Source: Nitrososphaeria archaeon (GTDB taxonomy: Archaea; Thermoproteota; Nitrososphaeria; Conexivisphaerales; UBA164). Taken from it: 64,000 bases of DNA. The stretch's first letter is position 1, and every line of letters begins with the position of its first letter. The DNA lies in the NCBI GenBank assembly GCA_049976505.1, contig JBMFIC010000006.1, forward strand, positions 964 through 64,963, in the 5' to 3' direction. A model generated the notes under the pieces. That model was not told the DNA's origin and did no database searches. It saw only the letters and a list, made by a program, of their open reading frames with translations. Of the stretch, positions 1 through 64,000 are shown in pieces. The translations under genes were made by a program, and so were the position numbers.

Positions 1-831
1 AAGCGAAATTACGCGAATCGGATAATAAAGAACAACATATACGGATCCGTTGTACGTTCCGATGGTTCCAAGCAGAAGCTCGGTTGTGTTCAGCATCGTT
101 GCATAAATCGATCTGTCAAGCGCTATCAGCTCCCCAGAGTTAACCTGCTGATAGCTGCTCAGTATTCCGCTTATCGTTTTGTTCAGAGCGCTGGCCTCAC
201 TGGCTCCCATCTTCTTCTCGAGCCCCTTTACTCGCGGTAGCTCAAACTTCCTAAAATGCTCTAAGAACTTCTCCTTTGCGTACCTGTGAATCTCAGCGTT
301 TACGTTTCCGAGTATCTTTCTGGCGGCAGCCAGGTTGTGCGCTATCTGCGTCGCGTTTCCTGAGGACTGAAGAAGAGAAACGGCCTCCTGAATCTGGGTC
401 ATGATTTCGCTTCTTAAGGTCGAGTTGCTTATGCTGCTGGCCATCGCCATGAGCCTTCTGCTGTAATCAAGCGCCATTAGCCTCGATACGTTCAGCCCTG
501 GCGGGATCGAAAAGGGCTTTGATGCTGTTAACGCCCTGTACGTGCTGTTGGTGGCCAGGTCAAAGTAGTAAAACGCTCCAGTTTCGTTGCCCTCCTCAAG
601 GAGATCCCTGGCCATTTTCAGATACGCGAGCGATTCGTTCAGCTGCGCGTAGGCCTGAGTTCCTTTTTTCACGTGTTTCAGCGCTACTTCAACCCCCTTC
701 ATCATGTAGCTAATCGTCCTGTTAAGGGCGTTTCCGCCTGGCGCCGGAGCGCTCTTTGAGAAGGCAACCGCAGGAGATGCCATAGCCACAACGAGCATCG
801 CTATTAACGATATCGCATACAGCGCACGCAT
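1..831 (-). CDS. Secreted/surface glycoprotein of unknown function (partial, runs off the window start)
   Basis: Open frame from ATG at 831 read by hand: MRALYAISLIAMLVVAMASPAVAFSK... Signal-peptide-like N-terminus and many N-x-S/T sequons (NRT, NES, NET, NST, NVS, NAT, NKT, NTT, NGS). No stop before position 1. Confidence 0.75.
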   Translation of the reverse strand, partial: MRALYAISLIAMLVVAMASPAVAFSKSAPAPGGNALNRTISYMMKGVEVALKHVKKGTQAYAQLNESLAYLKMARDLLEEGNETGAFYYFDLATNSTYRALTASKPFSIPPGLNVSRLMALDYSRRLMAMASSISNSTLRSEIMTQIQEAVSLLQSSGNATQIAHNLAAARKILGNVNAEIHRYAKEKFLEHFRKFELPRVKGLEKKMGASEASALNKTISGILSSYQQVNSGELIALDRSIYATMLNTTELLLGTIGTYNGSVYVVLYYPIRVISL

Positions 832-1001
832 GTCTTTACTTATCATTTATCATGATATAAGGAACGCTCTGAAACGATGCGGAACGAGGCATGAACAGAG
901 ATCACCCGCTAAACAGCGTTCTGGCCGTTTTAGCCTTTGTGATATCGATTTTCAGATAAGCTTATTAACCAGTGTGTGGAACATCATATCGGTGATCCGA
1001 T

Positions 1002-1316
1002 ATGGGCAGATGGGGCTGGTGCAGAGGAGGAATGGGTCCTATCATGTGGGGAGCGTGGGGTTCGCTAAACCCGTTAGGCCTTCCGAGAGGCATTGGCTGG
1101 ATGATAGCTTCAGCTCTGGCCACAGGGCCTAAGACCGAACAGGAAATAAGGGAGCACATATCAAGGCTCACTGGAGTTCAAATAAGCTACTCCCTCGAGC
1201 CAGTTCTGAGTGCGTGGGCTTTAAGGGGGCTCGTAAGGAAGAGGGACGATGGAAGGTACGAGCTGACAGCGACTCCGCCTTTTGGTCCCTACTGGGCTGC
1301 ATACCCCCTCTGGTAG
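1002..1316 (+). CDS. Small PadR-like winged-helix protein
   Basis: GPKTEQEIREHI...EPVLSAWALRGLVRKRDDGRYELT resembles a PadR/wHTH fold; Gly/Trp-rich N-terminus. Confidence 0.55.
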   Translation: MGRWGWCRGGMGPIMWGAWGSLNPLGLPRGIGWMIASALATGPKTEQEIREHISRLTGVQISYSLEPVLSAWALRGLVRKRDDGRYELTATPPFGPYWAAYPLW

Positions 1317-1398
1317 CTTCTAAAATTTTATTTACTCTAAGACGTTCAATTTTTTGAAAGAGAAAACATAAATATATCTAAACGAGATCTTCTGCGAC

Positions 1399-1509
1399 AT
1401 GAATAACAAGAAGGAGGACGAAAGGGCTGAGTTAAGGACGTCCTCCGCGCAGAAGAGCTCGGTGCCGTGGCTTGCCATAATAGCCCTTGGCATGGGAATG
1501 CTCGTTTAC
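1399..1509 (+). pseudogene. MFS transporter 5' fragment, cut by IS insertion
   Basis: ATG at 1399 gives MNNKKEDERAELRTSSAQKSSVPWLAIIALGMGMLVY (TM1-like), ending exactly at the TTTAC IS target (1505-1509). Confidence 0.7.
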
Positions 1510-2997
1510 AATTAGTGAAAGCCCCGCCTTTTTAGAGCGGGGATGATCGAAGCATAAAACATTTATGAACGTTTTCATACTTTGTTCTCATGGCGATGGC
1601 CGGTCAACTTGAATTCGGTGGGACGCCTGAGCCGACTCCTCAGGCCATACCGGCCGTCGCCGAAAAACAGGTTGTTGAGGTAAGGCCCAGCAACAGAAGA
1701 ACTAACAAAGTGCGCCTGCTGCCGAGGGGAAGCGCTGAAAGGAAGCTCGAAAGGCTCGGAGATCTATTCGCGAAAGCATTCAACGAGCTGAACTACATGA
1801 GAAGGCAGCAGCTCTTCTCAGGACAGAGGATAGACTTAGAGGGCACAGCCAGGGCCGTTTATGAAAAGTACAAGAGCCTGTTAGGTTCGGCCAACGTCCA
1901 GCAGGTGATCAACAAGAACACCGAGGCATGGTCTTCATTCTTCAGCCTGCTGAAGGCAAAGAAGGAGGGAAGGCTTCCGGGCTGGCTCAGGGTTAAGCCT
2001 CCCGGCTACATGAAGGAGGACAGGAAGAGAAGGCTCCTGCTCGTGATAAGGAACGACGGCTACGCCGTTGATGAGCAGAACAGGACTCTCATTCTCAGGC
2101 GTTTCAAGCTCAGGATCCCCTTTGCAGGAAGGCTTCAGTGGTACGGAAAGCAGGGAAGGCTTGAAATATATTACGATGAAACGAAGCAGGCGTGGTACGC
2201 ATCGATCCCGGTGGAGGTTGGCGTAGAAGCCGTAAGGAACATCGTGAAAGGGGAAAGAAAGGAGGTCCAGAGGGAGAAGCCTAAAGGAAACAAAAGCGCC
2301 TCGATCGATCTCGGGATAAACATACTAGCCTCGGTCATTGTTTCCGATGGGACCTGGCTATTATACAGGGGCTCCAGAGCAAAGGAGGACTTCTTCTACA
2401 TGCAGAGAAGGATTTCAGAGATTAGGTCTCTTGAGGACAGAGCGAAAAATCTTAAGCTGAGTGAATGGGCCGAGGAGCTCAGGCTCGAGAGGAGGAGGCT
2501 CGAGGGAAGGCTGAACAGAAGGGTTGCCCACCTGTACAGGACTTTGGCATCACATTTAATTAAGAAGCTATGGTCTCTTGGCGTTTCAGCGATCTACCTT
2601 GGCTATCCGTATGAGATCGCTCAGGATAAGGGAAACAAGCTCACAGAAAATCTGTGGTCATATCGTGAATTGATGGACACCATCGAGCACGAAGCTCAGG
2701 AGTACGGAATGAAAGTGTATGAGGTGATTGAGCACAACACCTCAAGGCTGTGCGCGTATCACGGCGTCGAGGTGACCCGAAGCCCGAGAGGGGTTGTGAA
2801 GTGCCCTCTTGGGCACAGGCTTCATTCAGATCTCAACGGGGCGCTGAACATACTAAGGAAGGCAGCGGGCCTGATAGTCAAAATCATAGCAAAGCCTCTT
2901 TCATACATCGTCATGCACAGCGGAGTAGCTCCCGCTAAAGGGGAGTAACCCCCGAGACCTCGGGAACCCTCGCTATTCAGGGCGGGGAGGAGGTCAG
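1510..2997 (+). mobile_element. IS200/IS605-family, tnpB-only (IS1341-like) element
   Basis: Follows target TTTAC. Left end AAAG plus hairpin CCCCGC..GCGGGG (1522-1542). Right end GAAC plus hairpin, ending GGAGGAGGTCAG. Boundaries supported by two related copies at 45009-45051 and 45696-45848. No tnpA inside. Confidence 0.9.
1590..2948 (+). CDS. tnpB: TnpB RNA-guided endonuclease
   Basis: RuvC-I SIDLGIN, E-x-N-T-S before Zn finger CAYHG...CPLGH, RuvC-III HSDLNGALNI; 452 aa. Confidence 0.92.
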   Translation: MAMAGQLEFGGTPEPTPQAIPAVAEKQVVEVRPSNRRTNKVRLLPRGSAERKLERLGDLFAKAFNELNYMRRQQLFSGQRIDLEGTARAVYEKYKSLLGSANVQQVINKNTEAWSSFFSLLKAKKEGRLPGWLRVKPPGYMKEDRKRRLLLVIRNDGYAVDEQNRTLILRRFKLRIPFAGRLQWYGKQGRLEIYYDETKQAWYASIPVEVGVEAVRNIVKGERKEVQREKPKGNKSASIDLGINILASVIVSDGTWLLYRGSRAKEDFFYMQRRISEIRSLEDRAKNLKLSEWAEELRLERRRLEGRLNRRVAHLYRTLASHLIKKLWSLGVSAIYLGYPYEIAQDKGNKLTENLWSYRELMDTIEHEAQEYGMKVYEVIEHNTSRLCAYHGVEVTRSPRGVVKCPLGHRLHSDLNGALNILRKAAGLIVKIIAKPLSYIVMHSGVAPAKGE

Positions 2998-3017
2998 AGC
3001 CGTTTCGATAAACTATC
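2924..3017 (+). ncRNA. TnpB omegaRNA/reRNA (scaffold 2924-2997, guide about 2998-3017)
   Basis: Overlaps the tnpB 3' end and right end. Hairpins CTCCC/GGGAG and CCCGAG/CTCGGG; GACCTC can pair with terminal GAGGTC (pseudoknot). 72/74 identical to the stand-alone copy at 45696-45769. 5' end inferred. Confidence 0.75.
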
Positions 3018-3920
3018 CGATGATAGCTCTTTTCAGGTTCCTGAGCGGCGTTGGAACGGGCGCTGAGTACGGCATAGGCATGACGCTCATGTCCGAGGCC
3101 TTCAGGGCCAAATGGAGGGGAATGGGGTCAACAATCGTGTCGATTGGCTGGACCATTGGGGTTATTGCTGCCACAGTTCTTGCGCTCTTCCTGATGCCGG
3201 CATTTGGATGGAGGATCATGTACCTTATCGGCATAACGCCGGCGCTTGTGGCCTTCTACTACAGGTACAGGCTTCCAGAGTCGCCCATGTGAAAGGAGAG
3301 GACTACGGAGAGCGACAGGAAGAAGTTCCAGTTAAGGGAGCTCTTCAGGAGGGAATACATCAGGTACACAGCAGTCTTCCTAATCGTGGCCATCGTGGCT
3401 GAGCTCGGGTACTGGGGAGTTATGATATGGCTGCCATCGGCCCTTCTGACGGAATATCACATACACTTCGTCAGAACCATCTACATACTTCTCGGGACAG
3501 ATCTGATGATAATCCTGGGCATGCTCGTCTTCGGCTTCATCTCCGATATAATAGGAAGAAGGGTCGCGGTTTTCCTGGGCTTCATGGGGATCACAGCAGC
3601 CGTGATCATGTTCTCGATGGCCAGAACCGTAGCTCAGGTCATGATCGCCTCATATACCATGGGCTTCTTCATAAACTCGTACTTCACGATCTTCGGCGCT
3701 CTCTTCTCGGAGCCCTACCCAACCTACGCCAGGGCAACGGCTGTTAACTTCATATTCAACACCGGAAGGGGCTTCGGTGGAATAGCTCCCCTGATAATCG
3801 GAATACTGGCTCCTGTTTTCAAGATATCGGGGAGTGATTGGAATGTTCTCGGTGCTCTTCATAGTAGCAGGCCTCTCAATCTGGCTCATTCCGGAGACGA
3901 AGGGAATTTCACTGAAGTGA
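2998..3920 (+). pseudogene. MFS transporter 3' fragment (nonsense plus frameshift)
   Basis: RFLSGVGTGAE motif; PESPM followed by in-frame TGA at 3290-3292 (probably TGG), with the frame continuing to 3386 and beyond; SDIIGRR motif; frameshift in the G run near 3829-3832 restores ...IWLIPETKGISLK* ending at 3920. Confidence 0.85.
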
Positions 3921-3921
3921 A

Positions 3922-4926
3922 ATGGCCCTGAAGTTCTCCCTTCACTACACGCTGCAGTCGCGTGGAAGATGGGATGTTGTGTATCATGACTTCCTGAAGG
4001 AGGTCAGGCTGGCCGAAAGGCTCGGCTTCTCAGCGGTCTACGTTGGTGAGCACCACTTCTCAGAGGACGGCTGGAGCCCAGCTCCGTTTCTGGCCCTTGC
4101 CTCTGCGTCCGCGGTCTCGAGAAGCCTGAGGCTGGGAACAAACATAATCGTCCTTCCGCTTCACAACCCCTTTGAGATAGCGGAGCAGACGTCTGTGCTC
4201 GACAACATAAGTGGAGGAAGAGCTATACTTGGCGTAGGCCTAGGATACAGGCCTGAGGAGTTCGCTGCCTTTGGAAGGGACGTCAAAAAGCGCGCCCAGC
4301 TTTATGAGGAGAACCTCAGGGCAGTGAAGGCCCTTCTCGAGGGCCAGCCTGTGAAGGCCGGGGAGTTCATGCTGAGGGTCTATCCCACTCCTGTTCAGAG
4401 GCCAAGGCCCCCGATCTGGATAGCGGCGAAGAGCGAGGAGGCGGTGAGAAAGGCCGCCCACAGGGGGGATGCCTGGATTATGGATCCGGTTACCGACCTG
4501 AGGGTCCTGAAGAGAAGGATGGAGGCATACAGGGATGAGCTGAGGAAGATGGGGAAGACCGTATCGGATTTCCCGCTTAGAAGGGAAGTGTTCATCTCAG
4601 ATGATGAGGACGAGATAGAGAAGGCGAGGGAGCTCATGCTCGAGTCCTACAGGGAGGACTACTACAGGTGTGGCCACCTTCAGGACTCCGAAGGGAGGGA
4701 GATAGATCCGAACAGGGTGTCCTACGATGAAATAAAGCAGAGCGTTCTAGAGAGGATGATCATCGGCAGGCCCGACGAGGCTATAGGGGCCATAGAGAAA
4801 TACGTGAAGGAGCTGGGTATCACGGAGCTCATGATAAAGCTCAGCTTTCCAGGAAAAGATCATAGGATGAGGGTTCACTCGATGCGGGTGATCTCGGAGA
4901 AGGTTATGCCGTACTTTAGGGGCTGA
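3922..4926 (+). CDS. LLM-class (luciferase-like) flavin-dependent oxidoreductase
   Basis: AERLGFSAVYVGEHH, LPLHNPFEIAEQ, LDNISGGRAILGVGLGY and PVQRPRPPIWIAA motifs. Confidence 0.88.
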   Translation: MALKFSLHYTLQSRGRWDVVYHDFLKEVRLAERLGFSAVYVGEHHFSEDGWSPAPFLALASASAVSRSLRLGTNIIVLPLHNPFEIAEQTSVLDNISGGRAILGVGLGYRPEEFAAFGRDVKKRAQLYEENLRAVKALLEGQPVKAGEFMLRVYPTPVQRPRPPIWIAAKSEEAVRKAAHRGDAWIMDPVTDLRVLKRRMEAYRDELRKMGKTVSDFPLRREVFISDDEDEIEKARELMLESYREDYYRCGHLQDSEGREIDPNRVSYDEIKQSVLERMIIGRPDEAIGAIEKYVKELGITELMIKLSFPGKDHRMRVHSMRVISEKVMPYFRG

Positions 4927-5026
4927 TCTGAATGGCCCAGGCGTTCCTGTCATTCTGAATCGCATGTAACGCTATAAATCAGCTAAAAGCTTATTTACTG
5001 CAATGTCTTGATGGTAAACGTCAGAA

Positions 5027-5662
5027 TTGGTAAAATTAGAGGAGCTGCTTGATGAGGCGCTGAAGAGCTCTAAGAGGAGGAACTTCGTTCAGTCAGTGGA
5101 CGTAATAGTCACCATCGATAAGAACAGGACGAAGGCCCAGACCTTCAACGAGTTGGTTTATCTCCCTGTCAAGTTCAGGTCCCCTGATGAGATAGTTATA
5201 ATAGGCAGCGGCGACGTCGCGCTGGAGGCGAAGAGACAGAACCTCAGGCTTGTTGATCCCGACACCCTCGACAGGCTTGCAACCAACAAGAGGGAGGCCA
5301 AGAAGCTGGCAACAAGGAGCTTCGCGTTCATAGCTGAGGCATCTCTCATGCCCAGGGTTGGCAAGGCTCTAGGTCCCATACTGGCCCCACGCGGTAAGAT
5401 GCCTGTCCCGATACCGAACGTTGCGGCCCTTCAGGCAACTTTTGAGAGGCTTCTTGGGGCAACAAGGCTGAGGGGAAGGAACGTCTTCGGAGTTCAGGCC
5501 AAGATAGGCTACGAAAACATGAGCAAGGAGGACCTTCTGAAGAACGCAAAGGCCCTGATCGATTACCTTGAGAAGAAGCTTCCCCCGAAGTCCATAGACA
5601 GGATAGGCTTCAAGCTTACCATGGGAAAGCCAGTGAAGGCAAAGTACGATGAGGTGAGCTGA
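5027..5662 (+). CDS. rpl1: 50S ribosomal protein L1
   Basis: KRRNFVQSVD and LGPILAPRGKMPVP motifs; TTG start. Confidence 0.93.
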   Translation: MVKLEELLDEALKSSKRRNFVQSVDVIVTIDKNRTKAQTFNELVYLPVKFRSPDEIVIIGSGDVALEAKRQNLRLVDPDTLDRLATNKREAKKLATRSFAFIAEASLMPRVGKALGPILAPRGKMPVPIPNVAALQATFERLLGATRLRGRNVFGVQAKIGYENMSKEDLLKNAKALIDYLEKKLPPKSIDRIGFKLTMGKPVKAKYDEVS

Positions 5663-5663
5663 C

Positions 5664-6518
5664 GTGCAGAGGGCTTACGTCAGGAAGAAGGACTACCCGC
5701 AGAAGAAGAAGGAGCAGTTCGCCAGGATTCAGGAGCTTCTTCAGAAGCACAGGTACGTGGCAGTGGTCGACCTCTACAAGCTCAGGGCGGTTCAGATTAA
5801 CGAGCTCAGGAAGAAGCTGAGGGGGCAGGTCGTCTTCCTCGGGGTTAAGAACAAAATCGCGGAGAAGGTCCTGAGGGGATCAAAGGCCGGCCCGCTGGCC
5901 GACTACATAAGGGGCCAGACGCTTCTTATGTTCTTCGACATGGATCCCTTCGAGCTTAACGTTCTCCTCGAGAAGAACAAGGTCATGCTGCCTGCAAAGG
6001 CAGGGGACGTGGCCACGGACGACATAGTGGTTCCCGCCGGCAACACGGGCCTTCAGGCAGGACCAGTTCTCAGCGAGTTCAAGGAGCTCAAGATACCCAC
6101 CAGGATCGAAACCGGAAGCGTGTTCGTGACAAAGGACACCGTGGTGGCCAAGAAGGGCGACGTAATAAGCGACAAGCTCGCTGCCCTTCTCTCAAAGCTT
6201 GGCATAAAGCCCATAAAGTCCGGGCTCTCGATCAAGGCAGTTTACTTCGATGGCATGGTGATAAAGGGAGAGGACCTGAAGATAGACCTTGAGGCCTACA
6301 GAAACAGCATAGCTGAGGCCTACACCAACGCATACAAGCTCGCCTACGCCCTTGAGCTGCCGTATCCTGAGGTTCTTACGGTGATTATAGCTGACAGGCA
6401 CGCGAAGGCAAGGAGGCTTGCTCTCGAGTCAGGATACTACAGCGAGGACACCATAAAGGACATAATAGCTGACAGGGAGACGAAGGCTAGAGCCCTGAGA
6501 TCAAAGGTAGGGGCATAA
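5664..6518 (+). CDS. rpl10: Ribosomal stalk protein L10/P0
   Basis: AKAGDVATDDIVVPAGNTG and LLSKLGIKP motifs; directly follows rpl1. Confidence 0.93.
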   Translation: MQRAYVRKKDYPQKKKEQFARIQELLQKHRYVAVVDLYKLRAVQINELRKKLRGQVVFLGVKNKIAEKVLRGSKAGPLADYIRGQTLLMFFDMDPFELNVLLEKNKVMLPAKAGDVATDDIVVPAGNTGLQAGPVLSEFKELKIPTRIETGSVFVTKDTVVAKKGDVISDKLAALLSKLGIKPIKSGLSIKAVYFDGMVIKGEDLKIDLEAYRNSIAEAYTNAYKLAYALELPYPEVLTVIIADRHAKARRLALESGYYSEDTIKDIIADRETKARALRSKVGA

Positions 6519-6592
6519 GTTTTTAGGCTTACGCCAAACTTTTCTCTGATCATATTAACGTTAATATACTATATGTTATTCTCATTCAGTTA

Positions 6593-7867
6593 ATGTCGTC
6601 TATATCCGGGTTCTACAAGCTATCAGTTGAGGAGAGAAGAAAGCTGCTTAAACAGCTTGGCTACCTCACGGACGAGGACATAAAGGAGCTTGAAAGGGGA
6701 GGGCTGGACATATCGGTTGCTGACAAGATGATAGAGAACGTAATAGGGGTTATATCCTATCCAATAGGGATTGCGACGAACTTCCTCATAAACGGAAAGG
6801 AAGTGCTCGTGCCAATGGTGATAGAGGAGCCATCGGTGGTGGCTGCGGCAAGCAAGGCAGCCAAGATAGCAAGGGCAGGGGGCGGATTTACGGCAACCGC
6901 TGATGAGCCGGTCATGATCGGCACCATTCAGCTGGTTGAGGTCAGCAACCCATCAGAGGCCGTTTACAGGATAAACAGGGAGAGGGAGAACATAAAGAGG
7001 ATGGCCAACGAGCTGCTTCCCGAGATAATAAGGAAGGCTGGAGGCTTTGAGGGCTTTGACCTGAGGGTCCTGTACACGGATGCCGGCCCCATGGTCGAGT
7101 TCTACTTCTACGTCCACGTTCTCGACGCCATGGGCGCCAACACGGTTGACACGGTGGCCGAGGGGCTGGCCCCTTATCTGGCAGACCTGGCAAGGGGCAG
7201 GTACCTTTTAAGAATACTGTCAAACTACGCCATCAGAAGGATCGCAAGGGCGACAGCAAGGTTCCCGATAGAGGAGCTCGGCGAAGACGGCGACAGGGTT
7301 GCCCAGGACCTCATCTACGCCTACAACCTTGCCAAGGCCGATATATTCAGGGCCGTCACCCACAACAAGGGCATACTCAACGGTATAATTGCAGTTGCGA
7401 ACGCTATTAACAACGACACCAGGGCCATAGAGGCCGGAGCGCACTCATACGCCTGCAGGAGCGGCAGGTATCAGCCTCTAACGGACTACAGGATAGATGG
7501 CAAGTACGTGGTTGGAAGCATAGAGCTGCCGCTTCAGGTTGCAACGGTCGGAGGGTCTGTTGGGCTCAACAGGGTGAACAGGATAGCCCTCAGGCTGATG
7601 GGGAACCCGAGCTCCAGGGAGCTTGCTGCCATAATGGCCTCGGTTGGTCTTGCTCAGAACTTTGCCGCGATGTACGCCCTCGTGACGGAGGGGATCCAGA
7701 GGGGCCACATGAAGCTACACGCCAGGAGCCTCGCGCTGAGCGTTGGGGCGACCGTGGAGGAGGTTGATGAGGTCGTCAACAGGATGCTCGAGTCCAGGAA
7801 CATCAGCTACGATTCCGCCAAGAAGATCCTCGAGGACCTGAGAAGGCAGAAATCCGTCGATAAATAA
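6593..7867 (+). CDS. mvaA: HMG-CoA reductase, class II
   Basis: ENVIG, EEPSVVAA, DAMGAN, HNKGI and GIQRGHMKLH motifs. Confidence 0.93.
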   Translation: MSSISGFYKLSVEERRKLLKQLGYLTDEDIKELERGGLDISVADKMIENVIGVISYPIGIATNFLINGKEVLVPMVIEEPSVVAAASKAAKIARAGGGFTATADEPVMIGTIQLVEVSNPSEAVYRINRERENIKRMANELLPEIIRKAGGFEGFDLRVLYTDAGPMVEFYFYVHVLDAMGANTVDTVAEGLAPYLADLARGRYLLRILSNYAIRRIARATARFPIEELGEDGDRVAQDLIYAYNLAKADIFRAVTHNKGILNGIIAVANAINNDTRAIEAGAHSYACRSGRYQPLTDYRIDGKYVVGSIELPLQVATVGGSVGLNRVNRIALRLMGNPSSRELAAIMASVGLAQNFAAMYALVTEGIQRGHMKLHARSLALSVGATVEEVDEVVNRMLESRNISYDSAKKILEDLRRQKSVDK

Positions 7868-8002
7868 TCAACGCTGGTCCTGCATTCTGTATAATTTTTT
7901 AATTTAATTATTGGTTTTTATGTAAAAATCGTGCGATCATGACTTTATTGCCTTTTTTGGCTACACAAAGTTTAAATACGATTGCATAATTCACTTCTAC
8001 AA

Positions 8003-8392
8003 ATGTAGGTCAGCTCCGAGCTTAAAAGGGACGTGCTTAACACGCTGGAGCTCGCAGCCTACGGAATGGCCGCAAACGCCCCAATAGCTGTTCTATCCAC
8101 CTTCATAGGCAACGTCGAGTTCATAGCCCTGGCCTCGAACTTTGGGGTTATTTTCTCATACGCGCTAACGGGGCTCGAGGTCTACGTGTCCCGTAGGAGG
8201 AACATCGAGGGCATGTTCTATTCTCCCCTTTACCCATACGTTCAGATACTGTCGGCCGTTCTGTCCATGGTGGTTATGGCAGCCCTGGGAATAAGGGCCC
8301 TCTATATAGGCTTCCTGACGATAATGTCAGAGCTTCTCTTCTACTATGCTGAAAAGGAGCTCAGGCTCTCGCGAACCAAAAACAAAATTTAG
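8003..8392 (+). pseudogene. APC-family amino-acid permease remnant with large internal deletion
   Basis: ATG-TAG at 8003-8008, then LKRDVLNTLELAAYGMAANAP (APC TM1-like) joined directly to C-terminal-like segments (SNFGVIFSYAL...FYSPLYPY). Only about 130 codons. Confidence 0.6.
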
Positions 8393-8414
8393 CCCCATGG
8401 GCATCTTATCAAGC

Positions 8415-9323
8415 ATGGGAGGATCCTCAAAAGCGCTCGACATGGATCCTGGGATAGATGACGCCTGCGCCATAATCCCGTCTGAGAGCTTCTGGGGCTC
8501 GCGCCTGAGGTCGGTCTCAACGGTTTCCGGAAACGTAGATGTACAGAAGACCACGATCAACGCCCTCAGGATAAAGGAGCTGTTCGGCTACTCATACAAA
8601 GTCTACAGGGGCGCCTCCAGGCCGCTCGCCGGAAGGCTCACTAACGCAGCGTTTGTGCACGGCAATGACGGTCTGGGGGATGCCGGCCTACCGATGCCTC
8701 AGATAAAGGAGGAAAAGCAGACCGCCGTTGAAGCTCTGATAAGGGCAGCAGCGGACGGTCATGACATCATCGCTACGGGGCCCCTTACCAACGTTGCCCT
8801 CTTGCTGATACTCAGGCCTGACCTGACAAACAACATAGGAAGTCTGACTATCATGGGAGGTGCCTTCAGGCTCACGGAGACAGGCGGAGGCAACGCGACA
8901 AGGTTCGCTGAGTTCAACGTTTACGCCGACCCCGAGGCAGCTGACATAGTCTTCAGCAGCCTGAGACACATGAACGTGGTCCCCCTGGACCTGACGATGA
9001 ACCCGGCTCTCTCCTTTAGAAAGGACGAAATAGAAGGCCTTCCTGACACGAAGGGCGCCAGGTTTCTCAGGGCAATTTCAGCCAGGTATCTTGAAAGGTT
9101 TCCGGCACTTGTGCTGCACGACGCAATAGCCGTTGACGTTCTCGAGCACGGGGACGAGTACACGTACATGTCAGGAAGGGTAGGCGTTGTAAAGCAGGGA
9201 ATAGCACGCGGCGCGACATATCTGATGAGGGACGATGAATACGATCACAGGGTGTACATAGCACCAAAGAACAACAACGGGTTTAAGGAGAGGTTTCTTA
9301 GCGCGCTGAAGGAGCTATCCTAG
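8415..9323 (+). CDS. Inosine/uridine-preferring nucleoside hydrolase (start uncertain, 5' end possibly damaged)
   Basis: DMDPGIDD, HGNDGLG, TGPLTN, AEFNVYADPEAA and LHDA motifs. Confidence 0.85.
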   Translation: MGGSSKALDMDPGIDDACAIIPSESFWGSRLRSVSTVSGNVDVQKTTINALRIKELFGYSYKVYRGASRPLAGRLTNAAFVHGNDGLGDAGLPMPQIKEEKQTAVEALIRAAADGHDIIATGPLTNVALLLILRPDLTNNIGSLTIMGGAFRLTETGGGNATRFAEFNVYADPEAADIVFSSLRHMNVVPLDLTMNPALSFRKDEIEGLPDTKGARFLRAISARYLERFPALVLHDAIAVDVLEHGDEYTYMSGRVGVVKQGIARGATYLMRDDEYDHRVYIAPKNNNGFKERFLSALKELS

Positions 9324-9661
9324 GGCGTTATCTCAATAAAGCCGTCCTGAGTAATGCTGACGTTGTATGTCCTCAGAGGTATCTTGAGCTTCTCGAACTC
9401 GCAGGGGACCTCGGGCCTTACCTGAGGCTTTTCGATTAGCTCCCCGGTTCTGACGTCATACTTTGCGCCGTGAGCTGGACACGTTGCAACGGTCCCATCT
9501 ACCTCAGTGAGGAGCGCGCATCCCATGTGCGCGCATATGGCTTCCATGCCGTAGAGCCTGCCCTCGTGCTTCACTATGAGCACGGGCCTCGAGTTGTACC
9601 AGATTATTATGCGGTTGGTTCGATCGAAAACCGAGCCCATAATTTTAATCTTCATTAACAT
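9320..9661 (-). CDS. Rieske [2Fe-2S] ferredoxin
   Basis: CAHMG and CPAHG ligand boxes. Confidence 0.9.
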   Translation of the reverse strand: MLMKIKIMGSVFDRTNRIIIWYNSRPVLIVKHEGRLYGMEAICAHMGCALLTEVDGTVATCPAHGAKYDVRTGELIEKPQVRPEVPCEFEKLKIPLRTYNVSITQDGFIEITP

Positions 9662-9708
9662 CAGTTATCTCTGGACCTCTTATAAACTAACCCTTGGTTT
9701 TAGCGCAA

Positions 9709-10581
9709 TCACGCTACAAAAGAAAGCAGTATTCCCAGAATGAGGGAGGCCTGTATGGTAAAATAGAGGCCCCTCAGCACCTGCTTCGTCATCTTTGCAG
9801 CCCTTCTGTCGAACTCAGATCTCTTCAGCTTTATTAGGGCGTAATAGGTTGTCACAATGCCAGCAAGTTCCGTTATCAGGTAAATCGGATGGATGTATGA
9901 GGCCAGATAGTAGATCCCCAGAAGAAACACGGCCAGGAGGCCTAGGAAGAGCTCCATGAGCAACAGCGCTGTTTCCTGTCCAAAGGTTACAGCTATTGAC
10001 CTGACCCCTGAGGCCCTGTCCCCCTCGTAATCTATGATGTCCCCGATCATAACGAGAAGCATTATCATTGTTCCGTTTACGGAGGCCACGAGGAAGGACA
10101 GAAGCGAGAACCTGAACAGTATTGCTGAAGCCGTGAAGGTTCCAACGAACCCTCCAAGCCAGCTAAGTAGGCTCTTCGTGTAATACTTCTCCTTTCCCCT
10201 TATGAACGGCATCGAGTACAGAGAGCTCAGCACGAAAGAAAGCGCAACCATAACTCCAGTAGCCGCGTTTATGTAGAACCCAACCGAAAGCGCGACCATC
10301 AATGAAAGGATTATCAGAGCTTTTGCGTCGGTCACGCTTGCCCTGCCTGAGGGCAGAGGCCTGCTCGGGTTGTTGAGCCTGTCCTCCTTAAGATCGAGGT
10401 AGTCGCTCAGTATATATGCGGCCACCGTTGCCGAGATGGCCGCGCTTACTCCTCCAGCAAACAGCAGGGGGCTTATCCTGACCCTGCTCAGCAGCAGCAG
10501 GTTGCTTGCAAGCCCAGTTGAATAGAGGAGAACGGCAACTATCCTGCTTCTTATAAGGCGTAAAATCCCCATCAGGCCCAT
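9709..10581 (-). CDS. UbiA-family prenyltransferase
   Basis: Multi-TM protein with Asp-rich motifs DYLDLKEDRLNNPSRPLPSG and DIIDYEGD. Confidence 0.88.
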   Translation of the reverse strand: MGLMGILRLIRSRIVAVLLYSTGLASNLLLLSRVRISPLLFAGGVSAAISATVAAYILSDYLDLKEDRLNNPSRPLPSGRASVTDAKALIILSLMVALSVGFYINAATGVMVALSFVLSSLYSMPFIRGKEKYYTKSLLSWLGGFVGTFTASAILFRFSLLSFLVASVNGTMIMLLVMIGDIIDYEGDRASGVRSIAVTFGQETALLLMELFLGLLAVFLLGIYYLASYIHPIYLITELAGIVTTYYALIKLKRSEFDRRAAKMTKQVLRGLYFTIQASLILGILLSFVA

Positions 10582-11447
10582 TCTTTCCTCACCTCCTCCT
10601 TCAGGCTCTCGATCACCCTGTCCGATTCAGCCAACTCGTAAATTCTGTTGAAGTGCTCTGAGAGCTTGGAGGCAATTATGGGGCTCTTGAAGCGAACTCC
10701 GAAGATGAAGCTCTTTCTTAAGCTATCTATGACCTCCACCCCAACGTCCTCAACATCTATGATTATGAAGCTGTAGGGAACGTAGTTCGATCTGACGTTC
10801 ACGTTAGGAAGCGAGTAGAACTTTGTGGCCAGCGCCTTAAGCTCCTCGTTGGATAACAGGCCAAGGTACTGCTTTACCCTTTCCGGGTCGTTCTCCTTGT
10901 TCGTTATTATGTATATAGGCACGCCCTTCTTCGCTATCTCGTACAATGCCTTAATTACTCTCATGTCTATGTACCTGCTGGCAAGCTTGACCTCGTACTT
11001 TGCCGACTCAAGCCTCGTTATGAGCGATCCGATTAAAGACTCCCAATCAGTGTAAACCTTGATTGGCTCCAAGTTTGAAACGCCAACTATCCTTTCTATG
11101 TTCTTGAGAAGCTCGTTGGCGAGCTTGAAGAAGTAGGCATCATAAAGGTAGTTTGAAAGCTCGCTGACCTCCTCGTTGTGTGAGAGCCAGTTCAGTATCT
11201 CCCTCTCCATGTTCAGCACAAAGAGGCCGAAGACGGTGAGCTGATACGTTCTGTTCTTCTTTGTAACGAGCCCGGCATCCCTCATTTCCTTCAGGACCTT
11301 GTAGAGCGTTCTTCTCCTCATCTTCAGGGATGCCGCCATTTCCCTAGAGACCCTGATGCCGCTTGAAAGGCTTTCAAGGATTTTATACGAATAACTAGTC
11401 GACAGTAATCTATTTAGCTCTGTAAGGCCGTTTTTCTTACCGCTCAT
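10572..11447 (-). CDS. TrmB-like regulator (wHTH plus PLD-fold effector domain)
   Basis: N-terminal HTH (RRTLYKVLKEMRDAGLV); C-terminal SAKYEVKLAS...FIIID...HFNRIYELA pattern. Confidence 0.65.
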   Translation of the reverse strand: MSGKKNGLTELNRLLSTSYSYKILESLSSGIRVSREMAASLKMRRRTLYKVLKEMRDAGLVTKKNRTYQLTVFGLFVLNMEREILNWLSHNEEVSELSNYLYDAYFFKLANELLKNIERIVGVSNLEPIKVYTDWESLIGSLITRLESAKYEVKLASRYIDMRVIKALYEIAKKGVPIYIITNKENDPERVKQYLGLLSNEELKALATKFYSLPNVNVRSNYVPYSFIIIDVEDVGVEVIDSLRKSFIFGVRFKSPIIASKLSEHFNRIYELAESDRVIESLKEEVRKEWA

Positions 11448-11641
11448 TCCTCTCCTAATTTACGATAGTAAAATGCTCGTTTTCAGTTATAAGATTTTTC
11501 TGCAAACATCTTGCATTATATTTGTATATTTTCAAAAAATAACTGCGATTTATTAATTTTTTAATCCATATATTTAAGCAAATTTACGATTGCTGTCTCA
11601 TAAAGATCGTTAATCGCTAAAAAACGGAACATAAAAGCTCA

Positions 11642-12955
11642 TCAGGCCCTTTCCTTTCTGCTTTCGTTCTTTTCATGCTCAAGCAGTAACGGCATTATCT
11701 GCTGGAGCATCCTCCTGGAGCGCTCTATCCTCGTCTTCGCCAGGTCCCTGAAATCCTCCCTGCTCATCTTAACTCTTGCGTACCCAAGCCTTACCGCCGC
11801 ATCCGCAACAGCAGCAGCCTCCTCAACGAACACCTCCCACTCATCCATGGTTGGAATTACATAATCTGTCGAGAGGCCTCTGAGCTCCGCCTGTTTTGCT
11901 AGCTCCTCTGCCGCCGCTATAACTATGAGGTCATCAACCTTTGCGCTCCTGCTGTCGAGGATGCCCCTGAAAACCGCCGGGAAGACCAGCGAGTTGTTCA
12001 CCTGGTTTGGAAAGTCGCTCCTTCCTGTTGCAATTATATAAGCCCCGGCCTGTCTTGCCTCCTCGGGCATAATCTCGGGGACAGGATTTGCGAGGAGAAA
12101 CGTTATCGGCCTGTCGTTCATGAGCTTTATCCAGTGGCTCTTTATCGTTCCAGGGCCTGGCCTGCTGGCTGCTATGAGCACGTCGGCTCCCTTGAACGCG
12201 TCCTCAACGGTGACCGCGTTCTCAGAGTTAGTCCTGATAGCGAGGTCATACTTCCACTTGTGCCTGAACATAAGCCTGTCGATGTCTTGCCTGTTGGCGT
12301 AGAGCGGACCCGTGCTGTCTATCAGCACAAGCTTCTTGGGATCGAACCCATACTCAATCAGTATGTACGCCGTCCTTATGTTTGCTGCCCCGGCCCCGAA
12401 CAGAACGACCTTAACGTCGCTTTTGCTCTTACCGACAAGCTTCAGAGCGTTTATGAGGGCGGCAAGAACGGCCCCGGCGGTTCCGTGCTGATCATCGTGC
12501 CATACAGGAATTCTGAGCTTCTGCAGCAGCGTCTCCCACACCTCAAAGCACATCGGGCTCTCAACGTCCTCTAGGTTAATTCCACCAAAAGATGGCTCAA
12601 CGGCCTGAGCAACCGACACGAGATCCTCTGCGGTCTCTGCCTTCACAGCGAGGGGAAACGCATCAACGCCTCCCAGGTATTTGTAGATGAGCGCCTTTCC
12701 CTCCATTACAGGAAGGCCGGCAACTGGTCCTATAGCCCCAAGCCCCAGGACCCTTGTGCCGTTCGTCAGAACAGCTATCGTGTTGCCCCTGCTGGTCAGC
12801 TCGAAGCTAAGGTCCTCATCCTTGGCTATGGCCCTTGATACCTCTGCAACCCCCGGCGTGTATATTATCGCGAAGTCGTCGTAGCTCTTCAGAGGAACCT
12901 TCGGGATCACCTGTATTTTACCGCCATATTGCCTGGAGTACTCAACTGGATCCAT
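11642..12955 (-). CDS. NAD(P)-dependent malic enzyme
   Basis: [34 protein letters not shown] and [11 protein letters not shown] motifs. Confidence 0.95.
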
Positions 12956-13095
12956 GAATTTTTCTTCAAATCCCAATTATTAAAGCATATGTGAGGACGT
13001 CTTTCAGATCCTAGAAAGTTAGACAGAAGTCTAAGTTCGCATTATCGAACATTCGCGACTAAAATAAAAACGCTTTTATCATATTAAGGAATAAC

Positions 13096-14385
13096 TTGAT
13101 TATTATGAAGAATCCACAGGGCGTCAGCGGAGTAAAGGAGGAGGATCCATATAACAACGCCCTTACTCAGCTAGCCATGGCGGCCGAGGAGTCTCAGATA
13201 GATCCGGTCTATTACGAGATGCTTAAGTTCCCGATGCGAGAGCTCGCAACTTACATACACATCAAGATGCCTGACGGCACGGTCAGGAGCTTTATAGGGT
13301 ACAGGGTTCAGCACAACAACGCAAGAGGACCGTTTAAGGGAGGGATAAGGTATCATCCAAATGTTAACCTGAACGAGGTGAGGGCGCTTTCAATGTGGAT
13401 GACCTGGAAGACGGCTCTGATAGACATACCGTTCGGAGGGGCCAAGGGCGGCATCAACGTGGACCCCTCAGAGCTGTCCCAGGACGAGCTTGAGACCCTC
13501 ACCAGAAAGTACACCGACAGCGTGTTCAACTTCATAGGCCCCGAGGTTGACATCCCAGCCCCCGACGTTGGGACAAATCCCCAGGTCATGGCATGGATTA
13601 TGAACGAGTATTCAAAGCTGAAGGGCTATAACGTGCCCGCTGTCGTAACGGGCAAGCCTGTAGAGATCGGCGGCTCGGAGGGCAGGCTTGAAGCAACTGG
13701 AAGGGGCGTTGCGGTAATTGTCCGGGAAGTTGCCAGGAGGATCCTCAAAAAGGACATAAAGGATGTTACTGTTGCGGTCCAGGGCTTCGGCAACGTTGGC
13801 TCCTTCACCGTAAAGTTCCTCTCTGAAATGGGGGCAAAGATAGTGGGGATAAGCGATGTAAGCGGAGGAAAGCTCTTCAAGAACGGTCTCCCAATGAGCT
13901 TCGATCAGCTCTACGCCAGGTACACGTCAGCAAAGCTCTTCAGCAGGCTTGACATAGGTGAGGACATAACCAACGAGGAGCTGCTCGAGCTTCCTGTTGA
14001 CGTACTGATACCGGCGGCGATAGAGAACCAGATACACGAGGGCAACGCCGACAGAATAAACGCAAGGGCGATTGTTGAGGCCGCAAACGGACCAACAACG
14101 CCAATGGCCGACAAGAAGCTCCAGAACAGGGGGATACCCGTTATACCAGACATACTCGTTAACTCGGGCGGAGTGCTTGTATCGTACTTCGAATGGGTCC
14201 AGAACATTGAGCATGAGCACTGGGAGTACGAAGAGGTTGTCCAGAAGCTCGAGGCAAAGATGGTGAAGGCCTTTAACAGCATGTATGAGTACGCGAACGA
14301 GAGAAACGTGCCCTACAGGCTGGCAGCTCTTTCGATAGCAGTAAAAAGAGTTGTGGACGCTATGAAGCTAACCGGCTGGAAATAA
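13096..14385 (+). CDS. gdhA: Glutamate dehydrogenase
   Basis: GPFKGGIRY, PFGGAKGG, DIPAPDVGT, GFGNVG and EAANGP motifs. Confidence 0.95.
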   Translation: MIIMKNPQGVSGVKEEDPYNNALTQLAMAAEESQIDPVYYEMLKFPMRELATYIHIKMPDGTVRSFIGYRVQHNNARGPFKGGIRYHPNVNLNEVRALSMWMTWKTALIDIPFGGAKGGINVDPSELSQDELETLTRKYTDSVFNFIGPEVDIPAPDVGTNPQVMAWIMNEYSKLKGYNVPAVVTGKPVEIGGSEGRLEATGRGVAVIVREVARRILKKDIKDVTVAVQGFGNVGSFTVKFLSEMGAKIVGISDVSGGKLFKNGLPMSFDQLYARYTSAKLFSRLDIGEDITNEELLELPVDVLIPAAIENQIHEGNADRINARAIVEAANGPTTPMADKKLQNRGIPVIPDILVNSGGVLVSYFEWVQNIEHEHWEYEEVVQKLEAKMVKAFNSMYEYANERNVPYRLAALSIAVKRVVDAMKLTGWK

Positions 14386-14454
14386 AACCTGAGGCATTTC
14401 TCCAGTTCCCTCGAAAACTTTTTAATATAACACACAAATTAATAACATCCTATC

Positions 14455-16848
14455 TTGAGCAACAGGATAATAGGCGAAAATGTGCCTCAGCTGGACTCCT
14501 TGCTGAAGGTCACTGGCACCCTCAGATACGCCTTCGATATAACGCTTCCTGGCATGCTTTATGCAAAGCTGGTGACGAGCAAGTACGCGCACGCAAGAAT
14601 AAAGAGCGTCGATGTAAGCGATGCTCTAAGGGTTCCTGGGGTAGTTGCAGTGGTGACCGGAGCGGACTTCCCCTACAGGCTCGGAATTTATATCTCGGAC
14701 AGGGACGTTCTCGCGAACAAAAAGGTGAGGTGGGTAGGCCATCCTGTAGCAGCCGTCATAGCGACCGACCTCTCCTCGGCGGAGGAGGCTGTTGAAAAGG
14801 TAAACGTGGATTATGAAGAGCTAGAGACTGTTCTGGACGTGGAGAGGGCTCTGGAGAAGGACGCTCCTCTGGTTCACGAGGATCTGGATAAATACTCCGT
14901 TTTTCCGGGGTTCAAGCCCGTTCCAGGAACCAACATCGCGAACGAATTTCTGCTCGTCAAGGGCGATATAGATAAGGGGCTCAGGGAGTCCGATCTGGTA
15001 ATCGAAGAAACGTTCAGGCTGCCACAGATAAGCCACGTTACCATGGAGGTCCAGAACGCGATAGGATACTGGAGGCCCGATGACATAATAGAGATATGGA
15101 GCAGCGTCCAGTCCCCCTTCGCGACAAGATACCTACTGTCAAAATCGCTCAACGTCCCAATAAACCGCATAGTTGTTCATGCGCCGCCAATAGGAGGCGG
15201 CTTCGGGCTGAAGGCAGGCTTGGGGTGGGAGGCTCTTGTGGCGCTTCTTTCCAAAAAGGCGAACAACAGGCCCGTCAAGCTCGTGCTCAGCAGAGCCGAG
15301 CAGTTCATCTCGGCGCCAAGCAGGGACGGCTTCGTTGCAAAGGTGAAGGCGGGGTTCTCTAGGGACGGCCGCTTCAGGGCATATCATGCTGAGTTCCTTA
15401 TGGATGCCGGCGCATACGCAGACTACACTGTGAACGTCTCGAGGACTGCAGGATACTCAGCGGACGGATCCTACGACATAGAGAACGTGTTCGTGAGGAG
15501 CCTCGCAATCTACACAAACAAGATCCCGACGACCGCCATGAGGGGCTTTGGGCACCCCGAAAACCACTGGCCGCTTGAGCTCATTATAGACAGGGCAGCC
15601 AGGGAGCTTGGAATGGATCCCGTTGAAATAAGAAGGAAGAACCTCCTGAGGCCTGGCGTTTCACGCAGAGGAACCGGAGAGCTGGTCAGGGAGGATGAAG
15701 GCAATCCAGAGGCGGTGCTCATTACGGCAGCCGAGGCCATTCAGATGGGGAAGGTGGAGCAGCCCAGGAAGCCCTGGATAGTCAGGGGCAAGGGTATAGC
15801 GATGCTCGTTAAAGCACCATCTCAGCCTCCAAACGCAGGAGCATCGGCTGTTGTGAAGCTCAACGAAGACGGCTCGTTAGACGTAATAACTGGAACCGGA
15901 AGCATGGGCCAGGGAACTCCAACATCGCTTGCCATGATCGCCGCCGATGCCTTCGGGGTGCCCCTTGAGAAGGTTAAGGTGACTCAGCTTGAGGGGGTTG
16001 ACTCTGACAGGAATCCCTACACGTGGCAGACTGTCGGAAGCAGAGGTCTTTTCTCCGATGGAATCGCGCTTCTCAGGGCCATTGAGGACGCCAAGAGCCA
16101 GATAAGGGAGATGGCGTCGGTGGTCTTCAGGGTTCCAAAGGATGACGTTGAGGTGGCAGAAGGATACGTTTACTCGAGGACGCATCCGTGGATGAGGAAG
16201 GAGCTCAGGGAGTTCGCCAACGGCTACATGTTCCCGGACGGAACGACCGTGGGCGGCCCAGTTGTAGGCAGGGGAACGTACGCGCCGGTCCTGAACACGT
16301 TCCTAGATGAGAAGGGGCACGGAAGCAACACCGTCTTTCACACCTTCGGAGCTACCGCGGTCGAGATAGAGCTCAACCTTCTAACTGGAGAAATAAGGAT
16401 AATCAAGGCGGTACAGGTCTTCGACGTGGGCAGGGCGATAAACCTGCTTACGCTCAGGGGACAGGCCGACGGCGGCTTTATAATGGGCATGGGATCAGCG
16501 CTGTTCGAGGAGATAAGGTTTGACGAATCCGGCTGGGTTCTTAATCCAAACCTAACTCACTACTACGTGCCGAGGATAAGCGACGTAAACTTCGAGATTG
16601 AGGAGAGGTTTCTGGAAACGCCTCAGAAGGACGGGCCTCTCGGCGCAAGGGGAATAGGTGAGCACGTGATGATAGCGGTTGCCCCGGCCATAGCCAACGC
16701 TGTTCTACAGGCTACGGGCGTGAAGATGAACTACCTTCCTATGAAGGCCGAGAACGTCTGGAGGGAGCTCATGAGGCAGAGGCCGGAGCTTGTAGCTAGC
16801 GCTATGGAGGCCTACATGAGATCGTTAAAGGAGGTGCTTGCCAGATGA
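14455..16848 (+). CDS. Xanthine dehydrogenase/aldehyde oxidoreductase family molybdopterin subunit
   Basis: GGGFGLK, AMRGFG, MGQG and GARGIGE motifs; lacks the form I CODH AYxCSFR motif. Confidence 0.9.
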   Translation: MSNRIIGENVPQLDSLLKVTGTLRYAFDITLPGMLYAKLVTSKYAHARIKSVDVSDALRVPGVVAVVTGADFPYRLGIYISDRDVLANKKVRWVGHPVAAVIATDLSSAEEAVEKVNVDYEELETVLDVERALEKDAPLVHEDLDKYSVFPGFKPVPGTNIANEFLLVKGDIDKGLRESDLVIEETFRLPQISHVTMEVQNAIGYWRPDDIIEIWSSVQSPFATRYLLSKSLNVPINRIVVHAPPIGGGFGLKAGLGWEALVALLSKKANNRPVKLVLSRAEQFISAPSRDGFVAKVKAGFSRDGRFRAYHAEFLMDAGAYADYTVNVSRTAGYSADGSYDIENVFVRSLAIYTNKIPTTAMRGFGHPENHWPLELIIDRAARELGMDPVEIRRKNLLRPGVSRRGTGELVREDEGNPEAVLITAAEAIQMGKVEQPRKPWIVRGKGIAMLVKAPSQPPNAGASAVVKLNEDGSLDVITGTGSMGQGTPTSLAMIAADAFGVPLEKVKVTQLEGVDSDRNPYTWQTVGSRGLFSDGIALLRAIEDAKSQIREMASVVFRVPKDDVEVAEGYVYSRTHPWMRKELREFANGYMFPDGTTVGGPVVGRGTYAPVLNTFLDEKGHGSNTVFHTFGATAVEIELNLLTGEIRIIKAVQVFDVGRAINLLTLRGQADGGFIMGMGSALFEEIRFDESGWVLNPNLTHYYVPRISDVNFEIEERFLETPQKDGPLGARGIGEHVMIAVAPAIANAVLQATGVKMNYLPMKAENVWRELMRQRPELVASAMEAYMRSLKEVLAR

Positions 16849-17702
16849 GCTTCGGGAGCTCTTACTTTACGGTCCCGAAGTTCACTCACATAAAGCCATC
16901 CTCCATCGATGAGCTGCTCGACTTTCTCAGCGAGCACGGCGAGGAGGCAAAGGTCATGGCTGGAGGGGTTGGTCTCGTGGCGTTCATGAAGGAGAGGCTT
17001 CTTCGTCCGAAATACGTAGTCTCGCTTTCAGGCATCAACGAGCTTAAAACGCTCGAGCTTGGCGACAAAGGGCTCTCAGTTGGGGCTGGCGTGCATCTGA
17101 GCGAGCTCGAAAACGATGCCATAAGGAGGGCCTATCCCACGCTCTATTTTGCTGTAAGAAGCATAGCAGATCCCATAATAAGGAACATGGGCACGCTGAT
17201 TGGGGACTTCCTGGAGGCCCTGCCATGGGGGGACGCCTATCCTGCTCTCATTTCGTTGAACGCCAGGGCAGAGATTCTGAGCAGGAAGTCAAGAAGGGAG
17301 GTATCAGTTAACGGCATCGTCACGGGATTCGGGCAGACCGCCATCTCCGAGGATGAGATCGTGACCAGAATAACAGTTCCTAAAGAGGAGGTTGAGGGGA
17401 CTTACCTGAAGTTTTCCAACGCAAGCGAGTACGGTCTGGCAACGGTAGCCCTTTCATATTACCCAAAAAAGGAATCCTTCACAATGGTCATAGGTTCAGT
17501 ATCTGAGAGCCCTGTGATCCTGACTGAAAAGGACGTGGAGTGGAAGTTCGGAGAACCGCTCGAGCAGAACGCCAGAAGGCTGATCAGCTACATCGACAGG
17601 AACGTAAGCCCGATGTCCGACATGCTTTCAAGCTCTGAGTTCAGAAAGCACGTCGTCAAGGTGATTGCGCTGGAGGCCATAAAGGAGGTGTTCAAGCAGT
17701 GA
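16845..17702 (+). CDS. FAD-binding subunit (CoxM/XdhB-like)
   Basis: KVMAGG and IRNMGTLIGD motifs; overlaps the upstream gene. Confidence 0.88.
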   Translation: MSFGSSYFTVPKFTHIKPSSIDELLDFLSEHGEEAKVMAGGVGLVAFMKERLLRPKYVVSLSGINELKTLELGDKGLSVGAGVHLSELENDAIRRAYPTLYFAVRSIADPIIRNMGTLIGDFLEALPWGDAYPALISLNARAEILSRKSRREVSVNGIVTGFGQTAISEDEIVTRITVPKEEVEGTYLKFSNASEYGLATVALSYYPKKESFTMVIGSVSESPVILTEKDVEWKFGEPLEQNARRLISYIDRNVSPMSDMLSSSEFRKHVVKVIALEAIKEVFKQ

Positions 17703-18199
17703 AGGACGTGACGATCACCGTAAATGGCACGAAGTACTACCTCACCGTGAACGATAACGAGCTGCTGCTTGACACGCTGAGGAGCAGGCTGGGCATCACC
17801 AGCGTTAAGGCAGCATGCTGGAGGGGCGAGTGCGGCCTCTGCACGGTCCTGCTCAACGGCAAGCCCGTCAAGAGCTGCATGGTGCTCACCGTGGAGGTGG
17901 ATGGATCTGAGATAACCACGGCTGAGGGCCTTTATCATGATCCAAGGGCAAGGAAGCTTATGGACAGCTTCGTGAAACACGGAGCCATGCAGTGCGGATT
18001 CTGCACGCCGGCCTTCGTCGTGGCATCACATAGCCTGCTCCTCAGAAATCCAATGGCCGATGATGGGGAGATTTCTGAGTCCCTGAAGGGCATCGTATGC
18101 AGGTGCGGAACTTACTTCCAGATAAGGGCTGCAGTTAAGGATGCTGCAAAAAGCTACGTTAACGGCTTGAAGGACCAGGATCCCGTTCAAAGTTTTTAA
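17699..18199 (+). CDS. 2x[2Fe-2S] subunit (CoxS/XdhC-like)
   Basis: CWRGECGLC...SC and QCGFC...CRC ligands. Confidence 0.92.
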   Translation: MKDVTITVNGTKYYLTVNDNELLLDTLRSRLGITSVKAACWRGECGLCTVLLNGKPVKSCMVLTVEVDGSEITTAEGLYHDPRARKLMDSFVKHGAMQCGFCTPAFVVASHSLLLRNPMADDGEISESLKGIVCRCGTYFQIRAAVKDAAKSYVNGLKDQDPVQSF

Positions 18200-18222
18200 A
18201 TCCAGCAGCGCTATTATATTTT

Positions 18223-18275
18223 GCGTGATGAGTTCAGCCTTGTCGGATTCGTGAAGAGAGATCAACCGGCTGAGC
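18223..18275 (+). ncRNA. C/D-box guide sRNA with two guides complementary to 16S rRNA
   Basis: C box GTGATGA 18225-18231, 12-nt guide, D' CGGA, C' GTGAAGA, 12-nt guide, D CTGA 18270-18273. TTTTTAAA TATA at 18193-18200. Confidence 0.82.
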
Positions 18276-18322
18276 CATCACCTCTGGAAAGCTTATTATT
18301 TCACGGGTTCCAATAGTTTAGC

Positions 18323-18769
18323 ATGAAAATAGAGGGGTGCGAGCGCCTTCTGGTCGATGCCGAAAGGCTGTGGGACCTTCTTTCCGATCCACAGCAGATA
18401 GTTGCGTGCGTTCCAGGGCTCGTAAGCTATCAGATCTCTGGAAGCGAAATATCAGCAAAGGTTAAGCAGGGAATAGGCTTTCTCAAGGGGACCTTTGACG
18501 CAAAGGTTGTGATAGAGAGCAACGACAGAGCAGGAAAGACCGCCGTGCTGAAGATCTCCGGGAGCAGCAGCCTTGGAACCTTCGATGCATCTACAAGCGT
18601 TTTCGTGCGCGCTCAGGACGAACCATCTCTATGCTACAGCGCAGACGTCAAGGTTGCCGGCATGCTGGGAACCCTGTCTGGCGCGATCATAGCTAACAGC
18701 GTGAAGAAAATGGTCCAGGATTTTCTCAAATGTGCACAGGAGAAATTACTTCAGGGCAACAAGCTCTAG
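18323..18769 (+). CDS. coxG: CoxG/SRPBCC family protein
   Basis: LWDLLSDPQQIVACVPG motif; next to the Mo-enzyme operon. Confidence 0.85.
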   Translation: MKIEGCERLLVDAERLWDLLSDPQQIVACVPGLVSYQISGSEISAKVKQGIGFLKGTFDAKVVIESNDRAGKTAVLKISGSSSLGTFDASTSVFVRAQDEPSLCYSADVKVAGMLGTLSGAIIANSVKKMVQDFLKCAQEKLLQGNKL

Positions 18770-20566
18770 GGGCGCTCCGCAGTGTCTGCACTTCTGCAGC
18801 CTTGCTGGGTTTGACCATCCGCATATCTTGCACGATATCTCCTTTTCCCTGTACAGATAGGACAGCTTATCGTCTAAAGGCACCTCAGATGTCACGAAGA
18901 GCCCACCCTTAAGATGCTTGTTAAGCTCTCTCGCCTCTCGCAGCCTTACGTCGTCATGCTGGCCTACTTCGACGCCCAGGGAGTATGGCTTCACTTGCTG
19001 CTTCTTTCCAAGCCTCTGCACGTCAAGCAGGGCAAGCCTCTCTCCTGAGTCGTCCTGGATCCAGCTTATCGGATATCCTACCTTTTCATGTAGCAGATCT
19101 ACAAGCTCGGCCTCCTTGTCGATAACCGAGCCCTCGCTCACGTTAAGCATCACCATGCTTTCCTTAAGTCCCGAGAGGTTAACCGTGGTTGTTATGTAGT
19201 CGGAGGGATGCTTCATTATGAGCTTCTTTAGGGTTGGAAGAAGCCCCATCTGGATCTTGCTTATGAGCAACTTGTTCCTCTGAGCTATGGCATCCTGTAT
19301 TACATCCTTGAGCAGAAGAACCTTCACCTTGAAGTAGCTCTCCTCATACTGGGCCTCTCCAGCTATATGCGGAAGGTTTATCGAGGCGGCTATGATTCCG
19401 AGCTCAACCGTCTGATTGTTCAGCCTGAAGCCGTTGGCAGTCTTCCCTTCGCGGTTTACGAGCAGAAGGGGAAGGTCTTTCGTCCTTGAAACGCTCCCAG
19501 TGCTCAGCAGTACGCGCGGCCTGTTAACCTTGTAGTAATAATCGCTGTACTGCTCCACTATCTGGTCGGAAGGCTCATCGATGTGCACAGTAAGAATTGG
19601 GGACTTGGTAGTGCTGGGCAGCAGGTCGTGCAGTATGAAGAACGGCTCCCTGCCAAGGCTCTCGATTAAATCGGGGCTTATCTTTATGAAGACCTCCGCG
19701 TTTGCCTCCCTCGTGAGCCCGTACACGAGGTCGACGAAGCTGCTTATGCCGTTGCTGGTCAGCAGCCTGTCGGCCTCATAGAGCGCGTTGACGTTCACCG
19801 CTATCACATCGGGCCTGAACATCCAGGCGTCCGAATACGGTAGGTGTATCTCTCCATTGTAGTGGGCGTCAACCAGATCTGTTGGGAGATCGGACCTCAG
19901 GAGGTAGTCAGAGAATATCCTTTCTGCAGCCTTGTACACCGCCTCCTCGAACCCCTTCTCCCTCTTGCTGGTTTCATCCAGAAGAACCTCGAGGTCGTAG
20001 ACCGGCATGCCGAGCCTGCTAAGCTTCTTCCAGTAGTGCTCCATCCCCTGCTCGAGAAGTATCGAGTTGACTATTTCCCTGATGAGAGGGGAGGTCAGAT
20101 AGGTTATCTGGAACTTGTATATTCTGGACTCGGCCTCGCTAGCTATGTTCTGAGCAACCTCAAGGGGGACGTTGGCCTCCTTAATAAGGCTCTGGACTAT
20201 CTTTGAGGGGTCAAATTCTTCGATCCTCTGGGAAGACTCCCTAACGTAAAGTCTTCCAGAAGTAACAAGCGACTCCTCCTCTATCTGCTTAGCTAGCGAG
20301 AGAACGAGCCTGCCAAGGGGGGCGATCATGTACTTCCTCTCCTGCTTGTTCTGAATTACGAGGTTCTGCTGGACCAGCTTCTTAAGATGATAGGCGAACT
20401 TGCCTGACTCCCTCTTTGGCGTGAAGCCCGACGCCTCCTTCAGCTCGGTGTAAGTCATGCCTCCCTTTGCAGCAAGGATCTTCAGGATTTCTAGCCTGCT
20501 CTTTGAGGCCAATACGGAGAATATCACCTTTAGCCTTTTTGTCATAAAATTGCTACTCAATTCCAT
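18746..20566 (-). CDS. ArsR-type wHTH + ATP-cone + degenerate class III ribonucleotide reductase (NrdD)-like fusion
   Basis: SRLEILKIL...FAYHLKKL (HTH); EEFDPSKIVQSL...IREIVNSIL (ATP cone); RLGMPVYD, DAHYNGEIHL and SINLPHIA (NrdD-like); C-terminal CxxC...CxxC with no glycyl-radical loop. Confidence 0.75.
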   Translation of the reverse strand: MELSSNFMTKRLKVIFSVLASKSRLEILKILAAKGGMTYTELKEASGFTPKRESGKFAYHLKKLVQQNLVIQNKQERKYMIAPLGRLVLSLAKQIEEESLVTSGRLYVRESSQRIEEFDPSKIVQSLIKEANVPLEVAQNIASEAESRIYKFQITYLTSPLIREIVNSILLEQGMEHYWKKLSRLGMPVYDLEVLLDETSKREKGFEEAVYKAAERIFSDYLLRSDLPTDLVDAHYNGEIHLPYSDAWMFRPDVIAVNVNALYEADRLLTSNGISSFVDLVYGLTREANAEVFIKISPDLIESLGREPFFILHDLLPSTTKSPILTVHIDEPSDQIVEQYSDYYYKVNRPRVLLSTGSVSRTKDLPLLLVNREGKTANGFRLNNQTVELGIIAASINLPHIAGEAQYEESYFKVKVLLLKDVIQDAIAQRNKLLISKIQMGLLPTLKKLIMKHPSDYITTTVNLSGLKESMVMLNVSEGSVIDKEAELVDLLHEKVGYPISWIQDDSGERLALLDVQRLGKKQQVKPYSLGVEVGQHDDVRLREARELNKHLKGGLFVTSEVPLDDKLSYLYREKEISCKICGWSNPARLQKCRHCGAPLELVALK

Positions 20567-20631
20567 TAGACTGTGAGTTAAATCAGTATTTAAAGTTATT
20601 AAAGTTTAAAAAAATTGACCCGCAATTTAAT

Positions 20632-21075
20632 TTAAGCTCTCCAGGCTCCGTAAAAGGCCATAAGCCAGGCGTTTGCCTCCATTAGAAGGTTCCTGGAGTT
20701 CCTGTGAGTAAGCGTTGTCAGCGCCTTATCGTACTGAAGCCACATGTACCCTACATGCTCATCGCTCAGCTTGACGCTGTTTGAGTTTGTCTTCATTAGG
20801 TAGTACACTACGTCCTTCTTCACCTTCACCCCGTTCTTGAAGAATTCATAGTAAACTTTGAAGGAGAATCCGTCCAGGACCTGAAGGTCGTCAATGCCGG
20901 TTTCCTCCTTCACCTCTCTTATCGCAGCTGTTTTCGTGTCCTCGCCGGGCTCAAGGTGTCCCTTTGGGAACTCCCATATTCTCCTTTTGCTTATGAGAAC
21001 CAGATAAAGGGGACCCTTATTATGCTCCCTGAACACCACTCCCCCAGCTGAGTGCTCAACCTCAAACTCCTCCAT
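20632..21075 (-). CDS. Nudix hydrolase, asymmetric Ap4A hydrolase-like
   Basis: WEFPKGHLEPGED...AIREVKEETG Nudix box; LSDEH. Confidence 0.9.
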   Translation of the reverse strand: MEEFEVEHSAGGVVFREHNKGPLYLVLISKRRIWEFPKGHLEPGEDTKTAAIREVKEETGIDDLQVLDGFSFKVYYEFFKNGVKVKKDVVYYLMKTNSNSVKLSDEHVGYMWLQYDKALTTLTHRNSRNLLMEANAWLMAFYGAWRA

Positions 21076-21135
21076 AATATAAGCGTGCCTTGCGCAAGCT
21101 TTAAATAATTACCAATATTTTGAGCCTAGTTGTGC

Positions 21136-22230
21136 TCAGAGAATAAATTTTAGGTCGTTCACGGATGGAATAACCGCATCGGCTCCGCTCTTGAGGAACT
21201 TCTCAGCAAAGCTCTTTGGCGATGGCGTTAGCCCATACACCCCAACAAACCTCACTTCATATCCGTTCTTTCTAGTGTTCTCGACTAGCAGAAGGTCCTC
21301 AAAGGAATCCCCAACGTATATGCACTCGTTCGTGCTCATGCCCTTCATCGCCTGCTCGAGCAGGAACGGGTCTGGCTTTCCAAGCCATCTATCCTTTGAA
21401 TTATAATACACGTCATCTATGAAGAATGACCCCTGCTCGTTGAAGAAGCTTCCCATGTGCTCCTCGAGCACTTTGTAGGCGGTCCTTTTGGGTCTTCCGC
21501 TCGCGATGCCTATGTTCTTTCCGAACTTCTTCTTAAGGTAGCTCTTCGTATCGGCATCCAGCACGACCCTTTCGTTCTCGACCAGGCCCCGCTTTATCTT
21601 GAATATGGGCTCAGTCTTCCAGAACTCCCTGTACAGGTCAGCTCCAAGGTAGAACTCCTCAAAGACTCCGCTGAGGATGCTCTTCTGGGGCAGGCCGGGA
21701 TAGTTCAGCTTCTCCTTAAGCCTGAGAAGGTAGTTCAACTTATCCTTTCTGTTGTATAGCTTTCTGATGCCTTCATCAAAGCTCGTGAGCCCCTTCTCAT
21801 CTGCGTACATCAGAGCGTAACCGAGCGCCTTGGACGAGCTCTCAAGCGCCTCGCCTCTGTCGAACTTTGATCTGACGGGGGTCCTGAAGAACCTGAAGTC
21901 ATCCAGCGAGGCCTCCCTGAGAACTTCATCCGGCAGCCCTGATAGAAGGCCCATTATTATTGCATAAGTCGTGTCCCAGTCGTTGTTAAATCCTCCAGTG
22001 AGCCTAAGCCTGGCAACCGCATCATAGACGAGATCGCGTGGCGGCTTTATGCCGGCGATCCATCCATAAAATGCCGAAGCGGTTGAGTATATGGCCTCGT
22101 TGTACGACGATCTCGAATCAACGAGCGTTCCATCTATATCAAAAACAATAGCCCTGTGCTTGCTCAGGTCTGAATCCTTCCTGATAAAATTTAATCCGTT
22201 AGCGGTTGCAAACTCAGAAAAAACGCTCAA
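21136..22230 (-). CDS. HAD-superfamily hydrolase
   Basis: FDIDGTL, KPDP and YVGDS motifs. Confidence 0.85.
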
Positions 22231-22631
22231 GACAATCCCAGCGCTTTCGTCTCCCTCTCAAAGCTTTCTCTTGAGTCGCTTGCGTGTATGGCGTTGTCCG
22301 TCAGCCCCAGCGAGAAGTCCCCCCTTATGGTTCCAGGAGGAGCCTTCGATGCATCCGTGCTTCCAATCATTATCCTGACGGTCTCAATGGCGTTCCTTCC
22401 CTCGAGGATCGCCGCCACGACAGGTCCTGAGGTTATGAAGCTCACAAGATCCTGGAAGAAAGGCTTCCCCTTATGGACCGAGTAGAAGTTCTCGGCCATC
22501 TCCCTGCTGAGCGTCAGCATCCTGAGCTCCTTTATGATGAACCCCTTTTCCTCGAACCTCGAAAGAATTTTGCCAACGAGACCCCTTTTAACGGCGTCCG
22601 GCTTTATGACAATTAATGTTCTTTCGCTCAT
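22227..22631 (-). CDS. ndk: Nucleoside diphosphate kinase
   Basis: [19 protein letters not shown] and NAIHASDS motifs; ATG at 22631 overlaps the rpl24e stop. Confidence 0.95.
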
Positions 22632-22813
22632 ACCTCTGGTGTATACTTTGCTGTCCATTTAAGCTTTCTTGGGTCCTTCTTGTACTCCAGCATGTACTTT
22701 CTGCACCTGTTGCTGCAGAACCTCAGTATGGATCCATCGTTCATTATCACAGTCAGACCGGTGCCTGGCCTGATCGGCCTTCCGCAGAAAGAGCAGACCT
22801 TCTGTGTCATCAT
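22628..22813 (-). CDS. rpl24e: 50S ribosomal protein L24e
   Basis: CSFCG...PGTG...FCSNRC...PRKLKWT. Confidence 0.95.
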
Positions 22814-22825
22814 GTTAGACTACAC

Positions 22826-23035
22826 CTACTTTATCTTCCTTGCCTCCCTCTCCGTCTCCCGCAGCATTATTATATCTCCAAGCTTCACTGGGCCCTTGAC
22901 GTCTCTTGTGAGAATCCTGCCCTTCTCCGGGCCCTCCAGTATTTTCAGCCTCACCTGCGTTATCTCGCCCGCTACTCCGGTCCTCCCGACTATCTGAACC
23001 ACCTGCGCAGGCGTCAGGCGTTCCTCCTCGCTCAT
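22826..23035 (-). CDS. rps28e: 30S ribosomal protein S28e
   Basis: GRTGVAGE...VKGPV...ETEREAR. Confidence 0.95.
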
Positions 23036-23042
23036 TCAGATC

Positions 23043-23417
23043 TCAACCTATGAGCTTTGAGAGCTGTGACACTATCTGATCAACGAGAGGCTTTGCCTGT
23101 CCCGGATCAACTATCGCAACGCTGGCCGCCTGGACCTGAAGACCAGCTGCAGCTCCAAGCTCCTTCTTTGATTTTACATAGAGATATGGAATTTTTCTCT
23201 CGGTGCATATCAACGGCAGATGCATCACTATCTCTGGCGGATCAACGTCCTCAGCTATTATTACCAGCTTTGCCTCACCCCTCTCAACAGCCTTGGTGAC
23301 CTCGTTGGTTCCCTTTCTTATCTTGCCAGTCTCCTTTGCCTGTTTCACCGCGTCAAGAGCCGCCTTTGCCAGCTCCTCAGGCGTGTCAAACTTTACATAA
23401 CTCGGTTTTTGGCTCAT
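23043..23417 (-). CDS. rpl7ae: Ribosomal/K-turn-binding protein L7Ae
   Basis: [13 protein letters not shown] and [15 protein letters not shown] motifs. Confidence 0.96.
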
Positions 23418-23522
23418 CGGCTTTCACCTTTTGATGTACTGGGACATTTGCTTATTAAAGTTTTTGGAGATCTTATCTAAAAGTGAAAAAGGTTGAAAGC
23501 TGCATTTGGAGCGCTTCTGGTG

Positions 23523-23849
23523 TTAAATCAGAGAGTAGTAGAACTCGTACACGATCAGCAGCCAGAGGACAACAATCATGAGGCCGCTGAAGAGGTAGGT
23601 CCTTGCAACCCTCAAGTCGCTGTGCTTTCCGCTCCTGAACATAAGGAAGAAGCCAGAGATCCCCAGAAGGTTTATGAAGAACAGGACGATCGTCTCGAAG
23701 AGCGTCTGGTATGATAGATTTGAAGTGAATGTCGCGGTGAGAGGTATCGTGTTCTTTCCCACTATGAAGCTGATGATGCCTGAAATTATCAGTATGAAAG
23801 CTGCCAGGTAGACATTCTCGATTGTAAACAGGTCTTTAAGCTTCATCAC
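23523..23849 (-). CDS. 3-TM protein resembling OST3/OST6-family (OSTC/DC2-like) oligosaccharyltransferase subunit
   Basis: IISGII...F...YQTLFETIV...GISGFFLMFRS pattern parallels the eukaryotic OST3/OSTC C-terminal Q-x3-E membrane motif (recognised by eye). Confidence 0.55.
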   Translation of the reverse strand: MMKLKDLFTIENVYLAAFILIISGIISFIVGKNTIPLTATFTSNLSYQTLFETIVLFFINLLGISGFFLMFRSGKHSDLRVARTYLFSGLMIVVLWLLIVYEFYYSLI

Positions 23850-24595
23850 TCCACCCTCGGTGCAAGGTAGTATTCAAGCTTTGAGCCCTTGTCATCAAGG
23901 TTGGCCTGCACCCTTATCGGCAGCCTGTTTCCAAACTCTATTGTTATGTAGTCGAGGGAAGCCGAGAGCGCCTTGACGAACTTCTGCAGGTACTCAATGC
24001 TGTAGGACGCGGAGGCAGGCTCGGTCACTGTGATCTCCTTAACGTCCGGCGTGGCGGCGGTCATCGTCACCTTTACGTTCCCGTACTCGCTTGAGCCGCT
24101 CATCACGAATGATCCTGTGTCTGCCTTCATGCTGACCTCATCGGAGACGGTCTCTATGTCTGCAAGCGCCTCCTTGAACCCCTTCAGGGTCATCACGATC
24201 TTGGCTGTGAAGCTGACCTTGGGAACCGGGACTGCGGTGTGGGATGACTCCAGTATGTGCAGCACGAACTCCCTCTGGAAGCCGTTGGAAACCCTTATCA
24301 CAAGCGTATTTCCCTCTCCGAGCTGCATTTCGAGGACCTCGCCCTTTGAAGCCCTCTTCATCACGTTTGCCAGATCATCTATTCTCAGCGTAACTATGTG
24401 CTCCCCATCGCAGTCGTAGACGTCGAAGGACTGCTTGAGCCACTCCAGGTTAAGCATGGCGATGTGCGATGGATCCATGTTCCTCATGGTTATCCGGTCC
24501 GGATGAAACTCCAGAGCCACCTCTTCCAGTAGAGCGGATGCGGCCTTTATCACCATGTTCCAGCTGTTGACGTCCTTTGTCTGTAAATGAAACAT
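23846..24595 (-). CDS. pcn: PCNA sliding clamp
   Basis: MDPSHIAM, SYSIEYL and YYLAPR motifs. Confidence 0.95.
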   Translation of the reverse strand: MFHLQTKDVNSWNMVIKAASALLEEVALEFHPDRITMRNMDPSHIAMLNLEWLKQSFDVYDCDGEHIVTLRIDDLANVMKRASKGEVLEMQLGEGNTLVIRVSNGFQREFVLHILESSHTAVPVPKVSFTAKIVMTLKGFKEALADIETVSDEVSMKADTGSFVMSGSSEYGNVKVTMTAATPDVKEITVTEPASASYSIEYLQKFVKALSASLDYITIEFGNRLPIRVQANLDDKGSKLEYYLAPRVE

Positions 24596-24670
24596 ATGCT
24601 ATATATAGTGAGGGATTTTATAATTATTTCTATAGATAAGCTTTTAATTGTGAATTAAACTTCTAGTAGG

Positions 24671-25693
24671 TTGTTCGAAAACGTCCTCGGGGTGGAGGAT
24701 TATGCTAAGTATCCATTCCTGAGCGAGAGCATCTCGTACGCGCTCCGAAGAACCCCGAATCTAACCATCGATAAAATAGACTCCGCTGAGCTCATGGGGT
24801 TCGATCCAAAGATCATAATTGATGTAACCAGGAGGAGGGTGATCGCTGGTTTGAAGACCGGCGTATCGCCTGCGCTGGATGACGTTCACTACGAGATCTC
24901 TCTGGCCTCCTTCATAATTTCACTGATACTGATCAGATCCACGGATGATCATGGGATCTACAACAGGTTCGCGCTAGCAGAGGCCAGGAGGAGCGAGGGC
25001 TTCCTTTTAAAGGAGCTGGAAACGAACCCGCGCGGAAGGGATCTCGTGAAGGTCATAATCGAAAAGGTAGCTGGCATAAGCCTTACAGTGGGCTATGACG
25101 GCTTTCTGATGCCCCTTGACGGCTACCTGATGCATCACGTCAGGGGCGAGCCCTCCTGGAAGCTGGTAAACCGATGGGTCTACATGGGGTTCGTCTACGT
25201 AAAGCCTAACGAGCTTGCCCACATTTTCAGGGAAATCTCGGCCGGGATCATTCTCAACAGGCTCAGGAACATGCCCAAGCCCAGCCTGAAGGGATCGCTG
25301 CTTGAGATCCTGAAGGAGATTGAGGAGAGCAGACCAAGGCCAAGGGCTCAGAGGTATGAGGGAGCCTACCCGCCATGCGTTCAGTTCCAGCTATCTCAGC
25401 TTAAGCAGGGCGTAAACATAAACCATTCGGCAAGGTTTCTGCTGGCCACCTACTTCATTAACATAGGATGGGACGTGGACAGCGTGGTTGATCTGTTCAG
25501 GACTGCCCCCGACTTTAACGAAAAGATAACCAGGTATCAGGTGGAGCAGATATCAGGCAGGAAGGGCTCGGGGACCAGGTACCTGGTGCCAAGCTGCGCC
25601 AAGCTGCTCACGCTGCAGCTGTGCAGAAGGGATGAGACTTGCGATAACATAAGGAACCCGCTTCAGTACGGAAGGTTCAGAAGGCAAACCTGA
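24671..25693 (+). CDS. priL: DNA primase large subunit
   Basis: AKYPFL, WKLVNR, YPPC, HSARF, PDFNEKITRYQV and PSC motifs. Confidence 0.92.
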   Translation: MFENVLGVEDYAKYPFLSESISYALRRTPNLTIDKIDSAELMGFDPKIIIDVTRRRVIAGLKTGVSPALDDVHYEISLASFIISLILIRSTDDHGIYNRFALAEARRSEGFLLKELETNPRGRDLVKVIIEKVAGISLTVGYDGFLMPLDGYLMHHVRGEPSWKLVNRWVYMGFVYVKPNELAHIFREISAGIILNRLRNMPKPSLKGSLLEILKEIEESRPRPRAQRYEGAYPPCVQFQLSQLKQGVNINHSARFLLATYFINIGWDVDSVVDLFRTAPDFNEKITRYQVEQISGRKGSGTRYLVPSCAKLLTLQLCRRDETCDNIRNPLQYGRFRRQT

Positions 25694-26960
25694 ACCTCCT
25701 TGCGCCCTTTATGAACGCCTTGCCCTTTTCGTACGCCTCCAGAAGCTCCTTTACGTCCCTTTCCGTGGTGCCGGAGCCCATGGCTATCCTTCTTATCCTT
25801 GAAGCGTTCAGGATCTTTGGGTTCTCCCTCTCCTCCTCTGTCATGCTCAGGATTATGGCCCTCCACTTCTTGATCTGAACCCTGGCCTTCTCCAGCTCCT
25901 CCTTGTTTACCTTGACCGGAAGGGGCAGCATCTCAACAATCTTCTCCATAGGCCCAAGCTTCTCCATCTGCTCCATCTGTTCAAGAAGGTCGTTGAGAGT
26001 GAACCTCCCAGAGGCTATCCTTCTTGTCTGCTCCTTCGTTATCCTGAGCTCGGCGCTCTTTACCCTTTCAAGAAGCCCCTCCAGATCCCCAAGGCCAAGA
26101 AGCCTTCCCACGAACCTCTTCGGGTTGAACTCCTCTATGTCGTCCACCCTCTCCCCCGTTGAGATGAAGTAAACCTTAGCGCCCGTTGCTGCAGCTGCCG
26201 CCAGGGCTCCACCTCCTTTTGCCGTTCCATCCAGCTTTGTAACTACAAGGCCTCCCACGCTCACCGTCTCCGCAAACGCCTTTGCCTGATAGTAGGCCTG
26301 CTGTCCTATCGTTCCATCTATGACCAGCAGAATTAGGGTTGGCCTGATTGCGGCCTCGAGCTCCTTCACTTCGTTCATAAGCTCTGCCTCGTTTCTGTGC
26401 CTTCCAGCCGTGTCTATTATAACTACGCTCTCCTGTCTGAATTTCTCAAGACCTCTGTTAACGATTTCATGGGGATCCTTTATTTCCTTGGATCCAAAGA
26501 CAGGAAGTCCTACCTGGGCTGCAAGCTGCGATATCTGCTCGTAGGCTCCGGGCCTGTATACATCTGCCTCAATGAGCCCCACGCTGTATCCCCTTTTCTT
26601 CAGATAGTTTCCTAGCTTCACCGCAAAGGTCGTCTTGCCCGACCCCTCAATCCCCACCAGCATGATTACGTTTCTGGGCTTCAGCTGAAGCCTGTACTCT
26701 CCTCCGAGCATGTTGGTCATCTCCTCGTAAACCACCTTGATCGCCATCTCCTTGAACGATATTCCAGGAAGCTGCGACGACCCCTTCAGCCTCTCCTCCA
26801 CCTTCTTCGAGAACTCATATACGATTCTCGCGTTTACGTCCGCCCTGATCAGCGTTCTCTGGAGGTCGAGAATGAACTCCCTGATGGCCTTTTCGTCGAC
26901 GCCTCCCCTAATCAGCTTCTCAAAAGCGCTCCTCAGACCCTCCCTGAGCTCATCGAACAT
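25677..26960 (-). CDS. srp54: Signal recognition particle protein SRP54
   Basis: GSGKTT, DTAGRH, TKLDGTAKGGGAL and M-domain SRIRRIAMGSG motifs. Confidence 0.96.
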   Translation of the reverse strand: MFDELREGLRSAFEKLIRGGVDEKAIREFILDLQRTLIRADVNARIVYEFSKKVEERLKGSSQLPGISFKEMAIKVVYEEMTNMLGGEYRLQLKPRNVIMLVGIEGSGKTTFAVKLGNYLKKRGYSVGLIEADVYRPGAYEQISQLAAQVGLPVFGSKEIKDPHEIVNRGLEKFRQESVVIIDTAGRHRNEAELMNEVKELEAAIRPTLILLVIDGTIGQQAYYQAKAFAETVSVGGLVVTKLDGTAKGGGALAAAAATGAKVYFISTGERVDDIEEFNPKRFVGRLLGLGDLEGLLERVKSAELRITKEQTRRIASGRFTLNDLLEQMEQMEKLGPMEKIVEMLPLPVKVNKEELEKARVQIKKWRAIILSMTEEERENPKILNASRIRRIAMGSGTTERDVKELLEAYEKGKAFIKGARRFRFAF

Positions 26961-26965
26961 TACGA

Positions 26966-27640
26966 CTATTCAAGAGCTGCGTCCTTTATTAAGTATGTCC
27001 CTGAATCCTTTTCCCATATAACTTCATAATTCCTTATGATTATTCTTCTCGAGTAGAGGGGGGTATGAAGGACGAAGGTCTCGCCCTCGCCGCCCTCAAG
27101 CGATGGGTTGAACCTGTACCTTCTTGACAGCTCGATCAGCCTGATCGTCCTCTCCAGGTCCATTTTTATCCCGAGCCATTCCCTGCCGAGCCCAAGAGAG
27201 GCAACCTTAACGATGATGTACTCAACCCCATCCCTTATCAGGTTCAGCATGTACTCCTGCTGGTCGACGCCCCAGAGGGGGTTCAGCGTCTTCATGTTGT
27301 GCTTACTTGCCAGCTCCTCGAACCTTTTCCTCTGAAAGTTGCTCAGAATGCCACCAGTTATCAGCAGCTCAGCCCCGTACTCCTCCCTTGCCCTTCTGAG
27401 GCCTTCCTCCAGATCTTCCACGAATATCCATGGTATCCCCATGCTCTCGCACTGCAGCCCTACCCACCTCACGTTTTCAGAATGAAAGAGCATGTCGTCC
27501 TTTCTGGCGTTGACGGTTATTCCACAGCATGGCCTCATCCCGTACATTTTATAGTACTTCAAAATCGCATAGTTGCTGTCCTTTCCACCGGACAAAAGCG
27601 CAGCCGCGTAGGACCTCTCAGCTTTCATAATCCACATCAC
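26966..27640 (-). CDS. dph6: Diphthine-ammonia ligase (Dph6-like PP-loop)
   Basis: SGGKDS, PLW and GEGGEGET-like (LEGGEGET) motifs. Confidence 0.82.
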   Translation of the reverse strand: MMWIMKAERSYAAALLSGGKDSNYAILKYYKMYGMRPCCGITVNARKDDMLFHSENVRWVGLQCESMGIPWIFVEDLEEGLRRAREEYGAELLITGGILSNFQRKRFEELASKHNMKTLNPLWGVDQQEYMLNLIRDGVEYIIVKVASLGLGREWLGIKMDLERTIRLIELSRRYRFNPSLEGGEGETFVLHTPLYSRRIIIRNYEVIWEKDSGTYLIKDAALE

Positions 27641-27643
27641 TGC

Positions 27644-27711
27644 TCAGACGGCTCTTCCGTCCTATCATCGAGGTCAAGTTAGAAATTGGCCGGCCGCTAA
27701 ATAAACATCAT
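27644..27711 (-). ncRNA. Candidate C/D-box sRNA (D guide complementary to the 23S peptidyl-transferase region)
   Basis: Minus strand: ATGATGT (C-like) ... TTGA (D'-like) ... GATGATA (C'-like) GGACGGAAGAGCCGT CTGA (D). Fills the intergenic gap between the methylthiotransferase gene and dph6. Confidence 0.5.
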
Positions 27712-27718
27712 CCCTGTG

Positions 27719-29044
27719 TCAGAGAACAGCGCTTCTGAGCCCTCGACTTCCCTCAAGCGCTTCTTTTTCATCCAGGACCTCAACGACCCTAGCGTACAGA
27801 TTTATTGCATCCGCATCGGTGACGACAACCCTCACCTTTCTTCCCAGCACGTTCTCAGAAGACTTTATCACGATCTGCTTGTACGCGAAGTTTCTTCCCT
27901 TGAATCCCTCCTTTTCTCCCCGTTCGGTGATAACTGCCTCCCCCTCCCAGCCCACCCACTTTTCGTTTTCCTCCCTCATGATCCTCATGACGAGCTCATA
28001 GATGGCTCTTGACCTCCTGGCTACGATCCTTGAGTCCAGGTCCTTCAGTTTCGCAGCCTCCGTGCCGGGCCTCTTCCAGTACTTTGATATGTTGACCACG
28101 TTTGGCCTAGTTTCCTCAATCAGCCTGAGCGTCATCTCGAAGTCCTCCTCTTCTTCGGTCGGATATCCCACGATGACGTCGGTCTCCACCGAGGCCATTG
28201 GCATGTACGACCTTATCATGCGCACCAGCTCCCTGAAGAGGTCGGCCCTGTATCCCCTTTTCATGTCCATAAGGACCCTGTCGCTTCCTGACTGGACTGG
28301 CAAGTGAAAGAACTGGTACGCCTTTTTTGGATACGAGCTCAGAAGCCTCTGAGCTATCCTCCTGAAGAATGGAGGAGTGGACATCCCGACCCTGACATAG
28401 AAGTCCGCGGGTATCGTGTCAAGCTCGTAGAGGAGGTCTACCAGGTCCCTGTTCTCATACCTGTAAGCTGCAACGTCCTGACCGGTAAGCCATATCTCCC
28501 TCGCGCCCTTTCTGGCGAGCTCGCTCGCCGCCCTGACTATGGATGAGTCTGGGAAGCTATATAGACCGTCCCTGGAGAGCTTCGTGGCGCAGTAGGTGCA
28601 GCTGTAGGCGCAGCCCTCCTGCACCTCTATCACGCCTATGGTCTCGGTGAGCTTTCTTTTCAGCAGCAATGGTTTATCGAGCTGGTTTTCTGACAGAACG
28701 AACTCGTTTCTCGCCCCCCTCAGAGCCCTTGCGGCTGCCTCTGCTGCCCTGTTTACCGATCTCACGTCGATCGCGACGCTGAAGCCTATCTTCTGAAGCG
28801 CTTCTGGATCGATTCTCGTAAGGCATCCGGCCACCATGACGTTTTTGCCCATCCTGTTGAGCTCGTTTAGCCTGAACAGGATCTTGTCCTCCGTTGGCTT
28901 CTTGACGCCGCAGGTGTTGAGAATCACGAGGTCGGCGCTGTTAAGGTCGGCCTCCGTCCATCCGTTCTCATCCAGAGCCTGGGCTATCAGGAGGCTGTCA
29001 AACTGATTTGCCGCGCATCCGTAAGTTTCAATGTAATAACGCAT
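27719..29044 (-). CDS. tRNA methylthiotransferase (MtaB/MiaB family, UPF0004-radical SAM-TRAM)
   Basis: TYGCAAN, NTCGV, AGCL, CAYSCTYC and HLPVQSGS motifs. Confidence 0.92.
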   Translation of the reverse strand: MRYYIETYGCAANQFDSLLIAQALDENGWTEADLNSADLVILNTCGVKKPTEDKILFRLNELNRMGKNVMVAGCLTRIDPEALQKIGFSVAIDVRSVNRAAEAAARALRGARNEFVLSENQLDKPLLLKRKLTETIGVIEVQEGCAYSCTYCATKLSRDGLYSFPDSSIVRAASELARKGAREIWLTGQDVAAYRYENRDLVDLLYELDTIPADFYVRVGMSTPPFFRRIAQRLLSSYPKKAYQFFHLPVQSGSDRVLMDMKRGYRADLFRELVRMIRSYMPMASVETDVIVGYPTEEEEDFEMTLRLIEETRPNVVNISKYWKRPGTEAAKLKDLDSRIVARRSRAIYELVMRIMREENEKWVGWEGEAVITERGEKEGFKGRNFAYKQIVIKSSENVLGRKVRVVVTDADAINLYARVVEVLDEKEALEGSRGLRSAVL

Positions 29045-29305
29045 CTAAAAGAAACCATCGACTTCCTTATTTATTTCTTGTTCAGATTTTTCAGGCTCTT
29101 AATTTAATATATCTTAATCCTTTGTAAAATGCCTGAGCGCGCAGCTGAAGTTATTGCAATTTTTTGGCATTTTACCAATTCGTAAAGAATTTATACATTT
29201 GATTTAAACCATATTAATAAACTGTTGGTCAAATTTTGTTTATTAGAAATAAACTTTTTTCGCATAGATTCTTTTATATCTAAAAACTTGCAAATTGTGT
29301 TCATT

Positions 29306-30034
29306 ATGTCGATGTCAGGTAACATAATAGCTAGCGGCATGGTTGGCGAGAGGCTCCTTCAGATGGTTAAGAAGAGCGGCTGGAGGCCGAGCAAAACTTA
29401 TGTGGTTTTTGGGCTTGGCAAGCAGCTAGTCGATGAAGGCATAAGCGGCGCAGTTTACGTGGGCGTGCTTCCATTTGAGTCCGAGCGTGAAGCTAGGTTC
29501 AGGGCGGTATCCCAGATAAGGAGAATTCTCATGAACGGAAGCCCCCTTATCATCTTCGAGTCGGATGCCTATGAGGAGCTAATGTCAAAGAGATCCTATT
29601 CCGACATCTATAACGTCATAGCGGAGGAGGTCTTTGCGGTTATAAAGGCGATAGACGCCGAGGATCAGTCAATACTTGCGCTTCTTAAGGATCCCGTTGT
29701 TGCCATACCCCTAGACGACGAGGAAGGTGTCCCAAGGTTCGCATATAATCTCTACAAGCTTGTTAAGAAGATTGGAAACTTTCAGGTTCTCCTCCTGGGA
29801 GATGGAGTCAGTCCTTCCGCATCCCAGAGCATTTACGAAAGGCTCTCAAACCTCGGTTTTTCTTTCTCGGTCTCGATCAGCAAAAGCGGAGGGCTTATAA
29901 CCGGGCTTGTGGAAGGTGAGCTGAGCATTATGGAGGCAGATCCGGTGAGCAGGATTTTAGGGAACAGGGTGCTTGACTTGGATCCAGAGGAAAAGGTCGA
30001 GGTTTCACTGCCCTACCTTGACAGGATAGACTGA
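29306..30034 (+). CDS. Highly degenerate FtsZ/tubulin-superfamily protein (thaumarchaeal type)
   Basis: VLPFESE..ARFRA...LIIFESD...IYN resembles the FtsZ PF-x-F-E...LI-x-x-ND region; C-terminal DP..I...LD..P; GGGTGS/TG signature absent. TATA TTTTATA at 29272-29278. Confidence 0.5.
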   Translation: MSMSGNIIASGMVGERLLQMVKKSGWRPSKTYVVFGLGKQLVDEGISGAVYVGVLPFESEREARFRAVSQIRRILMNGSPLIIFESDAYEELMSKRSYSDIYNVIAEEVFAVIKAIDAEDQSILALLKDPVVAIPLDDEEGVPRFAYNLYKLVKKIGNFQVLLLGDGVSPSASQSIYERLSNLGFSFSVSISKSGGLITGLVEGELSIMEADPVSRILGNRVLDLDPEEKVEVSLPYLDRID

Positions 30035-30126
30035 GCTTTGCCTGCTCCCTGTATAACGGTTTAAGCTTTCGGGCGATAATGCAGCGGTCTTTTAAGTTTT
30101 TATAAGATCCCCTCGATTCATAACTC

Positions 30127-31104
30127 ATGGACATCATTGCACAGTTCTACAGGGATGAGATACATGACATGAAGCTTTACACAACGCTTTCGAAGCTCGT
30201 AAAGGATCAGAGAACAAAAGCCAAGCTGATCGAGCTCGCAAACATAGAGAGGCGTCACGCATCGTTCTTTCAAAAGATCCTTGAAAGGCTTTCGATCCGC
30301 GTGCCGGATGAGCCAAGCTCCCTTATGATATTCCTTGAATCCCTCATCCTGCTCCTTTTCTCCCTCAAGGTTACTATGAAGATATTTGAGGAAAGGGAGG
30401 CCGCGACCGTGGTGAACTATCTTAAGCTCTACGAGGACAGCAGGCTGCTTCCTGAGGAAAAGGAGATCCTCAAGAGGGTCATAGAAGATGAGATGGAACA
30501 CGAAAAGTTCTTCGGAACAACGGTATCAAGCGCATTCCTAAACAACATAAGGGACATACTGCTCGGAGTCAACGACGGGCTCATCGAGCTCCTGGCAGCT
30601 GTATCGGGCTTCGCGGGAGCTTATGCAGTGGGGCTTTATGTTGGTATTGCTGGAATTGTAATAGGAGTCTCCGGAAGTCTCTCGATGGCAGTTGGCGCTT
30701 ACCTTTCGACGAAGTCCGAGAACGAGCTTGCGAGAAACCTGGCCCTCAGGGCAAAGCTATCTGAGATCGTCTTCGGCAGCGCCCGTCAGGCGGATAGGGC
30801 AGCCGAAACCGCCGGCGAGTCAGCATTCTATGTGGGCATATCTTACCTGATAGGATCGCTCATTCCTACTTTTCCATACTTTCTTGGCCTCAGCATCAGG
30901 TATGACCAGCTTGTATCTTACGCGCTAACGGTCGTCGCGCTGATAATAATTGGATACCTGGCAAGCGTGACCACCGGCGTGGACTACAGAAGGAAGATAC
31001 TGGAGATGGTCGCTCTTGCGCTGGCGGCATCGATTGTAACCTTCGCGCTGGGCGAGCTCATACGCGTGCTGCTCGGAATCAGGGCATACGCGTTAGCAGC
31101 TTAA
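30127..31104 (+). CDS. Ferritin/rubrerythrin-like + VIT1/CCC1 membrane protein (MbfA-like iron exporter)
   Basis: ExxH motifs (ERRH, EMEH); RDILLGVNDGLIE and SMAVGAYLS motifs. Confidence 0.88.
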   Translation: MDIIAQFYRDEIHDMKLYTTLSKLVKDQRTKAKLIELANIERRHASFFQKILERLSIRVPDEPSSLMIFLESLILLLFSLKVTMKIFEEREAATVVNYLKLYEDSRLLPEEKEILKRVIEDEMEHEKFFGTTVSSAFLNNIRDILLGVNDGLIELLAAVSGFAGAYAVGLYVGIAGIVIGVSGSLSMAVGAYLSTKSENELARNLALRAKLSEIVFGSARQADRAAETAGESAFYVGISYLIGSLIPTFPYFLGLSIRYDQLVSYALTVVALIIIGYLASVTTGVDYRRKILEMVALALAASIVTFALGELIRVLLGIRAYALAA

Positions 31105-31174
31105 GATTAAAAATTGAATCGTATTCATAAAAAAGAAAAAATAAGTTTAAATTAGACACATCATTTAGATTGCC

Positions 31175-31504
31175 ATGGTCATGCAAGAGCTTATTGAGTG
31201 TCTCTCGTACGATGAGCTTCATGAATTTATAAGAGGCTCAGATTACGCGGTAGTGGACTTCTGGGCACCCTGGTGCGCTCCGTGTCACGTTCTGCACAGA
31301 ATACTGGTCACGATAGCGCCGGAGTTCCCCAAGATAAGCTTCGGAAGAATAAACACCCAGAGATACCCTGAGGCCGCTGAGGAGTTTGGGGTATATGGGC
31401 TTCCAACGCTCGTGCTCTTCGCAAAGGGCGAGCCCGTTGACAGAATAGTTGGGGTAGTTCCTAAGCAGTACCTGGTTCAGTCACTCAAAAGGTTGGTGCA
31501 ATGA
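31175..31504 (+). CDS. trxA: Thioredoxin
   Basis: DFWAPWCAPC and GLPT motifs. Confidence 0.9.
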   Translation: MVMQELIECLSYDELHEFIRGSDYAVVDFWAPWCAPCHVLHRILVTIAPEFPKISFGRINTQRYPEAAEEFGVYGLPTLVLFAKGEPVDRIVGVVPKQYLVQSLKRLVQ

Positions 31505-32085
31505 GGGCGGCAACGGTTGGCATAAACGGACTATCCTTCTCAGCCCTCGCGGACTGCAGCCCTCAGTTCCTCTCATATCTCTTCAACGCCTCGCCCAGGG
31601 GCGTCGTCGAGAACAGGGAGAGCTTCGCTCCCAACGAGGTATGGAAGATGATCCTCGATGATAACACGTTTGAGCAGCTTCTTTCTCAGAAAATTCTCCT
31701 TTCAAACATACCTCTTACCAGCCCCACTTACGGCAGGCCATCGCTCAACATGCAGCTGATAAGCCTTCAGAACGAGCTGGAGGCGATGATTGAGACCATA
31801 AAAACGTATGCCGACAAGTACGTGGTGGTCTTCTCGGTCAATGCCTATGAAAGAGACCTCAGGAACAAGAAGGATCCCTGCGAGCTGATGAGCCTTCTCG
31901 ATGGCTACCTGAGGAAGGCATACGAGCTGCTTGACTCATACATGTTCTTCTCTCCTTACGGTTTTTACGAGAACAGGTACGAGCCCTACGGGCTTTATCT
32001 TTCAACAGTTCCCAGGCCCAGCGAGGATGAAACGATCAAGCTTAGCCAGATCCTGGATCTTATAAAGATGCTTGGACAGCCCTGA
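31501..32085 (+). CDS. Hypothetical protein, possibly an inactive alkaline-phosphatase/NPP-fold remnant
   Basis: VGINGLS, NIPLTSP and FSPYG resemble GLDG, NxPxTxP and SDHG with metal ligands lost; ATGA overlap with thioredoxin. Confidence 0.45.
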   Translation: MRAATVGINGLSFSALADCSPQFLSYLFNASPRGVVENRESFAPNEVWKMILDDNTFEQLLSQKILLSNIPLTSPTYGRPSLNMQLISLQNELEAMIETIKTYADKYVVVFSVNAYERDLRNKKDPCELMSLLDGYLRKAYELLDSYMFFSPYGFYENRYEPYGLYLSTVPRPSEDETIKLSQILDLIKMLGQP

Positions 32086-32173
32086 CCAGATCTAGGCGTA
32101 TAAAGCACGAGAGGACTTTGAGGCAGAAAGCGCTCGGGCAAAAGCTTATTAGATTAAATTCAAAAAGAAGTGC

Positions 32174-32467
32174 ATGCTAACGATACCGCCTCAGTACCAG
32201 CAAATCATAACGCTCGTGCTCGTGTTCGTCGACGGCCTGATATTTGGAGTTGCCATAAAGAAGGGGGTCATATCCTTTGTCCTCTTCCTCATCGGGCTCT
32301 TCATAGCCTCCTATATAGGCCTCAGCCTACCATACGTTAACGCGCAGCTCCTAATTTCGAGGGCCATATCGTTTATAACGTACGTAATGCACCGCAGCAG
32401 CTACACCCTTACAGGCCTCCCAATACTGTTTCTAATAGGCCTAGCGCTGGGTCTCTGGAAGGGCTGA
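32174..32467 (+). CDS. Small membrane protein
   Basis: Three hydrophobic segments; TATA-like CTTATTA upstream. Confidence 0.7.
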   Translation: MLTIPPQYQQIITLVLVFVDGLIFGVAIKKGVISFVLFLIGLFIASYIGLSLPYVNAQLLISRAISFITYVMHRSSYTLTGLPILFLIGLALGLWKG

Positions 32468-32477
32468 GGCTAAACCC

Positions 32478-33692
32478 TTACTCGTTCCTGAGAACCTCAA
32501 CCGGATTAACCCTTGACGCCCTCGTTGCTGGAAGGGCTCCCGCCATTATTCCTATGATAACTGATACGATGAACACGCCAGCTATGATCCCCGGGCTGAA
32601 AACCGGGAGGACGGCTCCCAGTGAAAACCCTCCGTGTGACCCAAAGCTCATGAACCTGGGCAGAATCAGGGCAAGCACGTAGGAGGCCCCAACACCGAGC
32701 ACGGCTCCAAGCGATCCGCCAGCAGCTCCCATCATCGCCGACTCCGCAACGAATATCATCACTATGTCCCTGTTTCTGAACCCTATGGCCTTCAGGATCC
32801 CTATCTCTCTTGTCCTCTCCAGCGTGCTGGTGTACATGGTCGTGGTGACTCCGACAAATGCGACGATAAACGAGATGGAGGCCGTTGACATCAGAAGGAG
32901 TGTGAGAGTGGATGTTATCGAGCCCGCAACCCTGAGCGCTTCCTGCGAGCTCATCACAGTTAGCTGGTTACCATACTTCTTCTGTATCATAGATGTTATG
33001 TAATCCACAGCCCCCGAGCTGGAGGCCACCACGAGGAGCCCATCGTAAGGCGCGTTTCCGCTAAGCTCCCTTCCCGTTTGCAGGCTCACAAAGACGGCCT
33101 TGTCCACGTTTATTATGTAGGATGGTCCGAACTTCTGCAGGACTCCAGTTATCATGAACGTCTTATCCACGATGCCGTTCTGCGTCTCTATCCTGAGGTT
33201 TATAACTTGGTCCGTGCCGTAGGATGGATAGCCTGAGCTCTGTGGGCTGTGGATGCCCCAGCCTATTACTGCACCGTAGGTGTTGAACGGCTGCGGAAAC
33301 GAGCCATCGTACAGCTTGATCCCGGGCACCGCCATCTCGAGCCCAACCTGCAGGTTGATGGCAAACACTTCAACGCTCTCGGAGCCTCCAGGAGTTAGTA
33401 TCTCTGCGGGAAAAGCGTAGAACGGCCAGACCCCCTGCACGCCCTTTATAGAGGAAATGTAGCTTATTATGGTCTGCGTTATCAGGTTGCTGCCGCTCGG
33501 CTCTACCAGAATCGTGTTGGTGCCGAGCTCAAGGAGCTGTGCCCTTATCGCGGCTCCATATCCCTGCGTTAATCCCGTTATTGCGACCACCGCTGTGGGG
33601 CCTATCAGTATGCCGATTATGGTGAGAGCTGTCCTGACCTTTCTCTCTTTAAGCGCGTTGATCGCGTAGAGCAGGGCGTCAGCTACGTTCAT
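32478..33692 (-). CDS. ABC transporter permease (MacB/FtsX-like)
   Basis: RTALTIIGI, ERTREIGILKAIG and PVEVLRNE motifs. Confidence 0.92.
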   Translation of the reverse strand: MNVADALLYAINALKERKVRTALTIIGILIGPTAVVAITGLTQGYGAAIRAQLLELGTNTILVEPSGSNLITQTIISYISSIKGVQGVWPFYAFPAEILTPGGSESVEVFAINLQVGLEMAVPGIKLYDGSFPQPFNTYGAVIGWGIHSPQSSGYPSYGTDQVINLRIETQNGIVDKTFMITGVLQKFGPSYIINVDKAVFVSLQTGRELSGNAPYDGLLVVASSSGAVDYITSMIQKKYGNQLTVMSSQEALRVAGSITSTLTLLLMSTASISFIVAFVGVTTTMYTSTLERTREIGILKAIGFRNRDIVMIFVAESAMMGAAGGSLGAVLGVGASYVLALILPRFMSFGSHGGFSLGAVLPVFSPGIIAGVFIVSVIIGIMAGALPATRASRVNPVEVLRNE

Positions 33693-35550
33693 GCCCTCTC
33701 GCCAGAAGGTAAATTATAAGCACGACGACAGCTGCCAGAACAAGGAAGTAGACGAGGTAGCCTGGGGGCGATGAGCTGTGCTGAGGACCTGCCTGCACCT
33801 TCAGGAGGGCCACGTTCAGAGGGTAAGTTGAGGAGACGTTGTAGTAATTGCCATAGGGATCCTGGTAGACGTATGAGATGACCACGCTGTAGCTTCCGGG
33901 CTTCGCGCCGGGCGGTATGCTGAGGTAAGCGCTGAACGGCGTTGGGGAGTCGACCGGAAGATCTCCAATGTAGCTGCTTGCTGATGTGTTGAGAGCCGGT
34001 ATAAACACGTAAATTGTTCCGTAGTAGGCCTGCTCGGTCCCTTCGTTGATGAGGGTCCCCGAAACATAGAGCGTTGATCCATTAAATGCTGTTGAGTTAA
34101 ATGTCACGTCTGTAAAATCTATCTTCACTTCCCCGTGCGCGAAGAGTGTGAAGGAGAAGTCCTGCTGCTGTGTTATCCCGTAAGGATTTACGTAGGACAC
34201 CACAACCTCCAGCGGATATACTGCCGGGGCGCCAGTCAGAGGCATGAGCTTAAGGCTCACCTCCCTTGTTTCGCCCGGCTGTAACGTTCCAATCTCTACA
34301 GGTCCAGCGGCCCCGTAAACTGCAAGCCCCTGAGGCGAAACGACATCTACCTGTACCTCCTTGACCTGACCGGTCCCAACGTTGCTGACGATAAGGCTCA
34401 CCGCGTTGTTCCTCATTATGCAGAGCTCTGATGTATTCAGTGAAACACTAACGAAGTTCACCCCGGGGGTGACGAGCACGTACGAGTTGAAGCTCAGGAC
34501 CTTCTCAGCCCCCTCCAACGTCTGATAAATCACCTGGAAGTCTATCGGGTAGGGACCTGGCTGCAGCCCAGCGTCTGAGAATTCATAGTAAAAGCTCACG
34601 CTTGATCCCGGCTGGATCAGGCTGAGATGCGTGTAGTTAGTTGAAAGAAGCACGGGGCCCTGGTACTCCGGGGTTATCGATACGTCCTTCACGAGCGTGC
34701 TGCCCTGATTTCTTATCTCCAGGTATATCATGAAAGTGGAGTACTGGGGAGCTGCTGCAGGCGATACCGAAACTGAGACGTTCGATGCCGGATAAACGTA
34801 AATCGGGAAGGACCCGTTTACGCTGTAGCTCACGCCCTGATAGTCAAGAAAGCTCAGCGTGTAGTTGGCTTCATACTTGCCGGGCGCGGAGAGCTGGGTC
34901 ACGTTGATGGGAACGCTCACATCGTAAAACGACCCGGCGCCCACGTATGGAGCAAACGCTTGAGCTGTGGCCTGCCCGCTCACAGAGGTAAGCGCATCGG
35001 GCAGCGCAATCGTCAGGTTAACAAAGCTGACCGGATACCTGTCAGGGTTTCCTATGACCAGCGTTAGCTCGTTAAGGCCTGTTCCCGGAGCAGGGAACTG
35101 ATCGGGACCGCTCCAGCTGGCTGCGACCACGGATACGTCTGGCGGAGGGCTTACCGTGACGTTCAGCAGCTCGCTGAAGGACAGGCCATCGGTATAGTAA
35201 ACCGTAAAGTTAACCCTGTATGTCCCAGCGCGTGCGCTGCGTCCAACGTTTAGCAGGAACTGAAACACGGAGCCCTGCGATGGCAGGCTGTAGGCGGTGT
35301 ACCCGCCGCTTGAGTTGGTGAACGGGGTCCCCTTCAGGCTGAGCGCGGCGTACTGGTACTGGGGGCTAGGGCTCAGAACCACAGTAAACGGCTGGTTCGT
35401 GTATCCGGGCCTTACAGTAATGGGCGAGCTGTAAGTTCCCCATCCGTAGAATATTATCAGCGGCGATGAGGCGTACGAAATCTGCGCCGTGGCTGGGACC
35501 GAGAAGAGCAGGACTGCCGTTGCTATTAGGATCAGATGCATCCTCCTCAA
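33679..35550 (-). CDS. COG1361-type S-layer/Ig-repeat surface protein
   Basis: Signal peptide, repeated NxG...L-x-PG...PG-x-Y...Y-x-D-x-x-G modules, C-terminal TM anchor. Confidence 0.8.
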   Translation of the reverse strand: MRRMHLILIATAVLLFSVPATAQISYASSPLIIFYGWGTYSSPITVRPGYTNQPFTVVLSPSPQYQYAALSLKGTPFTNSSGGYTAYSLPSQGSVFQFLLNVGRSARAGTYRVNFTVYYTDGLSFSELLNVTVSPPPDVSVVAASWSGPDQFPAPGTGLNELTLVIGNPDRYPVSFVNLTIALPDALTSVSGQATAQAFAPYVGAGSFYDVSVPINVTQLSAPGKYEANYTLSFLDYQGVSYSVNGSFPIYVYPASNVSVSVSPAAAPQYSTFMIYLEIRNQGSTLVKDVSITPEYQGPVLLSTNYTHLSLIQPGSSVSFYYEFSDAGLQPGPYPIDFQVIYQTLEGAEKVLSFNSYVLVTPGVNFVSVSLNTSELCIMRNNAVSLIVSNVGTGQVKEVQVDVVSPQGLAVYGAAGPVEIGTLQPGETREVSLKLMPLTGAPAVYPLEVVVSYVNPYGITQQQDFSFTLFAHGEVKIDFTDVTFNSTAFNGSTLYVSGTLINEGTEQAYYGTIYVFIPALNTSASSYIGDLPVDSPTPFSAYLSIPPGAKPGSYSVVISYVYQDPYGNYYNVSSTYPLNVALLKVQAGPQHSSSPPGYLVYFLVLAAVVVLIIYLLARGHERS

Positions 35551-36230
35551 TTCAGAGCTTCAACCCCCTCTATCCTTCCGTCCCTTATCTTCAGTATGGT
35601 CTTAGTCATGCGCGCGAGCTCAAGGTTGTGGGTCACCATGACTATCGTCTTGTTGAGCTCCCTGTTTATCTGTAAAAGGACCTGCATTATGCTGTAGGCG
35701 TTTCTGCTGTCCAGGTTTCCCGTCGGCTCATCCGCCAGAATCAGAGCTGGATCCGCCACCAGCGCTCTCGCGATGGCAACCCTCTGCTGCTCACCGCCGC
35801 TCATTTCGGTAGGCCTGTGGTTTGCCCTGTGAGCCAGGCCCACGAGCTCAAGCGCCGCATAAGCCCTCCTTTCCCTTGTCTCTCTTCTTTCACCCCTTGC
35901 GATCAGGGGAAGCATGACGTTTTCAAGGGCTGTGAGCCTGTTTATCAGGTTGAACGACTGAAAAACGAAGCCGATGAACCTGTTTCTTATTTCAGAAAGC
36001 TCATCATCGTTCATGGACGTAACATCCCTTCCCGCTATCAGAACCTTTCCGCTCGTTGGCCTGTCCAGCGTCCCCATGATGTTGAGCAGGGTTGTCTTTC
36101 CCGATCCCGATGGCCCAACAATTGATATAAAATCCCCGCGTTCAACCTTAAGGGAGACGCTGTCCAGGGCCCTCACCTTCACCTTTTCGCCGTACTCCTT
36201 TGTGACGTCTATGAGCTCAACGTCGGGCAT
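35547..36230 (-). CDS. ABC transporter ATPase (LolD/MacB-like)
   Basis: [17 protein letters not shown] and ADEPTGNLD motifs. Confidence 0.95.
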
Positions 36231-36350
36231 GTTTACGATTTCGATATATTTTTTAATAAACGTTTGGAGGTTTTTTGCCTTGAAGGTCTTTCTCAGGTCA
36301 TGAAAAGAATTAAATAATCAGAATGTAATTTGTATATATCGGGGAATTTT

Positions 36351-36746
36351 ATGGGCAGGATAAGGGTTCTTATAGCGAAGCCGGGCCTTGATGGCCACGA
36401 CAGGGGCGCCAAGGTCCTCGCGAGATCGCTCATGGAGGAGGGATTTGACGTAATATATACTGGCATAAGGCAGACCCCCGAAAAGATCGTGAAGGCGGCC
36501 ATCCAGGAGGACGTCGACGTAATAGGCCTGAGCGTCCTTTCAGGAGCCCACATGTACCACTTTAGGGAGGTTCTGCGTCTCCTGAAGAAGTACGGAGCTG
36601 AGGATAAGATAGTGATAGGCGGCGGAATTATTCCGGAGGAGGACAGGAAGAAGCTGCTCAAGATGGGGGTTGCGGCGGTGTTCGGCCCAGGCACAAACAT
36701 CAAGGAGATAGCTGACTTTATCAGGAGAAGCGTAAAGAGGAATTGA
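36351..36746 (+). CDS. Acyl-CoA mutase small (cobalamin-binding) subunit
   Basis: KPGLDGHDRGAK, GLSVLSGAH and GGIIP motifs; ATG at 36351 preferred. Confidence 0.95.
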   Translation: MGRIRVLIAKPGLDGHDRGAKVLARSLMEEGFDVIYTGIRQTPEKIVKAAIQEDVDVIGLSVLSGAHMYHFREVLRLLKKYGAEDKIVIGGGIIPEEDRKKLLKMGVAAVFGPGTNIKEIADFIRRSVKRN

Positions 36747-37630
36747 GGAACCTAGCCAGAGTGAAGGAGCTGGCCAGGGCCCTTACTGAGGTCGAAAACG
36801 GTGCAGGGCAGGATATTTCTGAATACATGGCCTCGAGGAGCCAGCCCTTCGTCATAGGAATAACGGGTCCCCCGGGCAGCGGGAAGTCGACCCTTATAGC
36901 GAAGCTCGCAAGGAGGCTCTCGGAAAGGGGGAAGGTTGGCATCATAGCCAACGATCCCACTAGCAAGCTGTCGAAGGGATCACTCCTTGGTGACAGGATC
37001 AGGATGGACGAGCTCTGGAGCCTAGATAACGTTTTCATCAGGAGCGTTCCATCAGGCGGGAGAAAAGGGGGCCTGAACTACTACACCGTCGAGCTGATCT
37101 ACACGTTCTTCAGGTACGGCTACAGGACCATATTTATCGAGACCACTGGAATTGGCCAGGATGAGGTCGAAGTGGCAGACGTCTCGGACATGGTCATGAA
37201 CGTCAGCGTGCCAAACCTGGGGGATGAAATTCAGTCAATAAAGGCCGGCCTGAACGAGGTAACGGACGTCTTCGTGATCAACAAGATAGACGCGAGCAGC
37301 TACGAGCTTTACGAAAAGAACCTTATGATAGCGGTCAGGAAGAACAGATGGGGCTGGGAGCAGAGGATAGTCCCGGTCTCCGCAATAAAGGAGATGAACC
37401 TGGAGAAGCTTCTGAAAGCCATGGATGACTTCAGGCCGTTCTACAGGAAGAAGCTAAAGCAGACTGTGCTGAACCGCTTTTCGTTCATGCTGTCCTCAAA
37501 GCTTGAGCTCGCCATGAGCGCGCAGCTGGAGGGGCTCAACCTTCAGGAGCTCTTTTACTTTTACGTAAGGAACAAAAGCTTAAATGAAACCATTAGAAAG
37601 TTAATTAAGAGTATTTATGAAAAGTTTTGA
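36743..37630 (+). CDS. meaB: MeaB/ArgK GTPase chaperone
   Basis: GPPGSGKST, LGDRIRM, ETTGIGQDE and NKID motifs. Confidence 0.92.
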   Translation: MRNLARVKELARALTEVENGAGQDISEYMASRSQPFVIGITGPPGSGKSTLIAKLARRLSERGKVGIIANDPTSKLSKGSLLGDRIRMDELWSLDNVFIRSVPSGGRKGGLNYYTVELIYTFFRYGYRTIFIETTGIGQDEVEVADVSDMVMNVSVPNLGDEIQSIKAGLNEVTDVFVINKIDASSYELYEKNLMIAVRKNRWGWEQRIVPVSAIKEMNLEKLLKAMDDFRPFYRKKLKQTVLNRFSFMLSSKLELAMSAQLEGLNLQELFYFYVRNKSLNETIRKLIKSIYEKF

Positions 37631-39263
37631 GTCCGAGTACGAAAGGTGGTACAGGGAAAGGGTTCTCACAAATCCGATTCCAGAAAGGGGCGAGTTCCAT
37701 ACATCATCGGGCATCAAGGTGAAAACAGTTTACGTGCCCTCCGACGTTAAAGGGGACTACTTTGAGAAGCTCGGGATGCCAGGCGAGTATCCGTTCACCC
37801 GGGGAATTCATCCGACCATGTACAGGTCCAGGCTCTGGACCATAAGGGAGTTCTCGGGCCTTGGAGACGCTTTCATGACCAACGCCAGGCTCAAGTACCT
37901 AGTCCAGCATGGCGAAACAGGCCTCAGCATAGCGTTCGACTATCCAACGCTCCTGGGCCTGGACTCGGACGATCCGCTCGCAAGGGGTGAGGTTGGAAGG
38001 GCCGGTGTTGCCATCAGCACCCTCGATGACATGAGCGTGATGTTTGACGGGATAAACCTCGGCGAAATCTCAACATCGATGACGATTAATGGGCCAGCCG
38101 CTGTGATCTGGGGCTTCTACATCGTCGTTGGAGAGATGCAGGGGGTTAGCTCAAAGGACCTCAGGGGCACGATACAGAACGACATACTCAAGGAGTACAT
38201 GGCGCAGAAGTCGTTCATATTTCCCCCCGAGCCCTCATTGAAGCTCGTAATAGACACCTTCGAGTACGGAGCAAAGTACCTGCCCCAGTGGAACCCGATA
38301 AGCATCAGCGGCTATCACATAAGGGAGGCCGGCGCAACAGCCGTCCAGGAGCTTGCTTTCACCCTCGCGAACGGCCTTGAGTACGTGAAGCAGGCCGTCA
38401 AGAGAGGGCTGGACGTCGACGACTTTGCTCCAAGGCTCAGCTTCTTCTTTGACTCCTCAATGGACTTCTTCGAGGAGATTGCAAAGTTCAGGGCTGCAAG
38501 AAGGATCTGGGCCAGGGAGATGAAGAGCAGGTTCAACCCCAAGAAGGAGAGGTCGCTCTGGCTCAGGTTCCACACGCAGACATCGGGCGCGTCTCTGACC
38601 GCCCAGCAGCCCGAGGTGAACATAATACGCACCACCATAGAGGCCCTTGCCGCTGTCCTCGGGGGTACGCAGAGCCTCCACACGAACTCCTACGATGAGG
38701 CCTTCGGTCTTCCAACCGAATACGCTGTCAGGATCGCCCTGAGAACACAGCAGGTGATCGCCTACGAGTCAAACGTGCCCAGCACGGTCGATCCTCTTGG
38801 CGGAAGCTACTACATAGAATGGCTTACCGACAAGATGGAGGAGGAGGTCTACAGGTACTTTGATAAGATAGAGAGCTTGGGCGGCGTAATAGAGGGGATA
38901 AAGAAGGGGTTCTTCCAGAAGGAGATAGCCGACTCTGCCTACAGGCTTCAGAAGGAGATCGAGGAGGGCCGGAGAACCCTGATCGGCGTTAACGCTTTCA
39001 GGGTCGATGAGGAGCCGAGGATAGAGGTTCTCAAGATACCTGAATACATAGAGAGAAGGCAGATAAGGAGGGTGAAGGAGTACAAGAGGAACAGGGACAT
39101 GAGAAAGGTTGAGGATTCCCTAAACCTCATAAGAAAAAAGGCCGATGAGGAGAACCTCATGCCTTACATAATCAACGCGATAAAGAACAAGGCAACGCTC
39201 GGCGAAATTATAGGGGCTCTCAAGGATGTATGGGGGGAGTACGTGGAGCCAATTGTGATCTGA
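37617..39263 (+). CDS. B12-dependent acyl-CoA mutase large subunit (isobutyryl-CoA-mutase-type residues)
   Basis: PGEYPFTRG, QNDILKE, SISGYH and QSLHTNSYDE motifs; WTIREF and EYMAQ at the specificity positions. Confidence 0.93.
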   Translation: MKSFESEYERWYRERVLTNPIPERGEFHTSSGIKVKTVYVPSDVKGDYFEKLGMPGEYPFTRGIHPTMYRSRLWTIREFSGLGDAFMTNARLKYLVQHGETGLSIAFDYPTLLGLDSDDPLARGEVGRAGVAISTLDDMSVMFDGINLGEISTSMTINGPAAVIWGFYIVVGEMQGVSSKDLRGTIQNDILKEYMAQKSFIFPPEPSLKLVIDTFEYGAKYLPQWNPISISGYHIREAGATAVQELAFTLANGLEYVKQAVKRGLDVDDFAPRLSFFFDSSMDFFEEIAKFRAARRIWAREMKSRFNPKKERSLWLRFHTQTSGASLTAQQPEVNIIRTTIEALAAVLGGTQSLHTNSYDEAFGLPTEYAVRIALRTQQVIAYESNVPSTVDPLGGSYYIEWLTDKMEEEVYRYFDKIESLGGVIEGIKKGFFQKEIADSAYRLQKEIEEGRRTLIGVNAFRVDEEPRIEVLKIPEYIERRQIRRVKEYKRNRDMRKVEDSLNLIRKKADEENLMPYIINAIKNKATLGEIIGALKDVWGEYVEPIVI

Positions 39264-39264
39264 G

Positions 39265-39822
39265 TTGGAGCTTGGCCTTGTTGAGGTGTACACAGGAAAC
39301 GGCAAGGGCAAGACTACTGCCAGCATAGGTCTTGCGGTGAGGGCACTGGGCTGGGGTCTCAGGGTGGCGATCTATTTTTTCATGAAGACAGGGGGATACG
39401 GTGAAAACAGGTCTTTACAGGCATTTACAAACCTCAAGCAGAGGTTCTACGGAAAGGATTACTTTCTAACTAAGGACGAGAACATAGCAAGGAGGTTCAA
39501 CGCGGTTCTGGTTAAGGACAGGCCTCCACAGGACTACGTGGATCTGGTCCATGAGGGTCTTTCTGAGGCTGAGAGAGACTTCAGAGACGGCTATGACGTG
39601 GTGATCCTCGATGAGATCCTGACCGCAATTTACTACAACCTGGTGAGCGTTCAGGAAGTGCTTGAGCTCATAGACAGAAAGCCCGCGAGCGTTGAGCTCG
39701 TCCTCACGGGCAGGTATGCCCCAAAGGAGATAATAGAGAGGGCAGATCTGGTAACCGAGATGGTTGAAATCAAGCATCCATATCAGAAGGGGATACAGGC
39801 AAGAAAAGGAGTTGAGTATTAG
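39265..39822 (+). CDS. cobO: Cob(I)alamin adenosyltransferase (CobO/BtuR)
   Basis: YTGNGKGKTTA, ILDE, ELVLTGR and KHPY..G..A..GVEY motifs. Confidence 0.92.
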   Translation: MELGLVEVYTGNGKGKTTASIGLAVRALGWGLRVAIYFFMKTGGYGENRSLQAFTNLKQRFYGKDYFLTKDENIARRFNAVLVKDRPPQDYVDLVHEGLSEAERDFRDGYDVVILDEILTAIYYNLVSVQEVLELIDRKPASVELVLTGRYAPKEIIERADLVTEMVEIKHPYQKGIQARKGVEY

Positions 39823-40994
39823 ACTAGCTCCACTGAAATCGAGGTAGCCCCTCCTATTCCATGACAGAGGCTGGCTATTCCCCTTTTTCCCTTGAAGGTT
39901 CTGAGAACGTTTAACAGAGTAACTATGAGCCGCGCTCCGCTTGCACCTATCGGATGCCCAAGGGCTATGGCCCCGCCCAGCACGTTGAGCCTATCGTAGG
40001 GAACCCCCAGCTGATCAACGTAGATCAGGGAGCTCACAGCAAAGGCCTCGTTGTTCTCAAAGTAGTCGTAGTCGCTTATCTTCGTCCCGGTCTTCTCGAG
40101 CAGCTTCGTAGTTGATATGACCGGAGCCACCGGAAACCTGTAGCTTTCAACGCCTGCCCACGCATGTCCGGTGATCCTGGCTATGGGCTTCATCGAGAGC
40201 TCCCTGACGGCTCTTTCGCTGGCGAGCACCAGCGCCGCTGCTCCGTCCGATATCTGAGAGGACGTTCCAGCTGTATGCAGTCCATCGCTTCCAAACGCAG
40301 GCTTGAGCGCCGCCAGCTTTTCGATAGACGTGTCCCTTCTGATGCCTTCATCTGCCGTGATCGCTGTCCCTCCCGCATCGACCGGAACTATTTCATTCCT
40401 GAAGATTCCAGATTCGGTTGCCTTGGCTGCCCTCATGTGGCTCTCATAGGCCACGCTGTCAAGCTTATCCCTCGTGTATCCAAGCTCCTTGGCAACAGCG
40501 TCCGCCTCCTGTCCCATCAGCATTCCGTTGAACGGATCGCGCAGGCCATCGACGATCATTTCATCCTCAAAGGGCAGGCCATCCCCCATTATCATCTTCA
40601 CCCCCCACCTTACGTAGCCCCTGACGCATAAGGGTGACTGGCTCATTGATTCTGTCCCTCCTGCAAGCACAACTTCAGCATCACCGGCCCTGATCATGTT
40701 CTCCGCCAGGATGACAGCCATCATCCCGCTTGAGCAGACCATGTCCACGGAAAAGGCATCCTTATCAACCGGGATTCCGGCCTTTATGGAGATCTGCCTT
40801 GACAAGTCCTGACCATGAAGACCTCTGATCACGTTTCCGAAGATGGCAAGATCAACCTGGGATGGCTCGAGACCGGCTTCACTTATTGCTGCTCTCGCGG
40901 CAGCTACCCCCAGCTCCACTGGGGAGAGATTTCTGAGAGAGCCTCCGAACTTGCCTATAGGGGTTCTTTTTGCGGAAACTATGTACACGTCCAT
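39819..40994 (-). CDS. Acetyl-CoA acetyltransferase (thiolase)
   Basis: RTPIGKFGG, VCSSG, NEAFA, GHPIGASG and CHGIGG motifs. Confidence 0.95.
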   Translation of the reverse strand: MDVYIVSAKRTPIGKFGGSLRNLSPVELGVAAARAAISEAGLEPSQVDLAIFGNVIRGLHGQDLSRQISIKAGIPVDKDAFSVDMVCSSGMMAVILAENMIRAGDAEVVLAGGTESMSQSPLCVRGYVRWGVKMIMGDGLPFEDEMIVDGLRDPFNGMLMGQEADAVAKELGYTRDKLDSVAYESHMRAAKATESGIFRNEIVPVDAGGTAITADEGIRRDTSIEKLAALKPAFGSDGLHTAGTSSQISDGAAALVLASERAVRELSMKPIARITGHAWAGVESYRFPVAPVISTTKLLEKTGTKISDYDYFENNEAFAVSSLIYVDQLGVPYDRLNVLGGAIALGHPIGASGARLIVTLLNVLRTFKGKRGIASLCHGIGGATSISVELV

Positions 40995-41051
40995 CGAATT
41001 ACATTACGCACAATAATTATATAAGCAGTAAAACAAACATCTAGCTGGATA

Positions 41052-41906
41052 ATGAAGGAAGGGGTCTACTATCTAGGAGAGCTGGGGAACCCTCCCATCC
41101 TTTCAGGCTATCTGATCGTCAACGAAAAGGGCGATTCGGCAATAGTCGAATCAGGCCCCACCTCGACCGCTGACGAGTACCTTAAAAGGGCATCGGAATA
41201 CGTGCCGTTGGACACCATCAAATACGTTTTCATATCGCACGTTCACCTTGACCACTCCGGAGGCTTCTGGAAGATCTCGAGGGAGCTTCCGCAGGTGAAG
41301 GCGGTGGTCTTTGAGAAAGGGGCCAGACATCTGATAGACCCCAGAAAGCTCGTTGAAGCCTCAAGGATGGCCCTTGGGAGGATCTACGACTTCTGGGGGG
41401 ATCCGGAGCCAGTTCAGGAGGATAAAATAGTCAGCGTCGCTGACGGATACCTTAACGAGGAGTTTGGAGTTCGAATAATTTACACCCCTGGCCATGCTTC
41501 ACACAGCACAGCTTTATATCACGAGAAAACTCAGACGTTATTCCCTGGCGACTCAGCAGGGATGCTCATAATAGGCGAGGGAGGCGTTCTGTGGCCCGCA
41601 GCGCCTCCGCCGTTCTACATGGACATGTTCGTCGAGTCGCTGAAGAAGCTGCAGCAGCTGAAGCTGAAAAGGATCTGCTACCCGCACTATGGATGCAGCG
41701 GCAGGCCATACGCGGTCCTTGAGGAAGCTCTGAGCACGTACACTTTCCTTGACGGATTTCTTAGAGAGGGATGCAGGAGGAGCTCGGGCGCTGATCTCTT
41801 CGATGAAATAATGGGCATGCAGAGGTTCAGGGGCCTTCCAAGATCGGAGTACTTTGATGAATTTTACAGGCTGAACCTCAGAGGCTTTGCTGGATCATGC
41901 GTATAG
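41052..41906 (+). CDS. MBL-fold metallohydrolase
   Basis: SHVHLDHSGG, TPGHASH, GDSAG and PHYG motifs. Confidence 0.9.
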   Translation: MKEGVYYLGELGNPPILSGYLIVNEKGDSAIVESGPTSTADEYLKRASEYVPLDTIKYVFISHVHLDHSGGFWKISRELPQVKAVVFEKGARHLIDPRKLVEASRMALGRIYDFWGDPEPVQEDKIVSVADGYLNEEFGVRIIYTPGHASHSTALYHEKTQTLFPGDSAGMLIIGEGGVLWPAAPPPFYMDMFVESLKKLQQLKLKRICYPHYGCSGRPYAVLEEALSTYTFLDGFLREGCRRSSGADLFDEIMGMQRFRGLPRSEYFDEFYRLNLRGFAGSCV

Positions 41907-41943
41907 ATATGCTTATTAGCATCTTTTTGCAACTTTTTCAGAC

Positions 41944-42633
41944 GTGCTAGGAATAACTGCCTCCGAGCTTGTTCACGACCTGCCCTGGTCCATCGTGCTC
42001 CTGCTCTGGGTAGTTTTTGTCGTCATGTACGTTGCTAGGTGGTTCTACGGGCTGGCCATAAGAAAGGGCTATCCTGAAAGGTCCGCAACTTACTTCGGAA
42101 GAAAGGTCATCCACATACTGGCAGGTGGGCTCGTGGCGATACTCCTTCCGTTCCTTTTTGAGGAGCCGATCCTGCCGCTGGTCATGGCCGCAATACTTAC
42201 GATTGCGGTTTACCTTCCGCACAGAACCGGTAAGCTGTACTACTGGTTTCAGGACCCCACGAACATGTATGAGGTTCACTTTACCATAGCCTGGGGCCTT
42301 CTCGTGTTCTTCCTATGGTTCCTTGACAGAAGGTACTGGCTGGCCGTAGTGCCGGTTCTGTTCATGGCATGGGGCGACGGGGTGACAGGCATAGTTCGCA
42401 ACTTCAGATACAAGCAGAGGGTCAAGGCGTGGGAGGGAAGCCTAGCAATGCTGATAACGTGTGTGCCCATCGGCGCGATAGCAGGATGGGGAGGCATCAT
42501 AGCCGGAATCCTATCAACGCTTGCGGAGAAGCAGAAGTACATAGATGACAACATAGCTGTGCCCCTTGTGGCCGTAATCGTGCTCCTGATATTCAGGTTC
42601 ACGTATCCGGCTTTCCTTCAGAGCCTCTATTAG
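41944..42633 (+). CDS. Dolichol/phytol kinase-family (CTP-dependent) membrane protein
   Basis: RKVIH, GDG, KAWEGS and DDN motifs. Confidence 0.85.
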   Translation: MLGITASELVHDLPWSIVLLLWVVFVVMYVARWFYGLAIRKGYPERSATYFGRKVIHILAGGLVAILLPFLFEEPILPLVMAAILTIAVYLPHRTGKLYYWFQDPTNMYEVHFTIAWGLLVFFLWFLDRRYWLAVVPVLFMAWGDGVTGIVRNFRYKQRVKAWEGSLAMLITCVPIGAIAGWGGIIAGILSTLAEKQKYIDDNIAVPLVAVIVLLIFRFTYPAFLQSLY

Positions 42634-42666
42634 GGTTCTAAGCTGAGCCTGAGAGCCAGTTCCCCT

Positions 42667-44184
42667 TTAATCGTATAGATGCAGCACCAGCATGAGGGAG
42701 GAGAACTCTAAAGCGCCGCTGAGCACCATTGCGACCAGCGAAGTAAGGACCGGCATTTTAAAGTACTCCAGTATAAAGTAAACTGCAAAGGGAAGGCCCA
42801 CTACGATTCCAGAGGCCAGGTAGCCCGCGGCGGTGAACAGCATGCTCAGGGCTCCTCCACTCTTGTATATCTCCTCAAAGATGATCCCGATCAGAGGCAC
42901 GCTGCTGAGCGGACCCAGAACCCCAAATATGAAGGGCAGAAGCACGACAAATGACACGTGCTTAAGTAGCGCCAGGATCGCTATCGCTGACATAAATATA
43001 TAATAGGATAATACGGTAAGGAGGAGCTTGGGAATAGCTATAGCGGTCCTGCTGATGGGCATGATTCTCAACACCCATGCGCCTCTCGTTTCTGCGTAGT
43101 AGAAGGCAAGAGGGATCATAATAGAAAGAAAGGCAAGCTCGAGGCCCTCCACATCTATCAGGGCGGGTGCGTTTGATGGACTCACCGAGTACCCGCCGGA
43201 AACGAGGGTGCTCGCCACTATAATCAGGACAGTGACAAATGAGGCAACGAGGGATCTCTTCGCGCCCCTCAGATCGGCCATCATCAGGGCTAGCGTTTTG
43301 CTCCTGTAAATTCTCCACCTTACGCTGATCGCCCTGGGCGCCCTGGGCTGGGGGAAGAAAGCTACTGGATACTCTCCTATCAGCCTCCACGCGATCTGCG
43401 GGGCTTTTCTTAAAACCCATGCTGCAGGCAAGATCATCCAAAGAACGGTGAACGCCAGCCCTAGTGGCGTGTAGAGCGATATTATGCTGAAAGGCGGAGC
43501 AAAGAAGAGCTCATCGATCTGGGACTGGCTTAAAAATGAGAGAGCGTTACCAGCATACAGAAACAGAAGGAAGAAGAGCATCGGAAGGCCTCCCAGTATC
43601 CTCACGAGCGTAGAAACCGTCGGTGACCTTCCCCTGGACCAGTAAACGAGATCTATGGACAGGAAAGCAAGAAAGAAGGCTAATGACACTCCGGTCAGCG
43701 CCGCAAGGACGTAAAACGGAGAGCGCAAAATCATCGAGTCAGCTAGGGCTCCCATGAGAACCGATATGAGGGGATAGTCAACCAGCTTTATTATGGACAG
43801 GAGAACTTTCCTCTGTACTTCGTTTTCATCAAGCGGAAGGGTAGCGAGGAAGTCCCTCAGGCTGGTCGTTGCGTAGACCGCATATGAAAGAGGAAGGAGC
43901 AGCATGGATATTGCCAGGCCGCTAAGGCTGAACAGATACGCTACAATGAATGCCGGTCCCATGAAGGGCTTCTGATATGTGCTAGAAGCTGGCCGAAGAT
44001 GGCCGGCGACTCCAAGAACGATAAATACAAAAAGAAATATCCCGGCGATAAGTATCTTCTGAAACCTTATGGTTCTGAAGCTGCGCCTTATGCTGAGGGG
44101 TTTGAAACCGGTCTGTCTCATCGCAGTGTAGGCTAAAACCGAAATCTCCCGGGCTATAGCCTCCTCGAGCGTTATCCTCTTCAT
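42667..44184 (-). CDS. ABC exporter permease
   Basis: About 12 TM segments with two L-x-x-L/M-P-I/L repeats; overlaps the ATPase gene. Confidence 0.7.
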   Translation of the reverse strand: MKRITLEEAIAREISVLAYTAMRQTGFKPLSIRRSFRTIRFQKILIAGIFLFVFIVLGVAGHLRPASSTYQKPFMGPAFIVAYLFSLSGLAISMLLLPLSYAVYATTSLRDFLATLPLDENEVQRKVLLSIIKLVDYPLISVLMGALADSMILRSPFYVLAALTGVSLAFFLAFLSIDLVYWSRGRSPTVSTLVRILGGLPMLFFLLFLYAGNALSFLSQSQIDELFFAPPFSIISLYTPLGLAFTVLWMILPAAWVLRKAPQIAWRLIGEYPVAFFPQPRAPRAISVRWRIYRSKTLALMMADLRGAKRSLVASFVTVLIIVASTLVSGGYSVSPSNAPALIDVEGLELAFLSIMIPLAFYYAETRGAWVLRIMPISRTAIAIPKLLLTVLSYYIFMSAIAILALLKHVSFVVLLPFIFGVLGPLSSVPLIGIIFEEIYKSGGALSMLFTAAGYLASGIVVGLPFAVYFILEYFKMPVLTSLVAMVLSGALEFSSLMLVLHLYD

Positions 44185-44951
44185 AACGCTTCAGTGAGCT
44201 CCCTTATCTCATCCTCGGCATGAATGGCCTTGATGAAGGCATCCTCAAGGGATCCTGCGTTCAGCTGGCTCATTATTTTGTGAGTTTCGCCACTTATCAC
44301 CTCTGAGCCCTTGTTTATTATCATTATTTTATCGCAGATCTTCTCTGCGATTTCCATGATGTGCGTCGAGAACAGCACTGCCCCGCCCTCCCTCTTGTGG
44401 TTCTGTATTATTTCCTTGAATATCCTGGCGGACTTGACGTCCAGCGCATTGAATGGCTCATCGAGTATTAGAAGCTTGGGCCTGTGCATTATGGCGGAGA
44501 TTATTGCAACCTTCTGCCTGTTACCCTGCGAGAGGCTCAGTATGTAGCTATCAAGGAACTCCCTTAAGCCAAAAGCATCCACGAGGTGATCTATCCTGCT
44601 GATATCGTTGACCCCTCTTATTGATGCTACAAGCTCAAGGAACTCCCTCACCTTCAGCGCGTCGAGAACTGCAGGGGTCTCCATCACGGCGCCTATCTGA
44701 TTCAGGAGGGACTTCCTTGGCCTTCCCATTCCCAGCAGATCCACCGTGCCCTCATATGGCACGAGGTTAAGGATCGCCTTGATGGTGGAGGTCTTGCCGG
44801 CACCGTTGGGACCAAGAAGGCCGAAAACCTCTCCCTCGTATATCCTAAATGAAATTCCGTTAACCGCGACCTTCTCCCCATACCTCACCTTAAGATCCTG
44901 GACGCTTAGCACGTACCCTGCCTGCAATTCTGTAGTCCAGTTAGTGGCCAC
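44181..44951 (-). CDS. ABC transporter ATPase
   Basis: GPNGAGKTS, LSQG, LDEP and STH motifs. Confidence 0.93.
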   Translation of the reverse strand: MATNWTTELQAGYVLSVQDLKVRYGEKVAVNGISFRIYEGEVFGLLGPNGAGKTSTIKAILNLVPYEGTVDLLGMGRPRKSLLNQIGAVMETPAVLDALKVREFLELVASIRGVNDISRIDHLVDAFGLREFLDSYILSLSQGNRQKVAIISAIMHRPKLLILDEPFNALDVKSARIFKEIIQNHKREGGAVLFSTHIMEIAEKICDKIMIINKGSEVISGETHKIMSQLNAGSLEDAFIKAIHAEDEIRELTEAL

Positions 44952-45008
44952 AAAATAAATAAACGTTATTCAGGAGGTCTTAGGGTGATGATTTTCCGCC
45001 TAACAAAG

Positions 45009-45051
45009 CTGACCTCCTCCCCGCCCTGAAAAGGTGGGGCTTTAGCTAACT
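45009..45051 (-). mobile_element. 43-bp IS200/IS605 left/right-end hybrid (single-hairpin remnant)
   Basis: Minus strand TTTAC|AGTTAGCTAAAGCCCCACCTTTTCAGGGCGGGGAGGAGGTCAG: the 5' half resembles the left end and the 3' half matches the right end of the element at 1510-2997. Confidence 0.85.
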
Positions 45052-45526
45052 GTAAACATTTGCAATGCGCGTAGCGCTGTAATTTAAACTTAAAAGGAGC
45101 TTTCGGAAATGCAGGAAGGAGCATGGAAAAAGAGACAAAGTGAAAGGTTCACGGAAGGCTTCGGGAAAGCTTAGTGCCATATCGATGATTGAGGTGCAGG
45201 GATTCGTCTACTGTAATAGATACGGCGCTATCGCTTAGCTCTGTTGCGCTTGTAATTAGAAAGGAGCCGCCTGATAGTTCAGCACCTCGGCCTTTAAGAT
45301 GAGGCTTTAATAAATTCCTGGCTTCTTTTAAACATGCAGCCAGGTAATGTGAAATACAAGAAGATCCTTATTATAAAATGCTTTAGGCCTCAAAGCTTCT
45401 TTAATTCTATTCAGGCCAAAGTCCCGCTCACGTTACATGCTAGTTCTATGCGACCTTTAGGTGGTTCCGCCTACTTAACATAGCCAGAAAGCTTTTCACA
45501 GCTATGAAACTTTTTATGGAGGAGTA

Positions 45527-45599
45527 AGCCTCGGGCGGGATTTGAACCCGCGACCTTCCGCTTACGAGGCGGACGCTCTGCCGGCTGAGCTACCGAGGC
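45527..45599 (-). tRNA. tRNA-Thr(CGT)
   Basis: Cloverleaf with GCCTCGG/CCGAGGC acceptor stem, TCCGC-CT-CGT-AA-GCGGA anticodon arm and TTCAAAT T-loop; no encoded CCA. Confidence 0.95.
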
Positions 45600-45675
45600 G
45601 CTCACTAAAACCTAAAATGGAATCCAAATAAAAGCTTTACCCGGCTTGTGCGCCGTCGCAAATCGATTTCAGGGA

Positions 45676-45769
45676 CCATCCTGGATATCTGAGACCTGAC
45701 CTCCTCCCCGCCCTGAAGGGCGAGGGTTCCCGAGGTCTCGGGGGTTACTCCCCTTTAGCGGGAGCTACT
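45676..45769 (-). ncRNA. Stand-alone TnpB omegaRNA (scaffold 45769-45696, guide GTCTCAGATATCCAGGATGG)
   Basis: 72/74 identity to 2924-2997; the homology starts about 26 nt downstream of a TATA box. Confidence 0.72.
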
Positions 45770-45848
45770 GAGCTAATAAACGCCAGGCACATATTTAAGT
45801 TTTTTGTCGTTTTCATTTCCGCCGTAAACGGCGAAGCTTTCAGCTTCT
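45696..45848 (-). mobile_element. 153-bp non-autonomous IS200/IS605 mini-element carrying only left end, promoter and omegaRNA/right end
   Basis: Target TTTAC (plus strand GTAAA 45849-45853); left end AAAG plus hairpin TTCGCCG-TTTA-CGGCGGA; right end ...GGAGGAGGTCAG ending at 45696. Confidence 0.87.
45791..45806 (-). promoter_or_regulatory. BRE/TATA promoter of the mini-element omegaRNA
   Basis: Minus strand CAAAAAAC-TTAAATAT; TATA centre about 45795 predicts a TSS near 45769. Confidence 0.6.
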
Positions 45849-45903
45849 GTAAAAAAATTTAAATAATATTTAAATACAAGTATTTCTACGGCGATTAAGG
45901 ATA

Positions 45904-46146
45904 ATGTCTTCTAAAGTTGACATACTTAAAAATAAATACGTGCCAAAACACATCATCCTAACTAAGGAGGAGGTCGAGGAGGTTCTCAGGAAGTATCATG
46001 CGAAGATCGAGCAGCTCCCAAAGATAAGGGCCACAGACCCAGTGATCAGGGCCATAGGTGCCAAGCCGGGCGACGTGATCAAGATAATTAGGGAGAGCGA
46101 AACGGCGGGCGTTGTTGAGTATTATAGGCTGGTGGTTGAAGAATGA
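45904..46146 (+). CDS. rpoH: RNA polymerase subunit H (Rpo5)
   Basis: VPKH, QLPKI..TDP, GDVIKI.RES and YRLV motifs. Confidence 0.96.
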
Positions 46147-49100
46147 AGTCGGTCTTCGAGAAAAGATGGGCCATCATCAGGAACATCCTTGAGACCGAGG
46201 GGATAGCAAGGCAGCACCTCAACTCCTATAATCAGTTCATAAAGAAGGGGATGCAGAGCATAGTAAACGAAGTCGGGGAGGTTGAGATCGAGTCTCCGCT
46301 TGGCAAGTATAAGATAAAGCTGGGGAAGATCGAAATCGGCAAGCCTAAAGTCGTCGAGCACGACGGCTCGGAGAACTACATCAAGCCCATGGAGGCAAGG
46401 CTGAGAAACCTGACGTACGCGGCTCCGCTCTATCTTGAGATGCAGATAGTTGATTCTGATCCCACTATAAGCAGACCGTTCAGGGTTCACATTGGAAACC
46501 TTCCAGTGATGGTCAAATCTGACGTCTGTGTGCTCAACGGGCTTTCGGAGCAAGAGCTGATAGATCTGGGTGAGGACCCGAACGATCCTGGTGGCTACTT
46601 TATAATAAACGGAAGTGAAAGGATCATCATAGGACTTGAGGACATTTCGCCCAACAAGATACTTGTGGAGAGGGAGAAAAGCGGAACATCGGTTGTTTAC
46701 AGGGCCGTGGTGCACTCCTCAATCGTCGGGTTCAGGTCAAAGGTTGAGATGCTGATAAAGAACGACAACGTGATCTACGTAAAGATCCCGATACTGCCAA
46801 CCGAGGTCCCGTTCGTCATCCTGATGAAGGCCCTGGGCATTACTAAGGATGTGGAAATAGCCAACGCAGTCTCGCCCAGGCCTGAGATTCAGGAGGAGCT
46901 CGTTCCTACCTTTGAGAAGAGCGAAGTGAACACACAGGATGAAGCGATAATGTACATAGGAAACAGGCTGGCTCACGGCCAGGCTGATGAGATAAGGTAC
47001 AAGAGGGCCGAGCAGCTCATTGACGTCTACCTGCTGCCTCATCTCGGGAAGTCTCCCGAATCAAGGCGCGATAAGGCGATGTTCCTGGCCGAGATGGCCA
47101 ACAAGCTGATTCAGCTTAAGCTCGGCTACATCGTGCCTGATGACAGGGACCACTATGGCAACAAGGTCATCAAGTTTGCTGGCGAGCAGCTCGCGGACAT
47201 ATTCAGGACTGCGTTCAAGAACCTGATAAGGGACATGAAGTATCAGCTGGACAGGGCAGGAGGAAGGAAAGGTCCGAACGTCGTGCAGGCGGTTATAAGG
47301 CCAGGCATAATTACCGACAAGATTACCAACGCTATAGCTACCGGCAACTGGGGAAGGGGCAGGGTTGGCATCACCCAGCTGCTCGACAGGACGAACAGGC
47401 TTTCAACTATAAGCCATCTGAGGAGGATCCAGTCCCCGCTAAGCAGGACCCAGCCGAACTTTGAGGCAAGGGAGCTGCACGGAACGCAGTTCGGTAGGAT
47501 ATGCCCCGTTGAGACCCCCGAGGGCAGCAACTGTGGCCTGGTAAAGAACCTCGCGCTCACGGCGGTCATATCTGTCGCTCACGACTTCGAGCCCCTAAAG
47601 GAGAAGATACTGCCGGTCCTCACAGGAAAGGGCGATAAGGTGTTCCTCGATGGAAGGTTCCTCGGCTACACCGATGCCGAGAAGACCGCCAAGAGGCTCA
47701 GGGAGATGAGGAGGAACGGCGAGCTGCCCTACGACGTCAGCATTTCGGTCTACTATCCTGCAGACCCGCGTGGTGAAAGAAGGCTAATAATAAGCGCCAA
47801 CGCCGGAAGGGTTCTGAGGCCGCTAATAGTGGTTGAGAGGGGCAAGCCGAAGCTCACCGATGAGCACATAGAGAAGCTTGAGAACGGCGAGATCACGTGG
47901 AGGGACCTCCTGAGGATGGGCGTCATCGAGCTTCTGGACGCAGATGAGGAGGACAACATGCTGGTTGCCGTTGATGAATATCACATATCGAACGAGACAA
48001 CCCACATGGAGATCTACCCGCCTGCAATACTCGGCGCAGTTGCCTCCATAATACCCTACATCGAGTACAATCAGTCACCCAGGAACACTTACGAGGCGGC
48101 GATGGCCAAGCAGGCCCTCGGATTCAGCGTAGCGAACATAAATCAGGCATTGTACGTGAGAGGACACCTTCTCGAGTACCCGCAGAAGCCTCTGGTCACA
48201 ACCAAGGCGTTCAAGCTTCTGAACCTCGATGAGGCTCCTATAGGGTTCAACGCGGTAGTAGCGGTCATAAGCTTTGAGGGCTACAACATAGAGGACGCAA
48301 TAATACTCAACAGGGCCAGCATCGAAAGAGGCCTCGGAAGATCCTACTTCTACAGGCTGTACGAGGCTGAGGCGCAGCAGTACCTCGGAGGAGTGAGGGA
48401 CAGGTTCGAGGTGCCGCAGCCTGAGAGCAACGTGAGGGGATACAAGGGAGAGAAGTACTACCGTAACCTTCAGTCAGATGGCGTTGCTTATCCCAACGCG
48501 GAGGTCAAGGGGGGAGACGTGCTCATAGCTAGGCTCAGCCCGCCGAGGTTCAGCGAGGAGTACAAGGGAATAGAGATCAAGGGACTTTACATGAGGGACA
48601 CCTCGGTCTCGATGCGTCCTAGCGAGAGCGGAGTTGTTGACACGGTTGTAATGACGGAGAGCGTTGAGGGAAACAGGATGTACAAGGTCAGGGTTAGGGA
48701 TCACAGGATACCTGAGCTCGGCGACAAGTTCGCCTCCCGGCACGGCCAGAAGGGAGTTGTGGGAATGATAGTTGACCCTGAAGACATGCCATATACCGAG
48801 GACGGAGTCATACCCGACATCATTATCAACCCCCATGCTTTCCCATCAAGGATGACGGTGGGCCAGTTCCTTGAATCGATAGCCGGGAAGGCAGCTGCCC
48901 TGAGGGGCAGGGAGGTGGACGGAACCCCGTTCGAGGGGGAGGACGTCAAGTCCCTTGGAGAGATACTCAAGCAGTATGGCTTCGCCCCAACCGGAAAGGA
49001 GGTTATGTACGATGGCGTGACCGGCAGGAAGTTTGAGGCTCAGATATTCATAGGAGTGGTCTACTATCAGAAGCTGCACCACATGGTCGCGGACAAGATA

Positions 49101-49457
49101 CACGCGAGGGCGAGGGGACAGGTTCAGATGCTCACAAGACAGCCAACCGAGGGAAGGTCAAGAGGTGGAGGCCTTAGGTTTGGGGAGATGGAAAGGGACT
49201 GCCTTGTGGCATATGGTGCATCAATGCTACTTAAGGACAGGCTGCTTGAGGAGTCCGACAAGACCACGATCTACGTCTGCACAAAGTGCGGCCTGCTGGC
49301 GCACTACAACGCAAAGACCAAGAAGCTGGAGTGTCCGCAGGATGGATCGGACGTCAAGATAGTGCCGCTGAACGTGGCATACGCTTTTAAGCTTCTCCTG
49401 CAAGAGATTATGAGTCTGGGGATTGCTCCCAGGATTAAGGTTAAGGAGGAGATCTGA
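46143..49457 (+). CDS. rpoB: RNA polymerase subunit B (unsplit Rpo2)
   Basis: [27 protein letters not shown] and [11 protein letters not shown] motifs. Confidence 0.98.
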
Positions 49458-49459
49458 AG

Positions 49460-52400
49460 ATGAGTGAGAACGTATTTCTAAACAGGATTGGAGCCATCAA
49501 GTTCTCCCTGATGTCCCCTGCTGAGATAAGAAAATATGCAGTGGTCGAGATAACCGTTCCGGAGACCTACGACGAGGATGGGATGCCCATACAGGGCGGC
49601 CTCATGGACAACAGGCTAGGAGTGCTGGAGCCTGGACAGAAGTGTGCCACCTGTGGGAACACCGCAAGCAACTGTCCCGGCCACTTTGGCTACATAGAGC
49701 TCGCCGAGCCAGTTCTTCACATAGCGTTCGTTGATGACGTTTACAAGTTCCTGGTTACAACTTGCAGAAAGTGCGGAAGGCTGCTTCTGCCAGACGAGGA
49801 GATAGAGGCGTACAGAAAGCAGCTTAAGGACTCACATAACAACCCGATGGTGCTGCAGAAGATAACTAAGGAGATAGTCGCAAAGGCGAGGAAGACAAAG
49901 ATCTGTCCCCACTGCTCGGCCAAGAAGCTAGAGATAGAGTTCACCAAGCCTCACACGTTCCACGAGATAACCGAGGACGGTGCTCCGGTAAGGCTGATGC
50001 CATCCCAGATAAGGGAGTGGCTAGAGAGGATACCCGACTCCGACGTGGAGGTTCTGGGCTACGATCCGAATTCGGCGAGACCGGAGTGGATGATCCTTCA
50101 GGTCCTTCCGGTTCCGCCCGTCTCCGTTAGGCCCTCTATTATACTGGAGACTGGAACGAGATCTGAGGACGACCTGACCCACAAGCTCGTTGACGTTCTA
50201 AGGGTCAACCAGAGGGTTGCGGAGGCAAAGGAGTCAGGCACGCCTCCTCTGATAATTCAGGATCTTGCTGATCTTCTCCAGTATCACGTCACAACCTACT
50301 TTGACAACGAGGTCTCGGGCATACCACAGGCGCACCACAGATCAGGCAGGCCTCTGAGGACCCTTGCTCAGAGGCTCAAGGGCAAGGAGGGAAGGTTCAG
50401 GGGCAACCTCTCGGGCAAGAGGGTTGACTTCTCCAGCAGGACGGTCATATCCCCGGATCCGAACATAGACATGGCCGAAGTAGGGGTTCCGTATGAGGTG
50501 GCAAAGAGGCTTACCGTTCCGGAGAGGGTCACGCCGTGGAACATAGAGTTCCTGAAGCAGCTTGTAAGAAATGGGCCAGACAACTATCCTGGAGCGAACT
50601 ACGTCATAAGGCCCGATGGCATAAAGATAAGGCTCGACTACGTCCAGGACAGGGAGGCGCTTGCCAACTCTCTGACCTATGATTATATAGTGGAGAGGCA
50701 TCTGATGGATGGGGACGTGGTCCTGTTCAACAGACAGCCATCTCTGCACAGGATGTCCATAATGGCTCACTTCGTCAAGGTCCTGCCAGGCAGGACCTTC
50801 AGGCTCCATCCGGCTGTCTGCCCACCGTACAACGCCGACTTCGACGGAGACGAGATGAACCTGCACGTCCCTCAGAGCCTTGACGCTCAGGCTGAGGCCA
50901 AGCACCTTCTTGCCGTGGAGAAGCAGATAATAACCCCTAGGTATGGAGCCCCGATCATGGGAGCCATAAGGGACTACATAACTGGAGCGTTCCTCCTTAC
51001 AAAGGATGACACCAGGCTCAGCAGGCAGGACTTCATGAACCTTGCCTACGTTGGAGGCTACAGGGGAGAGGTTCCGGACAAGAAGGAGTTCACCGGGAAG
51101 GAGCTGGTCTCGCTGTTCCTCCCGAAGGACTTCAACTTTGTGGGAAGCTCCAAGTGGGCAGGATCCGGAAAGAACGATGTACTTGTGAAGAACGGTCAGC
51201 TGTTATCCGGAGTCCTTGACAAGGCGTCCCTGGGGGCTGAGGAGCCAGACAGCATGCTGCACAGGATAACCAAGGATTACGGTCCAGAGACCGCAAGGAG
51301 CCTCCTGAACTCGTTCCTCAAGATATTCAAGGAGTACCTGACAAGAAGGGGCTTCTCTTACGGCTACGATGAGCTGGAGATACCGGATCACGTCAAGAGG
51401 CAGCTGAAGGAGGTGGTCAAGGAGGCCTACAAGAACTCGCTCAACTATATTGAGATGTACAGGGAGAACAAGCTGCCAATCCTGAAAGGAATCAAGCCGG
51501 AGGACATGCTGGAGAACTATATCATGAGGGAGCTCAGCAGGGCCAGGGACACTGCAGCAAAGCTCGTGGAAAAGGTCATCGATGAAAGGAACAGCGGATA
51601 CATAATGGCAAGGACCGGAGCAAGGGGCAGCTCGCTCAACCTGGGCCAGATGATGGCGATGCTGGGCCAGCAGAGCATCAAGGGAAAGAGAATAACTCGT
51701 GGATACACGCTCAGGGCGCTTAGCCACTTTAAGAAGGGCGACATATCCCCTGAGGCAACGGGGTTCATCAGCAGCTCTTTCAGGGACGGCCTGAGCATAC
51801 TCGAGTTCTTCTTCCATTCGATGGCAGGAAGAGAGGGACTGGTTGACACCGCAATAAGGACGCAGCAGAGTGGATACCTGCAGAGGAGGCTGATAAACGC
51901 CCTGGAGCACCTGAGGGTTGAGTATGATCTCACGGTAAGGGACCCGGAGGGCGGCATAATTCAGTTCAGGTATGGAGAGGACGGCGTTGACGTGTCCAAG
52001 AGCGATCACGGTCTCGCGGTCAACGTGAGGAGGTTGGTTGAAATAATAAAGACAAGCGACTCCGGAGAGCCTGCCTCCGAGAGCTACATCAGGGCTGAGA
52101 TCGAGAAGGTCAAGGACAGGCTGAACCCGAAGCTGGTCAAGGACCTGGAGGAGGCCCTTACAGGTTCAGGGCTTAGCGAGAGGGCCGTGAGCGAAGTCTG
52201 CCAGCTAACTGTTGAGAAGTACATGTCCAGCCTTGTGGAGCCAGGCGAGGCGGTTGGTGTTGTGGCGGCCCAGTCAGTTGGGGAGCCGGGCACGCAGATG
52301 ACGCTCAGGACCTTCCACTTTGCGGGAGTAAGGGAGAGGGACGTAACGCTCGGCCTGCCGAGGCTCATCGAGCTTCTTGACGCGAGAAAGGAGCCAACGA

Positions 52401-53203
52401 CCCCAGTCATGGAGATCTACCTAGATGAGGAGTACAGGTCATCTCCTGAGAAGGCACAGGAGATTGCGAGGTCGATAATATTCACCAGGCTTGAAAACGT
52501 TGTGACCGATACCGCCATAGAGCCTGCAGATGGCGCGATAATATTCACTGTATCCCAGCAGAGGCTCAAGGAGAGGGGCCTGACAATGGGGGACGTCGCC
52601 AAGGCCATTGAGAGCGGCAAGAAGAAGATCGAGATCAGCGGCGACCAGCTCATAGTGTACGTCAATACCTACGACCTGACCAGCCTGCAGAACGTGAAGA
52701 AGAAGCTGCTGAACACCAGGATAAGCGGAATACCAGGCATCACAAACGCAACGGTGGACAAGAAGGACGGGGAGTGGATGATATGGACAAGCGGCTCGAA
52801 CCTAGCTAAGGTTCTTACGCTTCCCCACGTGGATCCGACCAGAACCATATCAAACAACGTTCATGAGGTTGCGAACGTGCTTGGAATAGAGGCAGCTAGG
52901 AACGTTCTGATCAAGGAGATAATGGGCGTCCTTCAGGAGCAGGGTCTGGAAGTCGATATAAGGCACATATCTCTGATAGCTGACATAATGACCAGCAGGG
53001 GAGTTGTGCTGCCTGTTGGAAGACACGGAATAGTCGGCTTCAAGACGAGCGTGCTGGCCAAGGCTGCGTTTGAGATCACGGTTCCGACTATAGCAGAGGC
53101 CGCTGCCAGAGGGCTCTCCGATGAGCTGCTGGGAGTTACCGAAAACGTAATAGTTGGCTCCACGATTCCAGTTGGTACGGGGATGGTTCAGCTGTTCATG
53201 TAG
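49460..53203 (+). CDS. rpoA: RNA polymerase subunit A (fused A'/A'', Rpo1)
   Basis: NADFDGD (A') and GEPGTQMTLRTFH ... GVTENVIVG..IPVGTG (A'') in one 1247-aa frame. Confidence 0.97.
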   Translation: MSENVFLNRIGAIKFSLMSPAEIRKYAVVEITVPETYDEDGMPIQGGLMDNRLGVLEPGQKCATCGNTASNCPGHFGYIELAEPVLHIAFVDDVYKFLVTTCRKCGRLLLPDEEIEAYRKQLKDSHNNPMVLQKITKEIVAKARKTKICPHCSAKKLEIEFTKPHTFHEITEDGAPVRLMPSQIREWLERIPDSDVEVLGYDPNSARPEWMILQVLPVPPVSVRPSIILETGTRSEDDLTHKLVDVLRVNQRVAEAKESGTPPLIIQDLADLLQYHVTTYFDNEVSGIPQAHHRSGRPLRTLAQRLKGKEGRFRGNLSGKRVDFSSRTVISPDPNIDMAEVGVPYEVAKRLTVPERVTPWNIEFLKQLVRNGPDNYPGANYVIRPDGIKIRLDYVQDREALANSLTYDYIVERHLMDGDVVLFNRQPSLHRMSIMAHFVKVLPGRTFRLHPAVCPPYNADFDGDEMNLHVPQSLDAQAEAKHLLAVEKQIITPRYGAPIMGAIRDYITGAFLLTKDDTRLSRQDFMNLAYVGGYRGEVPDKKEFTGKELVSLFLPKDFNFVGSSKWAGSGKNDVLVKNGQLLSGVLDKASLGAEEPDSMLHRITKDYGPETARSLLNSFLKIFKEYLTRRGFSYGYDELEIPDHVKRQLKEVVKEAYKNSLNYIEMYRENKLPILKGIKPEDMLENYIMRELSRARDTAAKLVEKVIDERNSGYIMARTGARGSSLNLGQMMAMLGQQSIKGKRITRGYTLRALSHFKKGDISPEATGFISSSFRDGLSILEFFFHSMAGREGLVDTAIRTQQSGYLQRRLINALEHLRVEYDLTVRDPEGGIIQFRYGEDGVDVSKSDHGLAVNVRRLVEIIKTSDSGEPASESYIRAEIEKVKDRLNPKLVKDLEEALTGSGLSERAVSEVCQLTVEKYMSSLVEPGEAVGVVAAQSVGEPGTQMTLRTFHFAGVRERDVTLGLPRLIELLDARKEPTTPVMEIYLDEEYRSSPEKAQEIARSIIFTRLENVVTDTAIEPADGAIIFTVSQQRLKERGLTMGDVAKAIESGKKKIEISGDQLIVYVNTYDLTSLQNVKKKLLNTRISGIPGITNATVDKKDGEWMIWTSGSNLAKVLTLPHVDPTRTISNNVHEVANVLGIEAARNVLIKEIMGVLQEQGLEVDIRHISLIADIMTSRGVVLPVGRHGIVGFKTSVLAKAAFEITVPTIAEAAARGLSDELLGVTENVIVGSTIPVGTGMVQLFM

Positions 53204-53213
53204 GTGATGAGCG

Positions 53214-53498
53214 ATGGGGATGGATGAGCTGTTAAAGGCGATCTCGCAGGAAAAGAAGATGGTGCTGGGGCTCAGGGAAGTTAAAAAAGACTTAAAAAAC
53301 ATCAAGCTGATCATAATGTCCAAAGACTTGACGGAGGAGGAGAAGAAGTCCATTACATCTGGAAACGCTAAAGTCCTGATATACGATGGCACTCCAAGCC
53401 AGCTTGGAAGGGCAATAGGAAGGCCCCATCCTGTTAAGGTCATTGGCCTTAAGTCGATAAGCGAGAGGATCGAGGCAGAGCTGAAGAAGGTGGGCTGA
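53214..53498 (+). CDS. rpl30e: Ribosomal protein L30e (divergent)
   Basis: Conserved operon position; LGLREV...KLIIMS...LGRAIGRP L7Ae/L30e fold. Confidence 0.78.
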   Translation: MGMDELLKAISQEKKMVLGLREVKKDLKNIKLIIMSKDLTEEEKKSITSGNAKVLIYDGTPSQLGRAIGRPHPVKVIGLKSISERIEAELKKVG

Positions 53499-53499
53499 T

Positions 53500-53937
53500 A
53501 TGTCGGATGAAATAAAGTACACTAACGAGGACCTGAACCTTATAAAGCTATTCGCCCAGATCTCAGGCATAGTCCCAAAGGACCTGATAAGGGATGACAG
53601 GTACAACAGGGTCATAATAGTGGTGAAGAAGGACGAGGTCGGAAAGGCTGTGGGAAAGGATGGCATAAACGTTCAGTACATCAGGAAAACCATAAAGAAG
53701 GACGTGGTCATCGTTGGATACACAGACGATATAATAGAGTTCGTAAGGGGCATGCTCGGCGATAACGTGAACGCAACCATTAGGGAGGCTTACTCGCCCA
53801 ACGGCTCAAAGAGCATAATAATTCAGGTGCCTCAGGAGCAGAAAGGGTTCGTGCTGGGGGCCAAGAAGCAAAACATAGAAAAGATTAAGTTATTGCTGAA
53901 GCGTTATTTTGGGGTGGAAAACGTAAGGGTGGTTTAG
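53500..53937 (+). CDS. nusA: Archaeal NusA (KH domains)
   Basis: GKAVGKDG KH motif; conserved operon position. Confidence 0.88.
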   Translation: MSDEIKYTNEDLNLIKLFAQISGIVPKDLIRDDRYNRVIIVVKKDEVGKAVGKDGINVQYIRKTIKKDVVIVGYTDDIIEFVRGMLGDNVNATIREAYSPNGSKSIIIQVPQEQKGFVLGAKKQNIEKIKLLLKRYFGVENVRVV

Positions 53938-54378
53938 ATGGGCCGGAAGTCACCTATGGGCGAGTTCGGCGCCAGAGGCCTTAAGAAGAAGAGACAGAAG
54001 TTTAGATGGTCGGATAAATACTACAAGAGGAGAATGCTGAGGCTGGACATAAAGGCTGACCCGCTTGAGGGCGCTCCTATGGCAAGGGGCATAGTTCTTG
54101 AGAAGGTAGGAATAGAGTCAAAGCAGCCCAACTCAGCGGTGAGGAAGTGCGTCAGGGTACAGCTGATCAAGAACGGAAAGCAGATAACGGCATTTCTTCC
54201 TGGAGACGGCGCGCTGAACTACGTTGACGAGCACGACGAGGTAATAGTGGAGGGCATAGGCGGATCGCAGGGAAGGTCAATGGGAGACATCCCGGGAGTA
54301 AGGTGGAAGGTCGTCAAGGTTAACGGCGTTCCGCTCAAGCTTCTTGTGCTTGGGAAGAGGGAGAAGCCTAAGAGATGA
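53938..54378 (+). CDS. rps12: 30S ribosomal protein S12
   Basis: [10 protein letters not shown] and GDIPGVR motifs. Confidence 0.97.
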
Positions 54379-54968
54379 GCGAGAAGATCCTTCTCTTTGA
54401 TAAGTGGGATTTCAGCGAGGTTCAGGTAAACGACATAAGCCTGCAGAAGGTTATAAACCTGAGCCCGGTCTACTATCCGCACTCCTTCGGAAGGCACGCC
54501 GAGAAGAGGTTCGGAAAGGAGAAGGTCAACATAGTGGAAAGGCTCGTGAACAACATGATGCACTATGGGAAGATATGGGCAAAGAACACGGGAAGGATGG
54601 CCGGCAAGAAGACAAAGGCAATAAACATAGTGAAGAGCGCGTTCGAGATTATTTACCTAAAGACAAAGAAGAACCCGATACAGGTGCTCGTCGATGCAGT
54701 AATAAACGCAGGTCCAAACGAGGACACTACAAGGATAAGCTATGGTGGAGTTGTGTACCACGTTTCGGTCGACGTCTCCCCGAACAGAAGGCTTGACCTG
54801 GCCCTGAGGTTCATAAGCCAGGGGGCGAGGCTTGCTTCCTGGAAGACTGGCAAGCCGATAGAGGAGGCTCTGGCCGAGGAGCTCATACTTGCGGCCGAGA
54901 ACAACCCGAACTCCTACGCCATAAGGAAGAAGCAGGAGCAGGAGAAGATGGCCGCCGCATCAAGGTAA
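54375..54968 (+). CDS. rps7: 30S ribosomal protein S7
   Basis: NIVERL, NPIQVL, EDTTRI and VDVSP.RR motifs. Confidence 0.97.
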
Positions 54969-54973
54969 CGGAT

Positions 54974-56509
54974 ATGGAAAAGATAGTGCTGGATACAAGC
55001 GTAATAATCAACGGTTTTGTTTCGAAGCTGATCGAGAAGGGGGAGATAAAGCAGGCCACCATAATAGTTCCGCGGGCCGTAATAGGAGAGCTACAGAACC
55101 AGGCCACGAAGGGGCTGGAAATAGGGTTCCGGGGCCTCGAGGAGCTGAGGAAGATAAGGGAACTCTGTGAAAAGAACGGAATAAGGTACACGGTGAAGGG
55201 ATCCCTTCCAACGCTCGAGGACATAAAGCTTGCTCACTCCGGAAGGATAGATTACATAATCCTCGACATAGCAAAGAAGAACAGGGCAACGCTCTACACG
55301 TCGGATTACATCCTGCACCTCGTGGCCCAGGCAGAGGGCGTCAGCTCAAAGCATCTCGTCGTCGAGGAGGAAAAGAGGCCGCTCAGGATAGAGTCCTTCC
55401 TGAGCGAGGACGTTATGAGCGTGCACCTGAAGGAGGGCGTACCTCCGTACGTTAAAAGAGGTAAGCCGGGCAGCTTCAGGCTGGAGAAGGTCTCGGACAG
55501 GCCCCTGACAGCAGCGGAGCTCGAGGAGATAATCGCTGAGATAAACGAGAGGGCGAGGGTCGATCCAAACTCCTTCATAGAGATGAAAACCGGAGGCGCG
55601 ACGGTAATCCAGCTGGGCAACTACAGGATAACGATCGCAAGACCTCCTTTCTCCGATGGCCTTGAGGTAACCCTTGTGAGGCCTATAGTGAAGCTTACCC
55701 TTGATGACTACAACGTTTCGCCGGCTCTGAAGCAGAGGCTTGAGAAGGCCGAGGGCATCATAATCGCTGGACCACCTGGATCCGGAAAGTCAACGCTTGC
55801 GGCGTCCCTGGCCGAGTTCTACATGAAGAAGGGCAAGGTGGTGAAGACCTTTGAATCGCCCAGGGACCTTCAGGTTGGTCCAGAAATAACTCAGTACGCT
55901 CCGCTCGAGGGGGACTTTGAGAAGACCGCCGAAATACTCCTTCTTGTCAGGCCGGACTACACGATATTCGATGAGGTCAGGAAGACCAAGGACTTCGAGG
56001 TCTACGCGGACATGAGGCTTGCGGGGGTTGGAATGGTTGGGGTCGTGCACTCAAGCAGCCCAATAGATGCTGTACAGAGGCTCATCGAGAGAATTGACAT
56101 AGGGATGGTTCCAAGGATAGTGGACACGGTGATATTCCTGCAGAACGGCCAGATAAAGACGGTGTATGAGCTCAACCTTGTGGTGAAGGTGCCGACGGGC
56201 ATGACCGCTGAGGATCTAGCCAGGCCTGTTGTTGAGGTCAGAAACTTTGAGACAAAGCAGCTGGAGTACGAGATATACATGTACGGCGATGAAAAGGTCG
56301 TAGTGCCCATAGGCGCCGTGAGGGACAGAATAGAGCAGGTGATATCCCAGTACGACAAGGACGCGATAATCGAGATAGGAAAGAAGAACGTCATAATAAG
56401 GGTAAACAGGGACGTCATAGGCAAGATAATAGGCAAGGGCGGGGAGAACATAGAGAAGCTAGAGAAGGAGGTTGGAAAGAGAGTCATAATAAAGCCCAAG
56501 AAGGGCTGA
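54974..56509 (+). CDS. PINA (PIN domain + P-loop ATPase + KH)
   Basis: VLDTS PIN start, GPPGSGKST, FDEVR, LAGVGMVGVVH and C-terminal IIGKGG KH motif. Confidence 0.9.
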   Translation: MEKIVLDTSVIINGFVSKLIEKGEIKQATIIVPRAVIGELQNQATKGLEIGFRGLEELRKIRELCEKNGIRYTVKGSLPTLEDIKLAHSGRIDYIILDIAKKNRATLYTSDYILHLVAQAEGVSSKHLVVEEEKRPLRIESFLSEDVMSVHLKEGVPPYVKRGKPGSFRLEKVSDRPLTAAELEEIIAEINERARVDPNSFIEMKTGGATVIQLGNYRITIARPPFSDGLEVTLVRPIVKLTLDDYNVSPALKQRLEKAEGIIIAGPPGSGKSTLAASLAEFYMKKGKVVKTFESPRDLQVGPEITQYAPLEGDFEKTAEILLLVRPDYTIFDEVRKTKDFEVYADMRLAGVGMVGVVHSSSPIDAVQRLIERIDIGMVPRIVDTVIFLQNGQIKTVYELNLVVKVPTGMTAEDLARPVVEVRNFETKQLEYEIYMYGDEKVVVPIGAVRDRIEQVISQYDKDAIIEIGKKNVIIRVNRDVIGKIIGKGGENIEKLEKEVGKRVIIKPKKG

Positions 56510-56607
56510 GCTCAGTAACGGCCTCTGTCGTCTTTTTATGTTAAATGAACGGCTCCATCCTGAATTCAATCGACATATTTTTTAATATCTCACGTGGAAA
56601 AGAATCC

Positions 56608-58164
56608 ATGGGTTATAAGGTCCTGCTGACCGCAGACAAGACCCTGTTCAGCGAGTACAGGAACGTGCCTCTCCTTCAGTTCCTAGGATGCGCGCCCGTG
56701 GAGAAGGTGCCGAAGTTCATATTCGACGCGCTTTCCCCATACACGGAGCTACAGGACGGGCTGCCCATAAGGGCTCCATACGATGTGAGGCTCGTTGAGA
56801 GCGTGCTCGTTGATGCGCTTGGAAGGGATAGGGTGAAAGTGGTCGTGCCAAAGAACATAGAGGAGTTCATAGATGAGGATACGAAGGTGGTCGGTGTCAG
56901 CACGATGGATCCGCTGGGCCTCGGGCCTGTTACCATGATGTTCACCAACGGTGGCAGGGACACTGGGTACACGAAATATTACTTCTATCAGCTGATAAGG
57001 AAGCTTAACCTCCTTAGGAGGGCCAACGGCTACAGGTTCAAGATAGTTGTAGGGGGCCCGGGGACCTGGCAGCTTGAAATCAGGCCCAAGGCCGTGGATG
57101 AGCTCAACATAGATCATGTCGTAATCGGCGAAACCGAGCACGTTCTTCCCCAGCTCATCGATGATATAGTCAATGGGAGCCCTGACAGATTCATCAAGGT
57201 CAAGGGGTATCCCACGATAGATCAGATACCGCTGATAAAGGGCGCCACACTGCATGGGCTGCTTGAGATAAACAGGGGATGCGGCAGAAACTGCGAGTAC
57301 TGCCTCCCAAACCTGAGGAGCGCCAGACACCTTCCAGTGGATCACATAGTTAAGAACATAGCTGTGAACGTCAGGTACGGGGTGACTAGCGTCTGGGCTC
57401 AGAGCGAGGACGTGTTCCTCTACAGGCTAGAGGATCACAGGTACATGAACCCTAACTGGGAGGCGCTGATTGAGCTCTTCCATGCCATAGTGAACGCCGA
57501 TGGGGTCAGGCACACGAACCCAACACATGGCACCATATCCGCTCCTGCTTCAAACCCAGAGAAGTTCAGGAAGCTCTCCGAGACCATGAAGGCTGGACCC
57601 AACAACATAATAGGGCTGCAGCCAGGGCTTGAAACGGGCTCCGTGAGGCTCGTCAAGAAGTACATGTCGAGAAAGGCGCTTCCCTTCTCAGCCGAGGAGT
57701 GGCCCGATGTAGTCTTTGAGGGGACCAGGGTTCTGAACGAGAACTACTGGGTTCCGGCTTACACCGCCATAGTGGGCTTCCCTGGCGAGACAGACGAGGA
57801 CGTGCTCGACACCATAAGGCTTATAGACAGGATGGAAAGGGAGCTTCCTGAGAAGGTAGGAGAAAAGGCCCACTGGACTGTCACAGTTCTCAGCTTTGAC
57901 CCTCTTGCTAACCTCTCGGACGCGGAGTTCTTCGACGTCGAGTCGCAGCTCACGGAGATGAGGTTCTACCTCATTTACAGAACCTGGAGGCACACGGTGC
58001 TCGAGACGGAGAAGTTCCTGCCAATGCTTATAAAGAACTCCCTTGCGAGAGGACTTCTGTCCAGGTTCTTCGCATATGGAGCGAAAAAGGTGCTTGATGC
58101 CCTCGCCGCATGGGGAAGAGCAAGGGGGTACGACCCGGAGAAGGCTATGACGATCACAGCCTAA
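56608..58164 (+). CDS. B12-binding radical SAM protein, GDGT ring synthase (Grs)-like
   Basis: LTADKTL, APY..R.VES, MDPLGLGP, GGPGTWQ and CGRNCEYC motifs; ATG at 56608 lies about 25 nt after TTTTTAAT. The radical SAM call is firm; the Grs call is from recalled family patterns. Confidence 0.7.
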   Translation: MGYKVLLTADKTLFSEYRNVPLLQFLGCAPVEKVPKFIFDALSPYTELQDGLPIRAPYDVRLVESVLVDALGRDRVKVVVPKNIEEFIDEDTKVVGVSTMDPLGLGPVTMMFTNGGRDTGYTKYYFYQLIRKLNLLRRANGYRFKIVVGGPGTWQLEIRPKAVDELNIDHVVIGETEHVLPQLIDDIVNGSPDRFIKVKGYPTIDQIPLIKGATLHGLLEINRGCGRNCEYCLPNLRSARHLPVDHIVKNIAVNVRYGVTSVWAQSEDVFLYRLEDHRYMNPNWEALIELFHAIVNADGVRHTNPTHGTISAPASNPEKFRKLSETMKAGPNNIIGLQPGLETGSVRLVKKYMSRKALPFSAEEWPDVVFEGTRVLNENYWVPAYTAIVGFPGETDEDVLDTIRLIDRMERELPEKVGEKAHWTVTVLSFDPLANLSDAEFFDVESQLTEMRFYLIYRTWRHTVLETEKFLPMLIKNSLARGLLSRFFAYGAKKVLDALAAWGRARGYDPEKAMTITA

Positions 58165-59108
58165 ACGTAGATGTACGTGTCAAGATCGATCTGCTGCTCA
58201 GAAAAGGCATAGGCCCTGAACCCCATTTCCCTGAGGTCCTCTGCAAACTCCCTGTCGAACCCATGCATGAGTATTACGAGCTCTGGGTTCACCTTCTTAA
58301 CAAAGCTTACGAGCTCCATGTAATCGGCGTGATCGCTCAGAGGGACGGCCGATAGACCAAGGGACCTTGCCCAGCCCGTGAACCTTATGCTGTAGTAGGC
58401 CCTGCTGACGTTCAGGTGCATCGGAGCCACGTAAACGTAAGGAGGGTCAGGTAGATCATCTTCGCTCCTTGCTATCTTATCGGGCTCAGGGATTCTTATT
58501 CCGAATCTCCTGTAGATCCTGTTGATCCTTTCTATGTTGGCGTGCACGACGAGCGGCCTCCAGCTCTGGAAGAGATACTCGATGAGCTGAGCCTTTCCCA
58601 AGGTGTATCCGTGAAGCGAGACTCCGAGCCCATTGTCGTATGCCTCGCCGATCAGCCTCATGACATGATCCAGGACCTTTGCGGTTGGGGGGAACGTGTA
58701 CTCCTTTCTGCCGTATGTGCTCTCCATTATCAGAACCCTGACGTTCTCGGGCTCCAGCTTCTTAAGAAACCCTCTCTCCCTCTGGGAGAAGTCCCCTGTG
58801 TACATTATCTCGTTTTTTCCAATTATCAGTGCCTTGGATCCGAGTATGTGCCCCGAGTCGACCATCCGAAGGCCAGGGTACGATTCTATGTATCGGCTTA
58901 TGCTTACTCCCCTTGCTCGGGCTATCTCAAGGGTTTCTCTCGATGTAAAGACCGTGTTCCTCTCCTTTCTTAGCAGGTGATCCAGGTGAGCGTGAGATAC
59001 GAACGTCAGGTCAGCGCTTACGTTCCTCTCAGGGTCTAGAGCTATGACCTTCCCTTCGTGCTTAACTAGGATCCCAGCGCTGCTGAACGCTATCTTGTCC
59101 CTTATCAA
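58161..59108 (-). CDS. MBL/beta-CASP nuclease
   Basis: SHAHLDH, GHILGS, YTGD, ESTYG, LSDHAD and HG motifs. Confidence 0.88.
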   Translation of the reverse strand: MIRDKIAFSSAGILVKHEGKVIALDPERNVSADLTFVSHAHLDHLLRKERNTVFTSRETLEIARARGVSISRYIESYPGLRMVDSGHILGSKALIIGKNEIMYTGDFSQRERGFLKKLEPENVRVLIMESTYGRKEYTFPPTAKVLDHVMRLIGEAYDNGLGVSLHGYTLGKAQLIEYLFQSWRPLVVHANIERINRIYRRFGIRIPEPDKIARSEDDLPDPPYVYVAPMHLNVSRAYYSIRFTGWARSLGLSAVPLSDHADYMELVSFVKKVNPELVILMHGFDREFAEDLREMGFRAYAFSEQQIDLDTYIYV

Positions 59109-59114
59109 CTTGTC

Positions 59115-60125
59115 CTATATCAGCCTGATAATCCTGAAGAGATAGCTCCATTTAAGGTCAACGCCAAGAACGTCCTTGAACTTCATTGCGTCCCTTACTA
59201 TCCTGTATACCTCGAAAACGTCGGAGATCCTTCTTGATTTATCTCGTTGCTTTCTGTACAGGTAGTCAAATGCCCTCTTGTAAGGCAGGAACTGGTTTCT
59301 CAGCCTCACCAGGTACTCCCTCTGGTTCAGGCCTGTTTCGTAGTAGATCCTGGCCGATATCATGCTTGGAAGTATCCCCTCTCCGAGAAGCGGGTAGACA
59401 GCCCCAGCCGCCTCGCCTACGGCAGTGGCGTTCATAAAATATATAGGGTTCACGTACTCCGGAGGAAGGAGCCTTATCGCCTTCCCCATCCTGCTGTTCT
59501 CAACGATTTCGCCGTTTTTGTCTCTTATGAATCTGAGAACCCTCAGCTCGTGCTGAAGGTTTACGTCCCCACCCCCCACGAAGGCCTCCCCATCCCCAAG
59601 GGGGAAGTACCAGAGATATCCCGAGTAGCCCTCAAACGGCTCAATATAGAAGTCGTCAAAGGGCTGATTCCTGAACTTAACCCTGTACTCTATCGTTGGG
59701 ACGAGGAAGTCCCTCTCAGGCCTTCCCAGCAGGCTCCTTCTGGGCCCGGTGGCATCCACGGCGTGCTTGTACCTTGACTCAAGGTATCCCCTGTCAACCG
59801 CCGAACCGAAGTGCACCGTCGAGTTTCTCGCAAGGTCCTTCAGCAGCCTTGGCTTGTCGAAAGTTGAAAGGCCGTAGGCATCAAACGTCAGGACGTCATC
59901 GTGCCACCTGACGTAGATTCTCCTGCCGAAGTGTAATACGTAGTCATCGAAGTTGATCCCGACGTCCTTCAGAAGCCTTTTCATTGCATGATAGCCTGTC
60001 CCCCATGCGCATACTGAGGTGAACCTGTCTTCCCTCTGAGCCTCGTAGACCTCGGCCTTATCCTGTAGAAGAGCGCTGAGATACGCTCCAGCCGGTCCAA
60101 GACCAGCGATGCCGACGAGAGGCAT
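59115..60125 (-). CDS. Geranylgeranyl-reductase-like flavoprotein
   Basis: GLGPAG, DATG, GYLWYFP and VGEAAG..YPLLGEGI motifs. Confidence 0.82.
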   Translation of the reverse strand: MPLVGIAGLGPAGAYLSALLQDKAEVYEAQREDRFTSVCAWGTGYHAMKRLLKDVGINFDDYVLHFGRRIYVRWHDDVLTFDAYGLSTFDKPRLLKDLARNSTVHFGSAVDRGYLESRYKHAVDATGPRRSLLGRPERDFLVPTIEYRVKFRNQPFDDFYIEPFEGYSGYLWYFPLGDGEAFVGGGDVNLQHELRVLRFIRDKNGEIVENSRMGKAIRLLPPEYVNPIYFMNATAVGEAAGAVYPLLGEGILPSMISARIYYETGLNQREYLVRLRNQFLPYKRAFDYLYRKQRDKSRRISDVFEVYRIVRDAMKFKDVLGVDLKWSYLFRIIRLI

Positions 60126-60183
60126 GTTAATAATCCAATTGCATCATTAATAAATGCTATCCGAAAAGATTCAGCTTGAAAAG

Positions 60184-61098
60184 CTACCTTTTCTGCAGTA
60201 TTTCGTACACTTCCTTCTCATAGGGAAGGTTTTCTACGAGACCCTTATCGACCCTTCTTCTTGAGATAAGGAAGGCCGCAGCCGCGTTCGCGAATTCGGC
60301 TGCGAAGAACGGGTCCTCGCCCCTTCCAAGCATATATGCAAAGGCCGCGTTCCAGGCATCTCCAGCGCCTGTAACATCTACTGGCTCAGTTCTGAAGGGC
60401 TTCACGAGCTCGCTCCTGTTCCTGGTGATGATCATGGCTCCTCTTTCCGCAAGCGTAATCGCCACTATTTCCACGTAATCGAGGAACTTTGCGGCGTATC
60501 TCTCGAGCTCTATGTCAGCATCCGGTGGAAAGCCAAGCATTATCTTGAACTCGCTTTCGTTTGGGGCAAGCGCAGTTATGCCAGCAACCTCCCTGGGATC
60601 GATCTTCATAGCAGGAGCTGGGTTAAGAACGGTCAAGGACCTCTCGGATGCCTCTTTCGAGGCCTCCAGAGCAAGCCTGGCATCTATCTCAAACACGGTC
60701 ATGAAGACATCGTAAGACGTGCTCCGGATGATGTTGAGAACGTGATCCCGTGGAAGCTTTTCGTTTGCGTTCCTGCTTATTATTATGGCGTTTCTTCCTC
60801 CCGGAAGCACCACTACCACCGCTATGCCTGTGCTCCCCTGAGCCCTGTGAACCCCGCTTACGTCAACTCCCTCATCCATCCATTTTTTGACGGCGGCATC
60901 CCCAAAGGCATCTGTGCCCACGCTGGCTATGATCCTGGTGCTAGATCCGAGCCTTCTTATTCCGATTGCCTGGTTTGATCCCTTGCCGCCGTGCTCATAC
61001 CTGAACTCATCAGCAGCGAGCGTTTCGCCGATTGTGGGCATCCTCCTCGCGTTGAACACAAATGTTGCGTTGTAGCTGGCAAGAACAAGGGACCTCAT
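60184..61098 (-). CDS. Ribokinase/PfkB family kinase
   Basis: GGKGSNQA, VGTDAFG, LNPAP, PNESE and DVTGAGD motifs; real start at ATG 61098 because the longer ORF runs through the tRNAs. Confidence 0.9.
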   Translation of the reverse strand: MRSLVLASYNATFVFNARRMPTIGETLAADEFRYEHGGKGSNQAIGIRRLGSSTRIIASVGTDAFGDAAVKKWMDEGVDVSGVHRAQGSTGIAVVVVLPGGRNAIIISRNANEKLPRDHVLNIIRSTSYDVFMTVFEIDARLALEASKEASERSLTVLNPAPAMKIDPREVAGITALAPNESEFKIMLGFPPDADIELERYAAKFLDYVEIVAITLAERGAMIITRNRSELVKPFRTEPVDVTGAGDAWNAAFAYMLGRGEDPFFAAEFANAAAAFLISRRRVDKGLVENLPYEKEVYEILQKR

Positions 61099-61232
61099 GA
61101 TGCTGATATGCTCTTTATTGCTTTTAGCTTCTTCTGCTGAGGTTCGTTCCGGGGCGTGGCCGCAGGCGTGACGTTTTAGCGGATCAAAAGCAGGCAAAAA
61201 GGATAAAAATACTACAGCAAAATTATTATTGC

Positions 61233-61304
61233 GGGCCGGTAGTTCAGGGGTAGAACGCTCCCGTGGCATGGGAGAGGTCGGGGGTTCGAGTCCCCCCCGG
61301 TCCA
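61233..61304 (+). tRNA. tRNA-Ala(GGC)
   Basis: GGGCCGG/CCGGTCC acceptor with G3:U70; CTCCC-GT-GGC-AT-GGGAG anticodon arm. Confidence 0.95.
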
Positions 61305-61306
61305 TA

Positions 61307-61391
61307 GCGGGGGTCGCCTAGCCTGGTCAATGGCGCGAGGCTTAGAACCTCGTCCCGCTGGGGTGCGTGGGTTCAAATCCCACCCCCCGCA
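61307..61391 (+). tRNA. tRNA-Leu(TAG)
   Basis: GCGGGGG/CCCCCGC acceptor, CGAGG-CT-TAG-AA-CCTCG anticodon arm, long variable arm. Confidence 0.95.
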
Positions 61392-61392
61392 C

Positions 61393-61470
61393 GGGCCCGT
61401 GGCGCAGCCTGGATAGCGCGGCAGCCTCCTAAGCTGTAGGTCGTGGGTTCGAATCCCACCGGGCCCGCCA
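61393..61470 (+). tRNA. tRNA-Arg(CCT), CCA encoded
   Basis: GGGCCCG/CGGGCCC acceptor, GCAGC-CT-CCT-AA-GCTGT anticodon arm, ends GCCA. Confidence 0.95.
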
Positions 61471-61596
61471 CTAAAAATTGAGCCCAGAGCTAACTCTGTC
61501 TTCTCCTCTGCAGCGAGCCACAAAGCGCTCGACGCCTGAAAACGCTCCTAAAAGATGCAAAAGCTGAGGGCTTCGCAGTTCAGGGCGATAAGGATG

Positions 61597-61770
61597 TCAG
61601 CCACGATTCCCATTTTTGTTCTTCTTCGTGAGAGCTTCCTCAATTATTCTCTGCAGCTCCTGAACATCGTAGCTTCTGCTCAGATCTATTTCCGCAAGGT
61701 CCTCCCTCTTCAGCTCGGACAGCATCTTCAGTATCTTGATCAGCTCTTCGTCGATGCAGTCGCACGGCAT
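61597..61770 (-). CDS. Small 57-aa protein with N-terminal CxC (not in ORF track)
   Basis: MPCDCIDEELIKILKMLSELKREDLAEIDLSRSYDVQELQRIIEEALTKKNKNGNRG; codon usage like the core genes. Confidence 0.55.
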   Translation of the reverse strand: MPCDCIDEELIKILKMLSELKREDLAEIDLSRSYDVQELQRIIEEALTKKNKNGNRG

Positions 61771-61925
61771 AGGATAACTTGAAATGCTTGAGCATTAAGC
61801 CGTTCTCATGCACGGCCTTTTGCATAAAAGCCGTTCAGCGCTACGCCCGTCCACGACATTTCTTCTTTGTTCGTCAGAATTTAAATCCAAAGGGGCGCCT
61901 GCAGAACGCCTGTTCGCTTTTTCGC

Positions 61926-62243
61926 TCAGAGCTTTTCGGCAAGCCTGAGCACTGTTACGAGGAACCTGTCCAGATCCGAGCTTTCTATCTGGTCCATGCT
62001 GTAGGCTCTGCCCCCAACGTATACCTTGTCATCGTCTATAATTACCGACACCTCCCTGCCGGTCCTGAACGGAAGGCTTCTGAGCATGTTCTCCTCGGTT
62101 ATTCCGTCGTTCTTCATTCCGATAAGATACTTTACAGGATCCTTGCACTCCTTTGTCCAGACTATGTAGAACTTGGGCTCAGTTCTCGACTCAGAGCCCC
62201 CCATGAGCTTAATCGCTTTCTCAAGCGATTCCCTGCTGATCAT
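61926..62243 (-). CDS. Hypothetical protein
   Basis: 105-aa ORF with typical codon usage, downstream of endA. Confidence 0.65.
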   Translation of the reverse strand: MISRESLEKAIKLMGGSESRTEPKFYIVWTKECKDPVKYLIGMKNDGITEENMLRSLPFRTGREVSVIIDDDKVYVGGRAYSMDQIESSDLDRFLVTVLRLAEKL

Positions 62244-62292
62244 AAACGATGGTTCTGCGCCTGTGTCTATAGCTTTAACTCTTCAGTTTGTG

Positions 62293-62832
62293 CTAGGGCT
62301 TCCACCATTCAAGGCCAATGAGGACCGGCGGCTTCGCTGAAACCGCAAATATGTACTTCTTCCTAACCGATCTCGCAAGCCTTCCGGCAAGCACGACGTC
62401 AGCTACGGAGAGCGATCTATTTCTTGCAGTGATCTTCATTATAAAAGGCGCATGCTCCAGGCCCGGCCCCTTTTTGTATATAGCAAAGTCTCCTCCGAAC
62501 TTTATTCCGGGAAGCACGATGTACCCTGCATCCCTCAGAAGCCTGTAGAACTCGTACTTCGTCTCCAGATCCTCGTATTCCTGGCTGAACAGCCTGAAGG
62601 CCTCAGAAAAGCTCAGCCTTCTTCCGTCACTGTAGATCTCGAGCCTCTGCTTTTCAAGAAGGTAAAGGCTCTCTATGGGATCCAGAATCAGGGGCTCGTT
62701 GAACGGTCCCTTCGGCTTCTTCACGTTCATGGGCTTTCCATAGAAGCCCGAGAAGTAAACCCTGTTGGCCTCCTCCACGTCCCATATTATCACGTACCTT
62801 CCTGAAATCTCTCCTCTTGCTGGCCTGATCAA
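62293..62832 (-). CDS. endA: tRNA splicing endonuclease, catalytic subunit
   Basis: GIKFGGDFAIY...GPGLEHA...R.A..VRK catalytic Tyr/His/Lys pattern. Confidence 0.93.
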   Translation of the reverse strand: MIRPARGEISGRYVIIWDVEEANRVYFSGFYGKPMNVKKPKGPFNEPLILDPIESLYLLEKQRLEIYSDGRRLSFSEAFRLFSQEYEDLETKYEFYRLLRDAGYIVLPGIKFGGDFAIYKKGPGLEHAPFIMKITARNRSLSVADVVLAGRLARSVRKKYIFAVSAKPPVLIGLEWWKP

Positions 62833-63464
62833 AGCCCTATTGATACCACCATTACTGAGTCCGAAAGGGAGAGTATAAGATCAGAGATCTTGTCGAGGCG
62901 CTCAAGGATGTCCTTTACAAGAACGTATAGCTTTGGATCGTTTATGCTGTCGTACGCGTCAATGAGGCTCTGCCTGTATATTCCGTCAATTTCCTTTTCT
63001 ATGTTCTCTATCGCTGGAAGCATGTCGGAGATCTTTTCGGGATTTATCTGCAGCATCTTTATCATGTCGTTGAGCTTTATTACCATTTCAATCAGCTTAT
63101 CGGTTATCTTTGAGACCGTGTCCATAATGTCGTACTTGGAGTACTTCCCTGAGTTGAACTGCTTCAGCCTGAAGGCCGTCCCCTCCACGAGGTCAACAAG
63201 CTCCTCTATCTGGTAGGCAACCCTCATGATGTCCTCCTTGTTGATTATCATGCTTCCCAGCTCGGCAAGGCTTCTGGTCAGCGCTCTCCTGTATCCCTTT
63301 ATGTCGTCAGCTATGCTCTGGATCTTTATGTAGCTCTCATCTGCAGCTCCTTCAGCTGTCATCTTCGCCAGCTCCCTTATGGCATCTATGGTCTTCCGTG
63401 ACTCGTCGGTAAGCACGGCCAATATCTTCCTTTTAGCCTGAATCTCGGGCTCTCCTAAATACAA
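62829..63464 (-). CDS. DUF47/PhoU-like protein
   Basis: Helical bundle with IEKEIDGIYR and ERLDKISD patterns. Confidence 0.75.
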   Translation of the reverse strand: MYLGEPEIQAKRKILAVLTDESRKTIDAIRELAKMTAEGAADESYIKIQSIADDIKGYRRALTRSLAELGSMIINKEDIMRVAYQIEELVDLVEGTAFRLKQFNSGKYSKYDIMDTVSKITDKLIEMVIKLNDMIKMLQINPEKISDMLPAIENIEKEIDGIYRQSLIDAYDSINDPKLYVLVKDILERLDKISDLILSLSDSVMVVSIGL

Positions 63465-63692
63465 TTTAATTCAACTATTAATTAGCCCTGAGAAAATATA
63501 AACGTTTGTCAAATTTATTTGAGAAAGAATAAATCCCGTGCGGTTCAAGGCCACGCCCCAGCTTTACCTTTTAATCACTGTCCCGGTGCGCAAAAACGAA
63601 TGCCTGCGGCTGTAACGCGAAAACCCCAGCCTTCGCCTTCAAGAATGAGTCATAAAAGTATTTATATGTGGTTCATGAAAAATCATGTAGAC

Positions 63693-64000
63693 ATGCGGAT
63701 GTTCTGGGCTTTAAAAGCTGGATATCTCAGTCTGCAGTCTGTCACTGACCCTCGGGCGATCTTCGTGGCTCTTCCCCTCGCCGTTGCTGTAATCGGCATA
63801 ATCTACGGAGCGTACATGGCCCTCTGGGTTCTAAAGCAAGATGCTGGAACTGATGAAATGAAGCACGTCAGCTCCCTTATCTCCATCGGAGCCAGGGCTT
63901 TTCTTTCCAGGGAGTACAGGACCATACTTCCGGTAGGCGGGGCTCTTGCGTTCATCGTCTGGCTCGTCTACTACTCTATTATCAGGAGCGCCGGTCTTGC
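63693..64000 (+). CDS. hppA: Membrane-bound H+/Na+-translocating pyrophosphatase (partial)
   Basis: Hand translation: ...WVLKQDAGTDEMKHVSSLISIGARAFLSREYRTI..., the typical mPPase N-terminus; TATTTATA at about 63659. Confidence 0.85.
   Translation, partial: MRMFWALKAGYLSLQSVTDPRAIFVALPLAVAVIGIIYGAYMALWVLKQDAGTDEMKHVSSLISIGARAFLSREYRTILPVGGALAFIVWLVYYSIIRSAGL

Follow-up and report, generated by a model that had tools for sequence, protein, structure and literature searches.

For standalone omega-RNAs, Altae-Tran and colleagues cite the 2021 OMEGA paper. The available text of their own study describes mobilised standalone omega-RNAs that have neither effector nor transposase, and these were shown to work in trans (Altae-Tran et al. 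2023). Similarly, the accessible part of a preprint reports that PATEs often encode omega-RNAs dependent on TnpB in trans (Meers et al. 2023). Related RNAs have been previously reported in archaea, in papers of which excerpts were available. A PATE RNA of Halobacterium (VNG_R0052) is expressed, its overexpression improved growth, and a UUCA end hairpin was noted in HgcC (Gomes-Filho et al. 2015). In Pyrococcus, RNAs arise from intergenic repeats resembling the 3' end of tnpB; they start 22 nt past a BRE/TATA box, and copies without such a box are not expressed (Phok et al. 2011). In the excerpts available, ISDra2 TnpB needs an omega-RNA scaffold of 116 nt; this folds into four stems, and the partner strand of its pseudoknot is some 100 nt upstream. 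Terms for orphan or PATE elements are absent from the available text of a 2025 paper on circular archaeal omega-RNAs.

Here we describe a locus of this kind in a 64,000-nt stretch of archaeal DNA (the window), which belongs to a genome (G000) of 1.32 Mb in 63 contigs that is 92% complete. The element at 45848-45696 is an ORF-less IS200/IS605 offshoot with transposon ends, a promoter-like box and a guide-RNA module (Table 1); we refer to it and its copies as minis. An earlier note on this DNA had described a 153-bp element with a TTTAC target, a TCAG right boundary and a differing flank behind it; the element found here, on the minus strand after TTTAC (45853-45849), agrees with these statements. 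No ORF of at least 30 aa lies within the 153 nt. The left end reads AGAAGCTGAAAG, then the hairpin CTTCGCCG/TTTA/CGGCGGAA (8 pairs including one T.G, with a 4-nt loop), which by analogy with IS608 would be a TnpA-binding element, then the box AAAAAACTTAAATAT. The left hairpin is followed by an A-rich stretch with CTTAAATA, a 21-nt spacer and the 74-nt block 45769-45696 that ends in TCAG, and both subterminal hairpins are present when the mini is folded as DNA. TTTAC also precedes the window's tnpB element. The neighbours are tRNA-Thr(CGT) at 45599-45527 (-) and rpoH at 45904 (+). The A/T-rich rpoH-rpoB promoter region (45854-45903), kept in five relatives, lies 5 nt from the mini and was left intact by its insertion.

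Table 1. Features of the mini and of the window's tnpB element (window positions)
Feature	Position	Strand	Basis
Predicted TAM and insertion target TTTAC (core TTAC)	45849..45853	-	17/19 minis after TTAC
Mini IS200/IS605 element, PATE/MITE type, 153 nt, ORF-less	45696..45848	-	19-copy family, sharp boundaries, unrelated flanks
Left end: 12 nt up to AAAG and imperfect hairpin	45817..45848	-	Pairing across 19 minis
BRE/TATA-like box	45790..45804	-	CTTAAATA at 45799-45792; promoter prediction
Predicted transcription start, first base of 74-nt block	45769..45769	-	Inferred from box spacing
Scaffold hairpin S1	45744..45768	-	Covariation across 78 sequences
S2 stem CCC/GGG; loop with GACCTC (45737-45732), pseudoknot 5' strand	45729..45742	-	Covariation; loop pairs with 45703-45698
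GAAC and subterminal right-end hairpin S3 (UUCA loop)	45706..45729	-	Covariation; hairpin recurs in genome
GAGGTC, pseudoknot 3' strand, overlapping terminal TCAG cleavage end	45696..45703	-	Covariation, conservation
Flank as putative guide, assumed length 16-20 nt	45676..45695	-	Inferred from position
tnpB-only element, source of compatible nuclease (tnpB 1590-2948)	1510..2997	+	Pfam matches, RuvC motifs

As far as the published descriptions are available, the mini is like the standalone omega-RNAs and the PATE-like elements of Geobacillus stearothermophilus IS605 in having ends and a guide scaffold and no protein gene, in having compatible TnpB and TnpA encoded in its genome, and in drawing its guide from the flank. 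Unlike them, it is archaeal, it has a BRE/TATA-like box set at the first base of the 74-nt fold, and it is known from sequence. It also resembles VNG_R0052 of Halobacterium and sRk48/52 and sRkB/C of Pyrococcus abyssi in being an ORF-less intergenic repeat like the 3' end of tnpB, and it has the UUCA-loop end hairpin in common with these RNAs; the mini was set beside them by their descriptions in the excerpts rather than by sequence comparison. According to the same excerpts, those RNAs were detected experimentally, are 130-180 nt long, bind L7Ae in some cases, and predate the description of TnpB function. Compared with the ISDra2 omega-RNA in the excerpts available, the mini has the same derivation from the right end, the guide after the end, a hairpin adjacent to the guide and a pseudoknot of the terminal bases; the conserved fold of the mini is 74 nt, and the pseudoknot partner, part of a hairpin loop, is 29 nt upstream.

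At gathering thresholds, Rfam returned tRNAs only. With a relaxed threshold, HgcC (RF00062) aligned with the mini end to end (1-130 of 130; 38.4 bits, E 1e-7, 231-nt search), and 10 of the 19 minis of this genome matched at E ≤1e-3 with 28.6-38.8 bits, below the gathering score of 50. Because the scores remain under the 50-bit gathering score, we do not assign the mini to HgcC. The match takes in the left-end hairpin and GAUGA through GGAAC, the end hairpin and AGGAGGUCAG, where the consensus is nearly letter-identical; the middle part of the mini (S1 and the pseudoknot) is unmatched by the model. Since the alignment nevertheless runs end to end, HgcC seems to be a mini element of this kind too. 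A second family, sot0042 (RF02656), reached 22.8 bits against a gathering score of 88, on the end hairpin only. The function of HgcC is listed as unknown in the available text of the literature consulted, and in the literature searched HgcC and TnpB were named together in a single paper, of 2015. A guide-only element is in itself nothing novel: the published texts available already describe trans-acting standalone omega-RNAs, PATE RNAs expressed in archaea, and intergenic RNAs like tnpB 3' ends with BRE/TATA boxes. The mini is a real, multi-copy archaeal addition to a published kind of element.

A blastn search of the genome with the 74-nt block gave 70 matches, which were classed by eye into 19 minis of ~155 nt, 15 tnpB-linked right ends (some of them truncated at a contig edge), 11 micro-elements of 43-48 nt, 5 right ends of a second, tnpA-tnpB element type with only the last 36 nt in common, 6 left-end hairpins of tnpB elements, and 14 degenerate or other matches. 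When the 19 minis were aligned, their boundaries were sharp and flank identity fell to 0.26-0.30, the random level. The bases 3' of the right end differ between minis and contain no fixed TTAC, that is, no target duplication, and T occupies position -5 in 12 of 19. For all 19, the 20-nt flank 3' of the right end is unique in the genome, with other matches at chance level. Imperfect subterminal hairpins without terminal inverted repeats were found at both ends, with pairing across the 19 minis of 88.6% in the left-end and 89.4% in the right-end hairpin. The BLASTN count of ORF-less copies proposed earlier thus yielded 19 minis with unrelated flanks and a TTAC target. The lack of an ORF, the 19 copies and the TTAC target support the earlier description of a protein-free IS200/IS605 derivative, and the mini is almost certainly a PATE of the TTAC/TCAG IS200/IS605 family.

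One of the micro-elements of 43-48 nt lies in the window (45009-45051 on the minus strand, with TTTAC at 45052-45056), and 10 more are spread over the genome (for example C12:20171, C15:7557 and C3:40052). They begin with 12 nt from the start of a left end of tnpB type, finishing in AAAG, continue with one hairpin and close with the last 10 nt of the right end including TCAG; the right-end GAAC is lacking. These micro-elements may be recombination scars between near-identical left- and right-end hairpins rather than mobile units. We had considered them as proof that TnpA needs the end hairpin alone and dropped this argument, since only the left-end AAAG is present and they are possibly such scars.

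The 74-nt block of the mini (45769-45696) is 72/74 identical to the window's tnpB right end at 2924-2997 (blastn E 1e-30), as had been noted before, and 74/74 identical to two further tnpB-linked right ends (C5:544 and C10:45311). The tnpB copy of the window differs at two positions, both at the top of the end hairpin, where the mini version is better paired. The earlier note had also placed the start of homology 26 nt past the TATA box. This stands against the tnpB copy of the window and fails for another tnpB right-end subfamily (C2:149552, C13:31673, C3:59571 and C5:544), with which the similarity of the mini extends from -74 to about -97, directly 3' of the TATA-like box. The coincidence of homology start and transcription start therefore depends partly on the tnpB copy compared. 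The left end of the mini resembles in layout that of the tnpB copy C3:58064, not that of the window copy, and this resemblance to another tnpB subfamily explains why the left end had appeared diverged. Combined with the similarity to about -97, this likeness gives a mini composed of ~57 nt of left end and ~97 nt of right end, and internal deletion of an IS608-like IS200/IS605 element of the TTAC/TCAG type would have produced it.

For the TATA box of the mini there are two candidate homologues, the tnpB promoter in the left end of C3:58064 and the CTTTCATA of tnpB 3' ends. Copies of tnpB carry the conserved CTTTCATA at about -100 from the right end (window 2898-2905), inside the 3' coding region; its distance to the right end is 100 nt, versus 102-104 nt for CTTAAATA in the minis. 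In tnpB, CTTTCATA could be a weak internal guide-RNA promoter that is constrained by coding, and the minis match the promoter consensus more closely than it does at the same place.

That consensus was taken from the genome itself. In the regions preceding 659 long ORFs, TATA-like 8-mers are most frequent at -32..-29 relative to the ATG (29 versus 0-7 in other bins), and the frequent words at the peak are AAAG or AACG followed by TTTA or TTAA. Among the 19 minis, the 8-mer CTTAAATA is exact in 10, has one mismatch in 5 and two mismatches in 4. Counting 30 nt from the start of the 8-mer puts the predicted start at -69 to -75 (median -73) in the 19 minis, and at -74, the first base of S1, in the mini at 45848-45696. 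The promoter-like box proposed earlier thus has a spacing that fits the genome's own promoters, and transcription of the mini roughly as proposed is, in our estimate, somewhat more likely than not. A look-up of sequencing runs for window positions 43500-48500 returned none, of RNA or otherwise.

The fold of the 74-nt block was examined in an alignment of 78 sequences, comprising the 19 minis and 13 tnpB-linked ends of this genome and 46 distinct ends from relatives. For S1, the pseudoknot and the end hairpin together, 93.2% of cells were paired versus 88.6% after shuffling (0/500 shuffles reached the observed value), and both-side changes occurred in 73 cells versus 21.8 expected. Controls in which the partner was slid by 1-3 columns gave 45-57% paired. 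One S1 pair occurs as U-A (41), A-U (18) and G-C (5), and a G.U pair of S1 is kept in 76/78 sequences; the outer S2 pair is CG in 41, UG in 24 and UA in 13. The end hairpin S3, which recurs in the tnpB and tnpA-tnpB elements of the genome, has both-side changes in 6 of its 8 pairs. In the GACCUC/GAGGUC helix, U-A is replaced by C-G in 8 sequences and C-G by A-U or U-A in 2, so that the pairing proposed in the earlier note is backed by compensatory changes in relatives. Because the terminal scaffold bases, next to the guide, pair with the loop of the short S2 stem, this is a true pseudoknot. Furthermore, the covarying positions lie outside TCAG, and together with the kept G.U pair in S1 this favours a constraint at the RNA level on the minus strand.

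When a consensus fold was computed for 24 diverse tnpB-linked ends, each 190 nt long, 20/20 predicted pairs fell within the last 74 nt and none further upstream, in line with the earlier suggestion of a naturally minimal scaffold of about 74 nt. The prediction supports, without proving, retention of the entire conserved fold by the mini, and the 74-nt "minimal scaffold" is a reasonable, partly supported hypothesis. We also considered a distal pseudoknot partner as in ISDra2. The candidate, GCCTC at -104..-100, could pair with the 3' end and is kept in the tnpB copies of G000; it is absent from the minis and not kept in relatives. As the proximal partner covaries and the distal GCCTC is unconserved in relatives, the proximal partner is preferred.

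The proteins that such an element would need are encoded in the genome. The window TnpB matches Pfam OrfB_IS605 (5e-23) and the Cas12f1-like TNB (5e-11), and its RuvC motifs IDLG, IEHEA and HSDLNGALNI align to solved relatives. Uninterrupted TnpB copies (452-aa matches) are found on C6 and C4, plus one at C3:91222 with 82% identity; the remaining copies are split or cut by contig ends. The tnpB copy at C3:91137-92713 has an internal repeat of ~68 nt; tblastn nevertheless aligns it in one piece, in frame, over 480 columns. The Y1 transposase domain (PF01797) has three strong loci (136-145 bits), of which only the TnpA at C8:10109-10465 combines an uninterrupted frame with the HUH motif and the tyrosine; in the C2 TnpA a Tyr replaces the first His of HUH, and the C17 TnpA has a TAA stop. 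The tnpA-tnpB (IS605-type) elements are at C2:139422-141113, C8:10109-11800 and C17:3-347. Their TnpB is ~40% identical to that of the window, their right-end RNA region is long and different, their left ends have CAAG before the hairpin, and their targets are TGAC/TAAC, not TTAC, the target that the tnpB elements of the genome share with the minis. Their right ends have the end hairpin and TCAG (last 36 nt) in common with the mini. With the IS608 mechanism as the basis for the assignment, this common hairpin and TCAG make it plausible that a single TnpA serves all element classes. Both TnpA, as the C8 copy with intact motifs, and TnpB, as the uninterrupted copies on C6, C4 and at C3:91222, are thus available in trans, as the earlier note had assumed.

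The mechanism proposed in that note, spelled out for this genome, would run as follows. The TnpA of C8:10109-10465 would move the mini in trans as single-stranded DNA. The BRE/TATA-like box would start an RNA at ~45769, consisting of the 74-nt scaffold and then the flank as guide. A resident TnpB would bind this RNA in trans and cut the empty donor joint (TTAC + flank), and recombination with a filled copy would then restore the mini.

We next consider relatives. The scaffold was found in 14 of the 41 genomes searched (counting G000), including 8/8 other genomes of the genus, and relatives of the window TnpB occur in MAGs labelled Conexivisphaerales or Nitrososphaerales. G001, G004, G031 and G025 contain minis that differ in their junction or left end. 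When their sequences were read by eye, most of the G001, G004 and G031-type minis had an A/T-rich box ~20-24 nt before S1; at least one G004 copy, L090, is without it. The G031-type minis (G031, G025) carry the scaffold variant of the G031 tnpB-linked ends, with an inserted hairpin and GACCCC/GGGGTC. These copies (L122 and L125 in G031, L128 in G025) are minis of ~175 nt from another family of the order, with a different left end and a TGAT-like target; the extra hairpin, 17 nt long, follows the pseudoknot strand, and the GACCCC/GGGGTC helix is compensated. The GCTCAGTAGC junction is common to these three copies and the minis of this genome.

An empty allele of the mini was also sought, as the earlier note had proposed. 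No exact TTAC-flank joint was found: the five relatives with a readable tRNA-Thr/rpoH spacer (G001, G003, G005, G007 and G008) have no mini there, and their spacers are too diverged. For mini C6:67090 the spacers in relatives were likewise too diverged for an exact joint, for mini C5:12639 only one flank matched, and the exact 26-nt flank pattern had no match in metagenome contigs. Separately, two pairs of loci in G000 and G004, two different species, share right flanks (~91-95%, >250 nt), namely C13:26469 with G004:C13:10411 and C2:20661 with G004:C7:262, and hold different members of the family. One pair is a mini and a 5'-truncated tnpB remnant; the other consists of minis of different subtype, the G004 one lying behind another element's left-end fragment. 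This suggests re-use of the site or turnover by right-end recombination.

Within the minis alone (n=19), pairing was 89-90% versus 88.7-89.5% after shuffling, with double changes at only 4-5 pairs. Conservation along the element is nearly flat at 0.70-0.84, with the promoter region (0.73) among the lowest and the GAGGTC/TCAG end (45696..45703) the best conserved segment at 0.94 identity. S1 has a 4-nt deletion common to two minis and an uncompensated mismatch common to three, the pseudoknot has a mismatch in four minis, and the TATA box too has decayed in some copies. For 17 of 19 minis, the 74-nt block is matched at least as well by the nearest other mini as by the nearest tnpB-linked end, and the blocks carry no mini-specific changes. 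The mini at 45848-45696 is a mosaic, with a right end that is 74/74 tnpB-linked and a left half that reaches at most 0.91 to any other mini, which fits gene conversion. Four gamma-type minis have left halves (0.86-0.92) that are better kept than their scaffolds (0.70-0.82 in three).

Weak covariation, flat conservation, decayed copies, scaffold blocks free of mini-specific changes and the mosaic all speak for a MITE that is or was moved by TnpA and inert otherwise, its likeness to the right end resulting from descent, the needs of TnpA and perhaps gene conversion, and any RNA being without a role. By analogy with IS608, however, about the last 35 nt should suffice for TnpA, and still S1 and the pseudoknot are retained, and this in every type of mini (the 19 of G000 and those of G001, G004, G031 and G025). 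The A/T-rich box before S1 in most minis, at least L090 excepted, is also against it, as is the finding that G031-type minis share their scaffold variant with the tnpB-linked ends of G031; in addition, the available texts describe counterparts in other archaea that are expressed. On balance we regard an inert MITE as unlikely.

All 18 placeable minis are intergenic, and 11 of them are oriented towards the adjacent ORF or tRNA, with eight of these at 4-66 nt from the neighbour's start; the mini at 45848-45696 points towards tRNA-Thr, 96 nt off. Such an arrangement could mean that the minis act on the host, as mobile promoters or 5' leaders, or as small RNAs independent of TnpB, for example by binding L7Ae, as some Pyrococcus RNAs of this kind are described to do in the available text; the growth benefit described, in the excerpts, for the overexpressed Halobacterium RNA would fit as well. 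However, 11 of 18 is no departure from random orientation, the other 7 being convergent with their neighbour, and tRNA-Thr has kept its own A/T-rich box in the spacer. We regard a role directed at the host as quite improbable. A further reading, in which the mini RNA binds TnpB as a competitor or decoy and dilutes the guides of the tnpB elements without protecting the mini, could draw on the 19 minis versus ~15 tnpB-linked ends in the assembly and on their closer match to the promoter consensus than that of CTTTCATA in tnpB copies, but a bound RNA with a flank guide would protect its own site too, and we consider this reading very far-fetched.

Taken together, the mechanism of the earlier note, with movement by TnpA and guide use by TnpB, is the most likely reading of the sequences. 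In its favour we counted the covariation, the promoter spacing, the 19-copy family, the factors available in trans and the published precedents. Against it we counted the weak covariation within minis, the flat conservation, the damaged copies, the 116-nt scaffold of ISDra2, the better-kept left halves of the gamma-type minis and the GCCTC at -104..-100. The complete chain of TnpA mobilisation, own transcription and use by TnpB in trans would have about an even chance of being right, and for the use of the mini RNA by TnpB in trans, taken as a separate step, we would go to even or slightly below. A wider proposal, in which the 74-nt module would be the complete natural scaffold of this archaeal TnpB clade, much below the 116 nt of ISDra2, the minis its guide genes and HgcC a standalone omega-RNA transposon, is put forward tentatively and with more doubt than confidence.

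The biological principle of a guide-only mobile element is already in print. The sub-threshold, end-to-end match suggests a function for the HgcC family. If the RNA is made and used, the mini would be a clean natural example in which a guide-only transposon relies on two proteins from other loci, and its compact 74-nt scaffold, from a probably thermophilic lineage, could be of interest for shrinking TnpB editors. If the wider proposal is true, the minis of this genome would be guide genes with promoters of their own, more numerous than the nuclease genes, with one TnpB served by at least 19 dispersed guides.
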